Below, piece after piece: positions 1 to 64,000 of a stretch of 64,000 nt of DNA. Source of the DNA: an uncultured Candidatus Saccharibacteria bacterium (GTDB lineage: Bacteria; Patescibacteriota; Minisyncoccia; Phycocordibacterales; PALSA-1337); the NCBI GenBank assembly GCA_964492835.1, contig CAZBLC010000001.1:19596-83595 (forward strand), written 5' to 3'. How positions within the stretch are numbered: position 1 is the first letter of the stretch; the number at the start of each line of letters is the position of its first letter. The position numbers and the translations under genes were made by a program. Below the pieces are notes generated by a model, which saw only the letters and a program-made list of their open reading frames with translations, did no database searches and had not been told where the DNA came from.

Positions 1-176
1 AGTATATTCCGTATTACTAGATCACTTTCGTTCTTCATAGCCCCCCTAGTTGTTACATTAAGTCTAGTGTATGTTACTGAAAAATATCTCTTTGTTGTTT
101 TTGGTGTTATTTGTCTACTTACTCTGTACCCTATTCTAACTATTAAAGATACAAACTAGTGTGATATAATTTTTGA

Positions 177-626
177 ATGAAATTCTACAAAATCCGCGCT
201 TTTATCCTTATACACATCTCAAGAATCCTTTCGGCCATACTTAATGTAGAACTACCTCCAGTAGTATCTGTAACAGCATTGATTAAGAAGAATCAGGAGT
301 TACTTTTTATTGATTTATCATACCTAAATGGTATTGGCCTTCCAGGTGGTTTGGTTAAAGTAAATGAGGATATAGGTAATGCATTAAAAAGAGAAATAAA
401 GGAGGAAACTGGCTTTGATGTTATTAACTCTAAGTATCTTTTCTCAATACCTTCAAGCTTTAGAGATATACCTACGATATCAATTGTATTTGAAGTAGAA
501 GTAAGTGGTGAATTAAATTCATCAAATGAAGGTAAGCCATTCTGGAGTAGCCCTACAAATGAGGTTATCGAGAAACTTGCTTATGATGGTGCGAAGGTTG
601 TAGTACGAAAATATTTAAATATATAG
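177..626 (+). CDS. Nudix hydrolase
   Basis: Nudix box GX5EX7REUXEEXGU present: GGLVKVNEDIGNALKREIKEETGF. True start may be an internal Met. Confidence 0.6.
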   Translation: MKFYKIRAFILIHISRILSAILNVELPPVVSVTALIKKNQELLFIDLSYLNGIGLPGGLVKVNEDIGNALKREIKEETGFDVINSKYLFSIPSSFRDIPTISIVFEVEVSGELNSSNEGKPFWSSPTNEVIEKLAYDGAKVVVRKYLNI

Positions 627-685
627 TCTTTTGCTTTCCCCTCCCAATTCATATATAATTCCTCTGCTAATTAATAATTAAATAG

Positions 686-1987
<1,302 letters not shown>

Positions 1988-1994
1988 TTACACA

Positions 1995-2022
1995 AAACAG
2001 CTCCTTCGGGAGCTGTTTTGCT
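1995..2022 (+). terminator. Rho-independent terminator after eno
   Basis: Hairpin aaaacagctcc-ttcg-ggagctgtttt followed by T-rich tract, 8 nt past the eno stop. Confidence 0.6.
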
Positions 2023-2060
2023 ATGATAGACAGCGTACATAATTCTGTTAAAATACCCTT

Positions 2061-3575
2061 ATGACAAATACAAATTCAAAACAAGTTACCCTTATCGTCC
2101 TTGATGGATGGGGCTACAGAGAAGATACTACTGCTAATGCCATTAAAGCATCTAAAACTCCTAATTTTGATAGATTATGGTCAACATACCCACATACTCT
2201 ACTAAACGCTTCTGGATTAGCTGTAGGGCTTCCTGAGGGTCAGATGGGTAATAGCGAGATCGGACACCAGACAATTGGTGCTGGTAAGGTTATCGACACT
2301 GAACTAGTTAGAATTGACAAGGCGATTGAAACTGGTGAATTTGCAAAGAACAAAGCACTCATTTCCCTATTCGATCATGTAAAGAAGAATAACTCTACAC
2401 TACATGTTCAGGGTCTTTTGAGTGATGGAGGTGTGCACAGTCATGAAAATCATCTTTTTGCTTTTCTAAGAACTGCTAAGGATGCTGGTATTAAAAATAT
2501 CGCTATTCATATCTTTACAGATGGTAGAGATACTGCCCCACAAAGTGCTTCTAAGTATATTAAAGAACTAGAAGCAGTCCTACTTGAAATCGGTGTTGGA
2601 AAGATTGCATCTATATCTGGAAGATTCTATGCGATGGATAGAGATAATAACTGGGATAGATTGGCTAAGACTGAAAATGCAATCTTTGAATGTAAAGGAA
2701 ATGTATGTAGTATTACTCCTTCTGATTATGTTAGTAACCTATACAAAGAAGGTAAACTAGATGAACACCTGGAACCTATAGTATGTCTAGATTACGAAGG
2801 TAAAGGATGTAGTATCTCTGATAACGATGCTGTCTTTTTCTATAACTTCAGAGCAGATAGAGCACGCATGATTTCAAGTAAGCTTATGGAACGCCAAAAA
2901 GCACAGAATATCTGTTTTGCTACAATGACTGAATATGGAACAGAGTTTAAATGTTTAATTGCATTTCCTCCATCAAAGATTGAGACTACAATTGCTGCAG
3001 AGGTATCTAAGTCTAATCTTTCTCAAGCACATATCGCTGAGACTGAAAAGTTTCCTCATGCTACATATTTCTTAAACGGTGGTGTAGAGAAACCATATCC
3101 TGGAGAGAGACACATAATGCTTGATAGTAGAAAGGATGTACCAACTCATGATCTAGCACCAAAGATGAGAGCTGAGGGTATTGCTGATAAGGCTGTAGAG
3201 GAAATTAATAATGGTACAAACTTTATCTTCATTAACTTTGCAAACCCAGACATGGTTGGACATACAGCAAATGTTCCTGCGATTATAATTGCAATTGAAG
3301 AGACTGATAAGCAACTAGGTAGAGTTATCGAGGCTCTTGAGAAGAAAGGTGGTGTCGCTTTCATAACTGCTGACCATGGTAATGCTGAAGTAAATATTGA
3401 TCCTATAACTGGAAAGAATCATACTTCTCATACGATTAATCCTGTGCCTGCAATAGTTACATCACATGATGTTAAATTAAGAGATGGAGGCGGACTATCT
3501 GATATTGCACCTACAATATTGAAGATGTTTGGTATAGAGAAGCCAGTAGTAATGACTGGACAAAGTCTAGTTTAA
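2061..3575 (+). CDS. gpmI: 2,3-bisphosphoglycerate-independent phosphoglycerate mutase
   Basis: iPGM N-terminus LIVLDGWGYRED, ~504 aa. Follows eno, forming a glycolytic pair. Confidence 0.95.
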   Translation: MTNTNSKQVTLIVLDGWGYREDTTANAIKASKTPNFDRLWSTYPHTLLNASGLAVGLPEGQMGNSEIGHQTIGAGKVIDTELVRIDKAIETGEFAKNKALISLFDHVKKNNSTLHVQGLLSDGGVHSHENHLFAFLRTAKDAGIKNIAIHIFTDGRDTAPQSASKYIKELEAVLLEIGVGKIASISGRFYAMDRDNNWDRLAKTENAIFECKGNVCSITPSDYVSNLYKEGKLDEHLEPIVCLDYEGKGCSISDNDAVFFYNFRADRARMISSKLMERQKAQNICFATMTEYGTEFKCLIAFPPSKIETTIAAEVSKSNLSQAHIAETEKFPHATYFLNGGVEKPYPGERHIMLDSRKDVPTHDLAPKMRAEGIADKAVEEINNGTNFIFINFANPDMVGHTANVPAIIIAIEETDKQLGRVIEALEKKGGVAFITADHGNAEVNIDPITGKNHTSHTINPVPAIVTSHDVKLRDGGGLSDIAPTILKMFGIEKPVVMTGQSLV

Positions 3576-4843
3576 ATTTTTGTAGTTTGGTATCGGATAT
3601 ACAGCATTCTAAAATACTTAACCAAAAGTATTATTAATGTTGTAGTAAACAGACCAAGACCAATACCTGCCATTACATCAGATACCCAGTGCACTCCTAG
3701 ATATATTCTACTAAAGGAGACCGTAAGGAGTAGTAGGGCCACTAGAGAAATTGATATTTCTCTCAATACCATTGAGTTAATTTTAACCAAGAATAGATAT
3801 ACTAGCAGTACAGAGAATGTTGTTATAGCAATTGCATGTCCACTTGGAAAGCTATATCCTGACTCAACAATATATCCGAATTCTGGACGTAATCTCAATA
3901 CCATATTCTTTATGAAGAAAGTAACTAGATATGATCCGCTTAGAGAAAGAAATATTATGATTGAGTCGTAGTATTTCTTTTTATACATAAAGTATGCAAT
4001 ACCAACTAGAGAGTATAGGATGATTGATGATGGACTGAATACATTTGTGATTATATTCATTACAGAAGACAGCATTGGTGTTGAATGAGCGATGAAATAT
4101 GCGTTTGCAAATAGGTCAAATTGTAATAGAAATACCTTATCAGTTAGTGCATCCTGTATTGTTTTGAAGAAAAGGTATAGACCGAATAGGTTAAATATTA
4201 GAGTAATTAATTCATACTTAACAAAGACATGGAAGTGTTTGTTAATAAACCTATATCCCCATATAACTAGAATACCTATAAATATAGCGATAACTATATA
4301 CTTACCAAGTACCGCAGACACAGCATGGTAACCTGCGCCAAATATGTAACCTATACCGATCGAGAATATGGCCCATAGAAATACAGCTATGAAATCATAT
4401 AGCCAAAAACTTTTAATATGTATTCTACTTGCACCTACTATAAACGGAGTAAATGATCTTGTTAGTGGACTGAAGCGACCGAATATAATTGTTTTAGCGG
4501 AATTAGCTTGTATCAAACTCCTAGCCTTGTCTATATACTCTCTTTTGATAAAGAAATATGGACCATACTTATTTACGAAATCAAAACCATACTTATGTCC
4601 AATGTGATATCCCAAAAAGTCTCCAATCATAGAACTTACCAATACAATTCCAAATACTACATACACATTCATCAAATCGATCTTAGATAGAAAACCTGAA
4701 ATAACGACAATGGTATTTCCTGGAACGAACTGTCCCATGATTGGAATACCCTCTAATATACTTGTAATTGATACTAAGATATACCCTCCATGCTCAACAA
4801 TTAACTGTAAATTTTGACCCACGGAGTGTATGAATTGAAACAT
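3572..4843 (-). CDS. DedA-family (SNARE-associated/TVP38) membrane domain fused to a C-terminal PAP2 lipid phosphatase domain
   Basis: N-terminal half carries DedA motifs (ILEGIPIMGQFVPGNTIVVISGF; GRFSPLTRSFTPFIVGASR). C-terminal half carries the three PAP2 motifs (LRLRPEF = KX6RP; SFPSGHA = PSGH; SRIYLGVHWVSDV = SRX5HX3D). Confidence 0.75.
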   Translation of the reverse strand: MFQFIHSVGQNLQLIVEHGGYILVSITSILEGIPIMGQFVPGNTIVVISGFLSKIDLMNVYVVFGIVLVSSMIGDFLGYHIGHKYGFDFVNKYGPYFFIKREYIDKARSLIQANSAKTIIFGRFSPLTRSFTPFIVGASRIHIKSFWLYDFIAVFLWAIFSIGIGYIFGAGYHAVSAVLGKYIVIAIFIGILVIWGYRFINKHFHVFVKYELITLIFNLFGLYLFFKTIQDALTDKVFLLQFDLFANAYFIAHSTPMLSSVMNIITNVFSPSSIILYSLVGIAYFMYKKKYYDSIIIFLSLSGSYLVTFFIKNMVLRLRPEFGYIVESGYSFPSGHAIAITTFSVLLVYLFLVKINSMVLREISISLVALLLLTVSFSRIYLGVHWVSDVMAGIGLGLFTTTLIILLVKYFRMLYIRYQTTKI

Positions 4844-4958
4844 AGAATTATTATGTAAATATTATACCACAAATGCGATAAAATTCTGATAAAATTTTTA
4901 TCACTGATTTCCCCACTAATTGTATGACTTTATCGCTAATCTAGGATATTATCACCTC

Positions 4959-5630
4959 ATGAAAATACTAATCATAGAAGATGATTTGGATATATCTAGC
5001 TATATTAGGAATAACTTTATCGAGGATTCATTTACTGTAGATGTTGCTCGTAATAGCAGTAATGGCTCATATATGGCTCGTACTAACTTCTATGATGTAA
5101 TAGTTATAGATTACGCATTACCTGATAAGGATGGGATATCTTTATGTGTTGAACTTAGAGAGTCTGGAATAGAGACACCTATAATATTTTTAACGAACAA
5201 CAAAGAGATGCGTAAAAGAATCTCTGCCCTTGAGAAAGGAGCTGATGACTATATGACTAAACCCTTCGCACTAGAGGAATTGAGAGCTCGTATACTTGCT
5301 CTAGCTAGGAGACCGAAGCATGTTGAGGATCCAATACTCACAGTCGATGATCTTGTATTGGATACTAACCGAAGAACAGCTCGTAGGGGTAATACTCAGA
5401 TATATTTAACTAGAAAAACGTATAACCTACTTGAATACCTTATGAAAAACAAAGGTACTGTACTATCTAGAGGTGTCATAATGGAGTATGTGTGGAACTC
5501 TGAAGGTGATCCATTCTCAAATACCGTAGAAGCTCATATCCTTTCACTTAGAAAGAAGATTAATGTAGGAGGTAAGAGAAATTTACTTCGTAATATACCT
5601 GGTAGAGGATATATTATTGATACTAACTAG
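4959..5630 (+). CDS. OmpR-family response regulator (receiver + winged-helix); ORF opens at 4920 but MKILIIEDD at 4959 is the likely start
   Basis: Receiver motifs (IIEDD; VIVIDYALPDKDG; KPF) and the C-terminal OmpR/PhoB winged-helix region (LTRKTYNLLEYLMKNKGTVLSR...). No histidine kinase adjacent. Confidence 0.85.
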   Translation: MKILIIEDDLDISSYIRNNFIEDSFTVDVARNSSNGSYMARTNFYDVIVIDYALPDKDGISLCVELRESGIETPIIFLTNNKEMRKRISALEKGADDYMTKPFALEELRARILALARRPKHVEDPILTVDDLVLDTNRRTARRGNTQIYLTRKTYNLLEYLMKNKGTVLSRGVIMEYVWNSEGDPFSNTVEAHILSLRKKINVGGKRNLLRNIPGRGYIIDTN

Positions 5631-7858
5631 TTTAATTTAACTGTACCACTCTGAATATCCTTTATTAACTTATCAACTTGTGTCTTAAGTAGTGGGAATT
5701 TAGTACGAGCAATATTTAGTACTTCTATAGCCTTTGCATTCTGCTTATCAAGAAGATATACATATGCCAATCCTGAATATAGCTCCTGACTATCTGGTGT
5801 ATCCTTTATTAGCTTGTTGTAAATCTCTACAGCTTTAGAATATTTCTTTATACCCACATATGCTCTAATGATATTTGGATCATAGAAGCTCTGATCATTT
5901 GGGAATAGCTTTAGAGCTGTTGCCTCATTACCAGTTGTAATCAATGTTGAAATATAAAATACCTTTGCGTTTATGTTATCCGGAGCTGACTTATATGCAT
6001 TCTCCATTAGGAATATTGCCTCCTTGTCTCTCTTAACATTTAGGTAGTTAGAAGCTAGTTGATACACTATTGTCTGCTTGTTAGGTGATAGTTGATTAGC
6101 TTTTTCAAGTAATGGAGTTCCATTAGCATAATCTGATATTGAATCGTAGAATCCACCTCCAAGGATATATATTCTTGCATCATTTGGTGTTTCCTTTATC
6201 TGATCTTCAATTCCCTTCTTTGCTAGGTTATAGAAATCTATCTTTGTCTTCTCTGGTATTCCATTTTGTCTGATTACTCCTGATGCACAATTAAGTAATT
6301 GTTCTCTAATTTCTTGATTAGATAGACTTAGATCTAGATCTAGTGCTTTAACAAATGAATCTATTGTAACTGTAGGTGGCTTTGTACAAGCTCGTAAACC
6401 ATCAATTAATCTTGTATTTGCTTGTATTGGCTTAATGTTTACAACATATACCATACCAGCAAACAGGATGATGATTATAGGGGTTATTACATAATCTCTT
6501 ATCGTTATATAGTCTTCAGTTGCAATCTGTTCATGCTTTTTGAATAGCTTACAAGGAGTTCCTGGTCTTAGAGTGGATACAAAAGCTAGGAATGTAAAGA
6601 ACATTACATAGCTTGTCTGGTTATCGAATACGAATACATTGTGTATTCCATATCCGACAAGTAATCCGATTAATACTGATTTCTGTGCTACTGTCTGATC
6701 ACTCTTTAAGATATATATTAGAGAAATTACATATAGAGAGAGGTATGCTAGTAGACCTAGTAATCCCCCTGCTACCAACCAATCTAGGAACACACTGTGT
6801 GCTCTATCAAACCATTGTTCATGTGCCCACATCTTAGGATTGTAGTTTGCATTGAAGATATAGTTGAAGTTCTCCTGACCAATTCCGATTATCGCAGTCT
6901 TTACACTTCCAAAAGATTCTTTAACTGCCATTGGCCATATATATCCTCTTGCTTGTGTCTTTGTGTCTGTTATAGATATAGTAGCAATACGTCCTAGTAC
7001 AGAGTTGTTCTGTATCCATTTAGCATCTCTGTTGTAAAAGAATATGATACCCAGAAGGATAATACCTCCGATGATACTTCCTGAAATTATTCTAGACTTA
7101 TTTGTCTGTCCTGTTTCCTTTCTTCCAAGGATCGCATACAGAGCAAGAGTTATTATCACTGCAAGTATCCAACCTAGTATTGTTCCTCTTGTTGCTGTTT
7201 GGAACATTACAAAAGAAAATATAGCTGACAGAATGGTATAGATATAGAAATAGTGATTCTTCTTAGAGTAGTACGCTATTGCCATATACATAGCTATAAA
7301 TGCATTTATTAGCATGTAAATTGCCATATATGCTGAATTACCTAGGGATGCATCTACACGACTTCCTTGATGAGTTTTAGCCCAACCAAAGAACTGGAAT
7401 AGGCCGTATATAGCAGTAATAAAACCAGCTATCAAGATAACATCGAAAAACTTCTTCCAATTCTCTTTTGTAGTAAGTACTGATGAAAGCACCATAATGT
7501 ACATCCATAGATGGACGATTATTATCCAACCCTCCATTCTTTCAAAATTTGACCAGATACTACGTAGAGGATTTAGTCCGAATATGTTTGCTATTAGAGT
7601 TATTACAGTAAATACCGTGACAGCAATAGTTATACCGTTCATCTTAGGTAATATACTTGTATCCTTACCCTTCTCTCTAAAGATTAGTATGACCCACAAT
7701 GCAAACACTATCTCTACCAATATTCTAAATACAAATGCCTTTCCGGAGATGAATGGGAAGAATAGCGGACTGGCTACGTATAAAGGTATAAAAGAAATTG
7801 CTCCAAGACCTATAATAATGGCGTATTTAAAAATACTGTTGTTTGTGGTATTGTTCAT
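5627..7858 (-). CDS. Polytopic membrane protein with a Wzy_C (O-antigen ligase/polymerase-like) core and a C-terminal TPR-repeat domain
   Basis: About 10 predicted TM segments with the FQTATRGTILGW loop typical of O-antigen ligase/Wzy_C. The C-terminal ~250 aa are Tyr/Ala/Leu-rich TPR-like repeats (AYVGIKKYSKAVEIYNKLI...). Confidence 0.6.
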   Translation of the reverse strand: MNNTTNNSIFKYAIIIGLGAISFIPLYVASPLFFPFISGKAFVFRILVEIVFALWVILIFREKGKDTSILPKMNGITIAVTVFTVITLIANIFGLNPLRSIWSNFERMEGWIIIVHLWMYIMVLSSVLTTKENWKKFFDVILIAGFITAIYGLFQFFGWAKTHQGSRVDASLGNSAYMAIYMLINAFIAMYMAIAYYSKKNHYFYIYTILSAIFSFVMFQTATRGTILGWILAVIITLALYAILGRKETGQTNKSRIISGSIIGGIILLGIIFFYNRDAKWIQNNSVLGRIATISITDTKTQARGYIWPMAVKESFGSVKTAIIGIGQENFNYIFNANYNPKMWAHEQWFDRAHSVFLDWLVAGGLLGLLAYLSLYVISLIYILKSDQTVAQKSVLIGLLVGYGIHNVFVFDNQTSYVMFFTFLAFVSTLRPGTPCKLFKKHEQIATEDYITIRDYVITPIIIILFAGMVYVVNIKPIQANTRLIDGLRACTKPPTVTIDSFVKALDLDLSLSNQEIREQLLNCASGVIRQNGIPEKTKIDFYNLAKKGIEDQIKETPNDARIYILGGGFYDSISDYANGTPLLEKANQLSPNKQTIVYQLASNYLNVKRDKEAIFLMENAYKSAPDNINAKVFYISTLITTGNEATALKLFPNDQSFYDPNIIRAYVGIKKYSKAVEIYNKLIKDTPDSQELYSGLAYVYLLDKQNAKAIEVLNIARTKFPLLKTQVDKLIKDIQSGTVKLN

Positions 7859-7867
7859 GATAATAAG

Positions 7868-9151
7868 ATGATATCACACTATAAAAACAAACTCTATTAC
7901 TTACTAAAAGCAAGTGAGAAATATACAAAAACGGACATGATATACCTAATTAGAGGTGGTTTTTGGCTTACTCTAGCTAATGTATTAACATCAGCAATGG
8001 TGTTTATAATGGCTATCGTATTTGCAAATCATATACCAGCTCATGAATATGGGGTATATAAATATTTCCTATCAGTACTTGGAATATTGTCGATCACAAC
8101 ATTGACAGGTATAGGAGGCATGGTCTCACAAGCAGTTGCACGAGGACTCGAAGGATCGTTAATAGAAGGATTAAAGGCAAAAATACGTTGGGGTACTGTT
8201 GGTGGAGTAGTTAGTATTTGTATCGGAATTTATTATTATATGAACGGAAATAATGAATTAGCGACTGTATTTATGTTAGCTTGTCTATTTATTCCTTTTA
8301 TGGACTCTTTTCATATATATCAAAATTATTTACAGGGTAAAAAAATATTCAATGTTTCTTCACGCTACATTACAATTAGTCAATTCTTTGCTACAGCAAT
8401 CATGATAACCATCGTATTGATAACAAGTAATATTTTTATTATCTTACTTACATATCTTATATCATGGACACTTGTTAGGTTATTCTTTTTTGTAAAAACA
8501 ATCAAACTTTACCCACCCAACAAAGAAAGCGATCCCAACACAATAATAATGGGTAAACACTCAAGCTTTATTGATATAATAGCTACCCTAATAGGGTCCC
8601 TTGACTCGATACTGATTTTCCATTATTTAGGTTCAATTGAACTTGCAGTCTATAGTTTTGCCATAGCACCCGTAACACAAATGGTTAGTCTGTTTAGAAA
8701 CATACCGACACTAGCTATGCCTAAAATGGCCAATCGTCATGTAAATGAAATAAAACAATTACTATATAAGAGGATTTTTGTAATATTTATTATATCAATT
8801 ATGGTTGTTATATTATATATGATTTTCGTCCCATATATTTATCAGATATTTTTCCCAAAATATCTGATGTCGATTGAACTATCACGCATATACGCCCTAA
8901 CAATATTAATTTCTATACCATTAACAATGTTGAGTTCAGCAATAAATGCAAAAATAAATATGTTACCAAAAAAAATACTTTATTTATGGAACATTCCAGG
9001 TTTTATATCTACTATTTTTATCTTCGTATCTATTCAAAAAATAGGTGTAGAATCTGTTGTTTATGCTAGGATATTATTACTTCTTGCAACAGCTGCAATA
9101 TCTGCCTATCTTTGGTTTTATATTGTAAAAAAGCAAAATCAACAGCAGTAA
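7868..9151 (+). CDS. Polysaccharide biosynthesis/oligosaccharide flippase-like membrane protein (Wzx/MOP-like)
   Basis: 427 aa, ~12 hydrophobic segments, no soluble domains. Divergent from the Wzy_C gene at the head of the glycan locus. Confidence 0.5.
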   Translation: MISHYKNKLYYLLKASEKYTKTDMIYLIRGGFWLTLANVLTSAMVFIMAIVFANHIPAHEYGVYKYFLSVLGILSITTLTGIGGMVSQAVARGLEGSLIEGLKAKIRWGTVGGVVSICIGIYYYMNGNNELATVFMLACLFIPFMDSFHIYQNYLQGKKIFNVSSRYITISQFFATAIMITIVLITSNIFIILLTYLISWTLVRLFFFVKTIKLYPPNKESDPNTIIMGKHSSFIDIIATLIGSLDSILIFHYLGSIELAVYSFAIAPVTQMVSLFRNIPTLAMPKMANRHVNEIKQLLYKRIFVIFIISIMVVILYMIFVPYIYQIFFPKYLMSIELSRIYALTILISIPLTMLSSAINAKINMLPKKILYLWNIPGFISTIFIFVSIQKIGVESVVYARILLLLATAAISAYLWFYIVKKQNQQQ

Positions 9152-10396
9152 CTATTTGTTATACCAATAGACTGTATCTTTCACATATCTGTCCATATTA
9201 AAAACTTTTTTTACTCTTTCATAACCTGCCTTTCCTAACCTATTTCCATATTCATTATCTGAAAGTATAGAATATATTGCCTCGGCAAACATTTCTATGT
9301 TATTTGGGTTAATAATGAGACCAGTAATCTTATCTAGAATAATTTCTGGAGTACCACCAAAACACGTACCGACAACTGGTTTTGACGCAGCACCTGCCTC
9401 AATATTGAAGAGATTGAATGCGTCAAAATATACAGATGGCGTGATACAGACATCGCATACTGCATATGCTTTTTTCATATCCTCACGAGACAGCCACCCA
9501 GTAAAGACTATGTTATTTATAACACCAATATCTTTTGCATACTTTAATAAATATTTTGAATAGTCATTTGGGGTACCTGCTATTAGTAATGCTATTGATG
9601 TATCTTTTTTAATTAAAAGACTTAGTGCATCAATAGCGATCTTTCCTCCTTTTGCTTCACTCAATCGGCCGCCAAATAAAATTACCTTTGAATTATTTAA
9701 ATTTAATTTATTACTAAATTCTCCATTATCATCATCATTAGCTATGGTACTATCAGTACTTATTCCATAATAAACCGTTTCTACATTTACTATTCTATTT
9801 TGATTTAATGCGTCTTTTAATCTATTCGATATTGCAAATATCTTTTTGGGATATTTATTCAAACAATATCTTATGAATAAATTCCTTAAAGGATTATATC
9901 TTTTCTTTGCTGTCATTAAATTTTTAATAAATCCAACTTTATAAGAAAATTTATTTTGTACCTCAAGATTTCTCTTATCATAGAAATTTATGAGCTTTCC
10001 GTAATTAAACGCCATCGCATCATGTGTTGTTAGGAATAACTTATTTGTAAATCTTCTTGCTAAGATTAGGGTATAGTATGAAAGATAGTGATGAACATTA
10101 TGAGCGTGTATAACTTCAGGTTTTATTTGATTAATAAGTTTCTTTACCTTACCAACTGACCTGTAATTATACAGACTGAAATAACCTGACAATCTTCCGT
10201 CGTAGTCTATATATAGGTTGTAAACTTTCATTCCTTCCACGATCTTCTCACCAGCATCAGATTTATTTTGTACGGTAGTAATTATATGAAGTTCGTGACC
10301 AGCACTAGCCAGCCCACAAGCGAGGTTGTAAGTTATTATACCCGCTCCTCCAAAGCTTTTTGGTGGAAAGTCATCCGATAAAAATAATATTTTCAT
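9152..10396 (-). CDS. Glycosyltransferase family 4 (GT-B)
   Basis: MKILFLSDDFPPKSFGGAGI N-terminus and C-terminal GT4 EX7E-type motif region (FGGTPEIILD). Confidence 0.8.
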   Translation of the reverse strand: MKILFLSDDFPPKSFGGAGIITYNLACGLASAGHELHIITTVQNKSDAGEKIVEGMKVYNLYIDYDGRLSGYFSLYNYRSVGKVKKLINQIKPEVIHAHNVHHYLSYYTLILARRFTNKLFLTTHDAMAFNYGKLINFYDKRNLEVQNKFSYKVGFIKNLMTAKKRYNPLRNLFIRYCLNKYPKKIFAISNRLKDALNQNRIVNVETVYYGISTDSTIANDDDNGEFSNKLNLNNSKVILFGGRLSEAKGGKIAIDALSLLIKKDTSIALLIAGTPNDYSKYLLKYAKDIGVINNIVFTGWLSREDMKKAYAVCDVCITPSVYFDAFNLFNIEAGAASKPVVGTCFGGTPEIILDKITGLIINPNNIEMFAEAIYSILSDNEYGNRLGKAGYERVKKVFNMDRYVKDTVYWYNK

Positions 10397-11040
10397 TATT
10401 TTTCAAAAATAAAACACCAACCTAAGGTATTTTTTCTATTTGCTTCACTTTTATCAAACGTATCGAGCAACATCATAAACTTACCATAAATCAAGATAAA
10501 CTTTCCCAGAACTCTTCCCAGTATTGGTCTCTTATACAATCTTAGTTTATCTATTAAATATCTTATTAAAATCTGTGCTCTTGTGGTAAAAAACCCTCCT
10601 CTCTGCTCATAAACAATAGTTTTAAATCCTATGTTTTCAAACATACTTATTAGACCGAATTTTGTGTATCTAAAGAAATCGTTTGGTTCTTCATGAAGTT
10701 CGTTCATCTGTGGTGCAGTTACCAATATGTGACCGCCGGTCTTTAAAATTCTATAAAACTCTTCTACAGCTTCAAACGGCTTATTTAGATGCTCCATGAC
10801 TTGGGTACAAACTATAGAATCAATGCTATTATCTCGCATGGGTATGCTTTCAGCTCGACCAACGACATCTACTCCAGGAAATTTCTCAACATCCATGGTT
10901 ATATATTTACTACAAGGAAAAATTCCTTTATACCTTCCACCTTCTCCGGCACCAATATCAAGAGTTTCACCAACAATATATTTAGAATATTTTATGACTT
11001 GCTGCCTCAATATTATTCTTTCTGGTTGAAAAATATACAT
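10396..11040 (-). CDS. Class I SAM-dependent methyltransferase
   Basis: Motif I LDIGAGEGG. 214 aa Methyltransf_11-like. Confidence 0.75.
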   Translation of the reverse strand: MYIFQPERIILRQQVIKYSKYIVGETLDIGAGEGGRYKGIFPCSKYITMDVEKFPGVDVVGRAESIPMRDNSIDSIVCTQVMEHLNKPFEAVEEFYRILKTGGHILVTAPQMNELHEEPNDFFRYTKFGLISMFENIGFKTIVYEQRGGFFTTRAQILIRYLIDKLRLYKRPILGRVLGKFILIYGKFMMLLDTFDKSEANRKNTLGWCFIFEK

Positions 11041-11044
11041 AATT

Positions 11045-11893
11045 TTACTTTGTTACAGTACCCAATTTTTCTTTTAATATTTTTCTATATACTCCCTCTT
11101 CCCAATATCTGTAATCCTGTCTCTTTAGACCAACAAAAAATTCAATCATAAGATCATAAAGTGCCCTTAGAGATGCGTATCTGAACCCCTCTCTCTCTTT
11201 CCTCATATTTTTAGAAAAATAAATCTTTTTAAATTTATATTGGAATTTCCACAAACCTCGTAGTAAATGACCAAAGAATGATTTTGTCTTTGGTGTTCTT
11301 TCAATCTCCAAACTCAAATAATAAAAGCGACTGTGCGGCATAAGTAACCAATGTTTCTCCCTCTGGCAATGCCATACTGGATATGGGAAGATGATAGGTT
11401 TAAAACTATGCATCAAATGCTCATGTACTCTGGAATCAGAATCAGTACCGTGAAAAACTTCATTTCCACGCCTAGTAATTCTTTCAATTGATTCTTCAAA
11501 GCTAGTTAGCAAATCATCACACCTTACAATAGTTACCACCTCTGGTCTGTTCTTAATTAAAAATGGTCTGATATTTTCTTTAAAACTTTCACTAAGCCTT
11601 TCGTCAGCATCAAGCACCAAAATATAATCCATGGTACATTTTGACATTACAAAGTTCTTTGCAAGCCCAAAATGAAAATCTCCTGGAGACTTATAATGAT
11701 GAAGTGCTATCTTTGTATTTCCCTTATTTATATAACTTTGAACTATCTGAACAGTGTCATCTAGTGATCCAGTATCTGAAATAATTATTTCATCAGCAAA
11801 TTCTAGAAGTGATGAAATAAATCCGTCAATACGCTTTGCTTCAGTGTTTACAGTTGCACAAACAGAAATAGTCGGTGTTACGATTTTATTCAT
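11045..11893 (-). CDS. Glycosyltransferase family 2 (GT-A)
   Basis: N-terminal GT2 pattern ISVCATVNTE...IIISDTGSLDDT and the DXD-like LDADE. Confidence 0.75.
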   Translation of the reverse strand: MNKIVTPTISVCATVNTEAKRIDGFISSLLEFADEIIISDTGSLDDTVQIVQSYINKGNTKIALHHYKSPGDFHFGLAKNFVMSKCTMDYILVLDADERLSESFKENIRPFLIKNRPEVVTIVRCDDLLTSFEESIERITRRGNEVFHGTDSDSRVHEHLMHSFKPIIFPYPVWHCQREKHWLLMPHSRFYYLSLEIERTPKTKSFFGHLLRGLWKFQYKFKKIYFSKNMRKEREGFRYASLRALYDLMIEFFVGLKRQDYRYWEEGVYRKILKEKLGTVTK

Positions 11894-11937
11894 ATAAATA
11901 TCATATCAAAATAAGGATAATATTCAATCTTTAGCTA

Positions 11938-12438
11938 TTATGGTATGGATTTTAAAATGTAATCTAGATCGATCACATTACTCTCTATCAAAATAGCATT
12001 TTTGCACCCCGCTCTCATTGCAGCTTCTATATCTGTTTTGCTATCCCCTATCATATAACTTGCCTTAATATCTATATTTAATTCTTCCACTGCTAAATGA
12101 AAAAGACCTGGTTCTGGTTTTCTACATATACACTTTTCGTCTTTATGGTGTGCACAAAAATAGAATGATCTGATGGATGTACCTATTCTATCTAAATCCC
12201 TATTAATCTTTGTGTGGAGTCTTTTAACAAACTCCTTAGACATCTTTCCTTTTGCAATCCCTGCTTGGTTACTTATAACCACAACAACATAGCCTGCGGA
12301 ATTGATCTTTTTTACTAGCTTTTTAGCATTTATATTCCACTTAAATTCGCTTATTTTTTTTACGTAATCATGTTCTGCTGGTTTTTTATTTAGGACTCCA
12401 TCTCTATCCAGAAAAACTGCTCTTATTTTATTATTCAT
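11938..12438 (-). CDS. gmhB: D-glycero-D-manno-heptose 1,7-bisphosphate phosphatase (HAD-IIIA)
   Basis: AVFLDRDGVLN HAD motif I, GmhB-type Cys/His zinc cluster (CAHHKDEKCICRKP), ~166 aa. Confidence 0.8.
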   Translation of the reverse strand: MNNKIRAVFLDRDGVLNKKPAEHDYVKKISEFKWNINAKKLVKKINSAGYVVVVISNQAGIAKGKMSKEFVKRLHTKINRDLDRIGTSIRSFYFCAHHKDEKCICRKPEPGLFHLAVEELNIDIKASYMIGDSKTDIEAAMRAGCKNAILIESNVIDLDYILKSIP

Positions 12439-12447
12439 ATTTCGAAT

Positions 12448-13455
12448 TTATGCTTTTTCTTGATCAAAGACAATTTCAACACCTTTATTATCAAAACCTA
12501 CCTCAATTTCAGCAAAATTATTTAGTCTATTTTTGTTTGCGTAGTCTATGACCGACCTTCTAATATCTTTATGTTTATTTTCTGGAGCTAAAAAAAGCAC
12601 ACAGCCTCCACCACCAGCACCAAGTACTTTTCCTCCCCATGCACCATTTTTTATCCCTAACGAATACAGATCATCTATAGTGCTATTTGAAATTTCATCC
12701 GCAAAAGTCTTTTTTAGAGTCCAGCTTTTGTGTAGAATATCTCCAGCTTTTTTAAAATCTCCCTTTTTAATTGCTTCACTGAAATGTGATACGAGAGAAG
12801 CTATTTCCTTGTATCCATCGATCTTTTTATCGATATTTTTAGTTTGATTGGATAATACACTGGAAGCATCCCTAGTTATTCCAGTAAAGAAAAGCAGAAG
12901 GCTTTTTTCAAATTTATCTTTATTCTTTTTAGATATAGCTAATGGTTCAATAGCTACTTTTCCACTTTTTTTAAATTTATAAATATTGAGTCCTCCATAA
13001 GATGCAGCATACTGATCTTGTTTGCCTATTGGTTCCTTTACAAGATCAATTTCTACCGTGCAGGCCTTTTCAGCCAAGCTCTGCTTATTTATTTTTTTAC
13101 CATTGAGCAGATGGAGTCCCTTAAGCAAGGCTACGGTAAAACTAGAAGATGAACCGAGTCCTGTCCTAGCTGGAATCGACGCGAAGGAGCCAATTTCTAT
13201 GTTATTATTTATTCCAAGAGTCAATAAGATTTCACGAACCCTGTTATGTATCAAATCTTTTGGGTGATCGACTGTTTCAGTTGTTGAATATTTAACTATT
13301 ACTTTATTTACCAAGGGTGTGTGCTTAATAGCCAAGTATACATATTGATTTATAGTAGTTGAAACAACACAGCCTCCGTGTTTCTTATAAAAATCTGGAA
13401 GGTCTGTACCCCCGCCAATAAAACTTATTCGAAGTGGTGCTCTTACTAAAATCAT
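12448..13455 (-). CDS. hddA: GHMP-family sugar kinase, D-glycero-alpha-D-manno-heptose 7-phosphate kinase-like
   Basis: HddA-like N-terminus LRISFIGGGTDLPDF, GHMP ATP-binding motif PARTGLGSSSS, 335 aa. Confidence 0.75.
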   Translation of the reverse strand: MILVRAPLRISFIGGGTDLPDFYKKHGGCVVSTTINQYVYLAIKHTPLVNKVIVKYSTTETVDHPKDLIHNRVREILLTLGINNNIEIGSFASIPARTGLGSSSSFTVALLKGLHLLNGKKINKQSLAEKACTVEIDLVKEPIGKQDQYAASYGGLNIYKFKKSGKVAIEPLAISKKNKDKFEKSLLLFFTGITRDASSVLSNQTKNIDKKIDGYKEIASLVSHFSEAIKKGDFKKAGDILHKSWTLKKTFADEISNSTIDDLYSLGIKNGAWGGKVLGAGGGGCVLFLAPENKHKDIRRSVIDYANKNRLNNFAEIEVGFDNKGVEIVFDQEKA

Positions 13456-14132
13456 TATTTATTATTATTTAATCTATTTATATCCTCTGGTGAAGTGAGT
13501 TGTGTATGCATTTCATCTCCTATAACTGCAAAAACTTTATGATCTTTTGCAAATTTTTTCATTAAATCCGTGAAATAGTATTCGTTTTTTACTTCATGTA
13601 ACTCAGGCTCATAATTAAAAATGTCAGAATTCATAATCATAAACCCGTTTGTAGCAAGGTTCGATGTAGGATTTCTAGGCTTTTCAATTACATCGATTAT
13701 CTGGTTTGTACTATCAATAGTCGCAATACCAACATTTTTTGGATCAGGAACGAAGTAGCACAGCCATGAAAATTCATATTTCAAACAATCTTCTATTTCT
13801 TTTTTTGTTAAAACATCATCTGCATATGAAACTGCAAATCTCTCTCCTTCTTTAATTAATTCCCTTGTTTTAATAAATCCTAGAGCGTTTCCGTTTTTTT
13901 CGCCTTCAACATAAGTAATCTTCCTTCCATAAAGTTCGTTACCACAATACTCTTTTATTTTTTCGCCTAAATATTTTACAACTAAAATAACTTCATCAAT
14001 CTCATTTGGCAAAGAAAGAAATAGATGATCTAGTGCAGTCTTACCTCTATAGACTACAAGTGGCTTTGGTGTGGTTAGTGTTATCGGTCTCATTCTCTGT
14101 CCTTCTCCGGCTGCAAGTATTATAAGCTTCAT
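13455..14132 (-). CDS. hddC: Sugar-1-phosphate nucleotidyltransferase (D-glycero-alpha-D-manno-heptose 1-phosphate guanylyltransferase-like)
   Basis: MKLIILAAGEGQRMRP nucleotidyltransferase motif. Contiguous with hddA and gmhB. Confidence 0.75.
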   Translation of the reverse strand: MKLIILAAGEGQRMRPITLTTPKPLVVYRGKTALDHLFLSLPNEIDEVILVVKYLGEKIKEYCGNELYGRKITYVEGEKNGNALGFIKTRELIKEGERFAVSYADDVLTKKEIEDCLKYEFSWLCYFVPDPKNVGIATIDSTNQIIDVIEKPRNPTSNLATNGFMIMNSDIFNYEPELHEVKNEYYFTDLMKKFAKDHKVFAVIGDEMHTQLTSPEDINRLNNNK

Positions 14133-14156
14133 GGTTTGTCTATAGTATACAATTTA

Positions 14157-14966
14157 CTATTCTATGGCAACTCCTTTCCTAATAGCAATAAAATTGGCAT
14201 ACATTATCTTTTCGTATTCTGGACAATATTTAACTTTTTCAAGTGTAATAGGCTTCACTTTGTATATGTCATATTCATTTTGAATAAAAAAATCGTAAAT
14301 ATCCTTGAAGAATACTCTTGAGTATATTGCGGCATTACCAAACTCAAATTGAACCATATCAATTGATTTATCTTTAAATAAGTTCTTTGCTCCCTGAAAA
14401 ACAAACAACTCATGGCCTTCTGTATCGACCTTTAATAGATCAATATGCTTTATATTTTTTCGTTTACAATACTCGTCTAGAGTATCTGTTTTTACAACTT
14501 TTTTTTCAATATTATAATTTTCTTGTTCCATATCATAAAATGAATTTAACTCCGGTGAGTCTTTATTTATATACATCTCTCTATTTCCAATAGTCTCTCC
14601 AAGTGCAATATTTTCTAAGTATATATTCTTACTTGTCGAGACATTTTTCATTAACTTACCAAATGTAGTACTGTCTGGTTCAAAGCAATATACTTTGATA
14701 GTATCTCTATAAGAAAGAATATGCTTAACATAGTCTCCAACATTCGCCCCGACATCGAAAACAATTTTTATATCCTTTTTTTTAAACACCAAATCCAATA
14801 AACGATATTCGCCGTTTGTTATCATATTTGAATTGTGTTCCCCTCTACAAAAATCCACATATCGAGATGCTAATGAATAAATGAATGGTCTATATATCGG
14901 TCTTTTATAATTAAAAAGCCCTCTATTGATAAAATATATTATAATTAATTTAATTTTTTTGATCAT
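14157..14966 (-). CDS. FkbM-family methyltransferase
   Basis: Methyltransf_21 motif FDVGANVGDY, 269 aa. Confidence 0.75.
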   Translation of the reverse strand: MIKKIKLIIIYFINRGLFNYKRPIYRPFIYSLASRYVDFCRGEHNSNMITNGEYRLLDLVFKKKDIKIVFDVGANVGDYVKHILSYRDTIKVYCFEPDSTTFGKLMKNVSTSKNIYLENIALGETIGNREMYINKDSPELNSFYDMEQENYNIEKKVVKTDTLDEYCKRKNIKHIDLLKVDTEGHELFVFQGAKNLFKDKSIDMVQFEFGNAAIYSRVFFKDIYDFFIQNEYDIYKVKPITLEKVKYCPEYEKIMYANFIAIRKGVAIE

Positions 14967-14967
14967 G

Positions 14968-16128
14968 TTACCAAAATATTACTTCCGAATTTATATTTTC
15001 TAATATATCTCTTTTTATTTCTTCATTATAGATACCAGCTTTTATAATAACATTTACCTTACCTTTCCCTTTTAGAATCTTAGGGTGTTCTACCATAAGT
15101 TTTGTTCCATAAAGTCTTTTCTTATTTTTCACCTGACTATTATCGAGCAATCCGACTATTTTATCAACTTTTAATCCAAACTGGATTAGTGTTTGTGAAA
15201 AAATGTGTGCTCCGAAGAGATATACCGGTTCGTTTGAACTACCAATCTTCATGTTTAAATCATCAATCATCTCTTTATGATAATTTATATAATCCATAAA
15301 AAGTTTTTTATATTGAATGTATTTATTTGGCAATGTAGATACATCCTCCACAACGTCCGTCTTCTCTGTTGCATAGAAAATACTATGTGGATCTCCATAA
15401 TACTCTTTTTCTAAGATCTTAAAACCCATACTCTGGAGTATATAATCTGTTATTTCTTCAGTAAGAAAGACAGTATGTTCAAAATTTAAGCAATTTGTAA
15501 ACTTCTTATCCAGCATTGGTATCATATTTGGAAAAGTAAATATATGTTTATCACCCCTTTTAAGAAATGAATTTATTTGCTTTAAAAATTTAAATGGTTC
15601 GTATGTATGTTCAAATACATGTGAATGTACGATAGTATCTATTCCTTCATCTAGTTTAAATTTGTCATCAAACCAACCCTTAATTAATTTAATCTTAGGA
15701 TTTGTGATATATTGTGCATTTGGTTCAACAGTTGTCCATTCTACGTCTGGAATTACCGTCCATAGATTCCTAGCTATATGGTCATGTGCGCCACCTATCT
15801 CCAGAACTCTCTTTGGGTTAAATTTTGAAATAAATTTAGCAAAAGCTACATAATGATCCTGCCAAACCTTTCCAACGCCATCATTATGTTGATCTAAATA
15901 CAATATATCAAGGGGTAGGAGCTTCTGAAGCTGTATAAGACCTGTTTCTGGGCATATATCCCAAATCATATCGGACACTATATCTTCATCTTGTGGTTGC
16001 TCTACACAACCCATGAATACTGGAAAATCCTTGAATTTATGTAGAGTTTCTAGATTTTTCTTATTTGATAATAGGCTTTTATCTCTAATGATATAGTTAG
16101 TATTCCTTTTCATAGATTCATTGTACAC
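14968..16128 (-). CDS. SAM-dependent methyltransferase with a C-methyltransferase-type C-terminal domain (sugar C/O-methyltransferase candidate)
   Basis: Central VLEIGGAHDHIARNL SAM motif. The C-terminal region (VYLFGAHIFSQTLIQFGL...VNVIIKAGIYNEE) resembles the C-terminal domain of NDP-hexose C-methyltransferases. Confidence 0.55.
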   Translation of the reverse strand: MYNESMKRNTNYIIRDKSLLSNKKNLETLHKFKDFPVFMGCVEQPQDEDIVSDMIWDICPETGLIQLQKLLPLDILYLDQHNDGVGKVWQDHYVAFAKFISKFNPKRVLEIGGAHDHIARNLWTVIPDVEWTTVEPNAQYITNPKIKLIKGWFDDKFKLDEGIDTIVHSHVFEHTYEPFKFLKQINSFLKRGDKHIFTFPNMIPMLDKKFTNCLNFEHTVFLTEEITDYILQSMGFKILEKEYYGDPHSIFYATEKTDVVEDVSTLPNKYIQYKKLFMDYINYHKEMIDDLNMKIGSSNEPVYLFGAHIFSQTLIQFGLKVDKIVGLLDNSQVKNKKRLYGTKLMVEHPKILKGKGKVNVIIKAGIYNEEIKRDILENINSEVIFW

Positions 16129-16155
16129 TTCATTATTATTTTATATATATTGACA

Positions 16156-16872
16156 TTAACCCTCTTTTATTACCTTCTCTGTCTCTATTAGTGCTTGAGG
16201 ATTACCAGTATCTAGCCACGTTTCGAAAGGAACCCATTTGAGCTTTGTGCCCTCTAACAAAAGCTTTTCTATAACAGAGACGTCTCCTAGCGCCTGATTA
16301 TTTCGGTCATTTTTATATAGACTTTCAACAGCCCCCCAAAATTTTTTATAATCATGTATTCCAGTCATGCCAATATGTATAGAATCAAAATCTGTAATTC
16401 CTTTATCATTTACTTTTGCTAAATAACCATCTTTAATTTTATGACTTCTGTATTGCCTTACATCCATCTTTGTTGTCTCTGGGTCAATGACATACCCAAT
16501 AACCCAATCTTCACTTGGTTCTGGTATCTTTTCAACTACAATGGTATCGCAAGCATGAAAAATAAATGGGCACTGTAGATTATCCTTTGCACAGAGCATT
16601 GAATATAGTAGACTACTTCCGTCGCCAATATATTTATCCACTATCACGAACTCAAAATTATAATCTTGGTAATTCTTCAAAAGATAATTTTTTACTTGAT
16701 CCCCATGATATCCAAGTGTAATGACAAATATAGAATCCTTTGGGTATGAATTAAAAATATACTCAATAGTTGGCCTACCATTTATTTTAACTAGTGCTTT
16801 ATTCGTTGTTTTTGTAAGTTCTCCCAGACGTGAACCGGTGCCTGATGTTGTGATAAGTATTTTGTATTCCAT
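16156..16872 (-). CDS. LicC/IspD-like sugar-phosphate (or phospho-alcohol) nucleotidyltransferase
   Basis: N-terminal ILITTSGTGSRLGELTKTTNKALVKINGRPTIEY matches the (A)GxGTRL...PKxL nucleotidyltransferase motif. 238 aa. Confidence 0.65.
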   Translation of the reverse strand: MEYKILITTSGTGSRLGELTKTTNKALVKINGRPTIEYIFNSYPKDSIFVITLGYHGDQVKNYLLKNYQDYNFEFVIVDKYIGDGSSLLYSMLCAKDNLQCPFIFHACDTIVVEKIPEPSEDWVIGYVIDPETTKMDVRQYRSHKIKDGYLAKVNDKGITDFDSIHIGMTGIHDYKKFWGAVESLYKNDRNNQALGDVSVIEKLLLEGTKLKWVPFETWLDTGNPQALIETEKVIKEG

Positions 16873-16910
16873 GTATTTAAATGGTATTACTTAATATGAG
16901 TAATTTATAA

Positions 16911-17477
16911 TTATTTCTTACCTCCCCACTCTCCACCTTTTTCTACTTTCAAATTAAGTAAATCTAACTTTTTAAAAAATTTTTCCATTATGTGCAAGCA
17001 TGCTTCTGCAACCGCTCCATGTCCACCCGAAGTCTTTGTCACGTAGTTCGCATATTCTTTTATTGCTGGAAAAGCATTTGCCGGGGCAATGGAGTATCCA
17101 ACCTTATCAAAAACCATTGCATCAAATATTCCATCACCCATATATACAGTTTCCTCTAGTTTGAATTGACTTCTAATCCAATCGATTCTTTCAAATGTAC
17201 TTACCTGAAAAAGCGGTAATTTCATATCTTGTTCAATTCTTTTCTGTGTAATTGGAAATCCTTTTTTATCGCCAGTTACTGCAATGATATTTAAAAATGG
17301 TTTTACAAGCAGCAATGCGTCATGATCATCTGGACCAAAAATCTTTGCTGACTTACCTTCTAAGGTGTAGTGAAACTGGCCGTCAGTAAAAACTCCATCT
17401 ACATCAAGAATAAAATTTTTTATATTTTTTTTCATATTATTTTTCATTAAGTGCTTTATATAGATTATATTTACCAA
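16911..17477 (-). CDS. KdsC-like HAD-IIIA phosphatase
   Basis: FILDVDGVFTDGQFHY is near-identical in pattern to the KdsC motif (LDVDGVLTDG), with a GDGIFD-type motif III. A likely start at MKKNIKNF removes the overlap with the upstream gene. Confidence 0.65.
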   Translation of the reverse strand: MVNIIYIKHLMKNNMKKNIKNFILDVDGVFTDGQFHYTLEGKSAKIFGPDDHDALLLVKPFLNIIAVTGDKKGFPITQKRIEQDMKLPLFQVSTFERIDWIRSQFKLEETVYMGDGIFDAMVFDKVGYSIAPANAFPAIKEYANYVTKTSGGHGAVAEACLHIMEKFFKKLDLLNLKVEKGGEWGGKK

Positions 17478-18678
17478 AATAAAATAGGAAGATGTTAAAC
17501 GGATAATGATGCAATGGTGACATGTTTAACCAAATAATCGCACGTAATATCTTTATTTTATTCAGATCATTTCCTTTTGAAATAATAAATTCATCAAAAG
17601 TCTTTTCGCACTCAACAAGATGTGGTTTTCTATCTATACTACAAGTCACACTATTACCTTTTATCTTGATGGCAAATCTGTTCTGAGTCACAATATCATG
17701 ATTTACAACCAAATTGTGATATAGCTTTGCCAAATCATAATACATGTCTCCTGTTTTAAGCAAACCACCAAAGTCTTGTCTCCAATCAAGTAATGTATAT
17801 TTATTCTTATTTAAAATTACATTTTCCAAAATAAAATCACCATGGAACTGTGTTTGCACACCATTTGAGAGGTTATCGAAATTAACCTTTGATAGTAGAG
17901 TATTAATGTCTGGAACTTTCTTACCATTGATAGTCATTTTTCTATCTACTATTTTATTTACCGACATGAACTTATTTACTCTTTCCTTTGTCTTTTTTTC
18001 GTAGAAATCTAAACAAATTTTCTTAAATTCCTCGACAGGGACTGTCTTTTTTGATTTCCATAATTTAATACTAGCCCAGTTTAAAAAATTTTTAAAGTTT
18101 TTTGGGTTAGCAACGTTTGAATATGTGTCTCCTTTAATATATGAGTATTTATAGAAATTTTTCTTTATTTCTAAAGTTTCTGGAACCAAACCTCCCAGAA
18201 GCTTTCCTCTTTCAACTCTAGCTAAAATCTTCTTCTCATCAGCGAAAAACTTTATCGCAAAATCTTTGAAGAAAAAAAGGGATTCGTCAACCTTATCCAA
18301 ATTATCAAATTTATCATGAATCATTTCACGAACCTGTAATAAAGACTTCATGTCGTTTACCTTAAAAAAAATATTTGGATATCTTTTATCGATAACTAGA
18401 TCACTGTGGTGGTGAATGTGCGGAAATTGTAAAGAATCACTAGTTTGTTCTGAACCAATAAAAGTAAATTTTATATTAGGATAGACAAGAGATACAAAGT
18501 CCTTTAGGTGGTCGACAAAGTAATCTGTTGAAATGATAAACTCTGTTCCAATTGGGTACATTTCAATTATATAGGAAACTATAGGTTTTTTACCAAGACG
18601 TATTAGAACAGGATTAGTATATTTTGCCAGTTCCTTAAAATCGAATCTTTTTTCATCAATAGGTATATATACTTTCAT
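17437..18678 (-). CDS. Choline/aminoglycoside-kinase-family phosphotransferase (small-molecule kinase)
   Basis: Brenner catalytic motif HGDFILENVIL followed by a DWRQDFGG DFG-like motif. 413 aa. Confidence 0.6.
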   Translation of the reverse strand: MKVYIPIDEKRFDFKELAKYTNPVLIRLGKKPIVSYIIEMYPIGTEFIISTDYFVDHLKDFVSLVYPNIKFTFIGSEQTSDSLQFPHIHHHSDLVIDKRYPNIFFKVNDMKSLLQVREMIHDKFDNLDKVDESLFFFKDFAIKFFADEKKILARVERGKLLGGLVPETLEIKKNFYKYSYIKGDTYSNVANPKNFKNFLNWASIKLWKSKKTVPVEEFKKICLDFYEKKTKERVNKFMSVNKIVDRKMTINGKKVPDINTLLSKVNFDNLSNGVQTQFHGDFILENVILNKNKYTLLDWRQDFGGLLKTGDMYYDLAKLYHNLVVNHDIVTQNRFAIKIKGNSVTCSIDRKPHLVECEKTFDEFIISKGNDLNKIKILRAIIWLNMSPLHHYPFNIFLFYFGKYNLYKALNEK

Positions 18679-18702
18679 GTTATCAAACTATACTAAATCA
18701 GA

Positions 18703-19401
18703 TTACTTATCAAGGATTTTCTTTAATTCAATTATTTTGGTATCAACGTCACCTTCAGGCTTAAATATCGTTGAAGTTCCACAAACAAGCATATTGGCTC
18801 CTCTCTTTATCATCTCTGGGGCAGTATCTGGAGTTACTCCACCATCTATTTCTATTAGCATATTTGGATAGTTCTTCAACTTCCTTTTAAGCTCGGTTAT
18901 CTTATCCATCATTTCAGGAATAAGCTTGTGACCTAGAATTCCAGGATTTATAGCCATAAGCATAACTAGATCAATATCATTTAAAACATAGTCCAAAGTA
19001 GAAAGGCTGGTTGCAGGGTTTAGGGCCACTCCCGCCTTTTTACCAGTTGCTTTTATTAACTTAATTATTCTGTGTAGTTGTGGTGTAGATTCTTCATGAA
19101 CGACAATAATATCAGCTCCAGCATCAGCAAATATCCTTATAGAATTTTCCGGGTTATTAACCATTAAATGTACGTCAATGGGTATATTTGTTATTTTTTT
19201 GATTGCTTGAAGGATTTCAGGATGCAGGCCAAAACGAGGAACGAACTGATTATCCATAACATCAAAATGAATATAATCAATCCCGCCCTTCTCTAATTTT
19301 TCTATTTCGCCCTTAATATCTATCATATCTGCACACACAAGAGATGCTGATAATTTATAGTTTTTTTGAGATTTTTTTTTGTTTATTGTTTTCATATGCA
19401 A
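18703..19401 (-). CDS. rpe: Ribulose-phosphate 3-epimerase-like (TIM barrel)
   Basis: LSASLVCADM...IHFDVMDNQFVPRFG matches Rpe motifs (SILSAD / HxDVMDG.FVPN). 232 aa. Confidence 0.75.
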   Translation of the reverse strand: MHMKTINKKKSQKNYKLSASLVCADMIDIKGEIEKLEKGGIDYIHFDVMDNQFVPRFGLHPEILQAIKKITNIPIDVHLMVNNPENSIRIFADAGADIIVVHEESTPQLHRIIKLIKATGKKAGVALNPATSLSTLDYVLNDIDLVMLMAINPGILGHKLIPEMMDKITELKRKLKNYPNMLIEIDGGVTPDTAPEMIKRGANMLVCGTSTIFKPEGDVDTKIIELKKILDK

Positions 19402-19412
19402 TTAAAGTATAA

Positions 19413-20843
19413 CTACTCCAAATTAGAATGTCTTTCCCACATAGTATCATGTGTCTCACCAAGTTCCTCCATAAGCTTTAGAACGATCGCATCAAAGAAT
19501 ATGGCCAGAGACTGTTCATTTAATGTTGTCATTGGCTGAATAGAAATAAAATTGTCTATCTTTTTGGTCTTTGATGGTGCCTTTATTTCAACAACACAGT
19601 CGGCTAATTTTCCAATTCTAGATTCAGGATTACCAGTTACAGCAGCAATCCTTGCTTGATTTCTTTTAGCAATTAAAGTCAATTCGTAAATGGTCTGTGT
19701 CTCACCTGACCCAGAACAAACTAGAAATAAATCTTCTGCCTTTATGGATGGAACGTTAGCATCACCTAGGATATATGCGTCTATTCCCATATGCTTTAAT
19801 CTCATTACAAACCCCCTTACCGCCATTCCAACTCTACCAGCACCGCAAGCCACTATTTTTTTAGCACTTAAAATATGCTCAGTTAGAACACTCGCCTGTT
19901 TTTCATCAATTTTTAATAGGACAGTTTTTATTTCAGTTAAGATATTCTCCACTCTTTCTATGGTTGTCTGATTCAAGTTATTATTTTTATAGAGCCCGCG
20001 TTCTACAAGTGAATAACCTTTTTCGTTGATATTGTCATCTATACATGCAAATAATTCTTGATTTGGGATAGCATATTTGATAGGTAGAATATCAAATCTC
20101 TCAGGGTTTTTTTCCATTTCAAAAGGAGTCTGAATCGGATATTTTTGTATTTTATTCTTAAATATATTCCTATTAATCTTTTCGAACAATTCTTTATGTC
20201 CTGTTGGCTTAATAATTCTAAGTTTTGTAAGTAGACCAAAAGCCTTGAATATATATTTTTTAAAGAAAATAGGTAGTCTTTTTTTATCGTTTATCCACAT
20301 TTTTTCTAAAAACTCCTTTTTAAAAATTCCACACATTGAAATAAGATAATAAGGATATCCGGTATTTCTTATCATCTGCCATTTATTTTTATCTAAATCC
20401 AAATAACTTATAGCCTTTCTTTTATTTAGATTAATTTTATGACTAAGCTTATTAAAAGACTCAACTGATTTACCAAATAGCCACCAAGAATAACTTATAT
20501 AATCCGCGTCTGCCTTTCTCATCTCTCTAATCACCTCATCTAAAACCTCAGGCTTTGCAATATTCAAATGGTCTTCATTCCAAACAAGTATATAGTCATA
20601 TCTTGCTTCCTTTATCATATCCAAAGCATTTGTAATCCAGCCCCTATTGTCATCTAGTAAACTAAATATAACTAACTTATTTCCAAGCTCATTCTTTAAA
20701 AAATCTAATGCTTCCTCACGAAATGTCCCTCTAACATTTATTAGCCAATTGTCACTAATAAATTTAAAAGACTTAAAGGAGCTTTTAAAATGGTCAAGTC
20801 TAGTGAGTGAATTTATTCTTAGATTTCCAAGTATAGTTATCAT
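19413..20843 (-). CDS. Two-domain protein: N-terminal ~300-aa domain of unknown function fused to a C-terminal SIS sugar-phosphate isomerase domain (GmhA/HxlB/KpsF-like)
   Basis: C-terminal VACGAGRVGMAVRGFVMRLKHMGIDAYILGD...LFLVCSGSGETQ is a canonical SIS fold signature. N-terminal domain unassigned. Confidence 0.6.
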   Translation of the reverse strand: MITILGNLRINSLTRLDHFKSSFKSFKFISDNWLINVRGTFREEALDFLKNELGNKLVIFSLLDDNRGWITNALDMIKEARYDYILVWNEDHLNIAKPEVLDEVIREMRKADADYISYSWWLFGKSVESFNKLSHKINLNKRKAISYLDLDKNKWQMIRNTGYPYYLISMCGIFKKEFLEKMWINDKKRLPIFFKKYIFKAFGLLTKLRIIKPTGHKELFEKINRNIFKNKIQKYPIQTPFEMEKNPERFDILPIKYAIPNQELFACIDDNINEKGYSLVERGLYKNNNLNQTTIERVENILTEIKTVLLKIDEKQASVLTEHILSAKKIVACGAGRVGMAVRGFVMRLKHMGIDAYILGDANVPSIKAEDLFLVCSGSGETQTIYELTLIAKRNQARIAAVTGNPESRIGKLADCVVEIKAPSKTKKIDNFISIQPMTTLNEQSLAIFFDAIVLKLMEELGETHDTMWERHSNLE

Positions 20844-20849
20844 ATAGTA

Positions 20850-21938
20850 TTATTTAGAATAATGTCTAAAGTAGGTATCTGCTGTTTTTGTCCAAGAAAA
20901 GTTTTTATAGAATTCTTCGGAATTATTACCAAAACTATCTTTTTTATATCTTAATATCTTTTCAATCTTACTACTAATATCCTTATGATCACCCTGTCTT
21001 GTTAAAAAGCCATTGTAGCAGTTTCTTAATGCGTTTTCAATACCACAATTTTTACTACCTATAACCGGCCTACCGAACTGTGCAGCCTCCAAAAGAACTA
21101 GTCCAAATCCTTCAAAATGGTTTCCATCATTATTTGAATTCAGCATAAAGATATCGCAACTTGCATAAAGTGTGGCTAGGATACTATCATCATACATATT
21201 TGAAATTATGAGTACATTGTCTTCTATACCATTTATTCTTGCAAAAGATTTTATTTGATTGACGTAATACTCATCATCACCATTTCCGATCATGACATAC
21301 TTAAACCTTGGGTATTTATTTTTTAAAAGTGTTATAGCCTTAAGACTATCTAGTTGTCCTTTCCTCTGTTTTATATCTCCTACAGTCAAAAAAATTGGGC
21401 TGTAATTTACTACTCCGAGTGATTTCATATTATTAATCAAAATATCCTTTGAAGGCACAGACATTTCTGTTGTTCCCATAAAAACTGTGATGGCATTGAT
21501 ACTTGGATGTAATTCCAATAATCTATTTTTAATATAGTCGCTTATACAAAATATAGCATGGGCTCTACTATAGGCTAATCTAGTGATGAATGATCGAATA
21601 CCTTTCGTAAGTGGGGCTATGGTATATGTTCCAACACCAGTAATATAAAGTTTTTTTCTTGTAAAAATTACAGCGAAATACGCATATATACCGTATGGCC
21701 AACCGTCGTGAGCATGGACTACGTCCACTTCTTTTGCATATTTTCTTATTCTCAATATATTGATAAATATATTTTTAATTATAGTAAATTTACCTTTTTT
21801 AAAAACTGGTAGCAATATATTCTCCTCTGATGCGACTTTTATTTCAATTGGTAACTTCGAAAGCGCCTTATGAACTTCTTTTGAATATCTCCCCAGTCCC
21901 CCCTTATTTCCTAGGTAGTTTGTTACGATCAGTAATTT
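20850..21938 (-). CDS. Glycosyltransferase family 4; ORF extends to 22016 but MKLLIVTNY at 21938 is the likely start
   Basis: EGFGLVLLEAAQFGRPVIGS GT4 C-terminal motif. Confidence 0.8.
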   Translation of the reverse strand, partial: KLLIVTNYLGNKGGLGRYSKEVHKALSKLPIEIKVASEENILLPVFKKGKFTIIKNIFINILRIRKYAKEVDVVHAHDGWPYGIYAYFAVIFTRKKLYITGVGTYTIAPLTKGIRSFITRLAYSRAHAIFCISDYIKNRLLELHPSINAITVFMGTTEMSVPSKDILINNMKSLGVVNYSPIFLTVGDIKQRKGQLDSLKAITLLKNKYPRFKYVMIGNGDDEYYVNQIKSFARINGIEDNVLIISNMYDDSILATLYASCDIFMLNSNNDGNHFEGFGLVLLEAAQFGRPVIGSKNCGIENALRNCYNGFLTRQGDHKDISSKIEKILRYKKDSFGNNSEEFYKNFSWTKTADTYFRHYSK

Positions 21939-22704
21939 CATGAAGGGTGTTCTTGACTTTAAAAATAGTCTTTTTAAGTAACACTTTGATTCTAACAACT
22001 TTTTCAAAAAAAGCAAAAGGTTTTGACTTATATATATAAGTGTATTCTGGTATTAGATTCTTACCGAAGGACATTTTAAATTTTGCAATACTTTCCGTCT
22101 TTGGGTTATTGATATTTACAGAAGCCATATCTAGTGAAATATATCCATTCTTTTTTCCCCAAAGACATGCCTCCCAAACCACTCTTCTCGTCGAATATGC
22201 AATAATTCTGTATATTTCCCTATCTTCTGTCTTTAATCTTTTAGAAAAAATCGAACGTATCCTCAAGTAGGGATAACTCTTATTTACAAATATTCCAGAA
22301 ATAATCTCATTATTAAAAACAATGCCGAAGAACAACGTATCAATAACTAAATTCATTCGAACAGGTAACCTTCCTTGTGAGTATTCAAAATCACTATATA
22401 CGCGATATGCTTCAGCGTCCGGTGAGTCTTTGTAGATGAATCTTAATTGATCATCCCTCAGTGTTTTTCTTATTTCGTTTCTTGTTGTATCGTTAAAACT
22501 CGAAAATATCTCATCATCACTTCTTCTTAGATCTATTAATAAGGTTGGCTTAGAATATTCTAAGAATTCAGGTAAAGTAAGTTTATTATATGATAATACA
22601 ACAATTGAAGAATACTTGTTAGATTTTAATAGCGGTAATATCTTTTCATCATCCAATATGATGTTTGCTGTTTTAAAAAATAAGTATTTTTTTTCGACTA
22701 TCAT
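21904..22704 (-). CDS. Hypothetical protein (possible acyltransferase/FemAB-GNAT-like fold, unassigned)
   Basis: 266-aa ORF in operon context, ~35 nt overlap with the downstream GT4. No diagnostic motif recognised. Confidence 0.35.
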   Translation of the reverse strand: MIVEKKYLFFKTANIILDDEKILPLLKSNKYSSIVVLSYNKLTLPEFLEYSKPTLLIDLRRSDDEIFSSFNDTTRNEIRKTLRDDQLRFIYKDSPDAEAYRVYSDFEYSQGRLPVRMNLVIDTLFFGIVFNNEIISGIFVNKSYPYLRIRSIFSKRLKTEDREIYRIIAYSTRRVVWEACLWGKKNGYISLDMASVNINNPKTESIAKFKMSFGKNLIPEYTYIYKSKPFAFFEKVVRIKVLLKKTIFKVKNTLHEITDRNKLPRK

Positions 22705-23621
22705 TTAAATATGTTTAATATATTAATTTTATTGACAAAATTAATTATAGAATCACTAGATTTTGGAGAAATATTTTTTAAAAAACTACTTCCATCAATA
22801 TTATTTAAACCGCTACCTGCCGATACAAGATATTTATAGCCATAATTATATATCTGACTCTTAACAGTCTCATTTACTCTACTGTGTGGTAATGAGAAGG
22901 CGCATATAGACATACCTGTTTCTTTTTCTATTCTTTCTTTTGAAAACTTTATGTCATAAATTAATCTATCTTGATCGACCTCATTCAACCTACTGTGCGT
23001 TACACCATGTGAGCCAAATGAAATACCCTTATTCATTAGATTTCTGACGTCATCCCAATTCAAAAAAATATCGAATAAATAAGGTTCATCACCTATACTA
23101 TATTTTTTCATTATTTCAAATCTATAACTCTCATTTTCTGATTTAATTTTTTCTATTAGAGCATTCTGCTCTTTGAGATTAACGTTTTCTTTATTTAATA
23201 TATTTTTGTACTGTATTGTCCAAATCATATTAGTTTTATCAAGTATTCCACTTACTAAAAAAATTGTTGCTGGAACCTTGTATTTTTCCAATATAGGAAG
23301 TGCATTTATCATTACATCTTTAAGTCCATCATCGAAATAAATTATTGTAGGTTTTTTAATATTTTTTGATTTTATGTTTGGTATATCGTCAAAATTTATA
23401 AAAGTATGATCATGTTCTTTTAAGTACTTAATCTGTTTTTCAAATTGTTCTATATCAAGAGAAATGTGGCTGTATAATTTATTTAGTAATGTATCAGAGT
23501 TAACTTTACTACTTATACTATGATACATAACTAAATATAATTTATTGCCATAAAATATACTATAGATATAGTTTATGCCAGAATAATATAGTATTTTGTA
23601 TATAAAAGTTTTTAATTTCAT
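22701..23621 (-). CDS. Polysaccharide deacetylase (NodB-domain, CE4)
   Basis: NodB motifs: IYFDDGLKD (TFDDG-like), FGSHGVTHSRL (HxxxH), ATIFLVSG. Confidence 0.75.
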   Translation of the reverse strand: MKLKTFIYKILYYSGINYIYSIFYGNKLYLVMYHSISSKVNSDTLLNKLYSHISLDIEQFEKQIKYLKEHDHTFINFDDIPNIKSKNIKKPTIIYFDDGLKDVMINALPILEKYKVPATIFLVSGILDKTNMIWTIQYKNILNKENVNLKEQNALIEKIKSENESYRFEIMKKYSIGDEPYLFDIFLNWDDVRNLMNKGISFGSHGVTHSRLNEVDQDRLIYDIKFSKERIEKETGMSICAFSLPHSRVNETVKSQIYNYGYKYLVSAGSGLNNIDGSSFLKNISPKSSDSIINFVNKINILNIFK

Positions 23622-24808
23622 TTTATATTTACCAAAATAAACTCATTTATTCTGTAACCTCTATTTTCCCAGGTAAATTCCTTACTATCTTGTAAAGCTT
23701 GTGAAATCAGTTTACTACGTAAGTCTGTATTATCGCATACTAGATCTATTTTTTCTGACCACTCTTTTGGATTTCTATAATCACTCACCAATAAACAATT
23801 TTTGCTATCAACCAGAACTTCTTCTATCGCAGTTGTTTTAGCAGAAACAATTACTTTGCCGGATGCAAGATATTCAAACATCTTTGTTGGTGAATTACCG
23901 ATCTGTGCACCAGCAGAAGGTAGGAGCAATATATCTGATGATTTCCAGTACTCATAAACCTCCTGTTTACTTACCCAAGGAAGAAACATTACTTTATCCG
24001 AGATACCTAATTTTTTAACTAATTCTTCGTGTTCCGCTGTCTCGTTCCCCTTTTTACCAACACCTATAAAAATAAATTTCGAGCTTAAGTATGGCATTAC
24101 ATTTATTATATCTTCTATACCATACGAATCATAATTTCCTGTTTTATATAAATTACCTGAATACATCAATATTATCCTATTAATTGGAAGATTCAGTCTG
24201 TTACGTAGCTGTTCTATTGACTCCCTTATTATTTCAAATCGTTCTGGTTCTGATGCGGCGCAAAAAGCAACCAAGATATTTTTATTCAACTTCTCATAAT
24301 AATTTTTCAAACCGTAACTAATAACTATCAGACCGTTTGATATTTTTGAAAAATAATTATTAAAGAACTGTCCATGCTTCTTATGTAGGACTGCATGAAT
24401 TTCAATAAAAATAGGTTTTTTTAGAATATATCTTGTGAATAATATAGGTAAGACTAGCGAGCAATCTCTATAGTATAAGGTACTAAAATTATGTCTATTT
24501 AGGTATACGTATTTAAGTATAGAAAAATTTACAGTAGCTGTCTCGAGCCAGTTTATTAAGCGTACACGACTACCTTTTAATCTATTTGAGAATGATGGTA
24601 GAGAAGCAATATCAAATCGATTCTTAATATTGTGTTTCGTAAAAAACTCTTCCCTCTTTTGACCATCAATCAAACTATCATCTGAACTTAAAAGTATTAC
24701 TCTAGTATTATCTTGCATAGCAAGCGCTTCACATGTTTTAGAAGTAGTATAAACATGCGCCTTATTTGATTGGAAGTTCATCCTAGTTATATGCAATATA
24801 GTATTCAT
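23618..24808 (-). CDS. Glycosyltransferase, GT4-like
   Basis: C-terminal FEYLASGKVIVSAKTTAIEEVL GT-B motif region. 396 aa. Confidence 0.6.
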   Translation of the reverse strand: MNTILHITRMNFQSNKAHVYTTSKTCEALAMQDNTRVILLSSDDSLIDGQKREEFFTKHNIKNRFDIASLPSFSNRLKGSRVRLINWLETATVNFSILKYVYLNRHNFSTLYYRDCSLVLPILFTRYILKKPIFIEIHAVLHKKHGQFFNNYFSKISNGLIVISYGLKNYYEKLNKNILVAFCAASEPERFEIIRESIEQLRNRLNLPINRIILMYSGNLYKTGNYDSYGIEDIINVMPYLSSKFIFIGVGKKGNETAEHEELVKKLGISDKVMFLPWVSKQEVYEYWKSSDILLLPSAGAQIGNSPTKMFEYLASGKVIVSAKTTAIEEVLVDSKNCLLVSDYRNPKEWSEKIDLVCDNTDLRSKLISQALQDSKEFTWENRGYRINEFILVNIK

Positions 24809-24811
24809 ATA

Positions 24812-25702
24812 TTATATGATCTGAGAATAGTACAACTCTATTATATTATCAAATTCTTTAATTAAGTCCTCTGCTTTTCTATTTAATAAAATGTAATCTT
24901 TCTTTATACAAAGTTCATGTAAAAAATATACAAAAATTAACTTTTTATCTATCTTATAATCAATTCCAACATTAACAAAATATCTCGAAAGTAATTCATA
25001 AGAATCCTTCATTTTATTTCTTACGGTAATATGGTAAATATCAAAACCTGGAATAGCAATATCGCCAAATGTGTCACAATCTACAATCTTAATTTTTTCA
25101 TTATCAATTAGTATATTATCATTCGTAAAGTCACCATGCTGATATATAGACTTTATATCAACCTTGATGTCTGACCACAAATCCTCGTTGTATTTTTTAA
25201 GTATTTCTATATCACCATTATCTCCAGACAATACGCTCACAAGTTTTTCGCCATATGTCTTGTCTAAGATCTGTTCGTTCAATCCACTTGAAATATACTT
25301 TGAAAAAGAAAAATATTTATCAATGGCTTTTTTAAGATCTGCTTCTCTACTTACTTTTACTCCACCACATACAGTTTCAATCGTATATTTAATTAAATTA
25401 TCTTCATGCATACCAATAGCCTTTGGATACATGGATTCAAACTCGCTTCCTTGTACAAGTTTGTTAAGTAGACTTATATTCTTATATCCATCACTTATTC
25501 TATTTATATCTCTAATATTTCTGACTGTTTTTATTATTGCTATAGGTTTTTTGTTTGAATCAAAAACAAAGAGAATTACCTTACACCCGATTCCTCTACC
25601 TGAAATCGGAGTATTGTATTTCATATAACTCAGATCGCCGCCTTTGTATAAATCAGCTTTTTCTAGTTCAGCTTTTATTTGTAAATCTATATTCTTAATC
25701 AT
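24812..25702 (-). CDS. APH/ChoK-family kinase-like phosphotransferase
   Basis: HGDFTNDNILID...IVDCDTFG, i.e. a Brenner motif plus a DxD metal-binding motif. Confidence 0.6.
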   Translation of the reverse strand: MIKNIDLQIKAELEKADLYKGGDLSYMKYNTPISGRGIGCKVILFVFDSNKKPIAIIKTVRNIRDINRISDGYKNISLLNKLVQGSEFESMYPKAIGMHEDNLIKYTIETVCGGVKVSREADLKKAIDKYFSFSKYISSGLNEQILDKTYGEKLVSVLSGDNGDIEILKKYNEDLWSDIKVDIKSIYQHGDFTNDNILIDNEKIKIVDCDTFGDIAIPGFDIYHITVRNKMKDSYELLSRYFVNVGIDYKIDKKLIFVYFLHELCIKKDYILLNRKAEDLIKEFDNIIELYYSQII

Positions 25703-26637
25703 TTTTTTATTATTATTCCAAAACTAAAAAATACAAAACGGTATATTTTTAATAGAATATTAAAATTTGTAAGATATAGAATAATTCTATTTAATACATT
25801 ATTAGATTTTCTAAAAGAATTTATGGCATATTTTAAAATATGCAAACTATTATAGGGAATAATTATTCTTGGTAGATTATATCCTGGATATAGCAAATAA
25901 AAATTGGCTTTATTTTCAAAACCGGAGCGGTGAATAAGATTTTCATAACCTTTTTTTGAATACGTATAAGTTCTATATTCTCCTCTTCCACGTATTTTAT
26001 AGTAAATATTTGCCAAAAATCTAGGCATATAACTCGTATACATGAGCCCTCCGTGATCTGTGGCTCTCAAATACACTAATGCAAAACGGTTCTCAATACC
26101 TATATAAAGATGTCCACCTTTTTTTAGTAATTTCCTACATATTTCTAAACTTTTTATCTGAGCCTCTATTGGGCTACTATATATTTTTGTTAACCCTACC
26201 CACTCCAACACTCCGTTCATTACTATCAAGTCAAAACTATTTTCTTCAAATGGAAGATTATAAACATCTGCAACCATTACATCTATTTTGTCAGATAGAC
26301 CTTCAGCTTCAGCTCTTTTTTTTAAAAATCTCATTCTGGATAATGAATGATCACAGGATACTACTTTATTAACCACTCTAGCTAGAGGTATTGATATTCT
26401 TCCTAGTCCTGCACCAATATCTAAAACCTTAGAATCTCTATTTAATGGTATATAGAATCTCCAATCTGCTCTATCATCATCATAAGTAAAATCTAGTTTC
26501 TTCTGCATAACCTTATCAAAAGAAGAGAAGCCCTTATCTTCAATAAGCTCTATAATATTTATCAGTTCTCTCTCGGGAATTTTACCCCAATAAATATCTT
26601 CAGTTAGAATTGGAATATTGTATTTATTTTCTCTCAT
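25699..26637 (-). CDS. Class I SAM-dependent methyltransferase
   Basis: VLDIGAGLGRISIPLA motif I and the DLIVMNGVLEW post-II region. Confidence 0.7.
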   Translation of the reverse strand: MRENKYNIPILTEDIYWGKIPERELINIIELIEDKGFSSFDKVMQKKLDFTYDDDRADWRFYIPLNRDSKVLDIGAGLGRISIPLARVVNKVVSCDHSLSRMRFLKKRAEAEGLSDKIDVMVADVYNLPFEENSFDLIVMNGVLEWVGLTKIYSSPIEAQIKSLEICRKLLKKGGHLYIGIENRFALVYLRATDHGGLMYTSYMPRFLANIYYKIRGRGEYRTYTYSKKGYENLIHRSGFENKANFYLLYPGYNLPRIIIPYNSLHILKYAINSFRKSNNVLNRIILYLTNFNILLKIYRFVFFSFGIIIKK

Positions 26638-27679
26638 ATATTATTTTAAATATATCAGCAAAACTTTTTGCCATAACTTTAGTATTGTATATTATATCAA
26701 TTTTTTCTCTTGAGTTCCTTGCTATATTCTCTCTAAAATTTATATCTGTCATTTTCTTTATATTCTCAATAATATTATCAACATTATAAAAATCCACAAT
26801 TAAAGCAGATTTATTATTTTCCACATAATCATTGAGATATTCTTTTCTACTAACGATTATAGGTAATCCAATAGCCATAGCTTCAAGAAGAACTGTTGGG
26901 CCAGAAGTATCTGAACCATCAACATAACTATCATTATGCATAATCAGTAGGAGTAATTTTGCCTTTCTGTACATTCTCTGTAATTCTGACATTGGTATAT
27001 TTATATGTATTTTAACATTTGATGGTATAGACTCAATTCCTTCTATATTCCTCGGTAAACAAACAATATGAAATTGTTCGTCTGGCATTTTTCTTGCCAC
27101 ATCAATAACTGTTTTATAATCTCTACCATTATCTCTTCCTACTGATAATATAAAATTTTCTCTTTCAAAATAAACTGGTTTATAGTAAACAGCATCTACA
27201 CCTAAAGGCACGAAGAATGCTTTACTCCTTAAAAAGGGTAATTTCTCTACTACCCTGTTCATATGAACTCTAGCTGGAAAAATAATCCCATCGACATCCT
27301 TTAGTATCCAAGATAATAGTCCGAACATGAATGTATCTTGCTTATAGACTATAAGCATTCTATTTAAAACTGAATTAAAAATAACAAACTTGGTTCTTGT
27401 TGGTATAAATTTCTTCCAAATCAACAAATATATAACCGATATTCCAAAAACTATATCGTATTTACGCGCTATAAAATACATAAAAAAATGCTTTATTCTA
27501 AAACCCAAGATTTTTGCCAGCGTTTTACCAAAGATACTTTCAAACTCTTTATATTCTGCTTGTATTCCAAAGCACTCAAGATGTTGTAATCCGTAGAATT
27601 GTGTGTCAGGATAATCTACGCTAGATTTACCTTTAAATTTATCATCTCTTGTTCCTGAATATAGATACAAAACTTTCAT
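26624..27679 (-). CDS. Glycosyltransferase family 4
   Basis: SGPTVLLEAMAIGLPIIVS motif. Confidence 0.7.
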   Translation of the reverse strand: MKVLYLYSGTRDDKFKGKSSVDYPDTQFYGLQHLECFGIQAEYKEFESIFGKTLAKILGFRIKHFFMYFIARKYDIVFGISVIYLLIWKKFIPTRTKFVIFNSVLNRMLIVYKQDTFMFGLLSWILKDVDGIIFPARVHMNRVVEKLPFLRSKAFFVPLGVDAVYYKPVYFERENFILSVGRDNGRDYKTVIDVARKMPDEQFHIVCLPRNIEGIESIPSNVKIHINIPMSELQRMYRKAKLLLLIMHNDSYVDGSDTSGPTVLLEAMAIGLPIIVSRKEYLNDYVENNKSALIVDFYNVDNIIENIKKMTDINFRENIARNSREKIDIIYNTKVMAKSFADIFKIIYERK

Positions 27680-27683
27680 ACAA

Positions 27684-29498
27684 TTACTTTATATTAATCT
27701 TATAAGTCCTAGCCCAAATCTGAAAAGTTATTATAGCCCAAAGCATAGTAAAATGATATGAATCCTTTGATAGATGCTTATCATATATATCATTTATCTC
27801 ACCCCAGTTGAATATCTCTGCTGTAGGTTGATAGTATTTGTCACTGAATATATTTCTTACATATTTTGAAATTTCTGGATCTCTAAGCCATTTTGCGCCA
27901 GGAGAAAACCACCCTCGTTTTGGTTGTTTGAACAAATACTTAGGTAAAAGAAGCTTCATAGATTCCTTTAATAAGACTTTGGTATTAAATAAATTTATCT
28001 TTTTATTTAGAGGTATTTTCCTTGAATATTCAAATAATTCCAGATCTAGTAGTGGTACACGTAATTCTAATCCTGACGCCATTGAAGTCTTATCGCTTCT
28101 CATTAAAGATTCATCTACCAACCAACTCTTTTGGTCGGTTTCCATTAGTAATTCTGGACCACTTTTATTTAGATTGTCAAAATATTTTTTTTCAAAAAAC
28201 TTCTTTGACGGTTCCAATTTAAAATCTCTCGAAATAACCCTGAATAATTCTTTATCCTTTTGGAACATAAACAATTCAAATTGGTCTATCCCCTTTTTGG
28301 TATTTAATTTTAGTAATTTACTACTATTAATATATTCTCTAATAAATTTAGGAATAGTCTGATAATAGACTGATAATAGACTTATTTTATACCTCTCATA
28401 TCCACCAAACAATTCATCTCCTCCATCTCCACCAAGAACCACAGCAACTCTTTGCTTTGCAAAACGTGCAAGCTTAATCATTGGTATTATTGTCGGGTTA
28501 GATATTGGTTCGTCCAAATGATAAATAGCCTCTTCTAGCAATGGAATTATTTCATTTTTTTTAACAAAAATCTCGTTATGTTGTGTTTTATATATCTGAG
28601 CTGTGGTACGAGCAAGCAACATATCCATATTAAATTTATCCGCTTGCTCATCTTTATCTAACTCAAAACCAACACTAAAGGTGATTATATCCTTTCTAAA
28701 GGTAGATACTGCTTGTAATACAGTGGTTGAATCTATGCCACCAGAAAGATATATACCTAGTGGTCTGTCAGAAATCAGTTGTCTCTTAACTGATTCATAT
28801 ATCACCTCTCTTAGTTCTTTAGAATTTATAGAATTATTTTCTATATTTTTGTATGGATTATATTTATTAATAGTCATTTTTTTATCTTTAAGATAAAGAT
28901 AATTACTGGGTGGTAGCTTATTTATATTATTAAAAAGCGTAAACGGCTCTGGCACATATAGAATTCTCATATAGTGAGCAAATGCTTCTTTATTTAGAGT
29001 CCTGTCAATAGGGTGCTCAAGAATTGCTTTGATTTCAGATGAAAAAATGAATTTATCACCATCCCAATAATAGTACAATGGCTTTATTCCTATTGGATCC
29101 CTAGCAATAAATAAACTCATTTCGAGATTATCCCAGATAGCAAAAGCAAACATACCGTTAAAGCGACTAACGCATTCCTTACCCCATTTTTTATATGCCG
29201 CAAGAATGACTTCGGTATCGCCAGTAGTTACGAAATCATACTCACTTTTCATCTCATCTTTGATTTCATTAAAATTATATATTTCCCCATTGAAAACAAT
29301 GATAAATCGACCGTCGTCGCTTTTCATCGGCTGGTTTGCTATTGATCTTGTATCAAGAATACTCAGACGATTATGACCTAAAGATATATCGCTATTAAGA
29401 AAAACTCCGGTACCATCTGGTCCTCGGTGTTTTAAACATTGGTTCATTTTCTCAATGTATTCTTTGTTTTCCCAGTTAAATCCATTTATAGCACACAT
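27684..29498 (-). CDS. asnB: Asparagine synthase (glutamine-hydrolysing)-family amidotransferase (WbpS/AsnB-like)
   Basis: N-terminal Ntn Cys MCAINGF...HRGPDGTG and the central PP-loop SGGIDS. Confidence 0.9.
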   Translation of the reverse strand: MCAINGFNWENKEYIEKMNQCLKHRGPDGTGVFLNSDISLGHNRLSILDTRSIANQPMKSDDGRFIIVFNGEIYNFNEIKDEMKSEYDFVTTGDTEVILAAYKKWGKECVSRFNGMFAFAIWDNLEMSLFIARDPIGIKPLYYYWDGDKFIFSSEIKAILEHPIDRTLNKEAFAHYMRILYVPEPFTLFNNINKLPPSNYLYLKDKKMTINKYNPYKNIENNSINSKELREVIYESVKRQLISDRPLGIYLSGGIDSTTVLQAVSTFRKDIITFSVGFELDKDEQADKFNMDMLLARTTAQIYKTQHNEIFVKKNEIIPLLEEAIYHLDEPISNPTIIPMIKLARFAKQRVAVVLGGDGGDELFGGYERYKISLLSVYYQTIPKFIREYINSSKLLKLNTKKGIDQFELFMFQKDKELFRVISRDFKLEPSKKFFEKKYFDNLNKSGPELLMETDQKSWLVDESLMRSDKTSMASGLELRVPLLDLELFEYSRKIPLNKKINLFNTKVLLKESMKLLLPKYLFKQPKRGWFSPGAKWLRDPEISKYVRNIFSDKYYQPTAEIFNWGEINDIYDKHLSKDSYHFTMLWAIITFQIWARTYKINIK

Positions 29499-29523
29499 TA
29501 TTAAAAGTATACTTTAACTATTA

Positions 29524-30744
29524 TTAATTGTCACATATTATATTCAATTCCCTAGATAGATTCGAATCTATTATATTCATGTCGAATAACTGCTTAGACT
29601 TGTTTCTAGCTGCCTTTCCTAATCTGATACGTAAATCATAATCATTTACCAATTTATCAATATTATTTATGTATTCCTGCGCAGTTTTTGACTCTAAATA
29701 GTCTGCGTTTTTAACAAAAGGATAATCAGCAATTCCTCTATCCGATGTGATTACCGGGAAACCCCTCATCAATGGTTCAAAAATCTTTTGTTGCATACCT
29801 GCCCCAAAGAGTGAAGGAACGATAGCAATATCCATATCTTTTAGAAAAGTATTCAAATCAACAATAAACCCTCTATATATAACATTCCTTGGAAAAACAT
29901 TAAGTATACTTTCTGGTAGTTTTGTTCCTGTTATATTTATAATTACTCTATTGCCATATTTTTCTAATAATGCTGGGGCTATATTTTTAATAATAAAAAG
30001 TAGTGCTTGCTTATTATGAGATACATTATATGTAGATCCCATAAAGAATATATTTATATTTTTACTCTCCTTATTTGGTATATACTCAGGTAAATAATGT
30101 AAACCTCTCAGTGGTAGATTTATTGTCTTTCTTGCTCCAATTCTCTTGTAAATCTTTTCTTCCTGTGGTGTTATTGAGCATATTAGATCACTAGCTCTTG
30201 CTACTTTTTTTTCTGACAAAAATTTTGGTATTGATTTCAAATAATTTAAAATAGATCTACCATCTTCATCTAAAAAATGTACTGCTTCGTAGTTTAAAGA
30301 TCTGGTAACAATAGGTATTTTATTTTTTTGGGCGACTTGATAAAGTGGCCATAAATATGAGTATTCAAACCACACAATGTCTGGCTTCCAAATATCTATG
30401 GTATTACACATAAGATTGATCATTTCTGGATCAGTATATTCAAATGCAGCACCATCTAAATATGAAAAATGTTTTAGTCTCTTCATGATTATTTTTATTT
30501 TTTGAAGTAAAGTCTTATCAGATAAATTATATTTATATGACACAGTTTGAACATCAATATTTCCAACTGATTTTGAAAAATTACTGATATCTGAATTGCT
30601 TTGATTTTTCTTTCTCTTGGCGATAACTCTCACCTCGTATCCTAAACGTACAAGCTGGCGTATTCCATTAGCGCGATCAGATTGTTCTGCTCCATTTTCT
30701 GGATAAGGTACAACTGGGCAAATAATCAATATCTTATTTTTCAT
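29524..30744 (-). CDS. Glycosyltransferase family 4
   Basis: GT-B architecture, C-terminal FEPLMRGFPVITS motif. Confidence 0.7.
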   Translation of the reverse strand: MKNKILIICPVVPYPENGAEQSDRANGIRQLVRLGYEVRVIAKRKKNQSNSDISNFSKSVGNIDVQTVSYKYNLSDKTLLQKIKIIMKRLKHFSYLDGAAFEYTDPEMINLMCNTIDIWKPDIVWFEYSYLWPLYQVAQKNKIPIVTRSLNYEAVHFLDEDGRSILNYLKSIPKFLSEKKVARASDLICSITPQEEKIYKRIGARKTINLPLRGLHYLPEYIPNKESKNINIFFMGSTYNVSHNKQALLFIIKNIAPALLEKYGNRVIINITGTKLPESILNVFPRNVIYRGFIVDLNTFLKDMDIAIVPSLFGAGMQQKIFEPLMRGFPVITSDRGIADYPFVKNADYLESKTAQEYINNIDKLVNDYDLRIRLGKAARNKSKQLFDMNIIDSNLSRELNIICDN

Positions 30745-31778
30745 TTATTTAAATTAGTAATAATTCTAGGGATTAATAATTTTAATGAGTGATTTTCATT
30801 TACGTATTTTACATAATAATCATTTATCGATTTATTTTTACTATCAAGCATTAACACCTTGTTTATTGATTTTGCTAAATCATCTGCGTTTCTATTTGTA
30901 AAGAGAAAAGGGTGGTTAGAAAATATCTTTTCGAAGGCTGGATTTGAAGTAATAACAATAGTACCTGAAGCCATAGCTTCCAGTATTGCCTTATCGAGAC
31001 TTCCTGTATCGCTCATATTCAAAAAAAGATCTGCAGAATTTAAAATATCACAAAGTTTATCTTGTGAAACTTTACCCTTCATTTCAAATGTGTTGTTTGG
31101 TGATGTTTCAATCTTTTTATTTAATTTTTCTACATATTCGACATCTCTATACATAACTGCCTCACCCCAGAACTCACATGTAATTTTTCTATTACTTTTT
31201 ATTGTATTAACGGCATCAATCATAAATTCGTAGCCTTTCGATTGTGTAAATCTACCTACTGAAACAATCTTAAATTCATTACCGTTTTTATTGAAATTTA
31301 GTGGTTTAAAAATATCAACATCGATACCATGTCCCATTACGTTTATCTTATTACTTTTAAGTCTGAAACTTTCTTTTGAGGCAGTAAATATTTTATCGAC
31401 TATTAAAGTTGCAATTCTTAATGACTTTGTAACACTTCTATGTGTATACCATAGAGAAATATTTTTATTATATAACTTCCAAAAAACGCCACCGAGGATT
31501 ACATATATTTGATTCATATGCACAAAGACACTATCGTAATTTTTACGTTCTATCCAAATATATTTATAAAAATTAATAATATATCTAATCCTAGATTCCC
31601 TAATTTCTTTACCAAGCGATAGGACTTTTACATTATTAGGTAACTCATTTTTACCTTTATACAAGCAAATAACTACAATTGATTCACAATTTTTAGAAAA
31701 AACATCTATCCATCTATAGAAAAATCCCAGTATTGGATCGTCTTTGTCTACTTTTTGTGTAATGATCAATAATTTCAT
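30741..31778 (-). CDS. Glycosyltransferase family 4
   Basis: GSLDKAILEAMASGTIVITSN motif. Confidence 0.7.
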   Translation of the reverse strand: MKLLIITQKVDKDDPILGFFYRWIDVFSKNCESIVVICLYKGKNELPNNVKVLSLGKEIRESRIRYIINFYKYIWIERKNYDSVFVHMNQIYVILGGVFWKLYNKNISLWYTHRSVTKSLRIATLIVDKIFTASKESFRLKSNKINVMGHGIDVDIFKPLNFNKNGNEFKIVSVGRFTQSKGYEFMIDAVNTIKSNRKITCEFWGEAVMYRDVEYVEKLNKKIETSPNNTFEMKGKVSQDKLCDILNSADLFLNMSDTGSLDKAILEAMASGTIVITSNPAFEKIFSNHPFLFTNRNADDLAKSINKVLMLDSKNKSINDYYVKYVNENHSLKLLIPRIITNLNK

Positions 31779-32635
31779 TTTCCGATTCTTTCTAAAAACT
31801 TCTTACTATATACTCCTCTCACTAAATCCATATCTTTTCCAGAATTGACCAGTAGTTTTACATTTATATTTCGTATTGTCTCGAGCATTTTTACATGTTC
31901 ATCTAAAACCTTGCTTTTTTTAGTTATTTCAATAAATGCCTCGAAATCTTTTATAAAACAATCTCCGCCGGCACCCCTACCTTTACCATCAAGTGGGTTT
32001 AAATATCGATGTGCCATGAGAGGGTCTGCCATAAAAGCAGATTTTAGATTGTCCCATTTCATATTATTATTTTTAGCTAAATCCAATAATAGATTGGAAT
32101 AAACTACCTGTATATATCCATTCACATTATGGCCATACTTAATAAACTCTGCTTCATTTGAGGAGCAAATAAGTTCATACGGGGCCTTTGCCAATACACT
32201 CATTATCATTTTAGCTTTAGTTCTGTATAAAGTAGTATTTTTTGGCATACCAATAATATTGCGTTCTGGATTTTCAGCATCGTATGCAGCAGTTTTTCTA
32301 CTTAAAAATTCAGGAGAATGGAAAATAAATAGATCTTTATATTTTTCCTGCAACTCAATGGTTTTACCAAAAATAAGAGTAGATTTTATAACTACAATTT
32401 TACCCTTACTAATAGTAGACAGTGCGCTACGCAAAAAACTATCATCAAAAATGCGATCTACGGTAGGAGTTGGTACAGCTACAAAAATAATATCAGCTGA
32501 GTTTATTATTTCCCTATTGTTGATATATTTTTTATCAAGGGAATATCGAATAACATCATAACCTCTCTTCTCAAAGTCATTCGCATAATTATAACCAACC
32601 CATCCTTGTCCGATAAATCCGATTTTCATTTTCAT
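31775..32635 (-). CDS. UDP-glucose/GDP-mannose dehydrogenase-family protein, short form lacking the C-terminal UDP-binding domain
   Basis: N-terminal Rossmann KIGFIGQGWVG, IFVAVPTPT, SPEFLSRKTAAYD (NPEFLREGxA-like) and the catalytic-Cys motif GGDCFIKDF (GGSCFPKD-like). Only 286 aa. Confidence 0.65.
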   Translation of the reverse strand: MKMKIGFIGQGWVGYNYANDFEKRGYDVIRYSLDKKYINNREIINSADIIFVAVPTPTVDRIFDDSFLRSALSTISKGKIVVIKSTLIFGKTIELQEKYKDLFIFHSPEFLSRKTAAYDAENPERNIIGMPKNTTLYRTKAKMIMSVLAKAPYELICSSNEAEFIKYGHNVNGYIQVVYSNLLLDLAKNNNMKWDNLKSAFMADPLMAHRYLNPLDGKGRGAGGDCFIKDFEAFIEITKKSKVLDEHVKMLETIRNINVKLLVNSGKDMDLVRGVYSKKFLERIGK

Positions 32636-33591
32636 TTTGTTATATATGACTTTACCGTTTTTTCCAATCCTTCATCAAAGGATATCTCTGGATTATAACC
32701 AAGAATTATACGCGCCTTGTCTATATTAGCAAAGCTATTCTTTACATCACCCTTTCTTTCAGGCAAATACTTTATATGAATAGATTTGCCAAATATTTTA
32801 TTAATTTTACTTACCATATCGTTTAGAGAAACAAAACTTCCATACGAAGCATTGAATACCTCCCCAAAACCTTCTTCTACTTTAAGTGCACAAATATTTG
32901 CATCAACAACGTTTTTAATAAAGGTGAAATCTCTAAAATTTTCACCGTCACCGTATATTTCTGGAGATTTGTCCTCATTAATTAATTTAATAAACTTAGG
33001 AATTACAGCTGAATATGTTGAGTTTGGATTTTGTCTAGGACCAAAAACATTGAAATAGCGAAGTCCGATGGTTTTCAATCCATACAATGAGGTAAATATC
33101 TTAGCATAATATTCCATTGATAATTTCTGTAACGCGTATGGGGAAAGTGGATCTGGTATCATAGCTTCTGTTTTGGGGAGTGTTTTGGTGTTGCCATATA
33201 CAGAACTAGACGAAGCATATATTACTCTATCTACTTTTGCATGATGTGCAGCAATAAAAACACTTAGCGATCCGGTTGAGTTTGCCATATGGGTTTCCAT
33301 AGGCATTTCTATACTTCTCGGGACCACATTTAATGCTGCTTCATGTAATACAGCGTACGCTCCTTCAAAAATCTTTTTCAAAGCGTCTGTATCAATTATA
33401 TCAGTCTTATGAAATTCAATCTTATCTCTAACACCATCAAGATTTTTTACATTTCCATTTGAAAGATTATCTACCACAACCACGTTCGCGCCGTCACTTA
33501 CAAGTTCATCGACTATATGTGAACCAATGAATCCGGCACCGCCTGTTACAACTATTTTTTTATCTTTTAAAAATTCTCTATTTTTTATCAT
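32632..33591 (-). CDS. NAD-dependent nucleotide-sugar epimerase/dehydratase (SDR; UDP-GlcA/UDP-GlcNAc 4-epimerase-like)
   Basis: VTGGAGFIGSH Rossmann motif and the catalytic YxxxK (YALQK). 319 aa. Confidence 0.85.
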   Translation of the reverse strand: MIKNREFLKDKKIVVTGGAGFIGSHIVDELVSDGANVVVVDNLSNGNVKNLDGVRDKIEFHKTDIIDTDALKKIFEGAYAVLHEAALNVVPRSIEMPMETHMANSTGSLSVFIAAHHAKVDRVIYASSSSVYGNTKTLPKTEAMIPDPLSPYALQKLSMEYYAKIFTSLYGLKTIGLRYFNVFGPRQNPNSTYSAVIPKFIKLINEDKSPEIYGDGENFRDFTFIKNVVDANICALKVEEGFGEVFNASYGSFVSLNDMVSKINKIFGKSIHIKYLPERKGDVKNSFANIDKARIILGYNPEISFDEGLEKTVKSYITK

Positions 33592-34640
33592 ATATTTTTT
33601 AAAATTTCATTAGCTACACTTTTTACTGAAAAATCAGCAATACTTGCTCCTGCTTCCCTTGCGATACCAACATCGGTTGAAACGATTTTACACCCTGCTG
33701 CTTGTGCTTCTTTAAACACCATTCCATACCCTTCATAGAAAGAAGTATTTAAAAACACATCACATCCTTTATAGTATGGAACTAGATCTGTTTGCCAGCC
33801 CTCAAATACCATTATATCCTCCAATTTTAGCTTATACGACAGTCTTTTTAGACTTTCTAGTCTTTTGCCGGAACCTACTATAACTAACCCTATATCACTG
33901 ATTTGTGCCTTTACGATCTCCATGGCTTTTATACCTAACTCTATATTCTTTTCATCCTCTATACGTGAAGCCATTAGGATGATCTTTTTGAATTGTGGGT
34001 ATTTTTGTTTAAGGTCGAAACTTGGTGTTGTTGTCTTTATATATTCAACATTTACATCAATTGGTTTAACAATTATCCTATCCTTATCTATCTTTCTTGA
34101 TACCAATGAATCCGCAATTCTATTAGACACCACTCGTATTACTTGCGCATGAGGGATTGTAAATCGAGAGATGAAAAGTCTAATTCTATTAATCAATGCA
34201 TTGATATATCCAATTTTAGGACTAATGAAATATGGACTATATAGATCTGTATGTATTTGTAGTAGCAATTCGGAATACTTTTTTAGATTAGCTAAGCATT
34301 TACCAACCAGAGCTGTCTCAAATACATCCTGACAACTAACTAAAACTAGTTCATCTTTATCCACCTTCTTTAATATCTTTTTGCCAATCTTACAAGCATC
34401 ACTTACGTAGTTTAGTCTTACAATAGAGTTTGTAGAGTATATTGTACAGTTATCAGCTATACTTATTGGCTCATAGTTTTTTGTTGAAAAAACTATTATA
34501 TGTAGTTCCTTGTACAACTTTGAGTATTCAAGCATTCTCGCTCTTACTGAACTCTTTTCATTTAGGACAAGTCTATCTGTAGACACCATTACAGCAATAT
34601 AATTTATATATGTTTTATATTCAGTATTATATCTTTCCAT
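33588..34640 (-). CDS. Glycosyltransferase family 4
   Basis: EGYGMVFKEAQAAGCKIVSTDVG motif. Confidence 0.7.
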   Translation of the reverse strand: MERYNTEYKTYINYIAVMVSTDRLVLNEKSSVRARMLEYSKLYKELHIIVFSTKNYEPISIADNCTIYSTNSIVRLNYVSDACKIGKKILKKVDKDELVLVSCQDVFETALVGKCLANLKKYSELLLQIHTDLYSPYFISPKIGYINALINRIRLFISRFTIPHAQVIRVVSNRIADSLVSRKIDKDRIIVKPIDVNVEYIKTTTPSFDLKQKYPQFKKIILMASRIEDEKNIELGIKAMEIVKAQISDIGLVIVGSGKRLESLKRLSYKLKLEDIMVFEGWQTDLVPYYKGCDVFLNTSFYEGYGMVFKEAQAAGCKIVSTDVGIAREAGASIADFSVKSVANEILKNI

Positions 34641-35634
34641 AAATAGAAATTATTTCTTTTCCAATATCACTCCATGTATGTGTCCAAGTAAATCTCTTTA
34701 TCTTCTCTGCTTGCATGTCTCTGTTCTTTCTGTCAGACATCCATACTATCTTTTCTACTATATCTTTTTCATTCATCGGGTCTACAAAAATTGCACAATC
34801 CTTAACTCTCTCTGATATTCCAGTTTCTTTAGTTAGGATGAATGGAGTACCTACTCTTATTGCATCAAATATCATATTTGGACTTATATCTCCTATTGAG
34901 GTAAGGATAACGGCATATGATCTACGCATTCTCTCTTGGAAGTTATCATATACTGCTTTTGTTGTATCGAATTCTATAGGTTCTGTAACTTTAGTTTGAG
35001 CAATTTTAAATGTTTTTTTTAGCATATCTATATTCTTCCACACCAGCTCTCTTGTTCCAGCAACAAATACTCTGTTCTCTGGTTGTATCTGTTCTTCTCT
35101 TGCACCACAGAAGTTCTCTACTATCTTACTCTTTCTTGAATCAAGCTTATACGCTTTCTCGAAAATATTCTTTTGCCATTCTGTGCTGTATATTACAGTA
35201 CTAGCATTTCGGAGTGCATCTCCACCAAGTTTGTATACTAGTTTCTCCTTTCTGCTTAGTTTGTTTAGAGAGGTGTAATAGAAATCTTTGAACAGGACTA
35301 GCTCTCCTGTTCTTTCAGTATATGACTCCCATAGAAAATCTCCTCCAGTTCGTACGATATACTTCTTCCTCATTATCTTACATGCATACATTGTAGGCAC
35401 TGCAGCACTCCATGTATCAAGTACTAGTATCATATCTGCATTCCATCCTTTTCTAAATATCTTAAGGAAAAATAGGATGTGTCTTATGAAAGTAGGAAAA
35501 GCTCTTTCCCAACGGTAGGCTGCAACCTTAACATCATGTCCTTCTCCCTTCCATGTCTCGTATAGGTTACGAGCATATTGAGCCGGTCCTCCTATATCTG
35601 GAGGATATATACCTGTTGAAATTAAGATCTTCAT
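34627..35634 (-). CDS. Glycosyltransferase (GT-B, GT4-like)
   Basis: MKILISTGIYPPDIGGPAQYARNL N-terminus typical of GT4 N-domains. Confidence 0.6.
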   Translation of the reverse strand: MKILISTGIYPPDIGGPAQYARNLYETWKGEGHDVKVAAYRWERAFPTFIRHILFFLKIFRKGWNADMILVLDTWSAAVPTMYACKIMRKKYIVRTGGDFLWESYTERTGELVLFKDFYYTSLNKLSRKEKLVYKLGGDALRNASTVIYSTEWQKNIFEKAYKLDSRKSKIVENFCGAREEQIQPENRVFVAGTRELVWKNIDMLKKTFKIAQTKVTEPIEFDTTKAVYDNFQERMRRSYAVILTSIGDISPNMIFDAIRVGTPFILTKETGISERVKDCAIFVDPMNEKDIVEKIVWMSDRKNRDMQAEKIKRFTWTHTWSDIGKEIISIYGKI

Positions 35635-36812
35635 ATTACCTTTAAGAATACCTCATTTTTCATATCATTTGCAATGATATTCCATTCATACTTCTCTTTG
35701 ACCATTTCCATAGCATTCTTAACGATATAGTCTCTAGATTCACTATCCTTTATTAACTTCTCTACTTTCTGAGCAATACTGCTAGGGTTTTGTACTTCAC
35801 ATAATAGTCCTGTCTCTCCATCCTTAAGGAAATCTAATATTCCCCCAACTGGAGTAGCTATAACTGGTATACCAGCTGCCATAGCTTCGATGTATGAATT
35901 ACCAAATCCTTCAGAAAGTGATGGTCTTATAAATATATCTGAAACATGTAGATATTGTGGCATATCCTTATGTGGTACGTATCCTAGAAATATCACTCGA
36001 TTCTCTAGACCAAGAGTTTTTACTTTCTCTTTTAGCTCCACTTCCTGATACCCAGTACCTAGTATTAAAAATTTAACATTTGAAGGTAGGTATTGCATGC
36101 TTGATATGATATCTCCGACAGCATTCTTAACTACTAGTCTTGAGGTTGTGATTAGGAATATATCATCTATCTTTTTTCCAAGTTTCTGTTTCAATATTTC
36201 TAGTTCTGTATGTGGTTTTCTTGTAGAGAAGAGATTAAAATCTACTGCATTTGGTATTACTGTTACAGGACACTTCGCTTTCATGTCGAGTGCCCAATCT
36301 GCTAGATATTTAGATATTGTTTGTATGTGATCTGCTTTTGTAAATATTTTTTTAAATAGCGGATATACAAACATAGCTCTTCTCTTGATGTATGGTATTG
36401 GATCACCTTCTTGTAGAGTCAGGATGAATGGTATTTTGGGATTTAGCATTTTAAATATAACAGCAGCAAATGAGTTATATGTAGCCATCATTGACCATAT
36501 AGCGTCATACTTGTTCTGCTTATGTAATTTAATTGCCTTTACTAATGCAGTAATTGGCATTAGATATTTGTTTAGGTGTAAATACCAAGGTAGAGAATCT
36601 GATGAATTCTTTTGTGTTCCTGTATATCCAACTCTATATACATTTATGTTCCCTATCCTCTCGTAACTAGGTAATTTAGAATCTAAATGCAGAGTCACCA
36701 TATCAAACTGTATTTCCTCATTTGGAATCCTGTCAGTTATCTCCTTTATAGCAACCTCTGCTCCCCCTATAAATTTTGGATAGTATACTAAAGAAAATAT
36801 TAGTATTTTCAT
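35631..36812 (-). CDS. Glycosyltransferase family 4
   Basis: MKILIFSLVYYPKFIGGAEV N-terminus and SEGFGNSYIEAMAAGIPVIATPVGG motif. Confidence 0.8.
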   Translation of the reverse strand: MKILIFSLVYYPKFIGGAEVAIKEITDRIPNEEIQFDMVTLHLDSKLPSYERIGNINVYRVGYTGTQKNSSDSLPWYLHLNKYLMPITALVKAIKLHKQNKYDAIWSMMATYNSFAAVIFKMLNPKIPFILTLQEGDPIPYIKRRAMFVYPLFKKIFTKADHIQTISKYLADWALDMKAKCPVTVIPNAVDFNLFSTRKPHTELEILKQKLGKKIDDIFLITTSRLVVKNAVGDIISSMQYLPSNVKFLILGTGYQEVELKEKVKTLGLENRVIFLGYVPHKDMPQYLHVSDIFIRPSLSEGFGNSYIEAMAAGIPVIATPVGGILDFLKDGETGLLCEVQNPSSIAQKVEKLIKDSESRDYIVKNAMEMVKEKYEWNIIANDMKNEVFLKVI

Positions 36813-36816
36813 GTAT

Positions 36817-38499
36817 TTACTCTACCTTAAGTACGTTCCTAAGTACATCTTCTGAAACCTCCTTTTTTGTGTCGGTATTTGGAGTTGTAGTCTGCGTTTT
36901 GCCAGCATTCTGAGTGTTTCCTAGTATAGATGCTAATGCATTTTTTAATTCATTTACACGCTCTGGTTGTGCATCCTTCTTATGATTATTCTTTGGTGTA
37001 TTTGAGAGTGAATTCAGTGATACTGAATTAAGTTTAGGCATTGGACTTACAAATGTCTTTGTAGGCTCTGCTACTTTTACAACAGGCTTTTCTACTACAA
37101 CTTGAGGTGCAGGTGGTGCTATTGGCTTTGGTTCTGGAGTAACTGGCTTTGGTACCTCTACAGGTTTAGGTGCTGGAGCAATATCTTTTGGTTTGTCCTT
37201 CATTACTGGCTTTATCGGCATCATCCAGTCATCAATTGCTTTTTCAACATCAACTCTCTTGCTTGCAAACTGTGATCTTGAACTCTCTATAACCCGTTCC
37301 ATACTTGAACTCTCAGGTTTTGCAATTGGAGGCAGGGTAGTTGCAGAGAATGGCGCTGAACTTACTCCGTCTATCATGAGTTTTAAGTATATTTGATATA
37401 TACCCAAGTTAACTATATCTTCTGCTGTAAATTGTGGTGAGAATTCTTTCTCGAGTACTTCAGCATCAAATGCTCCTACACGGAATACAATCATTGTTCC
37501 AACGTTACCGAATACAGCATTACGTACTTCTTCTTCCATTTGTTCGATGTACTGGTGAGCAATTGTAAGATTAAGTTTGTATTTTCTAGCCTCTGAAAGA
37601 ATATCTGCAAATGATTCATTGGCGAATGACTGGAACTCGTCTACAAAGAGATAGAAGTTAGGGAGTGTCTTAAGCACACGATCTGGTACGTCTGCGCGAG
37701 ATAGCGCAGCTAGATATATTTTTGTAATTATCATTCCTCCTAATAGGTTTGCATTTGATTCTCCAATTCTTCCTTTTGATAGGTTAACGATAAAAATCTT
37801 ACCTTCATCCATCATCTTACGAATATTGAATGATGATTTTGGCTGCCCTATCATGTTTCGTATTAGCGCATTGGCTGTGAACTGTCCGATCTTGTTTTGT
37901 ATCGCTGGCACTGCTTCTGCAGCCATTCTTTCTGTATAGTTTGCAAACTCTTGTACCCAGAATGCTTTAACTGATGAATCTGTGACATGAGAGATCACAA
38001 GCTTTCTATATTCTTTGTCTGAAAGCATACGATTTACTCCAAGTAGAGTTGCATCTGGATATTCAAGTAGAGCAAGTAGGGTGTTTGTAAGGATATATTC
38101 CATACGAGCTGACCAAGCATCTTGCCAGATCTTCTTGAATGTACTCATTAGTCCAGATACTACTAGATGTCTTTTGTCTGGGTCTACGTTCTCAAGTACG
38201 TTAAAGGATATTGGATAGTCCATATCGAATGGAGCAAAATATACTACATCCTTCTGTCTATGTTCTGGTACATATTCTAGCAGTAGCTCTGCAGTCTTTC
38301 CGTGAGGATCAATGAATGCCATTCCTTCCCCATTCTTAATATCCTGAACAGCCATGTTCTCAAGTACAGTTGATTTTCCCATACCTGTCTTTCCGATAAC
38401 GTACACATGCTTAGTCCTATCTTTTGCTTTAATACCAAAAGTTACCTTTTTGTTTCTAGAGTCTGTCTGTCCAAAATATGTTATTTTTTCGTCGTTCAT
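36817..38499 (-). CDS. Soluble P-loop NTPase of the TraG/VirD4/HerA-FtsK (DUF87-like) superfamily with a Pro/Lys/Val-rich C-terminal tail
   Basis: Walker A VIGKTGMGKST and Walker B LFVDEF. TraG-D_C-like IAHQYIEQ region. No N-terminal TM helices. C-terminal low-complexity PAPKPVEVPKPVTPEPKPIAPPAPQVVVEKPVVKV. Confidence 0.6.
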   Translation of the reverse strand: MNDEKITYFGQTDSRNKKVTFGIKAKDRTKHVYVIGKTGMGKSTVLENMAVQDIKNGEGMAFIDPHGKTAELLLEYVPEHRQKDVVYFAPFDMDYPISFNVLENVDPDKRHLVVSGLMSTFKKIWQDAWSARMEYILTNTLLALLEYPDATLLGVNRMLSDKEYRKLVISHVTDSSVKAFWVQEFANYTERMAAEAVPAIQNKIGQFTANALIRNMIGQPKSSFNIRKMMDEGKIFIVNLSKGRIGESNANLLGGMIITKIYLAALSRADVPDRVLKTLPNFYLFVDEFQSFANESFADILSEARKYKLNLTIAHQYIEQMEEEVRNAVFGNVGTMIVFRVGAFDAEVLEKEFSPQFTAEDIVNLGIYQIYLKLMIDGVSSAPFSATTLPPIAKPESSSMERVIESSRSQFASKRVDVEKAIDDWMMPIKPVMKDKPKDIAPAPKPVEVPKPVTPEPKPIAPPAPQVVVEKPVVKVAEPTKTFVSPMPKLNSVSLNSLSNTPKNNHKKDAQPERVNELKNALASILGNTQNAGKTQTTTPNTDTKKEVSEDVLRNVLKVE

Positions 38500-38560
38500 A
38501 TGGAGCTTTAATATGTTTATATTCTAGCATGAAATACTTATGGTAAGTATTTAATTTTCC

Positions 38561-38594
38561 CCATAAACAAAACTCCCGCTTGGAAGCGGGAGAG
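38561..38594 (-). terminator. Rho-independent terminator downstream of the pilin gene
   Basis: ctcccgctt-cc-aagcgggag hairpin followed on the minus strand by TTTTGTTTAT. Confidence 0.6.
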
Positions 38595-38616
38595 ATGTTT
38601 AAAAAGAATTTTATAA

Positions 38617-39081
38617 CTAGCAAGTAACGTCTGGTGCAGTACCTCCTAGCATAGTTGCTGCTCCTTCCTTAGTGTTACCTGTACTATCAACACAGTAGAA
38701 GTTACCTGATCCACCTCCTAGTCTAGCCTCAACTGCCCAAGCAGATCCACTTGTATAACATGTCAAAGTTGTTCCAGATGGATAACTGTCTGTATCTGAA
38801 AGATTTACGATTCCACTTGTTGAATCAGTCCAAGGTGTTGATGAAGGTGTTGCTGAACATCCGTTTGTATTCGCAGATGCTCCGTAGTTTCCTGGAGTAA
38901 CATAATATGTCTCCATAGCTCCTCTTATACTAGCCAATTGACCCTTGATCTTAGCATCATTACCCTTTGTTCTAGCTGTGTTCAATGAAGCTAATACCAC
39001 TGATGATAGAATACCGATGATAGCGATAACTACAAGCAACTCAATCAATGTAAAACCTTTTTCTAAATATGATTTCTTCAT
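38617..39081 (-). CDS. Type IV pilin (class III signal peptide prepilin)
   Basis: MKKSYLEKG|FTLIELLVVIAIIGIL, the canonical prepilin peptidase site with Glu+5. 154 aa, C-terminal Cys pair. Confidence 0.9.
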   Translation of the reverse strand: MKKSYLEKGFTLIELLVVIAIIGILSSVVLASLNTARTKGNDAKIKGQLASIRGAMETYYVTPGNYGASANTNGCSATPSSTPWTDSTSGIVNLSDTDSYPSGTTLTCYTSGSAWAVEARLGGGSGNFYCVDSTGNTKEGAATMLGGTAPDVTC

Positions 39082-39221
39082 AACGAAATTAATTAACCTA
39101 AATAAACTTTAATAATAATTACTTATGGCATAAGTATATCAAACTATAGATAAAGATAGCAACGCTATGTGGATAACCTTGTTGTATTCAACAAGAGCTG
39201 TCCTGCATAGGATAACTCTAG

Positions 39222-40430
39222 CTACTGTGAACTCGCCACGTTGTATATAGGAATAAGAACTGATGCAAGAAGTGTAGCCACTCCAAGTCCAAGTAGCACA
39301 ATCATTGCCGGCTCAATAAGATCAACCAGAGCATCTACAGCTGTAGTAACCTCTCTAGCATAGAATCGAGCTAGAGTTTTTAGAATATTACCAAGCTCTC
39401 CTGTCTCTTCTCCCACCTTCATCATTTGAATCATAATACCAGGAATCTCACCATTAACTGAAAGGGATTCTGATACTGTCTTACCAGCCTTAACTGACTC
39501 TACAGCATCAGCAAGTAGCTTATGATATATACTGTTGTTAATAACGGAAGAAGTAAGTTCTAGAGCGCGGATCATAGGAATACCAGATACTAGCATTGTA
39601 TTCATGTTGTCTGATAGTCTTGCCCAATACAGTTTTCTAAATAGGTTACTTAGATATGGGATACTAAGTTTTACTTGGTCAAATATAACTGCACCTGAAG
39701 GAGTACGTATATATCTAACAAGTAGAAAACCTAGAACTATAACTACCCCGAGCATTACGAATCCATATGCAACAAAGAAATTACTAATACCCAATACTAT
39801 TTTAGTATACACAGGTATCTCCTGTCCTGATTCAACCAAGATTGCACTAATCTTTGGAATAACCATAGTGAACATAAGGATCATAACTGTAATGAAGGTA
39901 GACATAACGAATGCTGGGTATATAAGGGCACTTTTTGCCTTTGATACTAGCTCGTATGTACGATCCAAATAGTCAGCTAGGTAACTAAATGTCTCATTTA
40001 GCTTTCCTGACTCCTCTCCAGCCTTCACCATACTTACATAAAACTCTGAGAATACCTTAGGATGTTTTTCAAGTGCAGCTGAAATAGCACTACCAGCCTG
40101 TAGATCATCTGCAATTACTAGAAGCTTTGCACCCAACACCTTGTTCTCTGCTTCAGATCCAAGAAGTCTAAATACACGGAGTGCAGAAACCTGAGCTTCA
40201 AAGAGTGTAGCTAGTTGTCTTGAGAGAATAACTACATCCTTGTTAGATACTCTGTCGAAGAATGATAGATTCATTGAAAGCACTCCTCCCTTTTTACTAG
40301 CTTCTACAATTGAAGTAATTACCAAACCTCTTCTTTGCAGTGAAGCGATAGCAATATCCACATTTGCAGCATCTATTGATCCTGTTTTTGGTGCACCTGT
40401 TTGATCTACTGATTGATAATTAAAAAGCAT
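39222..40430 (-). CDS. pilC: Type IV pilus assembly platform protein (GspF family)
   Basis: 402 aa with duplicated GspF domains and 3 TM segments. Position in the pilus operon. Confidence 0.9.
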   Translation of the reverse strand: MLFNYQSVDQTGAPKTGSIDAANVDIAIASLQRRGLVITSIVEASKKGGVLSMNLSFFDRVSNKDVVILSRQLATLFEAQVSALRVFRLLGSEAENKVLGAKLLVIADDLQAGSAISAALEKHPKVFSEFYVSMVKAGEESGKLNETFSYLADYLDRTYELVSKAKSALIYPAFVMSTFITVMILMFTMVIPKISAILVESGQEIPVYTKIVLGISNFFVAYGFVMLGVVIVLGFLLVRYIRTPSGAVIFDQVKLSIPYLSNLFRKLYWARLSDNMNTMLVSGIPMIRALELTSSVINNSIYHKLLADAVESVKAGKTVSESLSVNGEIPGIMIQMMKVGEETGELGNILKTLARFYAREVTTAVDALVDLIEPAMIVLLGLGVATLLASVLIPIYNVASSQ

Positions 40431-40437
40431 ATAAAAA

Positions 40438-41496
40438 TTATATCATTCTTTCCAAATTTTTGGGATTGTTAGAGTTAAGATATGCGTTCTCAACTGTAAT
40501 CTCTCCTTTTCTAACAAGTTCAGCTAAACATCTATTCATATCAATCATACCTTCTTGTGAACTTGTCTCAATAACTGTATTAATTTCATGTATTCTCTTC
40601 TCTCGTATTAGGTTTGCAACAGCAGAGTTGTTAATCAATAGCTCATATGCAGGAATCAATCCTCCTGAAATACGTGGAATCAATCTCTGTGAGAATATAG
40701 CTGTCATACTACCAGCTAGCTGAATACGAATTTGATCCTGCTGATTTGCTGGGAATGAGTCAATAATACGGTTTAGTGTCTGTGCAGCGTTATTTGTATG
40801 TAATGTAGAGAATACTAAGTGTCCTGTCTCAGCTGCAGTTACGGCTGTCTGTATTGTCTCTGGATCACGCATCTCACCCACCAAAGCAACATCGATATCC
40901 TGTCTAAACATTGCAACTAGTGCGTCTTTGAAATCAGGGGTATCTATCTTAACCTCTCTCTGATCAATTATTGATTTCTTTGATTCATATAGATACTCAA
41001 CTGGATCCTCAATAGTCATTATGTGCTCATTTCTAGTCTGGTTAATTATCTCAATCAAAGCAGCTAGTGTTGTAGACTTACCCTGACCAATTGGTCCTAC
41101 ACAAAGAAAGAATCCTTGTGGCTTTCTGGTAAATGATTCAAGTATTGGAGGAAGATTAAGATCAGCTATTGTCTTAATTTGTTTTGGTATCAAACGTAGT
41201 GCAACAGAAAGTACACCTTGATGATAGTATGCATTTCCACGGAAACGAATGTTAGTAAGGCTGTATGAAAAATCTACATCTTTATCTTTTAAAAGTAGCA
41301 CCTTATTCTCCTCACTAAGAAATTCATTAATATACCCCTTCATATCCTCATTTGATATTACAGATTTCTTAACTAGGGGTATTAGACTTCCAGAAACACG
41401 AATGAATGGAGTACGTCCTTCAGCCAAATGAAGATCTGATGCTCCTTCATTTATAACTGTACTTACTAATAGCTCAATTTCTTTTTTATAATCCAT
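40438..41496 (-). CDS. pilT: Type IV pilus retraction ATPase; ORF extends to 41544 but MDYKKEIELL is the likely start
   Basis: PilT-type motifs LVGEMRDPETI, GHLVFSTLHTNNAAQT, Walker A GPIGQGKST. ~350 aa. Confidence 0.9.
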   Translation of the reverse strand: MDYKKEIELLVSTVINEGASDLHLAEGRTPFIRVSGSLIPLVKKSVISNEDMKGYINEFLSEENKVLLLKDKDVDFSYSLTNIRFRGNAYYHQGVLSVALRLIPKQIKTIADLNLPPILESFTRKPQGFFLCVGPIGQGKSTTLAALIEIINQTRNEHIMTIEDPVEYLYESKKSIIDQREVKIDTPDFKDALVAMFRQDIDVALVGEMRDPETIQTAVTAAETGHLVFSTLHTNNAAQTLNRIIDSFPANQQDQIRIQLAGSMTAIFSQRLIPRISGGLIPAYELLINNSAVANLIREKRIHEINTVIETSSQEGMIDMNRCLAELVRKGEITVENAYLNSNNPKNLERMI

Positions 41497-41500
41497 AATA

Positions 41501-41890
41501 TTATTGTTTCTTAGAATGCGAATAAATTTTCTCGACTTCAGCAAGAAGTTCAGAAGGTATAGTCGTAGCCTTTATTATATACCCATCTACGTTTAATTTC
41601 TTTGCTCGAGCTATATCATCAGGGAGACCTTGGTTTGTAAGCATGATTACAACTGTCTTTTTAATTAAATTCTCTTTCCTTAGAGCAGTAAGTAATTCAA
41701 TTCCATCCATTCCAGGCATGATCAAATCTAGTATTAGTACGTCTGGTTCCATTCCTCCCTTCAACACTTTCAATGCTTCTTCTGTGGTTGAACATGTATG
41801 CACAGAATGTTTAGCATTAGTAAACTTAGTGATGTACATATCAAGAAGAAACTTATCATCATCTACAAAAAGTACATTTAATGGTTTCAT
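41501..41890 (-). CDS. Single-domain CheY-like response regulator receiver (PilH-like)
   Basis: VLFVDDD...DVLILDLIMPGMDG...KPF receiver motifs. 129 aa, no output domain. Confidence 0.8.
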   Translation of the reverse strand: MKPLNVLFVDDDKFLLDMYITKFTNAKHSVHTCSTTEEALKVLKGGMEPDVLILDLIMPGMDGIELLTALRKENLIKKTVVIMLTNQGLPDDIARAKKLNVDGYIIKATTIPSELLAEVEKIYSHSKKQ

Positions 41891-41891
41891 A

Positions 41892-43613
41892 TTATAGTTT
41901 ATTTACTTCTTCAAATGGTATCTTTCTCTCGAATGCTTTAATCATCGCATCCTCCTTAATTGAGAGCATTCCCTTTTGTCTAAGCAGTCTACTTATCTCA
42001 AGTTCAGTAGGACTCTTTAGAATTACACTCTCTATCTCCTTGTCCATTCTAAATGCCTCAAACACAGCCATACGTCCTCTTGTTCCCTTAGGACAATCTG
42101 GAGTTGGATCAATACCATATACAGTATCCTTAAATGGAATATCTCCTTTGTACTGTTCTGGTAGATCTGAGAATTGCTTATCAATTATCATTTTTATACT
42201 TCCATCAACTGGTATTGGTTTACCTGAATTTGGAGGTAGCATAGATACAAGTCTCTGAGCGATAGCTAGAACAAGAGTTGGTGCGATAAGGTAAGGATCC
42301 ACACCCATGTCGATAAGACGAGGGATGACACCAGCTGAGTTGTTGGTGTGGAGTGTAGAGAATACCAAGTGTCCTGTTAGAGCAGCTTGTACAGCTAGCT
42401 GAGCAGTCTCCTTGTCTCGGATCTCTCCGATCATGATCACATCAGGGTCCTGGCGTAGTGTTGTTCTAAGTCCAGATGCAAATGTATACCCAATCTCAGC
42501 ATGCACCTGAGACTGACTTACCCCATCCATGTTGTACTCGATAGGGTCTTCGAGAGAAAGTACGTTCATTCCCTCCTTATCAACTTCATTCAACATAGAG
42601 TACAGAGTTGTAGACTTTCCAGATCCCGTAGGTCCAGTAATTAGGATTAGTCCGTATGGTCTAGCTATCGCCTCTTTAACCAATTCTAGATTCTTTGGTG
42701 TAAGTCCGATCTCATCGATCTTCTTTACTCCCTTTTCTTGATCCAAGATACGCATCACGACTTTCTCTCCATAATATGCTGGGAATGTAGATACACGGAA
42801 GTCTATCTTTCTTCCATCGATACGTGCAGAGAATCTACCGTCTTGAGGCTTTCTCTTTTCATCAAGCTTCATGTTACAAAGCACTTTGATACGAGCAACA
42901 ACCGCATTGTGTACTTGCGGTGGTAGTACTAGACTTGTATTAAGTGTTCCATCAACACGGAAACGCACTCTAATCTTGTCACGCATATGCTCAATGTGCA
43001 CATCGGATGCATTTCCCTCAGTTGCATAACGAACGATAGTTGCCACAATCTTAACAACCGGAGCATCTTCTATAATTACAGTATTCTGCTTCTTGTCATT
43101 CGTAGTCTTTGCATTCTTTAGATCTACAGTACTGTCCTTATCAACAGACAATACAGACTCTAGTTCTGTAAGAGCCTTAGATACTTCTCCTCCAATTCCT
43201 TTATATGACTCTAAAACTTTTTGGTAGTCATCAATAGTTATTAAAAATACTTTGTATGGAACATTACCCTTTGAAGCAATGAAGTTTAGAGCATCTCGAG
43301 CTTCTATATTATCTGGGTTAACTATACCCACTTCAAGTACTCCTTCACTTAGACCTATCGGTACGAACTTATAGTGTGCAGCTGATTCTTCTGGTATATA
43401 GTCTAGAGCTTCAAATGGTACTGTAGTCTCACCTAAACTTCTTGTAGGTATGTTAAGTAGCTCTCCACGTGCAGCAAGTATATCTTCAGGATGTACTCCC
43501 TTTTCAATCAATACTTGATCAAGATTCTCACCGTCTGCAGTAAGTTTCTTTATCTCAGTTATATCATCTTTTGTTAAAAGATTTTTGTTTAAAAGAATAT
43601 CTGTAACACTCAT
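41892..43613 (-). CDS. pilB: Type IV pilus assembly/extension ATPase (GspE family) with N-terminal T2SSE_N domain
   Basis: Walker A GPTGSGKST, Asp box, His box GHLVFSTLHTN. 573 aa. Confidence 0.92.
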   Translation of the reverse strand: MSVTDILLNKNLLTKDDITEIKKLTADGENLDQVLIEKGVHPEDILAARGELLNIPTRSLGETTVPFEALDYIPEESAAHYKFVPIGLSEGVLEVGIVNPDNIEARDALNFIASKGNVPYKVFLITIDDYQKVLESYKGIGGEVSKALTELESVLSVDKDSTVDLKNAKTTNDKKQNTVIIEDAPVVKIVATIVRYATEGNASDVHIEHMRDKIRVRFRVDGTLNTSLVLPPQVHNAVVARIKVLCNMKLDEKRKPQDGRFSARIDGRKIDFRVSTFPAYYGEKVVMRILDQEKGVKKIDEIGLTPKNLELVKEAIARPYGLILITGPTGSGKSTTLYSMLNEVDKEGMNVLSLEDPIEYNMDGVSQSQVHAEIGYTFASGLRTTLRQDPDVIMIGEIRDKETAQLAVQAALTGHLVFSTLHTNNSAGVIPRLIDMGVDPYLIAPTLVLAIAQRLVSMLPPNSGKPIPVDGSIKMIIDKQFSDLPEQYKGDIPFKDTVYGIDPTPDCPKGTRGRMAVFEAFRMDKEIESVILKSPTELEISRLLRQKGMLSIKEDAMIKAFERKIPFEEVNKL

Positions 43614-43617
43614 AAAA

Positions 43618-43935
43618 TTAATTTACTGGTACGAACGGATTAGCACGACCAACATTCTGCTCTGGTATTGCAATTGTATAGTCTACAAGCGACTGGTATA
43701 CCGCACTCTTAAAGATTGAATCATCAATCTTTAATGAACTTATCTGATTAAGTAGGTTAACAATTCTCTGGCTTGATGCTTGTGCATCACCAGCCTCAAC
43801 TGATCCTTCAGTTGCAAGTGATGAGATTGATACATCACTTGGATTACCTTTGAAATAGAAGAAGAGACCTAGAGCTACTACTACGATAGCTATTAGTGCG
43901 AAGAATGTTCCTTTTGATGGTGTTTTTTGTTGCAT
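43618..43935 (-). CDS. Small single-TM protein in the pilus operon (PilP-like position), hypothetical
   Basis: N-terminal TM FFALIAIVVVALGLFFYF. 105 aa. Sits between pilO-like and pilB. Confidence 0.35.
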   Translation of the reverse strand: MQQKTPSKGTFFALIAIVVVALGLFFYFKGNPSDVSISSLATEGSVEAGDAQASSQRIVNLLNQISSLKIDDSIFKSAVYQSLVDYTIAIPEQNVGRANPFVPVN

Positions 43936-43936
43936 A

Positions 43937-44488
43937 TTATTGTTTTAGCCAAAATGTCTTAACCTCTACTCCATAATCGAAGTTTCCATTCTCACCTGCT
44001 TTCAAACTAATCTTAGATACCTGCATTATTCTAAGACTCACTTCCAAATCTCTTAGGAAGTTTTGGAATGTTTGATAGTCAGTACTTAGATCAAATGACA
44101 TTGTAACTGTATTGTATTCACCGCTCGACACAAAACTTGTATCCTCACTCTTTGATGCTTCTTTATTAGCTGTACTTGTCTTTACGTTCTTTATTGAAAT
44201 ATTGTGTCTAGCAGCTATACCGTTTAGGTCTATTATTAATCTAACGTTATCAACGTTATCAGGAACAATCTTATCAAGTCTCTCCTGATCTTCAGGATCA
44301 ATCTTGTTATATGCAGCTAGTACTTGATCTCTCTTCTTGATCAACTCTTCAGAATTCTTTAATGCTGTCTTATATTCACTGTTAACAGCCATAACAGCAC
44401 GCACCTTATCAATCTCCACACGGGTAAAAGTAAAATATATACCTATTGATAGAATTATTAGTATTAAAGGTGTAGCATTCTTATTCAT
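43937..44488 (-). CDS. pilO: PilO-like pilus inner-membrane alignment protein
   Basis: N-terminal TM, coiled-coil, then a periplasmic domain. Operon position. Confidence 0.5.
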   Translation of the reverse strand: MNKNATPLILIILSIGIYFTFTRVEIDKVRAVMAVNSEYKTALKNSEELIKKRDQVLAAYNKIDPEDQERLDKIVPDNVDNVRLIIDLNGIAARHNISIKNVKTSTANKEASKSEDTSFVSSGEYNTVTMSFDLSTDYQTFQNFLRDLEVSLRIMQVSKISLKAGENGNFDYGVEVKTFWLKQ

Positions 44489-44492
44489 ATAT

Positions 44493-45125
44493 TTATTGTG
44501 TATTACCTAACTCGCTATTCAATACCTTTTCATACAACACATCTGCAGCACTTATACTCGCTGTGAATGTAAATCCTACATTCCCTTTTGCATCAAGTGA
44601 TAGGTCTGAAAGTATTGGGTTCTTTAGAACCCGGTTCTTTCCAAAGCTTGATGATTTTCCAAATACATCACTCTGCCAAGCGATAGAACTGAAGCTATTA
44701 CCAAATCCTTTCATAGTAATCTTTAGATCTCCTGTTTCTATATCAGGAGCTACGAAATCAAAGCTACTGAATGTGATACCATCAGCTGTTAGAGCGTTGA
44801 TTATAGAGAACATCTCAACAACATCTATTTGTTTCTTAAGTAATTTGTTTCCTAGATCTATCTTTGTATTAGCCTTCTTTAATTTTTCAATTAAGGCTGA
44901 ATCGAATCTTTCTTCTGCTTTCTTTAATTCAACTCTATATTTCTCTTGATTCTTTGTTTGTAAATCTTTCCAAACAAATGTTCCTGCTGCAGCTACGATT
45001 GAGAGTATAAATATGATTACAGAGATAAACATAAATACACTAGTACCACCAGTATGATTGACTGATTTTTGATCCATCAATATTGGCTTCTTTGGAATGA
45101 ACGATGTTTGAAACTTAGTATCCAT
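44493..45125 (-). CDS. pilN: PilN-like pilus inner-membrane alignment protein
   Basis: Single TM after a short cytoplasmic N-terminus. Follows pilM. Confidence 0.5.
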   Translation of the reverse strand: MDTKFQTSFIPKKPILMDQKSVNHTGGTSVFMFISVIIFILSIVAAAGTFVWKDLQTKNQEKYRVELKKAEERFDSALIEKLKKANTKIDLGNKLLKKQIDVVEMFSIINALTADGITFSSFDFVAPDIETGDLKITMKGFGNSFSSIAWQSDVFGKSSSFGKNRVLKNPILSDLSLDAKGNVGFTFTASISAADVLYEKVLNSELGNTQ

Positions 45126-45143
45126 TGAGATAATTATAGTTGA

Positions 45144-46277
45144 TTAATCTATTTCAGACAATCGACGTAATGCACACCCTATCGCTACTGCAAATTCTGG
45201 ACCTGCTTGCTTGAATTGTTCTGATAGGAATGCTGGAGTTTCTAGTTTATTAAATGGATTTGCATATACTATTTCTGTTTGAAAACTTACTTTAGCTAAT
45301 TCTGTAAATCCTTTTAGCAGAACTCCTCCTCCTGTAAGGATTACCTTACTTATATTCTTGTTGTACTTCTTCTGATAGCTTAGCAGTGTTGCGTTTGCTT
45401 CATAGAATATATAGTCTAGGTTTACTGTTATTACTTCTGTTAACTCTTTGTACTCTGGTCCTCCCTTCATTCCATATACTCTCTTTAGATTCTCTGCTTC
45501 GTTTACTGTAAGACTCAGTGACTTTGATATTGCTAGAGTTATATCCTGTGATCCTCTATTAATGATGTGTGATGCTCTAAGTAATCCTCTCTCTAATATG
45601 TATAGCTTTGTTGCTTGTGCACCCATGTCTACAACCATTACAGCTTGTATACCCTGTTCTACCACTGCTCTTATAGAGCTAAACAACTCTATCTCATAGA
45701 ATGATGGTTGCAGTCCTGATCCTACAGCTATCGCTTGATAGTTATTAATATATTCATTATGTATTGCTACAACTAGTACATCTTGTGTTTGTCTTGGTGG
45801 TAGTTTTTCATCAGGCTTGTTTACAGGTGTTACATCATCAGGACCTAGGTTATCTTCTTTAGGTATTATTGAGTAATCCAACATAATCTCACTCATAGGT
45901 ACTGGTATATACTTACGTGCTTCTATGTTTATAACCTCCTGTATTTGTTTTTCTGGTACTGCAGGAATTGTTATGAACGTAATTAGACTTGATGATAGAG
46001 GTAAGGCTATACCACAAGAGTTTGTAGTAGTTTTAGCTTCTCTTAGAATATCTTTTAAAGCTTCAATTATCTTCTCCTTTGGTAAATTAGTTGATCTTCC
46101 AACTTCAATTTGTGCATATGGACCTAGAGCTAGTTCTCCATAAGTCTCGAGTACTGCTCTTCCTCTTTTCTTCCTTAATTGCACTACCTTTATAGCAGAT
46201 GAACCAATATCAATACCTAAAACACTTTGTCCTTTCTTTGAGAAGAGTGATGAAAATAGGTTATTAAGAAAATCCAT
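45144..46277 (-). CDS. pilM: Type IV pilus assembly protein PilM (actin-like ATPase fold)
   Basis: LGIDIGSSAIKVVQL phosphate-1-type motif. 377 aa. Confidence 0.8.
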   Translation of the reverse strand: MDFLNNLFSSLFSKKGQSVLGIDIGSSAIKVVQLRKKRGRAVLETYGELALGPYAQIEVGRSTNLPKEKIIEALKDILREAKTTTNSCGIALPLSSSLITFITIPAVPEKQIQEVINIEARKYIPVPMSEIMLDYSIIPKEDNLGPDDVTPVNKPDEKLPPRQTQDVLVVAIHNEYINNYQAIAVGSGLQPSFYEIELFSSIRAVVEQGIQAVMVVDMGAQATKLYILERGLLRASHIINRGSQDITLAISKSLSLTVNEAENLKRVYGMKGGPEYKELTEVITVNLDYIFYEANATLLSYQKKYNKNISKVILTGGGVLLKGFTELAKVSFQTEIVYANPFNKLETPAFLSEQFKQAGPEFAVAIGCALRRLSEID

Positions 46278-46323
46278 ACAAATATTATATCATACGACCA
46301 ATATTATAGTGTAGAATATGTGA

Positions 46324-46923
46324 ATGATTCGTAATATCCTCCAATATCTCATTGATTTCATCTTTCCTCCTCGAGAGGAAGAGGTTGTATTACGTATTAT
46401 ATCTATTACTCAATTTGAGTCTCAGGTGCCTAAGGCACTTAATGGTATATCTATATTCTCCTACAAACACTCTCTAGTTAAAGAGCTGGTTTGGCAGATT
46501 AAATACAGAAGGAATATGAGGGCTACTCACATGGCTGCGTATTTTCTTCATCGAGAACTAGTTAAATATGGAAATGTTACTCTAGTTCCTATACCCATAT
46601 CTAAATCTAGAAGAAAAGAAAGAGGTTTTAATCAATGTGAATTGATTATTGATTCTATACTTAAGTATGATACTAATAATATTCTCTCTAAAGACTATTC
46701 CCTACTTGTTCGTGACAAGGATATTGAGAAGCAGACTTTTAAGAATCGAGGTGAGAGACTAGAGAATATTAAAGGTATATTTAGAGTTACTAAATCTAGT
46801 AGTGATATATCTATAGTTATCATCGATGATGTAACTACAACTGGAGGTACGCTTGAAGAAGCAAAGAATTCTCTTCTACAAGCTGGGTTTAAAGATGTTA
46901 AGGTTTTGACTCTGGCACACTAA
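46324..46923 (+). CDS. comFC: ComF-family phosphoribosyltransferase-domain protein (competence ComFC-like)
   Basis: PRTase PRPP motif IVIIDDVTTTGGTLEEA. 199 aa. Lacks the N-terminal Cys zinc-finger seen in many ComFC. Confidence 0.7.
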   Translation: MIRNILQYLIDFIFPPREEEVVLRIISITQFESQVPKALNGISIFSYKHSLVKELVWQIKYRRNMRATHMAAYFLHRELVKYGNVTLVPIPISKSRRKERGFNQCELIIDSILKYDTNNILSKDYSLLVRDKDIEKQTFKNRGERLENIKGIFRVTKSSSDISIVIIDDVTTTGGTLEEAKNSLLQAGFKDVKVLTLAH

Positions 46924-47179
46924 CTGCCTTCTTCTTCCATAGACCAACTACAGAGTATAGATATACAAGTTCTAGTATACCTATTGTGTTGATTAGGAGT
47001 ATTGCGACAAACCATCCCTTTTCATCTCTCTTTGCTGCATGCCATAGTGCATAACCTTTCAAAGTTATTACTGCTAGCATTAAGACTAGTAGTACTAGTG
47101 AACTTAGGGCGAATAGCCCAAAACCTAGACCAAAGAATGCATTTGAATTAACTACACTTGCGAAATTATTTATCATCAT
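46898..47179 (-). CDS. Small two-TM membrane protein, hypothetical
   Basis: 93 aa with two hydrophobic helices. Confidence 0.4.
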   Translation of the reverse strand: MMINNFASVVNSNAFFGLGFGLFALSSLVLLVLMLAVITLKGYALWHAAKRDEKGWFVAILLINTIGILELVYLYSVVGLWKKKAVSVPESKP

Positions 47180-47202
47180 GGGTCTATTATAACACCAATC
47201 CT

Positions 47203-47760
47203 TTATTCTTTGTCAGAAATAATACAACCTAATGGCAAAGAAAATGAGTCGCCATTATTTAAAATACCCCAGTCGATTTCACCTGACACATCGAGCTCCA
47301 TTCTCATCTTTGTAATTAAATTACTTCTTAGAGGCACAGGACCAGGTGTTGTTGTTGAAAATACTATGCTCAAGTAGAGCTGTGGGATATTCTTATCATC
47401 GGATAACAGAGCAAGCTTACCAAGCGAACGATTTATATCTAGATCTGTTGGAGGCTCCGTCTTGCAAAACTGTCCAACATAGGTCTTGTTATCAAAACCT
47501 AAATTCATGGTCAAAATTTTTGAATCTACAATCTCTAAGGCTTGCATAAAAGTTTCCAGTTTGAGACTGTATAATTCCTTAGATTTATATTCTTCAAACC
47601 CCCACAATATACCAATAATAGGTATTAGTATCTTAAGTACGTCCACTACACCACTATTAATAGTCTCACTTATATTGTCACATCCAAAATTAATCATCCT
47701 GTACAAAGAAGCAATATAAATTAAGGCTATGGCAGAAGTTAGGACAAGGAAAAAAATCAT
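47203..47760 (-). CDS. Hypothetical membrane protein
   Basis: The ORF opens at 47856 but its first ~32 codons overlap the same-strand tRNA. The MMIFFLVLTS start near 47760 is more plausible. Confidence 0.35.
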   Translation of the reverse strand: MIFFLVLTSAIALIYIASLYRMINFGCDNISETINSGVVDVLKILIPIIGILWGFEEYKSKELYSLKLETFMQALEIVDSKILTMNLGFDNKTYVGQFCKTEPPTDLDINRSLGKLALLSDDKNIPQLYLSIVFSTTTPGPVPLRSNLITKMRMELDVSGEIDWGILNNGDSFSLPLGCIISDKE

Positions 47761-47767
47761 CATTCTG

Positions 47768-47854
47768 CGGAAAGAGCGAGATTCGAACTCGCGGTTCCAA
47801 TTAAGGAACGGCGGTTTAGTAAACCGCTGGTTTAAACCACTCACCCATCTTTCC
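47768..47854 (-). tRNA. Ser-type (class II, long variable arm, G73) tRNA; anticodon loop reads UUACUAA, apparent anticodon ACU
   Basis: Manual fold: acceptor GGAAAGA/TCTTTCC, 3-bp D-stem, anticodon stem GCGGT/ACCGC, variable stem-loop GTTCC-TTAATT-GGAAC, T-arm GCGAG-TTCGAAT-CTCGC. CCA not encoded. Confidence 0.7.
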
Positions 47855-47916
47855 ATACTTTCCCATATACTATACGGAAATTATGATACTTTTACAAATA
47901 TTGATAGTATATATGG

Positions 47917-49563
47917 ATGAATAACATATACGATTCTCTAAAGGATAGTTTTAAAGGTGATATAGATATATCAGAGCAAACTCTTACCAAATACTCTAAA
48001 GATGCTAGTCTTTTTGAGATTAAACCTAGTGCAGTTATGTTCCCTAAAGACAGTGAGGATATCAAGACTCTAGTTAAGTGGGTAAATGCAAACAAAGAAG
48101 CCAATCCTGAGCTATCCATCACCGTACGCTCTGCAGGAACAGATATGACTGGTGCTGCTATCGGTAGTTCCATCATACTTGATGTTACTCGATACATGAA
48201 CAAGATAATTGAAGTCACACCTGATCATGCAATTGCAATGCCTGGTTGCTATTACCGAGATTTCGACAAAGAGACAAAGAAATTAGACCGATATATGCCT
48301 GCATATACCGCTTCAAGAGAGATCAATGCAGTTGGTGGTATGGTTGGTAACAACAGTGGTGGAGAAAAGAGTATTAAGTATGGTAAGACGGAGAGATATA
48401 TTAACTCACTTAAGATAGTTTTGTCTGATGGTAATGAATATGTTGTTAAACCACTCACAAAACAGGAATTGGAAGTTAAGATAAATCAGAATGATTTTGA
48501 AGGAAATCTATACAAAGAGATATTTAAATTAATTAATGATAACTATGAGGTTATATCTGGAGCAAAGCCTAAGGTATCCAAGAATTCTTCTGGTTACTAT
48601 CTCTGGAATGTATATGACAAAGAAAGTGGAAAGTTTGATCTATGTAGGTTGATTGTAGGATCACAAGGAACATTGGGTATAGTTACGGAAATAGATTTTA
48701 AAATCATTCCTTTTGAAACTTGTTCAAATATTCTAGCCGTATTCCTTCCCTCTCTGGATGATGTGAGTAAGTTAGTGAATGAAGTATTGCCTTTTAAGCC
48801 AGACAGTCTAGAGACCTACGATGACAAGAGTATGATACTTGCAGTTAAGTTCTTCTTCGATTTCTTTAAGGAACTAGGATTTGTTAGAGCTATCAAGCTT
48901 GGTATGCAATTTGTTCCAGAGACATTTATGCTACTTACAGGTGGTGTGCCTAAGATGATATTAATGATTGAGTTTACTGGTATTAGTGAAGAAGAGGTTA
49001 AGGCTAAGTTGATTGCAGTACGTGATCATATTAAGCATTTTGGATTCCATATGCATTTAGCTCATTCTACAGCTGAGGCTGATAAGTACAGACAGATTAG
49101 ACATGAAAGTTTCAATCTACTTAGAAAGCATTCTAAAGGAAAGCGTACAGCCCCCTTTATAGACGACATAATAGTTAAGCCTGAGTATTTACCCGAATTT
49201 CTTCCTAAAGTTAAAGCACTACTTGATGAATACAAGTTAAGCTATACCGTACAAGGACACTTGGGTAATGGTAACTTCCATATCATTCCTCTTATGGATC
49301 TTAAATCTCCCTTCTCTGCTGATGTCATACTAGAATTGTCTGGAAAGATATATAGTTTGGTAGCACAATACCATGGTTCAAATTCTGCAGAACACAATGA
49401 TGGAATTATACGAACTCCATACCTGACACAACAGTTTGGTGAAGAAGTTGTAAGTATATTTAAGAAGACTAAATATATATTTGATCCATTAAATATTTTA
49501 AATCCTGGGAAGAAAGTAGGTGGTAGTTTTGATGATATTAGAAATGCGATAAAGAGTGTGTAA
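47917..49563 (+). CDS. FAD-linked oxidase (GlcD/D-lactate dehydrogenase family)
   Basis: FAD_binding_4 region VRSAGTDMTGAAIGSSIILD. 548 aa. Confidence 0.85.
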   Translation: MNNIYDSLKDSFKGDIDISEQTLTKYSKDASLFEIKPSAVMFPKDSEDIKTLVKWVNANKEANPELSITVRSAGTDMTGAAIGSSIILDVTRYMNKIIEVTPDHAIAMPGCYYRDFDKETKKLDRYMPAYTASREINAVGGMVGNNSGGEKSIKYGKTERYINSLKIVLSDGNEYVVKPLTKQELEVKINQNDFEGNLYKEIFKLINDNYEVISGAKPKVSKNSSGYYLWNVYDKESGKFDLCRLIVGSQGTLGIVTEIDFKIIPFETCSNILAVFLPSLDDVSKLVNEVLPFKPDSLETYDDKSMILAVKFFFDFFKELGFVRAIKLGMQFVPETFMLLTGGVPKMILMIEFTGISEEEVKAKLIAVRDHIKHFGFHMHLAHSTAEADKYRQIRHESFNLLRKHSKGKRTAPFIDDIIVKPEYLPEFLPKVKALLDEYKLSYTVQGHLGNGNFHIIPLMDLKSPFSADVILELSGKIYSLVAQYHGSNSAEHNDGIIRTPYLTQQFGEEVVSIFKKTKYIFDPLNILNPGKKVGGSFDDIRNAIKSV

Positions 49564-50644
49564 TATGAAAACATTAAAGAAATATAGATTGATAATTCCA
49601 CTGACAATAGTTGTAATAGCTATTTTTACGTACGGTAAGTTTAATGCTCCGAAACCAGAACCCGTACCTGCTCCAGTTATAGTTACTGTTCCATATACTG
49701 GAAAGATATATCATATATTCTTCCATAGTCTCATTGTATATCCAGAACTAGCATTTGATGGCACACCTCATGCTCAAGGATATCAGGACTATATGATTAC
49801 TCGAGATGAGTTCTACAAGATACTTCCTAAGTTGTATTCAGATAACTTTGTTTTGATTAATCCAAATATATTAATCTCTACAACTACAACTGGTATATCT
49901 AGAAATACCCTTCTACTTCCAGAAGGTAAAAAGCCATTAATACTTTCTCTTGATGATTTAAACTATTACAAAGATCAAGATGGTCATGGTTTTGCCAACA
50001 AACTGGTATTAGACAAACAAGGTAGAGTTGCTACGGAGATAACTACTCCTGAAGGAAAAACTATTGTTACTCGTGATGGTGATATTGTCCCAATACTAGA
50101 TGACTTTATAGACCTACATCCTGATTTCTCTTGGAATGGAGCTAGAGGTGTTATAGCGGTTACAGGACATGAAGGAGTGTTCGGGTACAGAACGAACAAG
50201 GTTAATTCTGGTACGTACAAAAAGGATGTTGAGTCAGTAAAGAATATTGTAACCAGACTAAAACAAACTGGTTGGTCATTTGCTAGCCATAGTTTCTCTC
50301 ACCAACTACCATTCAGAGATAACAGTATTACACTCGATATGGTTAAGTGGGATACAGAGAAATGGGACAAGGAAGTTAGACCTCTTGTTGGTGACACTAA
50401 CATGTTCATTGGTCCATTCGGTCAGGTGTTTTCTGCAAATGATGAAAGAAGAAACTACTTAATCTCAAAAGGTTTCAATATGCTATTTGGAGTTGGTATG
50501 GATCTATATCAAGAATACTTCCCTACATACTTTGTAATGAACAGAGCTGATATAGATGGTATACGACTATTACAAACTCCCTGGCATCTAAAAGAGTACT
50601 TTAATGTTGAGGAAGTGGTGGACCAGAAGAGGTTTGTTAGGTAG
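49556..50644 (+). CDS. Membrane-anchored NodB/polysaccharide-deacetylase-like protein
   Basis: N-terminal TM LIIPLTIVVIAIFTY; LSLDDLNY (TFDD-like) and FASHSFSHQ (HSxxH-like). Overlaps the upstream oxidase by 8 nt. Confidence 0.5.
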   Translation: MCNMKTLKKYRLIIPLTIVVIAIFTYGKFNAPKPEPVPAPVIVTVPYTGKIYHIFFHSLIVYPELAFDGTPHAQGYQDYMITRDEFYKILPKLYSDNFVLINPNILISTTTTGISRNTLLLPEGKKPLILSLDDLNYYKDQDGHGFANKLVLDKQGRVATEITTPEGKTIVTRDGDIVPILDDFIDLHPDFSWNGARGVIAVTGHEGVFGYRTNKVNSGTYKKDVESVKNIVTRLKQTGWSFASHSFSHQLPFRDNSITLDMVKWDTEKWDKEVRPLVGDTNMFIGPFGQVFSANDERRNYLISKGFNMLFGVGMDLYQEYFPTYFVMNRADIDGIRLLQTPWHLKEYFNVEEVVDQKRFVR

Positions 50645-50694
50645 TCTATTATTTTAGATCACAATTAAACAAAGTTCTGTTCGCTTACTTTAAT

Positions 50695-51045
50695 CTATTG
50701 TCTATTTTTTAACCAGTGTTTAAGTCCTATTCCCCGAATATCATCCTTTTTTGCATACTTTTCTATTATATTCAATGATTTTTCTTTTATTTCTTGGCTG
50801 GGATTAAGCTTTTCTAAAAGATGTATGGCAGCATAGAGTTTAGTATCGTAATTTTCATAATTAAGAAGGCCAGCAAATTCTTCTGTACCACTACTACCAA
50901 AATTAGTACTAATTATATTTACAATTTCAATCAATCTTTTAGATTTATTGTTATGTAATTGTACTGATTGCTTGTCAGAGTAATTTGTATTAAAAAGTAA
51001 TTCAACTTGATCTTTGTATTCCTTTATAAGTTCTTGAATAGTCAT
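50695..51045 (-). CDS. Hypothetical small helical protein
   Basis: 116-aa ORF, no recognised motif. Lies between the deacetylase-like gene and the duplicated copy of that gene's 3' end. Confidence 0.4.
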   Translation of the reverse strand: MTIQELIKEYKDQVELLFNTNYSDKQSVQLHNNKSKRLIEIVNIISTNFGSSGTEEFAGLLNYENYDTKLYAAIHLLEKLNPSQEIKEKSLNIIEKYAKKDDIRGIGLKHWLKNRQ

Positions 51046-51067
51046 TTTATAAAATCATAACATATCA

Positions 51068-51129
51068 ATAGCGGAACCAGAAGGATTCAGATCCTCAAAG
51101 CTCTTAAGGGGCCTGCCTCATTAGCAAAA
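51068..51129 (-). pseudogene. Degenerate fragment of tRNA-Ser(GCU), 3' portion (~75% identity to 54690-54752)
   Basis: agcggaaccagaaggattcagatcctcaaagctcttaaggggcctgcctcattagcaaaaatg aligns with agcggaaacggagggattcgaaccctcggagcctttaaggggctcacatctttagcaaagatg of the intact tRNA. Confidence 0.6.
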
Positions 51130-51238
51130 ATGAACAGAGCAGATATAGATGGTATACGACTATTACAAACTCCTTGGCATTTGAAGGAATACTTTAACGT
51201 TGAGGAGGTAATCGATCAGAAGAGGTTTGGTAAATAGC
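51130..51238 (+). repeat. Direct duplicate (~85% identity) of the last ~106 nt of the 49556-50644 CDS, including its stop codon
   Basis: aacagagcagatatagatggtatacgactattacaaactccttggcatttgaaggaatactttaacgttgaggaggtaatcgatcagaagaggtttggtaaatag matches 50539-50644. Confidence 0.7.
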
Positions 51239-52162
51239 TTAATCATTCAATATGCACTTGTCATCAGAATCTATTTCTGACAGTGTGATCATAAAGTGAC
51301 TTGTGGTCTCTTTTGCACTAACATCTCGCATCAAATTAGCCGAATTAGTATGTATACCTATCGAAGGATTCCAGAAATCTAATTGTTTTGCTGTCTGTTC
51401 AAGTATCCACAAACATAGTGGACAATCACTTTGACTAGGGTTTTTTAGATTAAGTATTTCATCACTATTACCTGTACAAAATGACTTTGATGTTAGCTCA
51501 TCCATCACATTAGACTCATCCAGAGGCAGATAGTGCGAAAAGTCACTACTTATTACCAAAGCTACATTGTCTTGAACAATGATTGGTTTTAATATTCTAA
51601 GTATCTCCTCCCTTTGATAGCTACTTCCTCTTCCTTTCTGTGATACTACAATTGGTACCACCTCGGCATCAGGAATATAGTATTTAATGAATGGAATAAT
51701 TGTAAATATTCCATGTTCTAGAGAGAATAACTTAGATGAACCCATTATATCTTTTGAATTTAATATCTTTTCTACAACCTCGTTAGATATTAATGAATTG
51801 CCAAAATACGTTTCAAACTGCCCTTTTGATGTACAGAACATTTTAGAACAGTATTTGAAATGATCTGGTGATATTACTACAACCAGTTTAGGGTTAGATT
51901 TTGCAATAGACTTTATACCCAAAGCTATAGACTTAGATGCGACAAGGTGATGAGGCACAACCACTGCCTTTATCTCATCTTTTATCACCACATCTTTTGC
52001 TTGTACTATTCCATCTATAACAGCAAGATTAAGAGATTCATCATTTGCAATATATGATATATCTTTCTGATATATATCCCTAAACAAGATAATACAAGCG
52101 ACTATAGCAAGTATTACTGCTAGATATTTAGCTATTTGTCTCCAAGTAAATCTCTGAACCAT
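51239..52162 (-). CDS. Memo/AmmeMemoRadiSam-B-like (LigB-superfamily) protein with N-terminal TM anchor
   Basis: AVVVPHHLVA...VVVISPDHF...ISSDFSHY His-rich motifs resemble the Memo family. 307 aa. Confidence 0.4.
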   Translation of the reverse strand: MVQRFTWRQIAKYLAVILAIVACIILFRDIYQKDISYIANDESLNLAVIDGIVQAKDVVIKDEIKAVVVPHHLVASKSIALGIKSIAKSNPKLVVVISPDHFKYCSKMFCTSKGQFETYFGNSLISNEVVEKILNSKDIMGSSKLFSLEHGIFTIIPFIKYYIPDAEVVPIVVSQKGRGSSYQREEILRILKPIIVQDNVALVISSDFSHYLPLDESNVMDELTSKSFCTGNSDEILNLKNPSQSDCPLCLWILEQTAKQLDFWNPSIGIHTNSANLMRDVSAKETTSHFMITLSEIDSDDKCILND

Positions 52163-54669
52163 TTGTTATTAGTTGGCCATTCCTTCTTAGGCTTGTAAGT
52201 TATACTACTATCTCCTCCTTCGTCGGTATAGAAATTACTTTGCCAATCTTCATCTGTTAGTCTTTCATCAGTTATTGATTCATATTGAGAATATGTAAAC
52301 CCAACTGTTAATCTAGGACCGTTGATATCCTTAACTGCAACAAAGATTATTCTTGGAACTCCTGTTCCTTCTTCTAGAATTCCTCCATTCATATCTGTAT
52401 GTATATCAGCAACTACTGCAGTTCTCTTGTCTTTGATTGGAAGTATTGGACCTTCTACCGACTCAGGTAGTGATGATTTCATCTGTTCTACAAGATCAAC
52501 TCTAATTTCTTCCCATCGACTTATTGGATTTACAACACCACCTCTCTTAACCTCTGAATCAGGTGAGATAAATGATTCAGTACATTCTTTTGCTTGAGAT
52601 TCAGAATATCTCTTCTTTGTTATAACAGATTCGTTGAATGATGTATTCTCTAATTGAAGTTTTGTGTATTCTCTAATTTTGTTTAGGAGGTCTATATAGT
52701 TCTCAAGCTTTACTGAGTTTTTCAACTTAAGTCCTCTAGCATCATATTCAGCAAGTAGTCTTTTTGCTGTGTAGTACAAACGATCATATGCCTCAGCTTG
52801 TGGTTCAATATATCCCTTTGCTGGATTTGGAACAGGTATTAAATCACACTCATCATCTCCTCCACCACCCTTCTCTGCAAAAGATTGTTTAGCGTATAGG
52901 ATTGATGTATGACGTAATTCAGTCCAGAATCCTGAAGCGGTTAACAATGTTTTTGCATTCCATAATGGTGCCTGCATGAATTGAGGTAGACTTGATCTAT
53001 TTGTGTCTAGCCAGTTAAACAATCCAGACACAGTCCATAGTGAACTTGTATATAGATTACTCTTCCAATATTCTTCACTCCATCCGTCTGCTTCTTTCTT
53101 TAGTGCATCGTGAGTATTATCTATTGCCTGCTTGTAGTCGGAATAGAATGGTAGATCAGTAAATCTAGATTTAGCATAGTTTGATCCAAGGATTGACATT
53201 ATCTGCAATGAAGAAGCTTTATCTGATAATTTAACTCCACTCTCGTCCCCCTTAGTTAATCTACTTGTCCAATATGAATCTGGAATAAATTTTTGACTCA
53301 AGAAACGCATACCGGCTAGTGCATTTATCTCATCCTCTACTGTAACGTTGACCAGTGGATCTATGTTAACTGGCATTGCCTTTATCTTTGCTCCTGGCTT
53401 TCTCTTATTTAGATATTCAGTTAGAGCTTTTAAATCATTAGCCTTTGCATTTCCTAACTCCTTGTTTGCTGCAATATAGTCACTTACGTCTAGATCATCA
53501 CTTTCACCCACTACAAAAGAAATTAGTGATGAGAGTGATTCATAGTTTTTCTTAGACTTATCATTACTATCCAAAAGTCCTGCAATACCTACTGCGTAAC
53601 TAGTTAAATCATTACTTGCTAGCAGAAACGGTATTTGTTGATACCACTGTACTGCTCTAAAGTATTGTCTACGTATTGAGCTACTTGTATATGTTCCTCT
53701 TGGTTTAAAGAGAGTGAATGGTATTACCACTTCAACATCAGAAACTATTCTTTCGAATTCTTTCTCAAATATCTTTGGCTTTCCTCTTCCCTCTGATGCA
53801 CCATATACCTGCTTAAGATCTGCTAGTACAACGTCTAGACTTTCCTTATCTAGTTTTAGTGCTTCAACAAACTTACTAGCATTCTCATAGCTATCGATAT
53901 CCTTGTCCTTAGCAATAAATTCTTCTTGTAGGGTCTCAAGCGGAGTGCCATTTTTAGCACTCTCTGAATTCCAATAGCTATCTGCATCTATTGGCTTTGC
54001 TGAAGTTGATAGCAGAGTGTATGGTATTGCAAGATAGTTTCTAACCTTCTTCCACTTATTGATATCTGATTCTGTATTTGATTTCTTAAGGTTATTTGAT
54101 GCCTGATCATACATATCTTTTGTCATTGATTGGACACTGTCAAAAAGATACTTATTCTCTGTCTCCTTTAGTAGCTCAGCAGAGAGAGTTGAGAACAAAT
54201 ACATAGATATATCTGAAGATATAAATACGGAATTAGCCTGTGTTCTGTCTTTATAGTCATGTTTGCCAGAGATACCGCTATATAGTGATACGAATTCTCT
54301 ATTGTTGTCATAAACAGGAAGTCCGTCCTTTGCTAGGTTTGTATCTAGTATGTTTTTTACTACAAACTTATTACTCTCCAGGCTATCTATCTCTTCTTTT
54401 GAGAATTTAAAACCGTATGCCTTCTCTATATCAGGTATGTTCTTTATTTCAGATAATTTAAAAGGTTTAGAGATATCAGCATTAATCTTAATATCTTGCT
54501 TCACAAAATCTACTTTTGCTAATGGTGATTTAAAGATAACGGGGGCGCTAGAGTCTGGTGTAGTATTAGAAACATCACTAACTATAGTAGTATCTTTCTT
54601 TAAAGACATTACAATCGCCAATGCGATCAAAAGCACAACCAACATGTAAATTTTAAATTTTGTTTTCAT
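52132..54669 (-). CDS. Large (845 aa) signal-anchored extracytoplasmic protein of unknown function
   Basis: N-terminal MKTKFKIYMLVVLLIALAIVMSL. No catalytic motif recognised. 31-nt overlap with the downstream Memo-like gene. Confidence 0.5.
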   Translation of the reverse strand: MKTKFKIYMLVVLLIALAIVMSLKKDTTIVSDVSNTTPDSSAPVIFKSPLAKVDFVKQDIKINADISKPFKLSEIKNIPDIEKAYGFKFSKEEIDSLESNKFVVKNILDTNLAKDGLPVYDNNREFVSLYSGISGKHDYKDRTQANSVFISSDISMYLFSTLSAELLKETENKYLFDSVQSMTKDMYDQASNNLKKSNTESDINKWKKVRNYLAIPYTLLSTSAKPIDADSYWNSESAKNGTPLETLQEEFIAKDKDIDSYENASKFVEALKLDKESLDVVLADLKQVYGASEGRGKPKIFEKEFERIVSDVEVVIPFTLFKPRGTYTSSSIRRQYFRAVQWYQQIPFLLASNDLTSYAVGIAGLLDSNDKSKKNYESLSSLISFVVGESDDLDVSDYIAANKELGNAKANDLKALTEYLNKRKPGAKIKAMPVNIDPLVNVTVEDEINALAGMRFLSQKFIPDSYWTSRLTKGDESGVKLSDKASSLQIMSILGSNYAKSRFTDLPFYSDYKQAIDNTHDALKKEADGWSEEYWKSNLYTSSLWTVSGLFNWLDTNRSSLPQFMQAPLWNAKTLLTASGFWTELRHTSILYAKQSFAEKGGGGDDECDLIPVPNPAKGYIEPQAEAYDRLYYTAKRLLAEYDARGLKLKNSVKLENYIDLLNKIREYTKLQLENTSFNESVITKKRYSESQAKECTESFISPDSEVKRGGVVNPISRWEEIRVDLVEQMKSSLPESVEGPILPIKDKRTAVVADIHTDMNGGILEEGTGVPRIIFVAVKDINGPRLTVGFTYSQYESITDERLTDEDWQSNFYTDEGGDSSITYKPKKEWPTNNKWFRDLLGDK

Positions 54670-54689
54670 ATATTATTAATTATTCTAAG

Positions 54690-54777
54690 CGGAAACGGAG
54701 GGATTCGAACCCTCGGAGCCTTTAAGGGGCTCACATCTTTAGCAAAGATGGTCGTTAAACCACTCCGACACGTTTCC
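54690..54777 (-). tRNA. tRNA-Ser (anticodon GCU)
   Basis: Manual fold: acceptor GGAAACG/CGTTTCC, anticodon stem CATCT/AGATG, loop TTGCTAA, long variable arm GAGCC-CCTTAAA-GGCTC, T-arm GAGGG-TTCGAAT-CCCTC, G73. CCA not encoded. Confidence 0.85.
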
Positions 54778-54778
54778 A

Positions 54779-55840
54779 TTAAATCAACTTCTTTAAGAAC
54801 TTATTATTACCTGTACCAATTATTTTGAGGTATTTTGACACATCACTTTTGTTCTCTATTCTCACATCATTACCATCTTTTGTTATTCTTACACAAAACC
54901 CTAGTTTTATCAAAATATCCGCAACCGACATTAGGACTAATTTACTTTTACTTGTAAATGCAATCTTGTTATATACATACACCTTTTTACCAACTCTATA
55001 TGAATGCTTGAATACACAACCATCAGTATCCACCAGCCCTCTTACACAAGCTATCGATAGCTTGCTATCCTTCTTTATCCATTCTGGTATATCGATATTA
55101 TTCTTTATTTTGTTACCTGATTTAAGACCAATACTTTTACAGTAATCGACTAGATTCCTTCTATGTATAACTAAATCTACAGCTCTAAACTTCTTATGCT
55201 TATACACAATAGAATCAATACCGAATAAATCTTTAATTATTTTCTTTACATAAGTGACATATTCTTTATCAGCAACAGAATCTAGAGTTATTCTAACTGA
55301 ATAATTACTGATACTTCCATCTCCAATTATAATTCCAACGAATTCAGCAAGCTTCTCTGATTTAACAGGTATTAATATTTCTTTTCTATCGTAGATAGGG
55401 TTAATAGCATGTATACCCTTTTCATTCCACCATTTATACCAAGCGTCCTTTCTTTTTTCTTCATTACAAATACCGCCATACTTTTTAAATCTTACAGTTC
55501 CACCCTTTTTTCCTGCTACACTTAAATGATCTATCCATTTAATTACTTTGATATCCTTAGGTACAGAAATACCACTTCTCGTAGATAGTTCCAGTAGGGC
55601 GTTATGTGAAATTTTTCTTTTCTCCTTAGCCCAGAGATATATAGTTTTGTGACTGACACCAAATAGCTTCGACATTGATGAATACGACAATTTTAGCTTA
55701 TTCTTGCAAGCTAAAATGTATTTAGACTGTTGTCCTTTCTTGAATATCACCCTGTCTAATACATACGCTTCTGACATGGTTCTATTATACCATTTAAAAC
55801 AAAACACCTGATCAATCGACGCAGGTGTTCTAGACTTCAT
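54779..55840 (-). CDS. Free-standing LAGLIDADG homing-endonuclease-like protein (double-motif) with N-terminal helix-turn-helix
   Basis: Two LAGLIDADG motifs (GIIIGDGSIS and GLVDTDGCVF), N-terminal HTH (SYSSMSKLFGVSHKTIYLWAKEK). Stop codon 1 nt from the tRNA-Ser 5' end. Confidence 0.8.
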   Translation of the reverse strand: MKSRTPASIDQVFCFKWYNRTMSEAYVLDRVIFKKGQQSKYILACKNKLKLSYSSMSKLFGVSHKTIYLWAKEKRKISHNALLELSTRSGISVPKDIKVIKWIDHLSVAGKKGGTVRFKKYGGICNEEKRKDAWYKWWNEKGIHAINPIYDRKEILIPVKSEKLAEFVGIIIGDGSISNYSVRITLDSVADKEYVTYVKKIIKDLFGIDSIVYKHKKFRAVDLVIHRRNLVDYCKSIGLKSGNKIKNNIDIPEWIKKDSKLSIACVRGLVDTDGCVFKHSYRVGKKVYVYNKIAFTSKSKLVLMSVADILIKLGFCVRITKDGNDVRIENKSDVSKYLKIIGTGNNKFLKKLI

Positions 55841-56286
55841 TTCACAGGCATCATTACCTGTCCTATGAACTTTGGAAAAAATTTTTCATCCACAACAGAG
55901 CGGACTATTGGTATCACGAAGATGAGAATCGCCACAAGGGAGATTCCGACAAAAATGATGAATCCGAAGGGTGACAACCACAAAAGAAAAATTGTCATGG
56001 ATTTTATGTCACCATCAAAGGTAATAAACCTCAAGACAATTGCCGCCACAACAGCAAATGCGCTTCCCATTGCATATGCAGGCATAAATCGAGTCATTTC
56101 ATGAAGTGGGATTTCAGCAACCACAGCAAATATCGTTAAAAACATACCGAATAAATCAATCAGTATGCCGAGTATTACTACACAGGCTCCAATACCCATA
56201 ATTGCGGTATGGAGTAGGTTTTTGAATGCATTCATAAGAAGACCTAAAACTAACGAAATGGTACAAGTAAACATAGCTAGAGTCAA
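55837..56286 (-). CDS. Hypothetical polytopic membrane protein
   Basis: 149 aa, four hydrophobic helices. Confidence 0.4.
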   Translation of the reverse strand: MTLAMFTCTISLVLGLLMNAFKNLLHTAIMGIGACVVILGILIDLFGMFLTIFAVVAEIPLHEMTRFMPAYAMGSAFAVVAAIVLRFITFDGDIKSMTIFLLWLSPFGFIIFVGISLVAILIFVIPIVRSVVDEKFFPKFIGQVMMPVK

Positions 56287-56291
56287 TCGTA

Positions 56292-58496
56292 TTGGAGTGT
56301 CTGGTATCGTATAATATGCGAATGGATATACACTCTTTAATCACAGAACACTCTAGACTAAGTACACCTCAAAAGGATGCATTGAAGAAACTTGGTATAC
56401 ACACCATCCTCGATCTGCTATATCACTTCCCTGCACGCTACGGCGACTCTAGTCAGACACAGAATATATCTTCACTTAAGAAAGGAGATACTGCCGTTAT
56501 CTTTGGAAGAATATCTAAACTTAAGACAAGTAAGGGATACAAAAGTAAGATAGCGATGGCTGATGCATGGGTTGAAGACGAGAGTGGAAAAATACATTGT
56601 GTATGGTTCAATCAACCATACTTAGCAAAAATGACTCCAGAGGGAGTACTGGTAAGAATTGAGGGTAAGGTAAGTCAGAGAAAAACTGGAGAGATATATT
56701 TCTCAAATCCTAAGCTTGAGATTATAAACAAAATACCAATAGGTGTTGGTGATTCGCTATTCGGAAGTGATGGTGAAGCTCATACTCTCTACCCCATATA
56801 CCCTGAATCTAAAGGTATTAGTTCAAACTGGATATACCATAAGGTGATAGAGATATTAAAAAGTGATGTATTGGATAGCATTATTGATCCAATTCCAAAA
56901 GAAATACTTGAGAGATATAGTTTGCCTGGTATAAAGACAGCATTAATATGGATGCATACACCAATGAAGCTATCTGATGCACAGACTGCAAGAAAAAGAT
57001 TTGCCTTTGAAGAGATCTTCTATATCCAACTAGAGAAACAGATAGCAAGAAAGCAGTACCAACAAAACGAAGCGTATGCCATAGAGCCAAGTCAAAAGAA
57101 TATGGATGAGTTCATTAAACGATTCCCCTTTGAAGCTACAGAAGCTCAACATAAATCTATATCGACAATTGTATCCGATTTTAAAAGTGGGCATGCTATG
57201 TCTCGACTACTTGAAGGAGATGTTGGTTCTGGTAAGACAGCTGTTGCTGCTAGTACTGCATATGCTGTAGTTACCACAACCCCCAAGGGTCGTAAATTTG
57301 GTAATCTACAAGTTGCATATATGTGCCCTACCGAGATACTTGCAACACAACACTTTGAATCATTCATACAATACTTCTCATATCTAGGAATACAAGTTGG
57401 ACTCATAACTGGTAGTGGATGCAGGAAGTTTCCTTCAAAGATTAATCCTAAAGGGTGGACTGATATATCTAGAGCTCAACTTCTTAAATGGGTGGCGAAT
57501 GGTGAGATACCTATATTGATTGGTACTCATGCTCTGATACAGAAAACAGTTAAGTTTAGAGACTTGGCATATGTGATAATTGATGAACAACATAGATTTG
57601 GATTGAAGCAGAGAGCATCACTAGTTCAAAAGGATATTTTAGGTAAGATGCGTGCTCCTCACCTGCTATCAATGACAGCAACTCCAATACCTCGTACTCT
57701 TGCCCTTACAATATACGGAGATCTAGATCTAACCCTACTAGATCAAATGCCACACGGAAGAAAACCTGTAATTACTGAGATCATTACACCTGATCAGAGA
57801 GATGCAATATATGAGAAGGTGCGTAGTGAACTGCAATCTGGTAGACAAGCCTATGTTATATGTCCTCGTATTGATGAACCAGATCCAGACAAAGAGATGG
57901 CAATCAATGCTAAATCAGTTATAGAGGAATCTAAGAGACTTAAAGAAAAAGTTTTCAAGGAATATAGCATTGGCATATTACACAGCAAGATGAAGCCAGC
58001 TGAGAAAGACAAAGTTATGCTTGATTTCAAAGCGCATAAAATAGATATACTTTGTGCTACATCTGTAGTTGAAGTTGGAGTTAATGTACCTAATGCTACT
58101 GTCATCATCATAGAGGGTGCTGAGAGATTTGGTCTTGCACAACTACATCAATTAAGAGGAAGAGTTATACGATCTAACAATCAAGCATATTGTTATGTAT
58201 TTGCTGAGACTAAGAGTGAAAAGACTGTTAGTAGATTGAATGCACTTAAGACTGCAAAGAATGGATTCGAACTAGCCGAATATGACCTTAAGTTCCGTGG
58301 TGCTGGCGAACTATCTGGAGGCAAGCAATGGGGAGTGTCTGATATTGCCATGGAAGCATTACAGAATATTAAGATGGTAGAAGCTGCTAGAACTGAAGCT
58401 AAGAATATTGTGGATATTGATATTGAGATTAATAGCTATCCTCAGGTTAAAAAGGAATTAAAGGAGAGGAAGAAGAATATTACGCATTGGGAGTAG
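56292..58496 (+). CDS. recG: ATP-dependent DNA helicase RecG
   Basis: Wedge/OB N-terminal domain, helicase motifs GDVGSGKTAVA, IIDEQHRFG, TATPIPRT, and the C-terminal RecG region. The true start may be MRMD a few codons in. Confidence 0.9.
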   Translation: MECLVSYNMRMDIHSLITEHSRLSTPQKDALKKLGIHTILDLLYHFPARYGDSSQTQNISSLKKGDTAVIFGRISKLKTSKGYKSKIAMADAWVEDESGKIHCVWFNQPYLAKMTPEGVLVRIEGKVSQRKTGEIYFSNPKLEIINKIPIGVGDSLFGSDGEAHTLYPIYPESKGISSNWIYHKVIEILKSDVLDSIIDPIPKEILERYSLPGIKTALIWMHTPMKLSDAQTARKRFAFEEIFYIQLEKQIARKQYQQNEAYAIEPSQKNMDEFIKRFPFEATEAQHKSISTIVSDFKSGHAMSRLLEGDVGSGKTAVAASTAYAVVTTTPKGRKFGNLQVAYMCPTEILATQHFESFIQYFSYLGIQVGLITGSGCRKFPSKINPKGWTDISRAQLLKWVANGEIPILIGTHALIQKTVKFRDLAYVIIDEQHRFGLKQRASLVQKDILGKMRAPHLLSMTATPIPRTLALTIYGDLDLTLLDQMPHGRKPVITEIITPDQRDAIYEKVRSELQSGRQAYVICPRIDEPDPDKEMAINAKSVIEESKRLKEKVFKEYSIGILHSKMKPAEKDKVMLDFKAHKIDILCATSVVEVGVNVPNATVIIIEGAERFGLAQLHQLRGRVIRSNNQAYCYVFAETKSEKTVSRLNALKTAKNGFELAEYDLKFRGAGELSGGKQWGVSDIAMEALQNIKMVEAARTEAKNIVDIDIEINSYPQVKKELKERKKNITHWE

Positions 58497-58512
58497 AGTA
58501 ATATTCTTTATT

Positions 58513-58588
58513 TGGTGCGCGCGCCAGGGGTCGAACCTGGGACCGCTCGAGTATAAGTCGAATGCTCTACCAACTGAGCTACGCGCGC
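58513..58588 (-). tRNA. tRNA with anticodon UAU (Ile-decoding AUA by anticodon), CCA encoded
   Basis: Manual fold: acceptor GCGCGCG/CGCGCGC, D-arm GCTC-AGTTGGTA-GAGC, anticodon stem TTCGA/TCGAG, loop CTTATAC, T-arm CCAGG-TTCGACC-CCTGG, A73, CCA. Confidence 0.75.
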
Positions 58589-58621
58589 TTACCAACATAA
58601 TAGACTATTATACGTTTTTTC

Positions 58622-59281
58622 TCAACATAATGAGTCTTTAATGTATTTGATACTTGAAATGATTCTATTATATAGATTTACATCCCCAACCATGAGTGAA
58701 CATGTGCCATGACCAAATCCTGTTTTATATGTAATATCAGTTATATTTGATTTCTTAATATAGCACCTCTTAAAATTTATCTCTTTTACTCCGAGAGTGT
58801 TAGACCAGAATCTTATCTCCCTACCCTGATCCATATCTCTATATAGTTGTAATCTAACGAATATCTTTTCCTTGGGAATATCGTTTAAGAGTAGGAACTT
58901 GAAGAAAAACTTAATCATACTTGGATCAGTATTTGATATGACGACTGGTCCACCTCTTGATTTTGTACCCTCGGCCCAATATAGAAACAAACCACAAAGC
59001 TTTATCTCTCTTTCTGATAATCTATCAATATCTCCACCTACTGATTGATATATAGCCTCTAATCTTTTCTTCCTATTAGCTTCTTTTGTATTTCGACAAT
59101 GTTCAATCCTAACTTGATTGTTATCTCTCAAGGCTCTAATTCTTTCTTCGGATAGAGGAAAGTTTCTAAGCCAGAGACTTAATGTACTCTTACTTACCTT
59201 TATCTTTTCTTTTATCTGACTGTAGCTATATCCTTTTTTACGTAATGATATAGCTTTGTTTTTATCTATATTTCTTGCCAT
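58622..59281 (-). CDS. HTH + single-motif LAGLIDADG-like (LAGLIDADG_3-type) homing-endonuclease-like protein
   Basis: N-terminal HTH (GYSYSQIKEKIKVSKSTLSLWLRN) and a LYWAEGTK motif in LAGLIDADG position. 219 aa. Lies 34 nt upstream of the tRNA(UAU). Confidence 0.6.
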   Translation of the reverse strand: MARNIDKNKAISLRKKGYSYSQIKEKIKVSKSTLSLWLRNFPLSEERIRALRDNNQVRIEHCRNTKEANRKKRLEAIYQSVGGDIDRLSEREIKLCGLFLYWAEGTKSRGGPVVISNTDPSMIKFFFKFLLLNDIPKEKIFVRLQLYRDMDQGREIRFWSNTLGVKEINFKRCYIKKSNITDITYKTGFGHGTCSLMVGDVNLYNRIISSIKYIKDSLC

Positions 59282-59347
59282 CCATCCAGCATATCAAACC
59301 GAGATGAAATCCGTATAAAATTTTGATAAAATCTGGATAAAATTTAC

Positions 59348-61243
59348 CTAGTTCGAATGCTCTATATCCAACTTCTTCTTAAGTTCGATACCATGAGCTA
59401 CTATAATAGTCTCATATTCATCTCTTTCGATATTCTCCACCTCTATCAATCTCTTAGCTATAGCATCTAATGCTGGCTTATGTGTCTTTACTACATGCTC
59501 TGCTTTTTTATATGCTTCATCCATTATGCGAGCAACTTCTCCATCAACTTCACTACTTAACTTCTCTGAGAATACATTCTCTTCTACTCCTTTTCCAAAC
59601 ATAGCTCTTCCTCCAGAACTCTCAAGTGCTAGTACCCCTATCTTCTCTGACATACCATACTTTGTAACCATATCTCGAGCTAGAGCTGTAGAAACTTGTA
59701 GATCATTAGATGGTCCTGTTGTAACATCGTTAAACATCATTTTTTCTACAACATATCCCCCAAGTGATACTGCTATATCATCCAAGAATTCTTTCTTGCT
59801 CTGCATCTTCCTGTCATCAAGTGGCAAGTGAAGTGTATATCCTGCAGCTCTACCGCGTGAGATTATAGATATCTTATGTACTGGATCTGCAAATGGAAGC
59901 ACTGAAGATACTAGAGCATGTCCTGCTTCATGATATGCAGTTATCTCCTTCTCTTTCTTTGATAGGATATGACTCTTTCTCTCTGGTCCAAGCATTACTT
60001 TCTCAATTGCTCTGATTAGATCATACTGTGCCACCTTTGATCTGTTCTCTCTTGCTGCAAGTATAGCCCCTTCATTCATTAGAGAATATAGGTCTGCGCC
60101 AGAAAATCCTGGAGTTCTTTCAGCAATAACTTTAAGAGCTACATCTTCAGCAAATGGTTTCTTAGCTGAATGTATTTTTAATATCTCCTCTCTGTCATTT
60201 CTGTCAGGTAAATCAATTGTAACTCTCCTATCAAATCTTCCTGGTCTAAGTAGGGCTGGATCAAGTACATCTGGTCTGTTAGTTGCAGCCATTACAATCA
60301 CCTTTTCATTAGGCTCAAATCCATCCATCTCAACTAGTATCTGGTTTAGTGTCTGTTCTCTCTCATCATTACCTCCTCCAGTTCCTGTACCACGTGCGCG
60401 TCCTACAGCATCGATTTCATCTACGAATATAATTGCTGGTGCTGCTTGCTTTGCCATCTTGAACAAATCACGAACACGACTAGCTCCAACTCCGACAAAC
60501 ATTTCAACGAACTCTGATCCTGATATTGAGAAGAATGCTACTCCAGCTTCTCCTGCAACAGCACGAGCTAGAAGTGTCTTACCTGTTCCTGGTGCACCCA
60601 TAAGTAGTATTCCTTTTGGTATTACTGCTCCGATTTCCAAAAACTTTTTAGGATTCTTTAGAAAATCTACAATCTCTGCAAGTTCTTGCTTTGCTTCTTT
60701 TGCTCCAGCAACATCCTTGAAAGTAACTTTCTGTTTAGTGTCATCTGGAAGAATGATACGAGCCTTAGATTGACCGAATGAGAATGCTTGCATTCCTGAA
60801 CCCTTAACTTGTCTTGTAAAGAACCATACGATGAGTATTAGGAAAAGTATTGGTACTATAAATGGAGCGAGTTGGATAATCCAATATGCAAATCCACCAG
60901 GTCCTTCTATATCAATCTTCAATGCATTGAGCTTCTCTGCTGTTATACCATATCTTGCAAATGTCTCAGTAACTGCAGAGTCTGTCTCCTTCTTTGCTGT
61001 CTTTGTAGTTTTGTCAGTATATAGAGCAATTACATCATCTCCTCTTACAGTTATCTCACTTACCTTTGAAGCATTAATATCCTTAACTAATTCTGATATG
61101 GCGATACTTGTAGATTTACCACCCTGTTCAGCGATATATGCAAAGGTATTTGTGATTATAAACAAGACCAATATAGCTAGAGCTATTGAATTTACTAACC
61201 CAAAACGACTAGGTTTCTTTTGATTTTCAGTTTTTTTAGACAT
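59348..61243 (-). CDS. ftsH: ATP-dependent zinc metalloprotease FtsH
   Basis: N-terminal TM pair, AAA+ Walker [19 protein letters not shown] zinc motif. Confidence 0.95.
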
Positions 61244-61290
61244 GTGTTGATTATACTTAAAATGTAGAAAAATGCTATGATAATTCTGTT

Positions 61291-61740
61291 ATGTCAGACA
61301 GGTTAATATACAACAAGAAAATATCAGTAGATTATGAAATTCTCGAGAAATTCGAAGCTGGTATTGAGTTGCTTGGACTTGAGGTTAAAAGCCTTAGAAA
61401 CAACCAAGGTTCCCTATTGGGATCTCATATTACTGTGCGTGGTGGTGAGGTATTCATAATCGCCCTTAATATTCCTCCGTATCAGGTAAAGAATACGCCT
61501 AAGGAGTATAATCCTGAGAGAAACAGGAAGATACTACTTAAGAAAAGTGAGATACAAACTCTAGCTAGTTTGGAGGCAAAGAAGGGTTTGACAATAGTGC
61601 CAGTTTCAATGTATAGTAAGGACAAGAAAATCAAGGTTGAAATCGCCGTTGTTCGCGGTAAGAAGAAGTTTGATAAGCGCGAGGACATTAAGAAGCGAGA
61701 GGTAAATCGTGATATTCGAAGAGAGTTTAAGGATCGTTGA
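61291..61740 (+). CDS. smpB: SsrA-binding protein SmpB
   Basis: 149 aa SmpB fold sequence with a basic C-terminal tail. Immediately followed by the tmRNA gene. Confidence 0.92.
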   Translation: MSDRLIYNKKISVDYEILEKFEAGIELLGLEVKSLRNNQGSLLGSHITVRGGEVFIIALNIPPYQVKNTPKEYNPERNRKILLKKSEIQTLASLEAKKGLTIVPVSMYSKDKKIKVEIAVVRGKKKFDKREDIKKREVNRDIRREFKDR

Positions 61741-61752
61741 AAATTAATACAT

Positions 61753-62171
61753 GGGGATGAAAGGCCTCGACAGTTGAGGTACTCAATATTGTGCATTGTA
61801 GAGCTCCGTCACCTCTTTAAAATGACGGAAATGTTAGATGCTAAATCAGCTATAACAAAGGCGAAGTCTACTGTGTCTCCATATTTTGGAGCTAATAGCT
61901 TTGCTTTCGCTTACGCAACAGTTTAATACTGTTCCCTAAACGACGTTCTACACTAGGTTTCGAAACTAGTGTTAGAGTGATATAACCTTCGAATTGGATT
62001 GTATTCACTTCCCTGCTTACAATCTGAAACTCTGGGAATCGCTTACATATATTTTGTTTACTTTATAGTATGTAAGTTAAAAGAGGGCGACCTCGCTAAA
62101 GTTTTCTATACAATGTAGATCCAATATTAGATTTCATCTGCACCCGAGTTCGATTCTCGGCATCTCCACCA
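61753..62171 (+). ncRNA. ssrA: Transfer-messenger RNA (tmRNA, ssrA)
   Basis: 5' GGGGATG pairs with 3' CATCTCC-ACCA. tRNA-like T-arm GAGTTCGATTCTC. Internal ORF ending in a TAA within hairpin ACAGT-TTAAT-ACTGT. Confidence 0.85.
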
Positions 62172-62258
62172 CATTTGACACAGGTACTATTTAATGATAG
62201 TGTGTTTTTAGCTTGAACGTGCTGGTTTGCAACCAAAATAACAATCCAAGGTAATTCA

Positions 62259-62642
62259 ATGAATCTCACAACGGAACTTCTGACGCCATTTATTGGTGGT
62301 CAAATTGAAATCCAAAACGAAGGTCAAGGCTATCTCTATCGCGGTCAAATAAAGTCTGGACGCGTCACCAGTGGCGAACTTGTCATCGAACTGGACTGGA
62401 TGGGCAAATGCGAGGGTTTTCCCTCTAGCCCCAGCAAGTGGGTAAAGGACGACACAGAAGATTGGGCGATTAGCCTCCAGATCAGCGGTGTCAGCAACAT
62501 CGGTCCTAGTCGTCCTGAAATCGGAGGCGGCGATCGCATCTGCATCAACTGTCCCAGTATTGGAGAGCTCATTGTTCTTTATCCTGCTGATGGGAGTAAG
62601 CTCGACCCTGCAAGGATCGAAGGACTTCAGTTGGCGGCATAA
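62259..62642 (+). CDS. Hypothetical protein encoded in a GC-rich (~50%) segment
   Basis: 127-aa ORF. Composition departs strongly from the ~33% GC background. No recognised domain. Confidence 0.4.
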   Translation: MNLTTELLTPFIGGQIEIQNEGQGYLYRGQIKSGRVTSGELVIELDWMGKCEGFPSSPSKWVKDDTEDWAISLQISGVSNIGPSRPEIGGGDRICINCPSIGELIVLYPADGSKLDPARIEGLQLAA

Positions 62643-62770
62643 ACCAACTTTTACAATACAATCTGAATCTCTGACCTCCTCAAGAAAACCTTCGTTAGGT
62701 TCTCTCGAGGAGGTCTTTTCTTTTACATGTTAAATAACCATACTCTACCCATCTACACATTTTCTTAAAA

Positions 62771-63265
62771 ATGCTATCATTATCCCCGGAGAACACCATG
62801 CACTCAATCAAACTTGTTCTTGTAATGTTAATGTCTACACTGACATTAATGCGAGTTTCAGGACAGAGTGATATCTGGACTGAAGCGTTCAAACTTGGTC
62901 ACATCCACACCAATGACTGTAGGATCAATTGCTTTGAAGAAGCAGATCATGAAAATCATGATTCAGTTATTGAGTCCAGATATCAAGGAAACAATGTCTG
63001 GTCAGTGAGACTCATCAATACCTTCATGCCGAAGGTTGATCCAGCACATGTTGAATACAAAGAAAGGAATGGATTCAAACTGATGCAGTATGAAGGTGGT
63101 AGTTTCTACTCCACACAAAATGGTAGTAGGACCAAAGACATTTTGGCATATCACCTGAGATTGAATACCAATACCCTTCTGGAGGTTGTGAGGATTGAAT
63201 TCAATCAACCAGCAGTCCAGAACATGGATACGATGGTAGGCATTGCGATAAGGACATCAAGATGA
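62771..63265 (+). CDS. Hypothetical secreted protein (signal-peptide-like N-terminus)
   Basis: MHSIKLVLVMLMSTLTLMRVSGQ signal-like N-terminus. Part of the same atypical-composition segment. Followed by a strong terminator. Confidence 0.4.
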   Translation: MLSLSPENTMHSIKLVLVMLMSTLTLMRVSGQSDIWTEAFKLGHIHTNDCRINCFEEADHENHDSVIESRYQGNNVWSVRLINTFMPKVDPAHVEYKERNGFKLMQYEGGSFYSTQNGSRTKDILAYHLRLNTNTLLEVVRIEFNQPAVQNMDTMVGIAIRTSR

Positions 63266-63270
63266 AAACG

Positions 63271-63296
63271 AAATCCCACCGAACTCGGTGGGATTT
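63271..63296. terminator. Bidirectional rho-independent terminator
   Basis: aaatcccaccg-aact-cggtgggattt perfect 11-bp stem flanked by A-run and T-run. Serves the + ORF ending 63265 and the minus-strand micro-ORF ending 63302. Confidence 0.65.
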
Positions 63297-63301
63297 GTTA
63301 T

Positions 63302-63388
63302 TTATTTTCTTCTCTTAGTTGTCTTCTTTGTAGTTTTTTTAGATTTCTTTGAAGACTTCTTAGTTACTTTCTTTTTTGCTTTTGCCAT
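63302..63388 (-). CDS. Candidate 28-aa lysine-rich microprotein (MAKAKKKVTKKSSKKSKKTTKKTTKRRK)
   Basis: ATG...TAA micro-ORF read on the minus strand, flanked by a terminator. Composition-only evidence, no SD-like sequence seen. Confidence 0.25.
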   Translation of the reverse strand: MAKAKKKVTKKSSKKSKKTTKKTTKRRK

Positions 63389-63550
63389 TAGAGTGTAAAT
63401 ATTTTTTTGATTAAAATTATTTTATCGACCACTGTTAATATATTAACATTAAAATATAAATATTAATTAAAAAAATAAATAAAAGTGTGCATAACTTTTA
63501 TTTTTAAAATACTTCTTGCTATATTAATTTTCAAACTGTACACTTATTGA

Positions 63551-64000
63551 ATGAATAAAAAAAATATTATCTTATCTTGTTGGATTATTTTGGTTGTAAT
63601 AATATTGGGATTCTTTCTGAATTCGTATTGTGAATATAAAAAAGAAGTTGTGGCTGTAACTATTGATACATCGACAGATCAAGAGATAGCAGTATCTACT
63701 CCAGTTAAAAAAGATAATTTGTTAGCAGATACAGGTAGGGAAAAAATGTATAAAGGAATAAAATTGCAAACTGGTTATAATAACTATTGGAATACTATTT
63801 ATGGTGACCTAGAGTATAGTCCAATCTTGATTGATGGTGACCATTTTATAGTTGGCTCGAATGGTTATGGGCCGAGGGCTCAGGTGTTTGCTTTTAATCT
63901 TAAGACTGGTAAGGAATTATTACTATACAATGAATATACTGACAGGCTCTATATAAATCAGATTATAAAAATTGGAAATACCATGTTCTTTTCAACTGGT
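63551..64000 (+). CDS. Partial CDS (5' portion) of a signal-anchored protein, runs off the window end
   Basis: Open frame from ATG 63551 to the window end. N-terminal hydrophobic segment ILSCWIILVVIILGFFL. Confidence 0.4.
   Translation, partial: MNKKNIILSCWIILVVIILGFFLNSYCEYKKEVVAVTIDTSTDQEIAVSTPVKKDNLLADTGREKMYKGIKLQTGYNNYWNTIYGDLEYSPILIDGDHFIVGSNGYGPRAQVFAFNLKTGKELLLYNEYTDRLYINQIIKIGNTMFFSTG

Follow-up and report, generated by a model that had tools for sequence, protein, structure and literature searches.

Integration at ssrA, the tmRNA gene, is textbook biology, and elements that enter the 3' end of a conserved gene or travel as small units without a recombinase are known from several settings. 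SCCmec elements are inserted by the CcrAB large serine recombinases, which target the 3' end of orfX; they carry 15-20 bp direct repeats and occur as composite or tandem elements, including pseudo-SCC units that lack a recombinase. Integron cassettes are single-ORF units of 0.5-1 kb, held in co-oriented arrays at one recombination site and devoid of a recombinase of their own. The prophage morons described by Hendrix and colleagues are single genes equipped with their own promoter and intrinsic terminator, and they differ in base composition from the DNA around them.

The ssrA genomic islands of Dehalococcoides lie in tandem directly 3' of ssrA, a single-copy gene, in a region that varies highly between strains; a direct repeat of about 20 bp, derived from the ssrA 3' end, marks the limits of each island. 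Their integrase, encoded beside attL, is of the large serine recombinase (LSR) type, and some islands have no integration module and are viewed as cis-mobilizable (McMurdie et al. 2011, PMC3146451). The same study draws the parallel with SCCmec (PMC3146451). CIMEs, known from accretion at tRNA genes in Streptococcus, are att-bounded units at the 3' end of the target gene which have lost, or never had, genes for integration and transfer; by definition they are ICEs or IMEs that have decayed, and they move together with a conjugative partner, and in accretion new elements enter the intact site as older ones are pushed outward (PMC5704250).

The locus described here, within a 64-kb stretch of DNA (the window), resembles the Dehalococcoides islands in its strain variability, in tandem units downstream of ssrA, in repeats of about 20 bp and in an LSR at ssrA, the tandem units, the repeats and the LSR being seen in relatives. 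It differs in that the units are 0.55-0.9 kb with one gene each, in contrast to many kb, that the unit of the window has no integration module at all, that the 3' end of the LSR gene in relatives overlaps the tmRNA gene, that a -35-like TTGACA lies within or beside the repeated core, and that the hosts are presumably CPR bacteria. With CIMEs the window cassette shares the absence of a recombinase and an intact attL, but no conjugation genes or ICE remnants were seen at the locus; as its attR is degenerate, present-day mobility is doubtful. The likeness to SCCmec lies in a conserved gene, present in one copy, whose 3' end is the target of an LSR-type recombinase, whereas target gene, hosts, size and cargo differ. 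Like integron cassettes, these are small single-ORF units in co-oriented arrays without a recombinase of their own; however, no IntI-type tyrosine recombinase, sought by its box II motif, and no attI was found, the boundaries are copies of t(m)RNA 3' ends and not attC hairpins, and each unit has its own promoter-like element. The moron-like arrangement of promoter, gene and terminator in DNA of deviant composition is likewise present, but the surroundings contain no phage genes, and IMG/VR gave no relative and PHROGs no match.

The ssrA locus and its strain-variable slot

The tmRNA gene (61753-62171, forward strand) was located by ARAGORN and matches Rfam RF00023 over its full length (110.3 bits, E 4e-43); its 3' end is read as the attachment site. 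Directly 5' of it on the same strand lies smpB (61291-61740; Pfam SmpB, 4.3e-48), part of a conserved backbone in which the order ftsH-smpB-ssrA is kept in at least 25 related metagenome loci. The tmRNA tag peptide is identical in the sister strain L139, and the SmpB sequence of the window, looked up exactly, had no match.

Two sister strains, L037 and L139, align with the window at 87-95% nucleotide identity, on the left as far as 62180 and on the right from 62767/8 onwards, the left-hand homology breaking at 62180 for L139 and at 62179 for L037. Between the same breakpoints each strain holds unrelated DNA, of 587 bp in the window, 776 bp in L037 and 2383 bp in L139, an allelic replacement that marks ORF127 as a cassette, adjoining the ssrA 3' end, which varies between strains. 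In L139 the first cassette, a single gene in 543 bp, is bounded by two direct copies of a 22-nt sequence from the tmRNA 3' end, ATCTCCACCAAATTTGACAGAC, at 2596 and 3160.

The initial annotation had taken ORF127 and the following ORF164 as one insert; the variable unit comprises only 62181-62767, with ORF127, and ORF164 is shared flank. Conservation of these ORFs at this position, which had been named as evidence against acquisition, was found for ORF164 and not for ORF127, which is absent from both sister strains. ORF164 (62771-63265, forward strand; the likely start, chosen by gene callers, is 62798, giving 155 aa) encodes a putative secreted protein and shows about 91% nucleotide identity at the same position in L037 and in L139/L141, the conserved flank extending in L037 and L139 as far as 63505. 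Its homologues form one 90%-identity cluster only among 5.8 billion proteins, and it is probably, at most, an older cassette fixed in the lineage. The strong bidirectional terminator previously noted at the end of the segment is indeed found on both strands at 63271-63296, with an 11-bp stem that includes six GC pairs, and is common to ORF164 on the forward strand and to a lysine-rich ORF of 28 aa converging on it from the reverse strand (MAKAKKKVTKKSSKKSKKTTKKTTKRRK, 63302-63388; conserved flank, no Pfam match). It is kept in L037 with paired changes in the stem, cacc/ggtg to cgcc/ggcg.

The cassette (62181-62767, forward strand), delimited by the sister-strain breakpoints, begins 10 nt past the tmRNA 3' end and consists of a 5' UTR, ORF127, a terminator-like hairpin and an att remnant. 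The left junction (62161-62180, forward strand) is composed of the last 11 nt of the tmRNA, CATCTCCACCA, followed by CATTTGACA, and its final base is the last one common to the sister strains; the att core at the locus can be written ATCTCCACCA-N3-TTGACA. A promoter-like element on the forward strand (62175-62203), read from the sequence and scoring below the threshold of the scan tool, has a consensus -35 TTGACA (62175-62180), a 17-nt spacer and a weak -10 TAGTGT (62198-62203). TTGACA stands 2-5 nt past the t(m)RNA end in L003, L008, L037 and L139 as well, and L003 has a perfect TTGACA-17-TATAAT. After ORF127 (62259-62642, forward strand) comes the terminator-like hairpin (62673-62724, forward strand), with arms CCTCCTC (62675-62681) and GAGGAGG (62707-62713) followed by a T-run; it was recovered as an inverted-repeat self-match (62673-62715), its loop being too long to be listed by the terminator scan.

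The earlier statement that no att repeat occurs downstream stands for exact copies, as none of at least 11 nt was found downstream of ssrA, and an exact k-mer and strict local search for the repeat within the window gave chance matches only; it does not extend to degenerate ones. An attR-like remnant of the tmRNA 3' end, ATACTCTACCCATCTACACATTTT, is present on the forward strand at 62741-62763, a position matching that of the remnants in L037 (ATCTCCCAA) and L139 (ATCTATAACCAAGTATTT), both of which lie just left of the shared AAAATGCTATCATTA. Its core, CATCTACACATTTT at 62750-62763, compares with CATCTCCACCACATTT at 62161-62176; about 14 of 20 nt are matched, which alone is not significant.

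Recombinase genes occur at the same site in relatives. In 8 of 84 related loci (L060, L070, L089, L098, L099, L121, L131, L135) an LSR gene with the domains Resolvase, Recombinase and Zn_ribbon_recom adjoins ssrA at its 3' end, convergent with it and overlapping its last 32-77 nt; the element in L060 spans about 5 kb with a distal repeat, and in L004 a C-terminal LSR remnant lies between ssrA and a family cassette. The window cassette has no integrase of its own, its 587 bp holding one ORF of 127 aa; tblastn with eight LSRs detected none in the 64-kb window, and the tyrosine-recombinase box II motif, sought by regular expression, is absent from the window and from related loci totalling 1.1 Mb.

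The final 14 nt of the tmRNA recur as direct copies eight times downstream of ssrA and not once upstream. Tandem units with ssrA repeats are seen in L139, L113 and L004, the array in L113 reading tmRNA, GIY-YIG gene, remnant-TTGACA, gene, remnant, remnant-TTGACA, family gene; the window has one cassette and ORF164, with the degenerate remnant between them. In L004, L008 and L038 the family cassettes are flanked, on one side or on both, by remnants of the tmRNA 3' end. At tRNA genes, a 51-nt repeat including the tRNA-Glu 3' end surrounds an 878-bp single-gene unit, a family cassette, in L033 (score 70 vs 19.6 +/- 3.3), and tandem cassettes in L034 and L003 are bounded by tRNA 3'-end remnants.

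Composition and family of the cargo gene

The rise in GC after ssrA reported initially is real, as a sliding-window check places the GC maximum of the window in ORF127. With 384-bp windows (mean.339, sd.041) the highest value in the 64 kb, 51.0%, falls at 62265-62648, and the next,.474, at 42251; ORF127 has 50.5% GC (GC1.57, GC2.45, GC3.50) against 33.9% for the whole window. The value of about 50% given for both ORFs holds only for ORF127, as ORF164 has 40.6%. The octamer GCGATCGC singled out in the initial annotation is present, in a single copy in the window at 62530, but it is not a special repeat; a HIP1-like role is ruled out, as it represents the codons GGC-GAT-CGC of the family's conserved G-D-R motif.

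The unusual codon usage noticed at the outset proved genuine for both ORFs, which use C- and G-ending four-fold codons that are near-absent from native genes. GC3 over the 61 ORFs of the window averages.268 (sd.052), compared with.50 in ORF127 (z = 5.4 against 59 other ORFs),.43 in ORF164 and.41 in smpB. Four-fold C amounts to.35 in ORF127 and.00-.08 in native genes, those for enolase, pilin and ribosomal proteins included, and four-fold C+G to.38 in ORF164 and.03-.16 in native genes. Since the highly expressed native genes of the lineage favour T/A in four-fold boxes (C.00-.04), the codon usage of ORF127 is the opposite of host-optimal, and host translational selection was rejected. An RNA or DNA element embedded in the coding sequence was rejected as well, GC3 being evenly high along the gene without a locally constrained synonymous segment. 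Across the family, the member ranks highest locally in GC3 at 20 of 30 loci, with a median z of 3.0, and the excess is specific to C (four-fold C.42 vs.27, G.25 vs.23); simple GC-biased conversion was rejected, as the surplus is in C and not in G.

ORF127 belongs to an unannotated, mostly CPR protein family of 665 clusters at 50% identity, for which structure modelling yields a confident PH-like beta-barrel. The product is predicted to be a cytoplasmic PH-like beta-barrel protein; that it serves as an accessory binding or protective (immunity-type) protein is a low-confidence guess. ORF127, ORF164 and the alternative cassette genes had no match in Pfam, PHROGs, NCBIfam or PADLOC, a PDB sequence profile search returned nothing, ORF127 gave no sequence match to the bacterial PH-like/YojF (DUF1806) family model, and the IMG/VR viral contigs contained no family member. 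All-against-all clustering of neighbouring proteins detected no conserved partner gene and no integrase. The C-terminal extensions of longer members are heterogeneous (cupin, His_Phos, unknown) and look like fusions with neighbouring genes, which makes them uninformative.

Family members lie immediately 3' of tRNA or tmRNA genes in 7 of 33 cases, roughly ten-fold above the background of 2.2%, and a member is found downstream in only 3 of 100 loci sharing the tmRNA 3' end. As members differ by at least 15% in nucleotide sequence, no recent donor was identified; a very recent donor was rejected, the closest DNA relative being 70% identical. Many members are situated at contig ends, for example in L003, L008, L011, L015 and L038. 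In other samples contigs break off inside tRNA or tmRNA genes, which is what an integration site polymorphic between strains would produce.

Origin of the cassette

That foreign DNA occupies an ssrA integration site, as initially proposed, is borne out by slot content that differs between sister strains, the 22-nt duplication in L139, LSR genes at the site in relatives and foreign codons. The segment 62181-62767 is probably a miniature genomic island without an integrase, in which ORF127, bearing a promoter and ended by a terminator, occupies an att site at the ssrA 3' end and may be expressed from these signals. In the clade, presumably CPR/Patescibacteria, ssrA would be targeted by LSR-carrying elements, whose integration would restore the tmRNA 3' end and leave a copy at the far boundary; repeated events would line up small cassettes in tandem. 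The ORF127 cassette would have come with an LSR element that later decayed or was excised, or would have been mobilised in trans as a CIME-like unit, arriving after the split from the sister strains. Its un-ameliorated C-rich codons would reflect this arrival from a GC-richer CPR donor. Several points count against this explanation: the window has no recombinase, its attR is degenerate, the divergence among family members points to no recent donor, neither a circular or excised form nor an empty site was observed, and one recent transfer does not account for a GC3 excess throughout the family.

Homologous recombination in the flanks could exchange alleles without a site-specific step, and the slot might then be a replacement hotspot in which cassettes are swapped through DNA uptake, with the tmRNA gene and the ORF164 flank as anchors and no site-specific integration. 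Strong conservation of both flanks between strains, sharp breakpoints, type IV pilus or competence-like genes in the window (PilB-like, 41892-43613; pilin-like, 38617-39081), a window without a recombinase and a degenerate attR remnant all agree with such swapping. It nevertheless leaves unexplained how cassettes first came to lie at t(m)RNA 3' ends, why such ends are cleanly duplicated over 22 nt and 51 nt, and why LSR genes overlap ssrA in relatives, and as a full account it is unlikely; homologous swapping is likely a secondary spreading route and not an alternative origin. The abrupt GC step, together with the many family members at contig ends, could also suggest that a low-GC and a higher-GC genome were fused at 62172 in assembly, a chimeric join that the initial annotation had allowed. 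However, a separate Logan assembly (L001) is 99.88% identical over 61394-63877, so the join recurs independently and is not chimeric; the junctions are natural breakpoints coinciding with att-like sequences, low-GC DNA common to the sister strains returns past the cassette, and contig ends within tRNA/tmRNA genes fit strain polymorphism. A chimera is therefore extremely improbable.

Vertical inheritance of a native ORF127, with GC raised by selection through very high expression or codon adaptation, or through an embedded nucleic-acid element, would suit a family that is GC3-rich in most hosts and ranks first at two-thirds of the loci compared, and a C-specific excess is what GNN-anticodon matching would produce. 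Consensus -35 boxes and strong Shine-Dalgarno sites at many cassette loci point the same way, and a gene placed behind tRNA genes could profit from their strong promoters. Yet ORF127 is missing at the site from both sister strains, and the family from 97 of the 100 loci that share its tmRNA 3' end; highly expressed native genes all but avoid four-fold C, and GC3, uniformly high along the gene, marks out no stretch under local synonymous constraint. For the window, the native-gene reading is largely refuted, and its probability is very low.

Beyond the miniature island proposed for the window, a broader scheme is conceivable, if improbable as a whole: units of the ORF127 type would not be island debris but distinct promoter-bearing single-gene mini-cassettes of 0.55-0.9 kb circulating in CPR/Patescibacteria, inserted by trans-acting recombinases at many tRNA/tmRNA 3' ends to give integron-like arrays. 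Their C-rich codons would mark continual flux between lineages or selection for host-independent expression, and the PH-like cargo would be a widespread accessory factor (e.g. of immunity or defence type) of episymbiotic bacteria.

What is unusual at this locus is the very small size of the units and their lack of an integrase, in genome-reduced CPR bacteria with poorly known routes of gene flow. The locus offers a concrete, testable system, with a defined att core, candidate LSRs overlapping ssrA and three cassettes between the same breakpoints in sister strains, and it flags a large unannotated family with two reproducible oddities, C-rich codons in most hosts and enrichment at tRNA/tmRNA 3' ends. 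Should the cassettes be autonomous units, they would add a new layer to the CPR mobilome and could furnish compact LSR/att pairs.

Composition of the region downstream of ssrA

The full-length tmRNA gene ssrA, on which ARAGORN and Rfam agree, lies at 61753-62171 (+) directly downstream of smpB (61291-61740), before which ftsH is found on the minus strand (59348-61243). Beyond it are ORF127 (62259-62642), a 127-aa gene with a predicted PH-like product, and ORF164 (62771-63265, probable start 62798), a putative secreted protein; the very strong bidirectional terminator noted initially is located at 63271-63296 and is approached from the other side by a lysine-rich minus-strand ORF of 28 aa (63302-63388). 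The jump in GC described in the initial annotation is borne out, as sliding 384-bp windows place the peak of the 64 kb at 62265-62648 (51.0%, ~4 standard deviations over the mean of 33.9%); the description of a two-ORF segment of ~50% GC fits ORF127 (50.5%) but not ORF164, at only 40.6%. GC3 averages.268 (sd.052) over 61 window ORFs and reaches.50 in ORF127,.43 in ORF164 and.41 in smpB; as the smpB value is raised over the mean of.27 (.35 in smpB of the sister strain L139), the anomaly may reach slightly upstream of ssrA. GCGATCGC is present once, at 62530, where codons GGC-GAT-CGC encode a conserved G-D-R motif.

The ORF127 cassette has its own transcription signals, namely a promoter-like pair of a consensus -35 TTGACA (62175-62180) and a weak -10 box, and a hairpin with T-run at 62673-62724; it would probably be expressed. 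The 17-nt TACAATCTGAAACTCTG, internal to the tmRNA gene (62018-62034) and also found there in L139, is repeated with one mismatch, possibly by chance, at 62657-62673; this second copy is part of the cassette, 15 nt past the ORF127 stop codon, which is not a usual attachment-site (att) position. The very AT-rich spacer after the terminator (63300-63550, 19-21% GC) holds the lysine-rich ORF and is conserved in sister strains. Elsewhere in the window, LAGLIDADG_3 homing-endonuclease domains (7.7e-15) mark a free-standing ORF of 353 aa (54779-55840, -) directly upstream of tRNA-Ser(GCT) (54689-54777, -), and ARAGORN reports a tRNA-Ser whose anticodon is the unusual ACT (47767-47854, -; overlapped by a 217-aa ORF, 47203-47856) and a tRNA-Ile with anticodon UAU (58513-58588, -).

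Breakpoints and allelic replacement

Homologues of ORF164 form only one 90%-identity cluster, and the contigs carrying these are sister strains. The window is matched by L037 at 62117-62179 (95%) and 62767-63505 (91%), and by L139, which has an identical tmRNA tag peptide and equals L141 across their overlap, at 59573-62180 (87%) and 62768-63505 (91%). Between these common breakpoints the window has 587 bp with ORF127, L037 has 776 bp encoding an unrelated protein of 175 aa, and L139 has 2383 bp with three unrelated genes; as the three genomes are wholly different there, the variable unit is 62181-62767. The proposed two-ORF insert is thus reduced to the strain-variable ORF127 unit, ORF164 being conserved in sister strains as part of a flank that also comprises the terminator and the lysine-rich ORF. 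More distant loci with the same ftsH-smpB-ssrA order, at least 25 in number, cease to match the window at 62169-62182, and only 3 of 100 loci having the same tmRNA 3' end carry an ORF127 relative downstream. A second synteny breakpoint is seen at 63505, where sister strains go on with a 35-aa ORF, a PLD gene, infC, rpmI and rplT, and the window goes on to its end at 64000 with different DNA, including an ORF beginning near 63553, which may be another insertion.

An assembly chimera, suggested initially as an alternative to horizontal acquisition, is rejected, as L001, a 2484-bp Logan assembly of SRR12762285, is 99.88% identical to 61394-63877, and low-GC DNA common to other strains returns past the cassette. 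The atypical codon usage claimed at the outset is confirmed: native genes of the lineage, enolase, pilin, rplT and rpmI among them, fill four-fold boxes with T/A (C.00-.04), compared to C.35 and G.12 in ORF127, C.21 and G.17 in ORF164, and C.19-.26 in the slot genes of L139 and L037. Host translational selection cannot explain this usage, as native genes avoid four-fold C; all slot genes, ORF164 included, therefore look imported from GC-richer genomes.

Repeats and recombinases at the ssrA attachment site

Each of the three alleles carries degenerate copies of the tmRNA end at its right junction, immediately left of a common AAAATGCTATCATTA. The initial annotation had seen no downstream att repeat; the window's degenerate copy is at 62741-62763 and is not significant alone. 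In L139, ATCTCCACCAAATTTGACAGAC (tmRNA end + 12 nt, at 2596) is repeated at 3160 with one deletion, the copies flanking a 543-bp single-gene cassette. The tmRNA-linked ORF127 relatives share this layout: L008 starts within the tmRNA 3' end (Rfam) and has a TTTGATTCCACCCCCTCC remnant past its terminator; in L004, whose true tmRNA gene is found 0.94 kb upstream, and in L038, where the distal copy is AGTCCACCAAGTTGACA and the next gene follows, remnants lie on either side of the family gene; and L113 holds an array of three cassettes. The first of these, a small ORF judged by eye to be a putative GIY-YIG (YhbQ-like) gene, is followed by two more promoter-bearing cassettes, the last being the ORF127 relative. 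Among 84 distinct related loci, the final 14 nt of tmRNA recur in direct orientation (<=2 mismatches) 8 times within 3 kb downstream and 0 times upstream. Inverted 3'-end copies (GTGGAGATG...CCGGGAATCGAA), sometimes interrupted by a GC-rich hairpin and convergent with ssrA, occur 100-200 nt downstream in L048, L073, L077, L090, L124, L126, L132 and L133 (4 downstream vs 1 upstream in a 16-nt search).

Directly downstream of ssrA and convergent with it, 8 of 84 related loci have a 515-545-aa ORF overlapping at its 3' end with the final 32-77 nt of the tmRNA gene; these are large serine recombinases (LSRs) with Resolvase, Recombinase and Zn_ribbon_recom domains (Pfam). The distal repeat in L060 is 5.0 kb away (score 38 vs 22.8 +/- 2.6). 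In L004, the 116-aa ORF that separates ssrA from the ORF127 homologue is a C-terminal LSR remnant, matching residues 439-540 of the L121 LSR at 93% identity. No LSR is present in the window or in the L139 slot, and a tyrosine-recombinase motif search gave no occurrence anywhere. The GC spike is best read as a single-gene cassette without integrase, acquired recently, in an ssrA attachment site used by LSR elements in this clade, and ORF164 is probably an older cassette, since fixed. The ORF127 cassette may have been inserted by an LSR, or have come inside a larger element that decayed later, and could then have spread through flank homology.

The ORF127 family and known ssrA islands

A first search gave 27 homologues, a profile search 335 clusters at 90% identity, and an exhaustive profile search 665 clusters at 50% identity (E <= 1e-3; 364 with E <= 1e-10), with no annotation on any family cluster. 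Members occur in 26 GTDB species genomes, nearly all Patescibacteria and mostly Saccharibacteria, with no conserved neighbouring gene across family loci. The family gene is GC-richer than its own locus in 30/31 cases and tops GC3 among all ORFs in 20/30 loci (median z 3.0); the excess is C-specific (four-fold C.42 vs.27, G.25 vs.23, NNY C.67 vs.40), spread uniformly along the gene, and kept at synonymous sites in hosts of 34% to 56% GC.

A co-oriented tRNA/tmRNA 3' end lies <=200 nt upstream in 7/33 distinct loci (tmRNA twice, tRNA-Ala(UGC) twice, tRNA-Leu(UAG), tRNA-Leu(CAA) and one truncated tRNA), compared to 9/405 (2.2%) for other ORFs of the same loci (binomial P = 7e-6), and a t(m)RNA or remnant lies within ~1.3 kb in about half of family loci. 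Repeats including tRNA 3' ends flank single-gene units in L033 (51 nt; unit of 878 bp), L034 (two remnants, with a methyltransferase cassette) and L003 (three copies of the T-arm, which delimit two cassettes), and L035 has a 36-nt flanking repeat. L002 and L003 are identical in gene and promoter and differ in upstream DNA, the junction lying exactly at the tRNA end. A minority of members (P0134, P0099, P0138/P0054, P0014/P0053) have unrelated C-terminal extensions of 100-160 aa: cupin, histidine phosphatase and two conserved tails without known identity. The saccharibacterial members L013, L014, L027 and L024 have a conserved ~70-nt 5' UTR with a small hairpin (ATAAGC..GCTTAT) and then TTTGTACACCA; the tmRNA-linked members (window, L004) have a different UTR in common, AGCTGAACRTGYTGGTTTGYAACC.

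The architecture seen across these ssrA loci agrees with that of the Dehalococcoides ssrA islands, where tandem units are separated by 20-bp repeats, the serine recombinase is DsiB, and some units lack an integrase and are cis-mobilizable (PMC3146451); the definition of a CIME is found in PMC5704250. Integration at ssrA, tandem accretion and units without a recombinase are already known. What sets this case apart is the very small size of the cassettes, their setting in the ultra-small Patescibacteria (CPR), the LSR gene overlapping ssrA, and a large uncharacterised cargo family with two regularities, which together make this a variant of a known phenomenon and not a new category.
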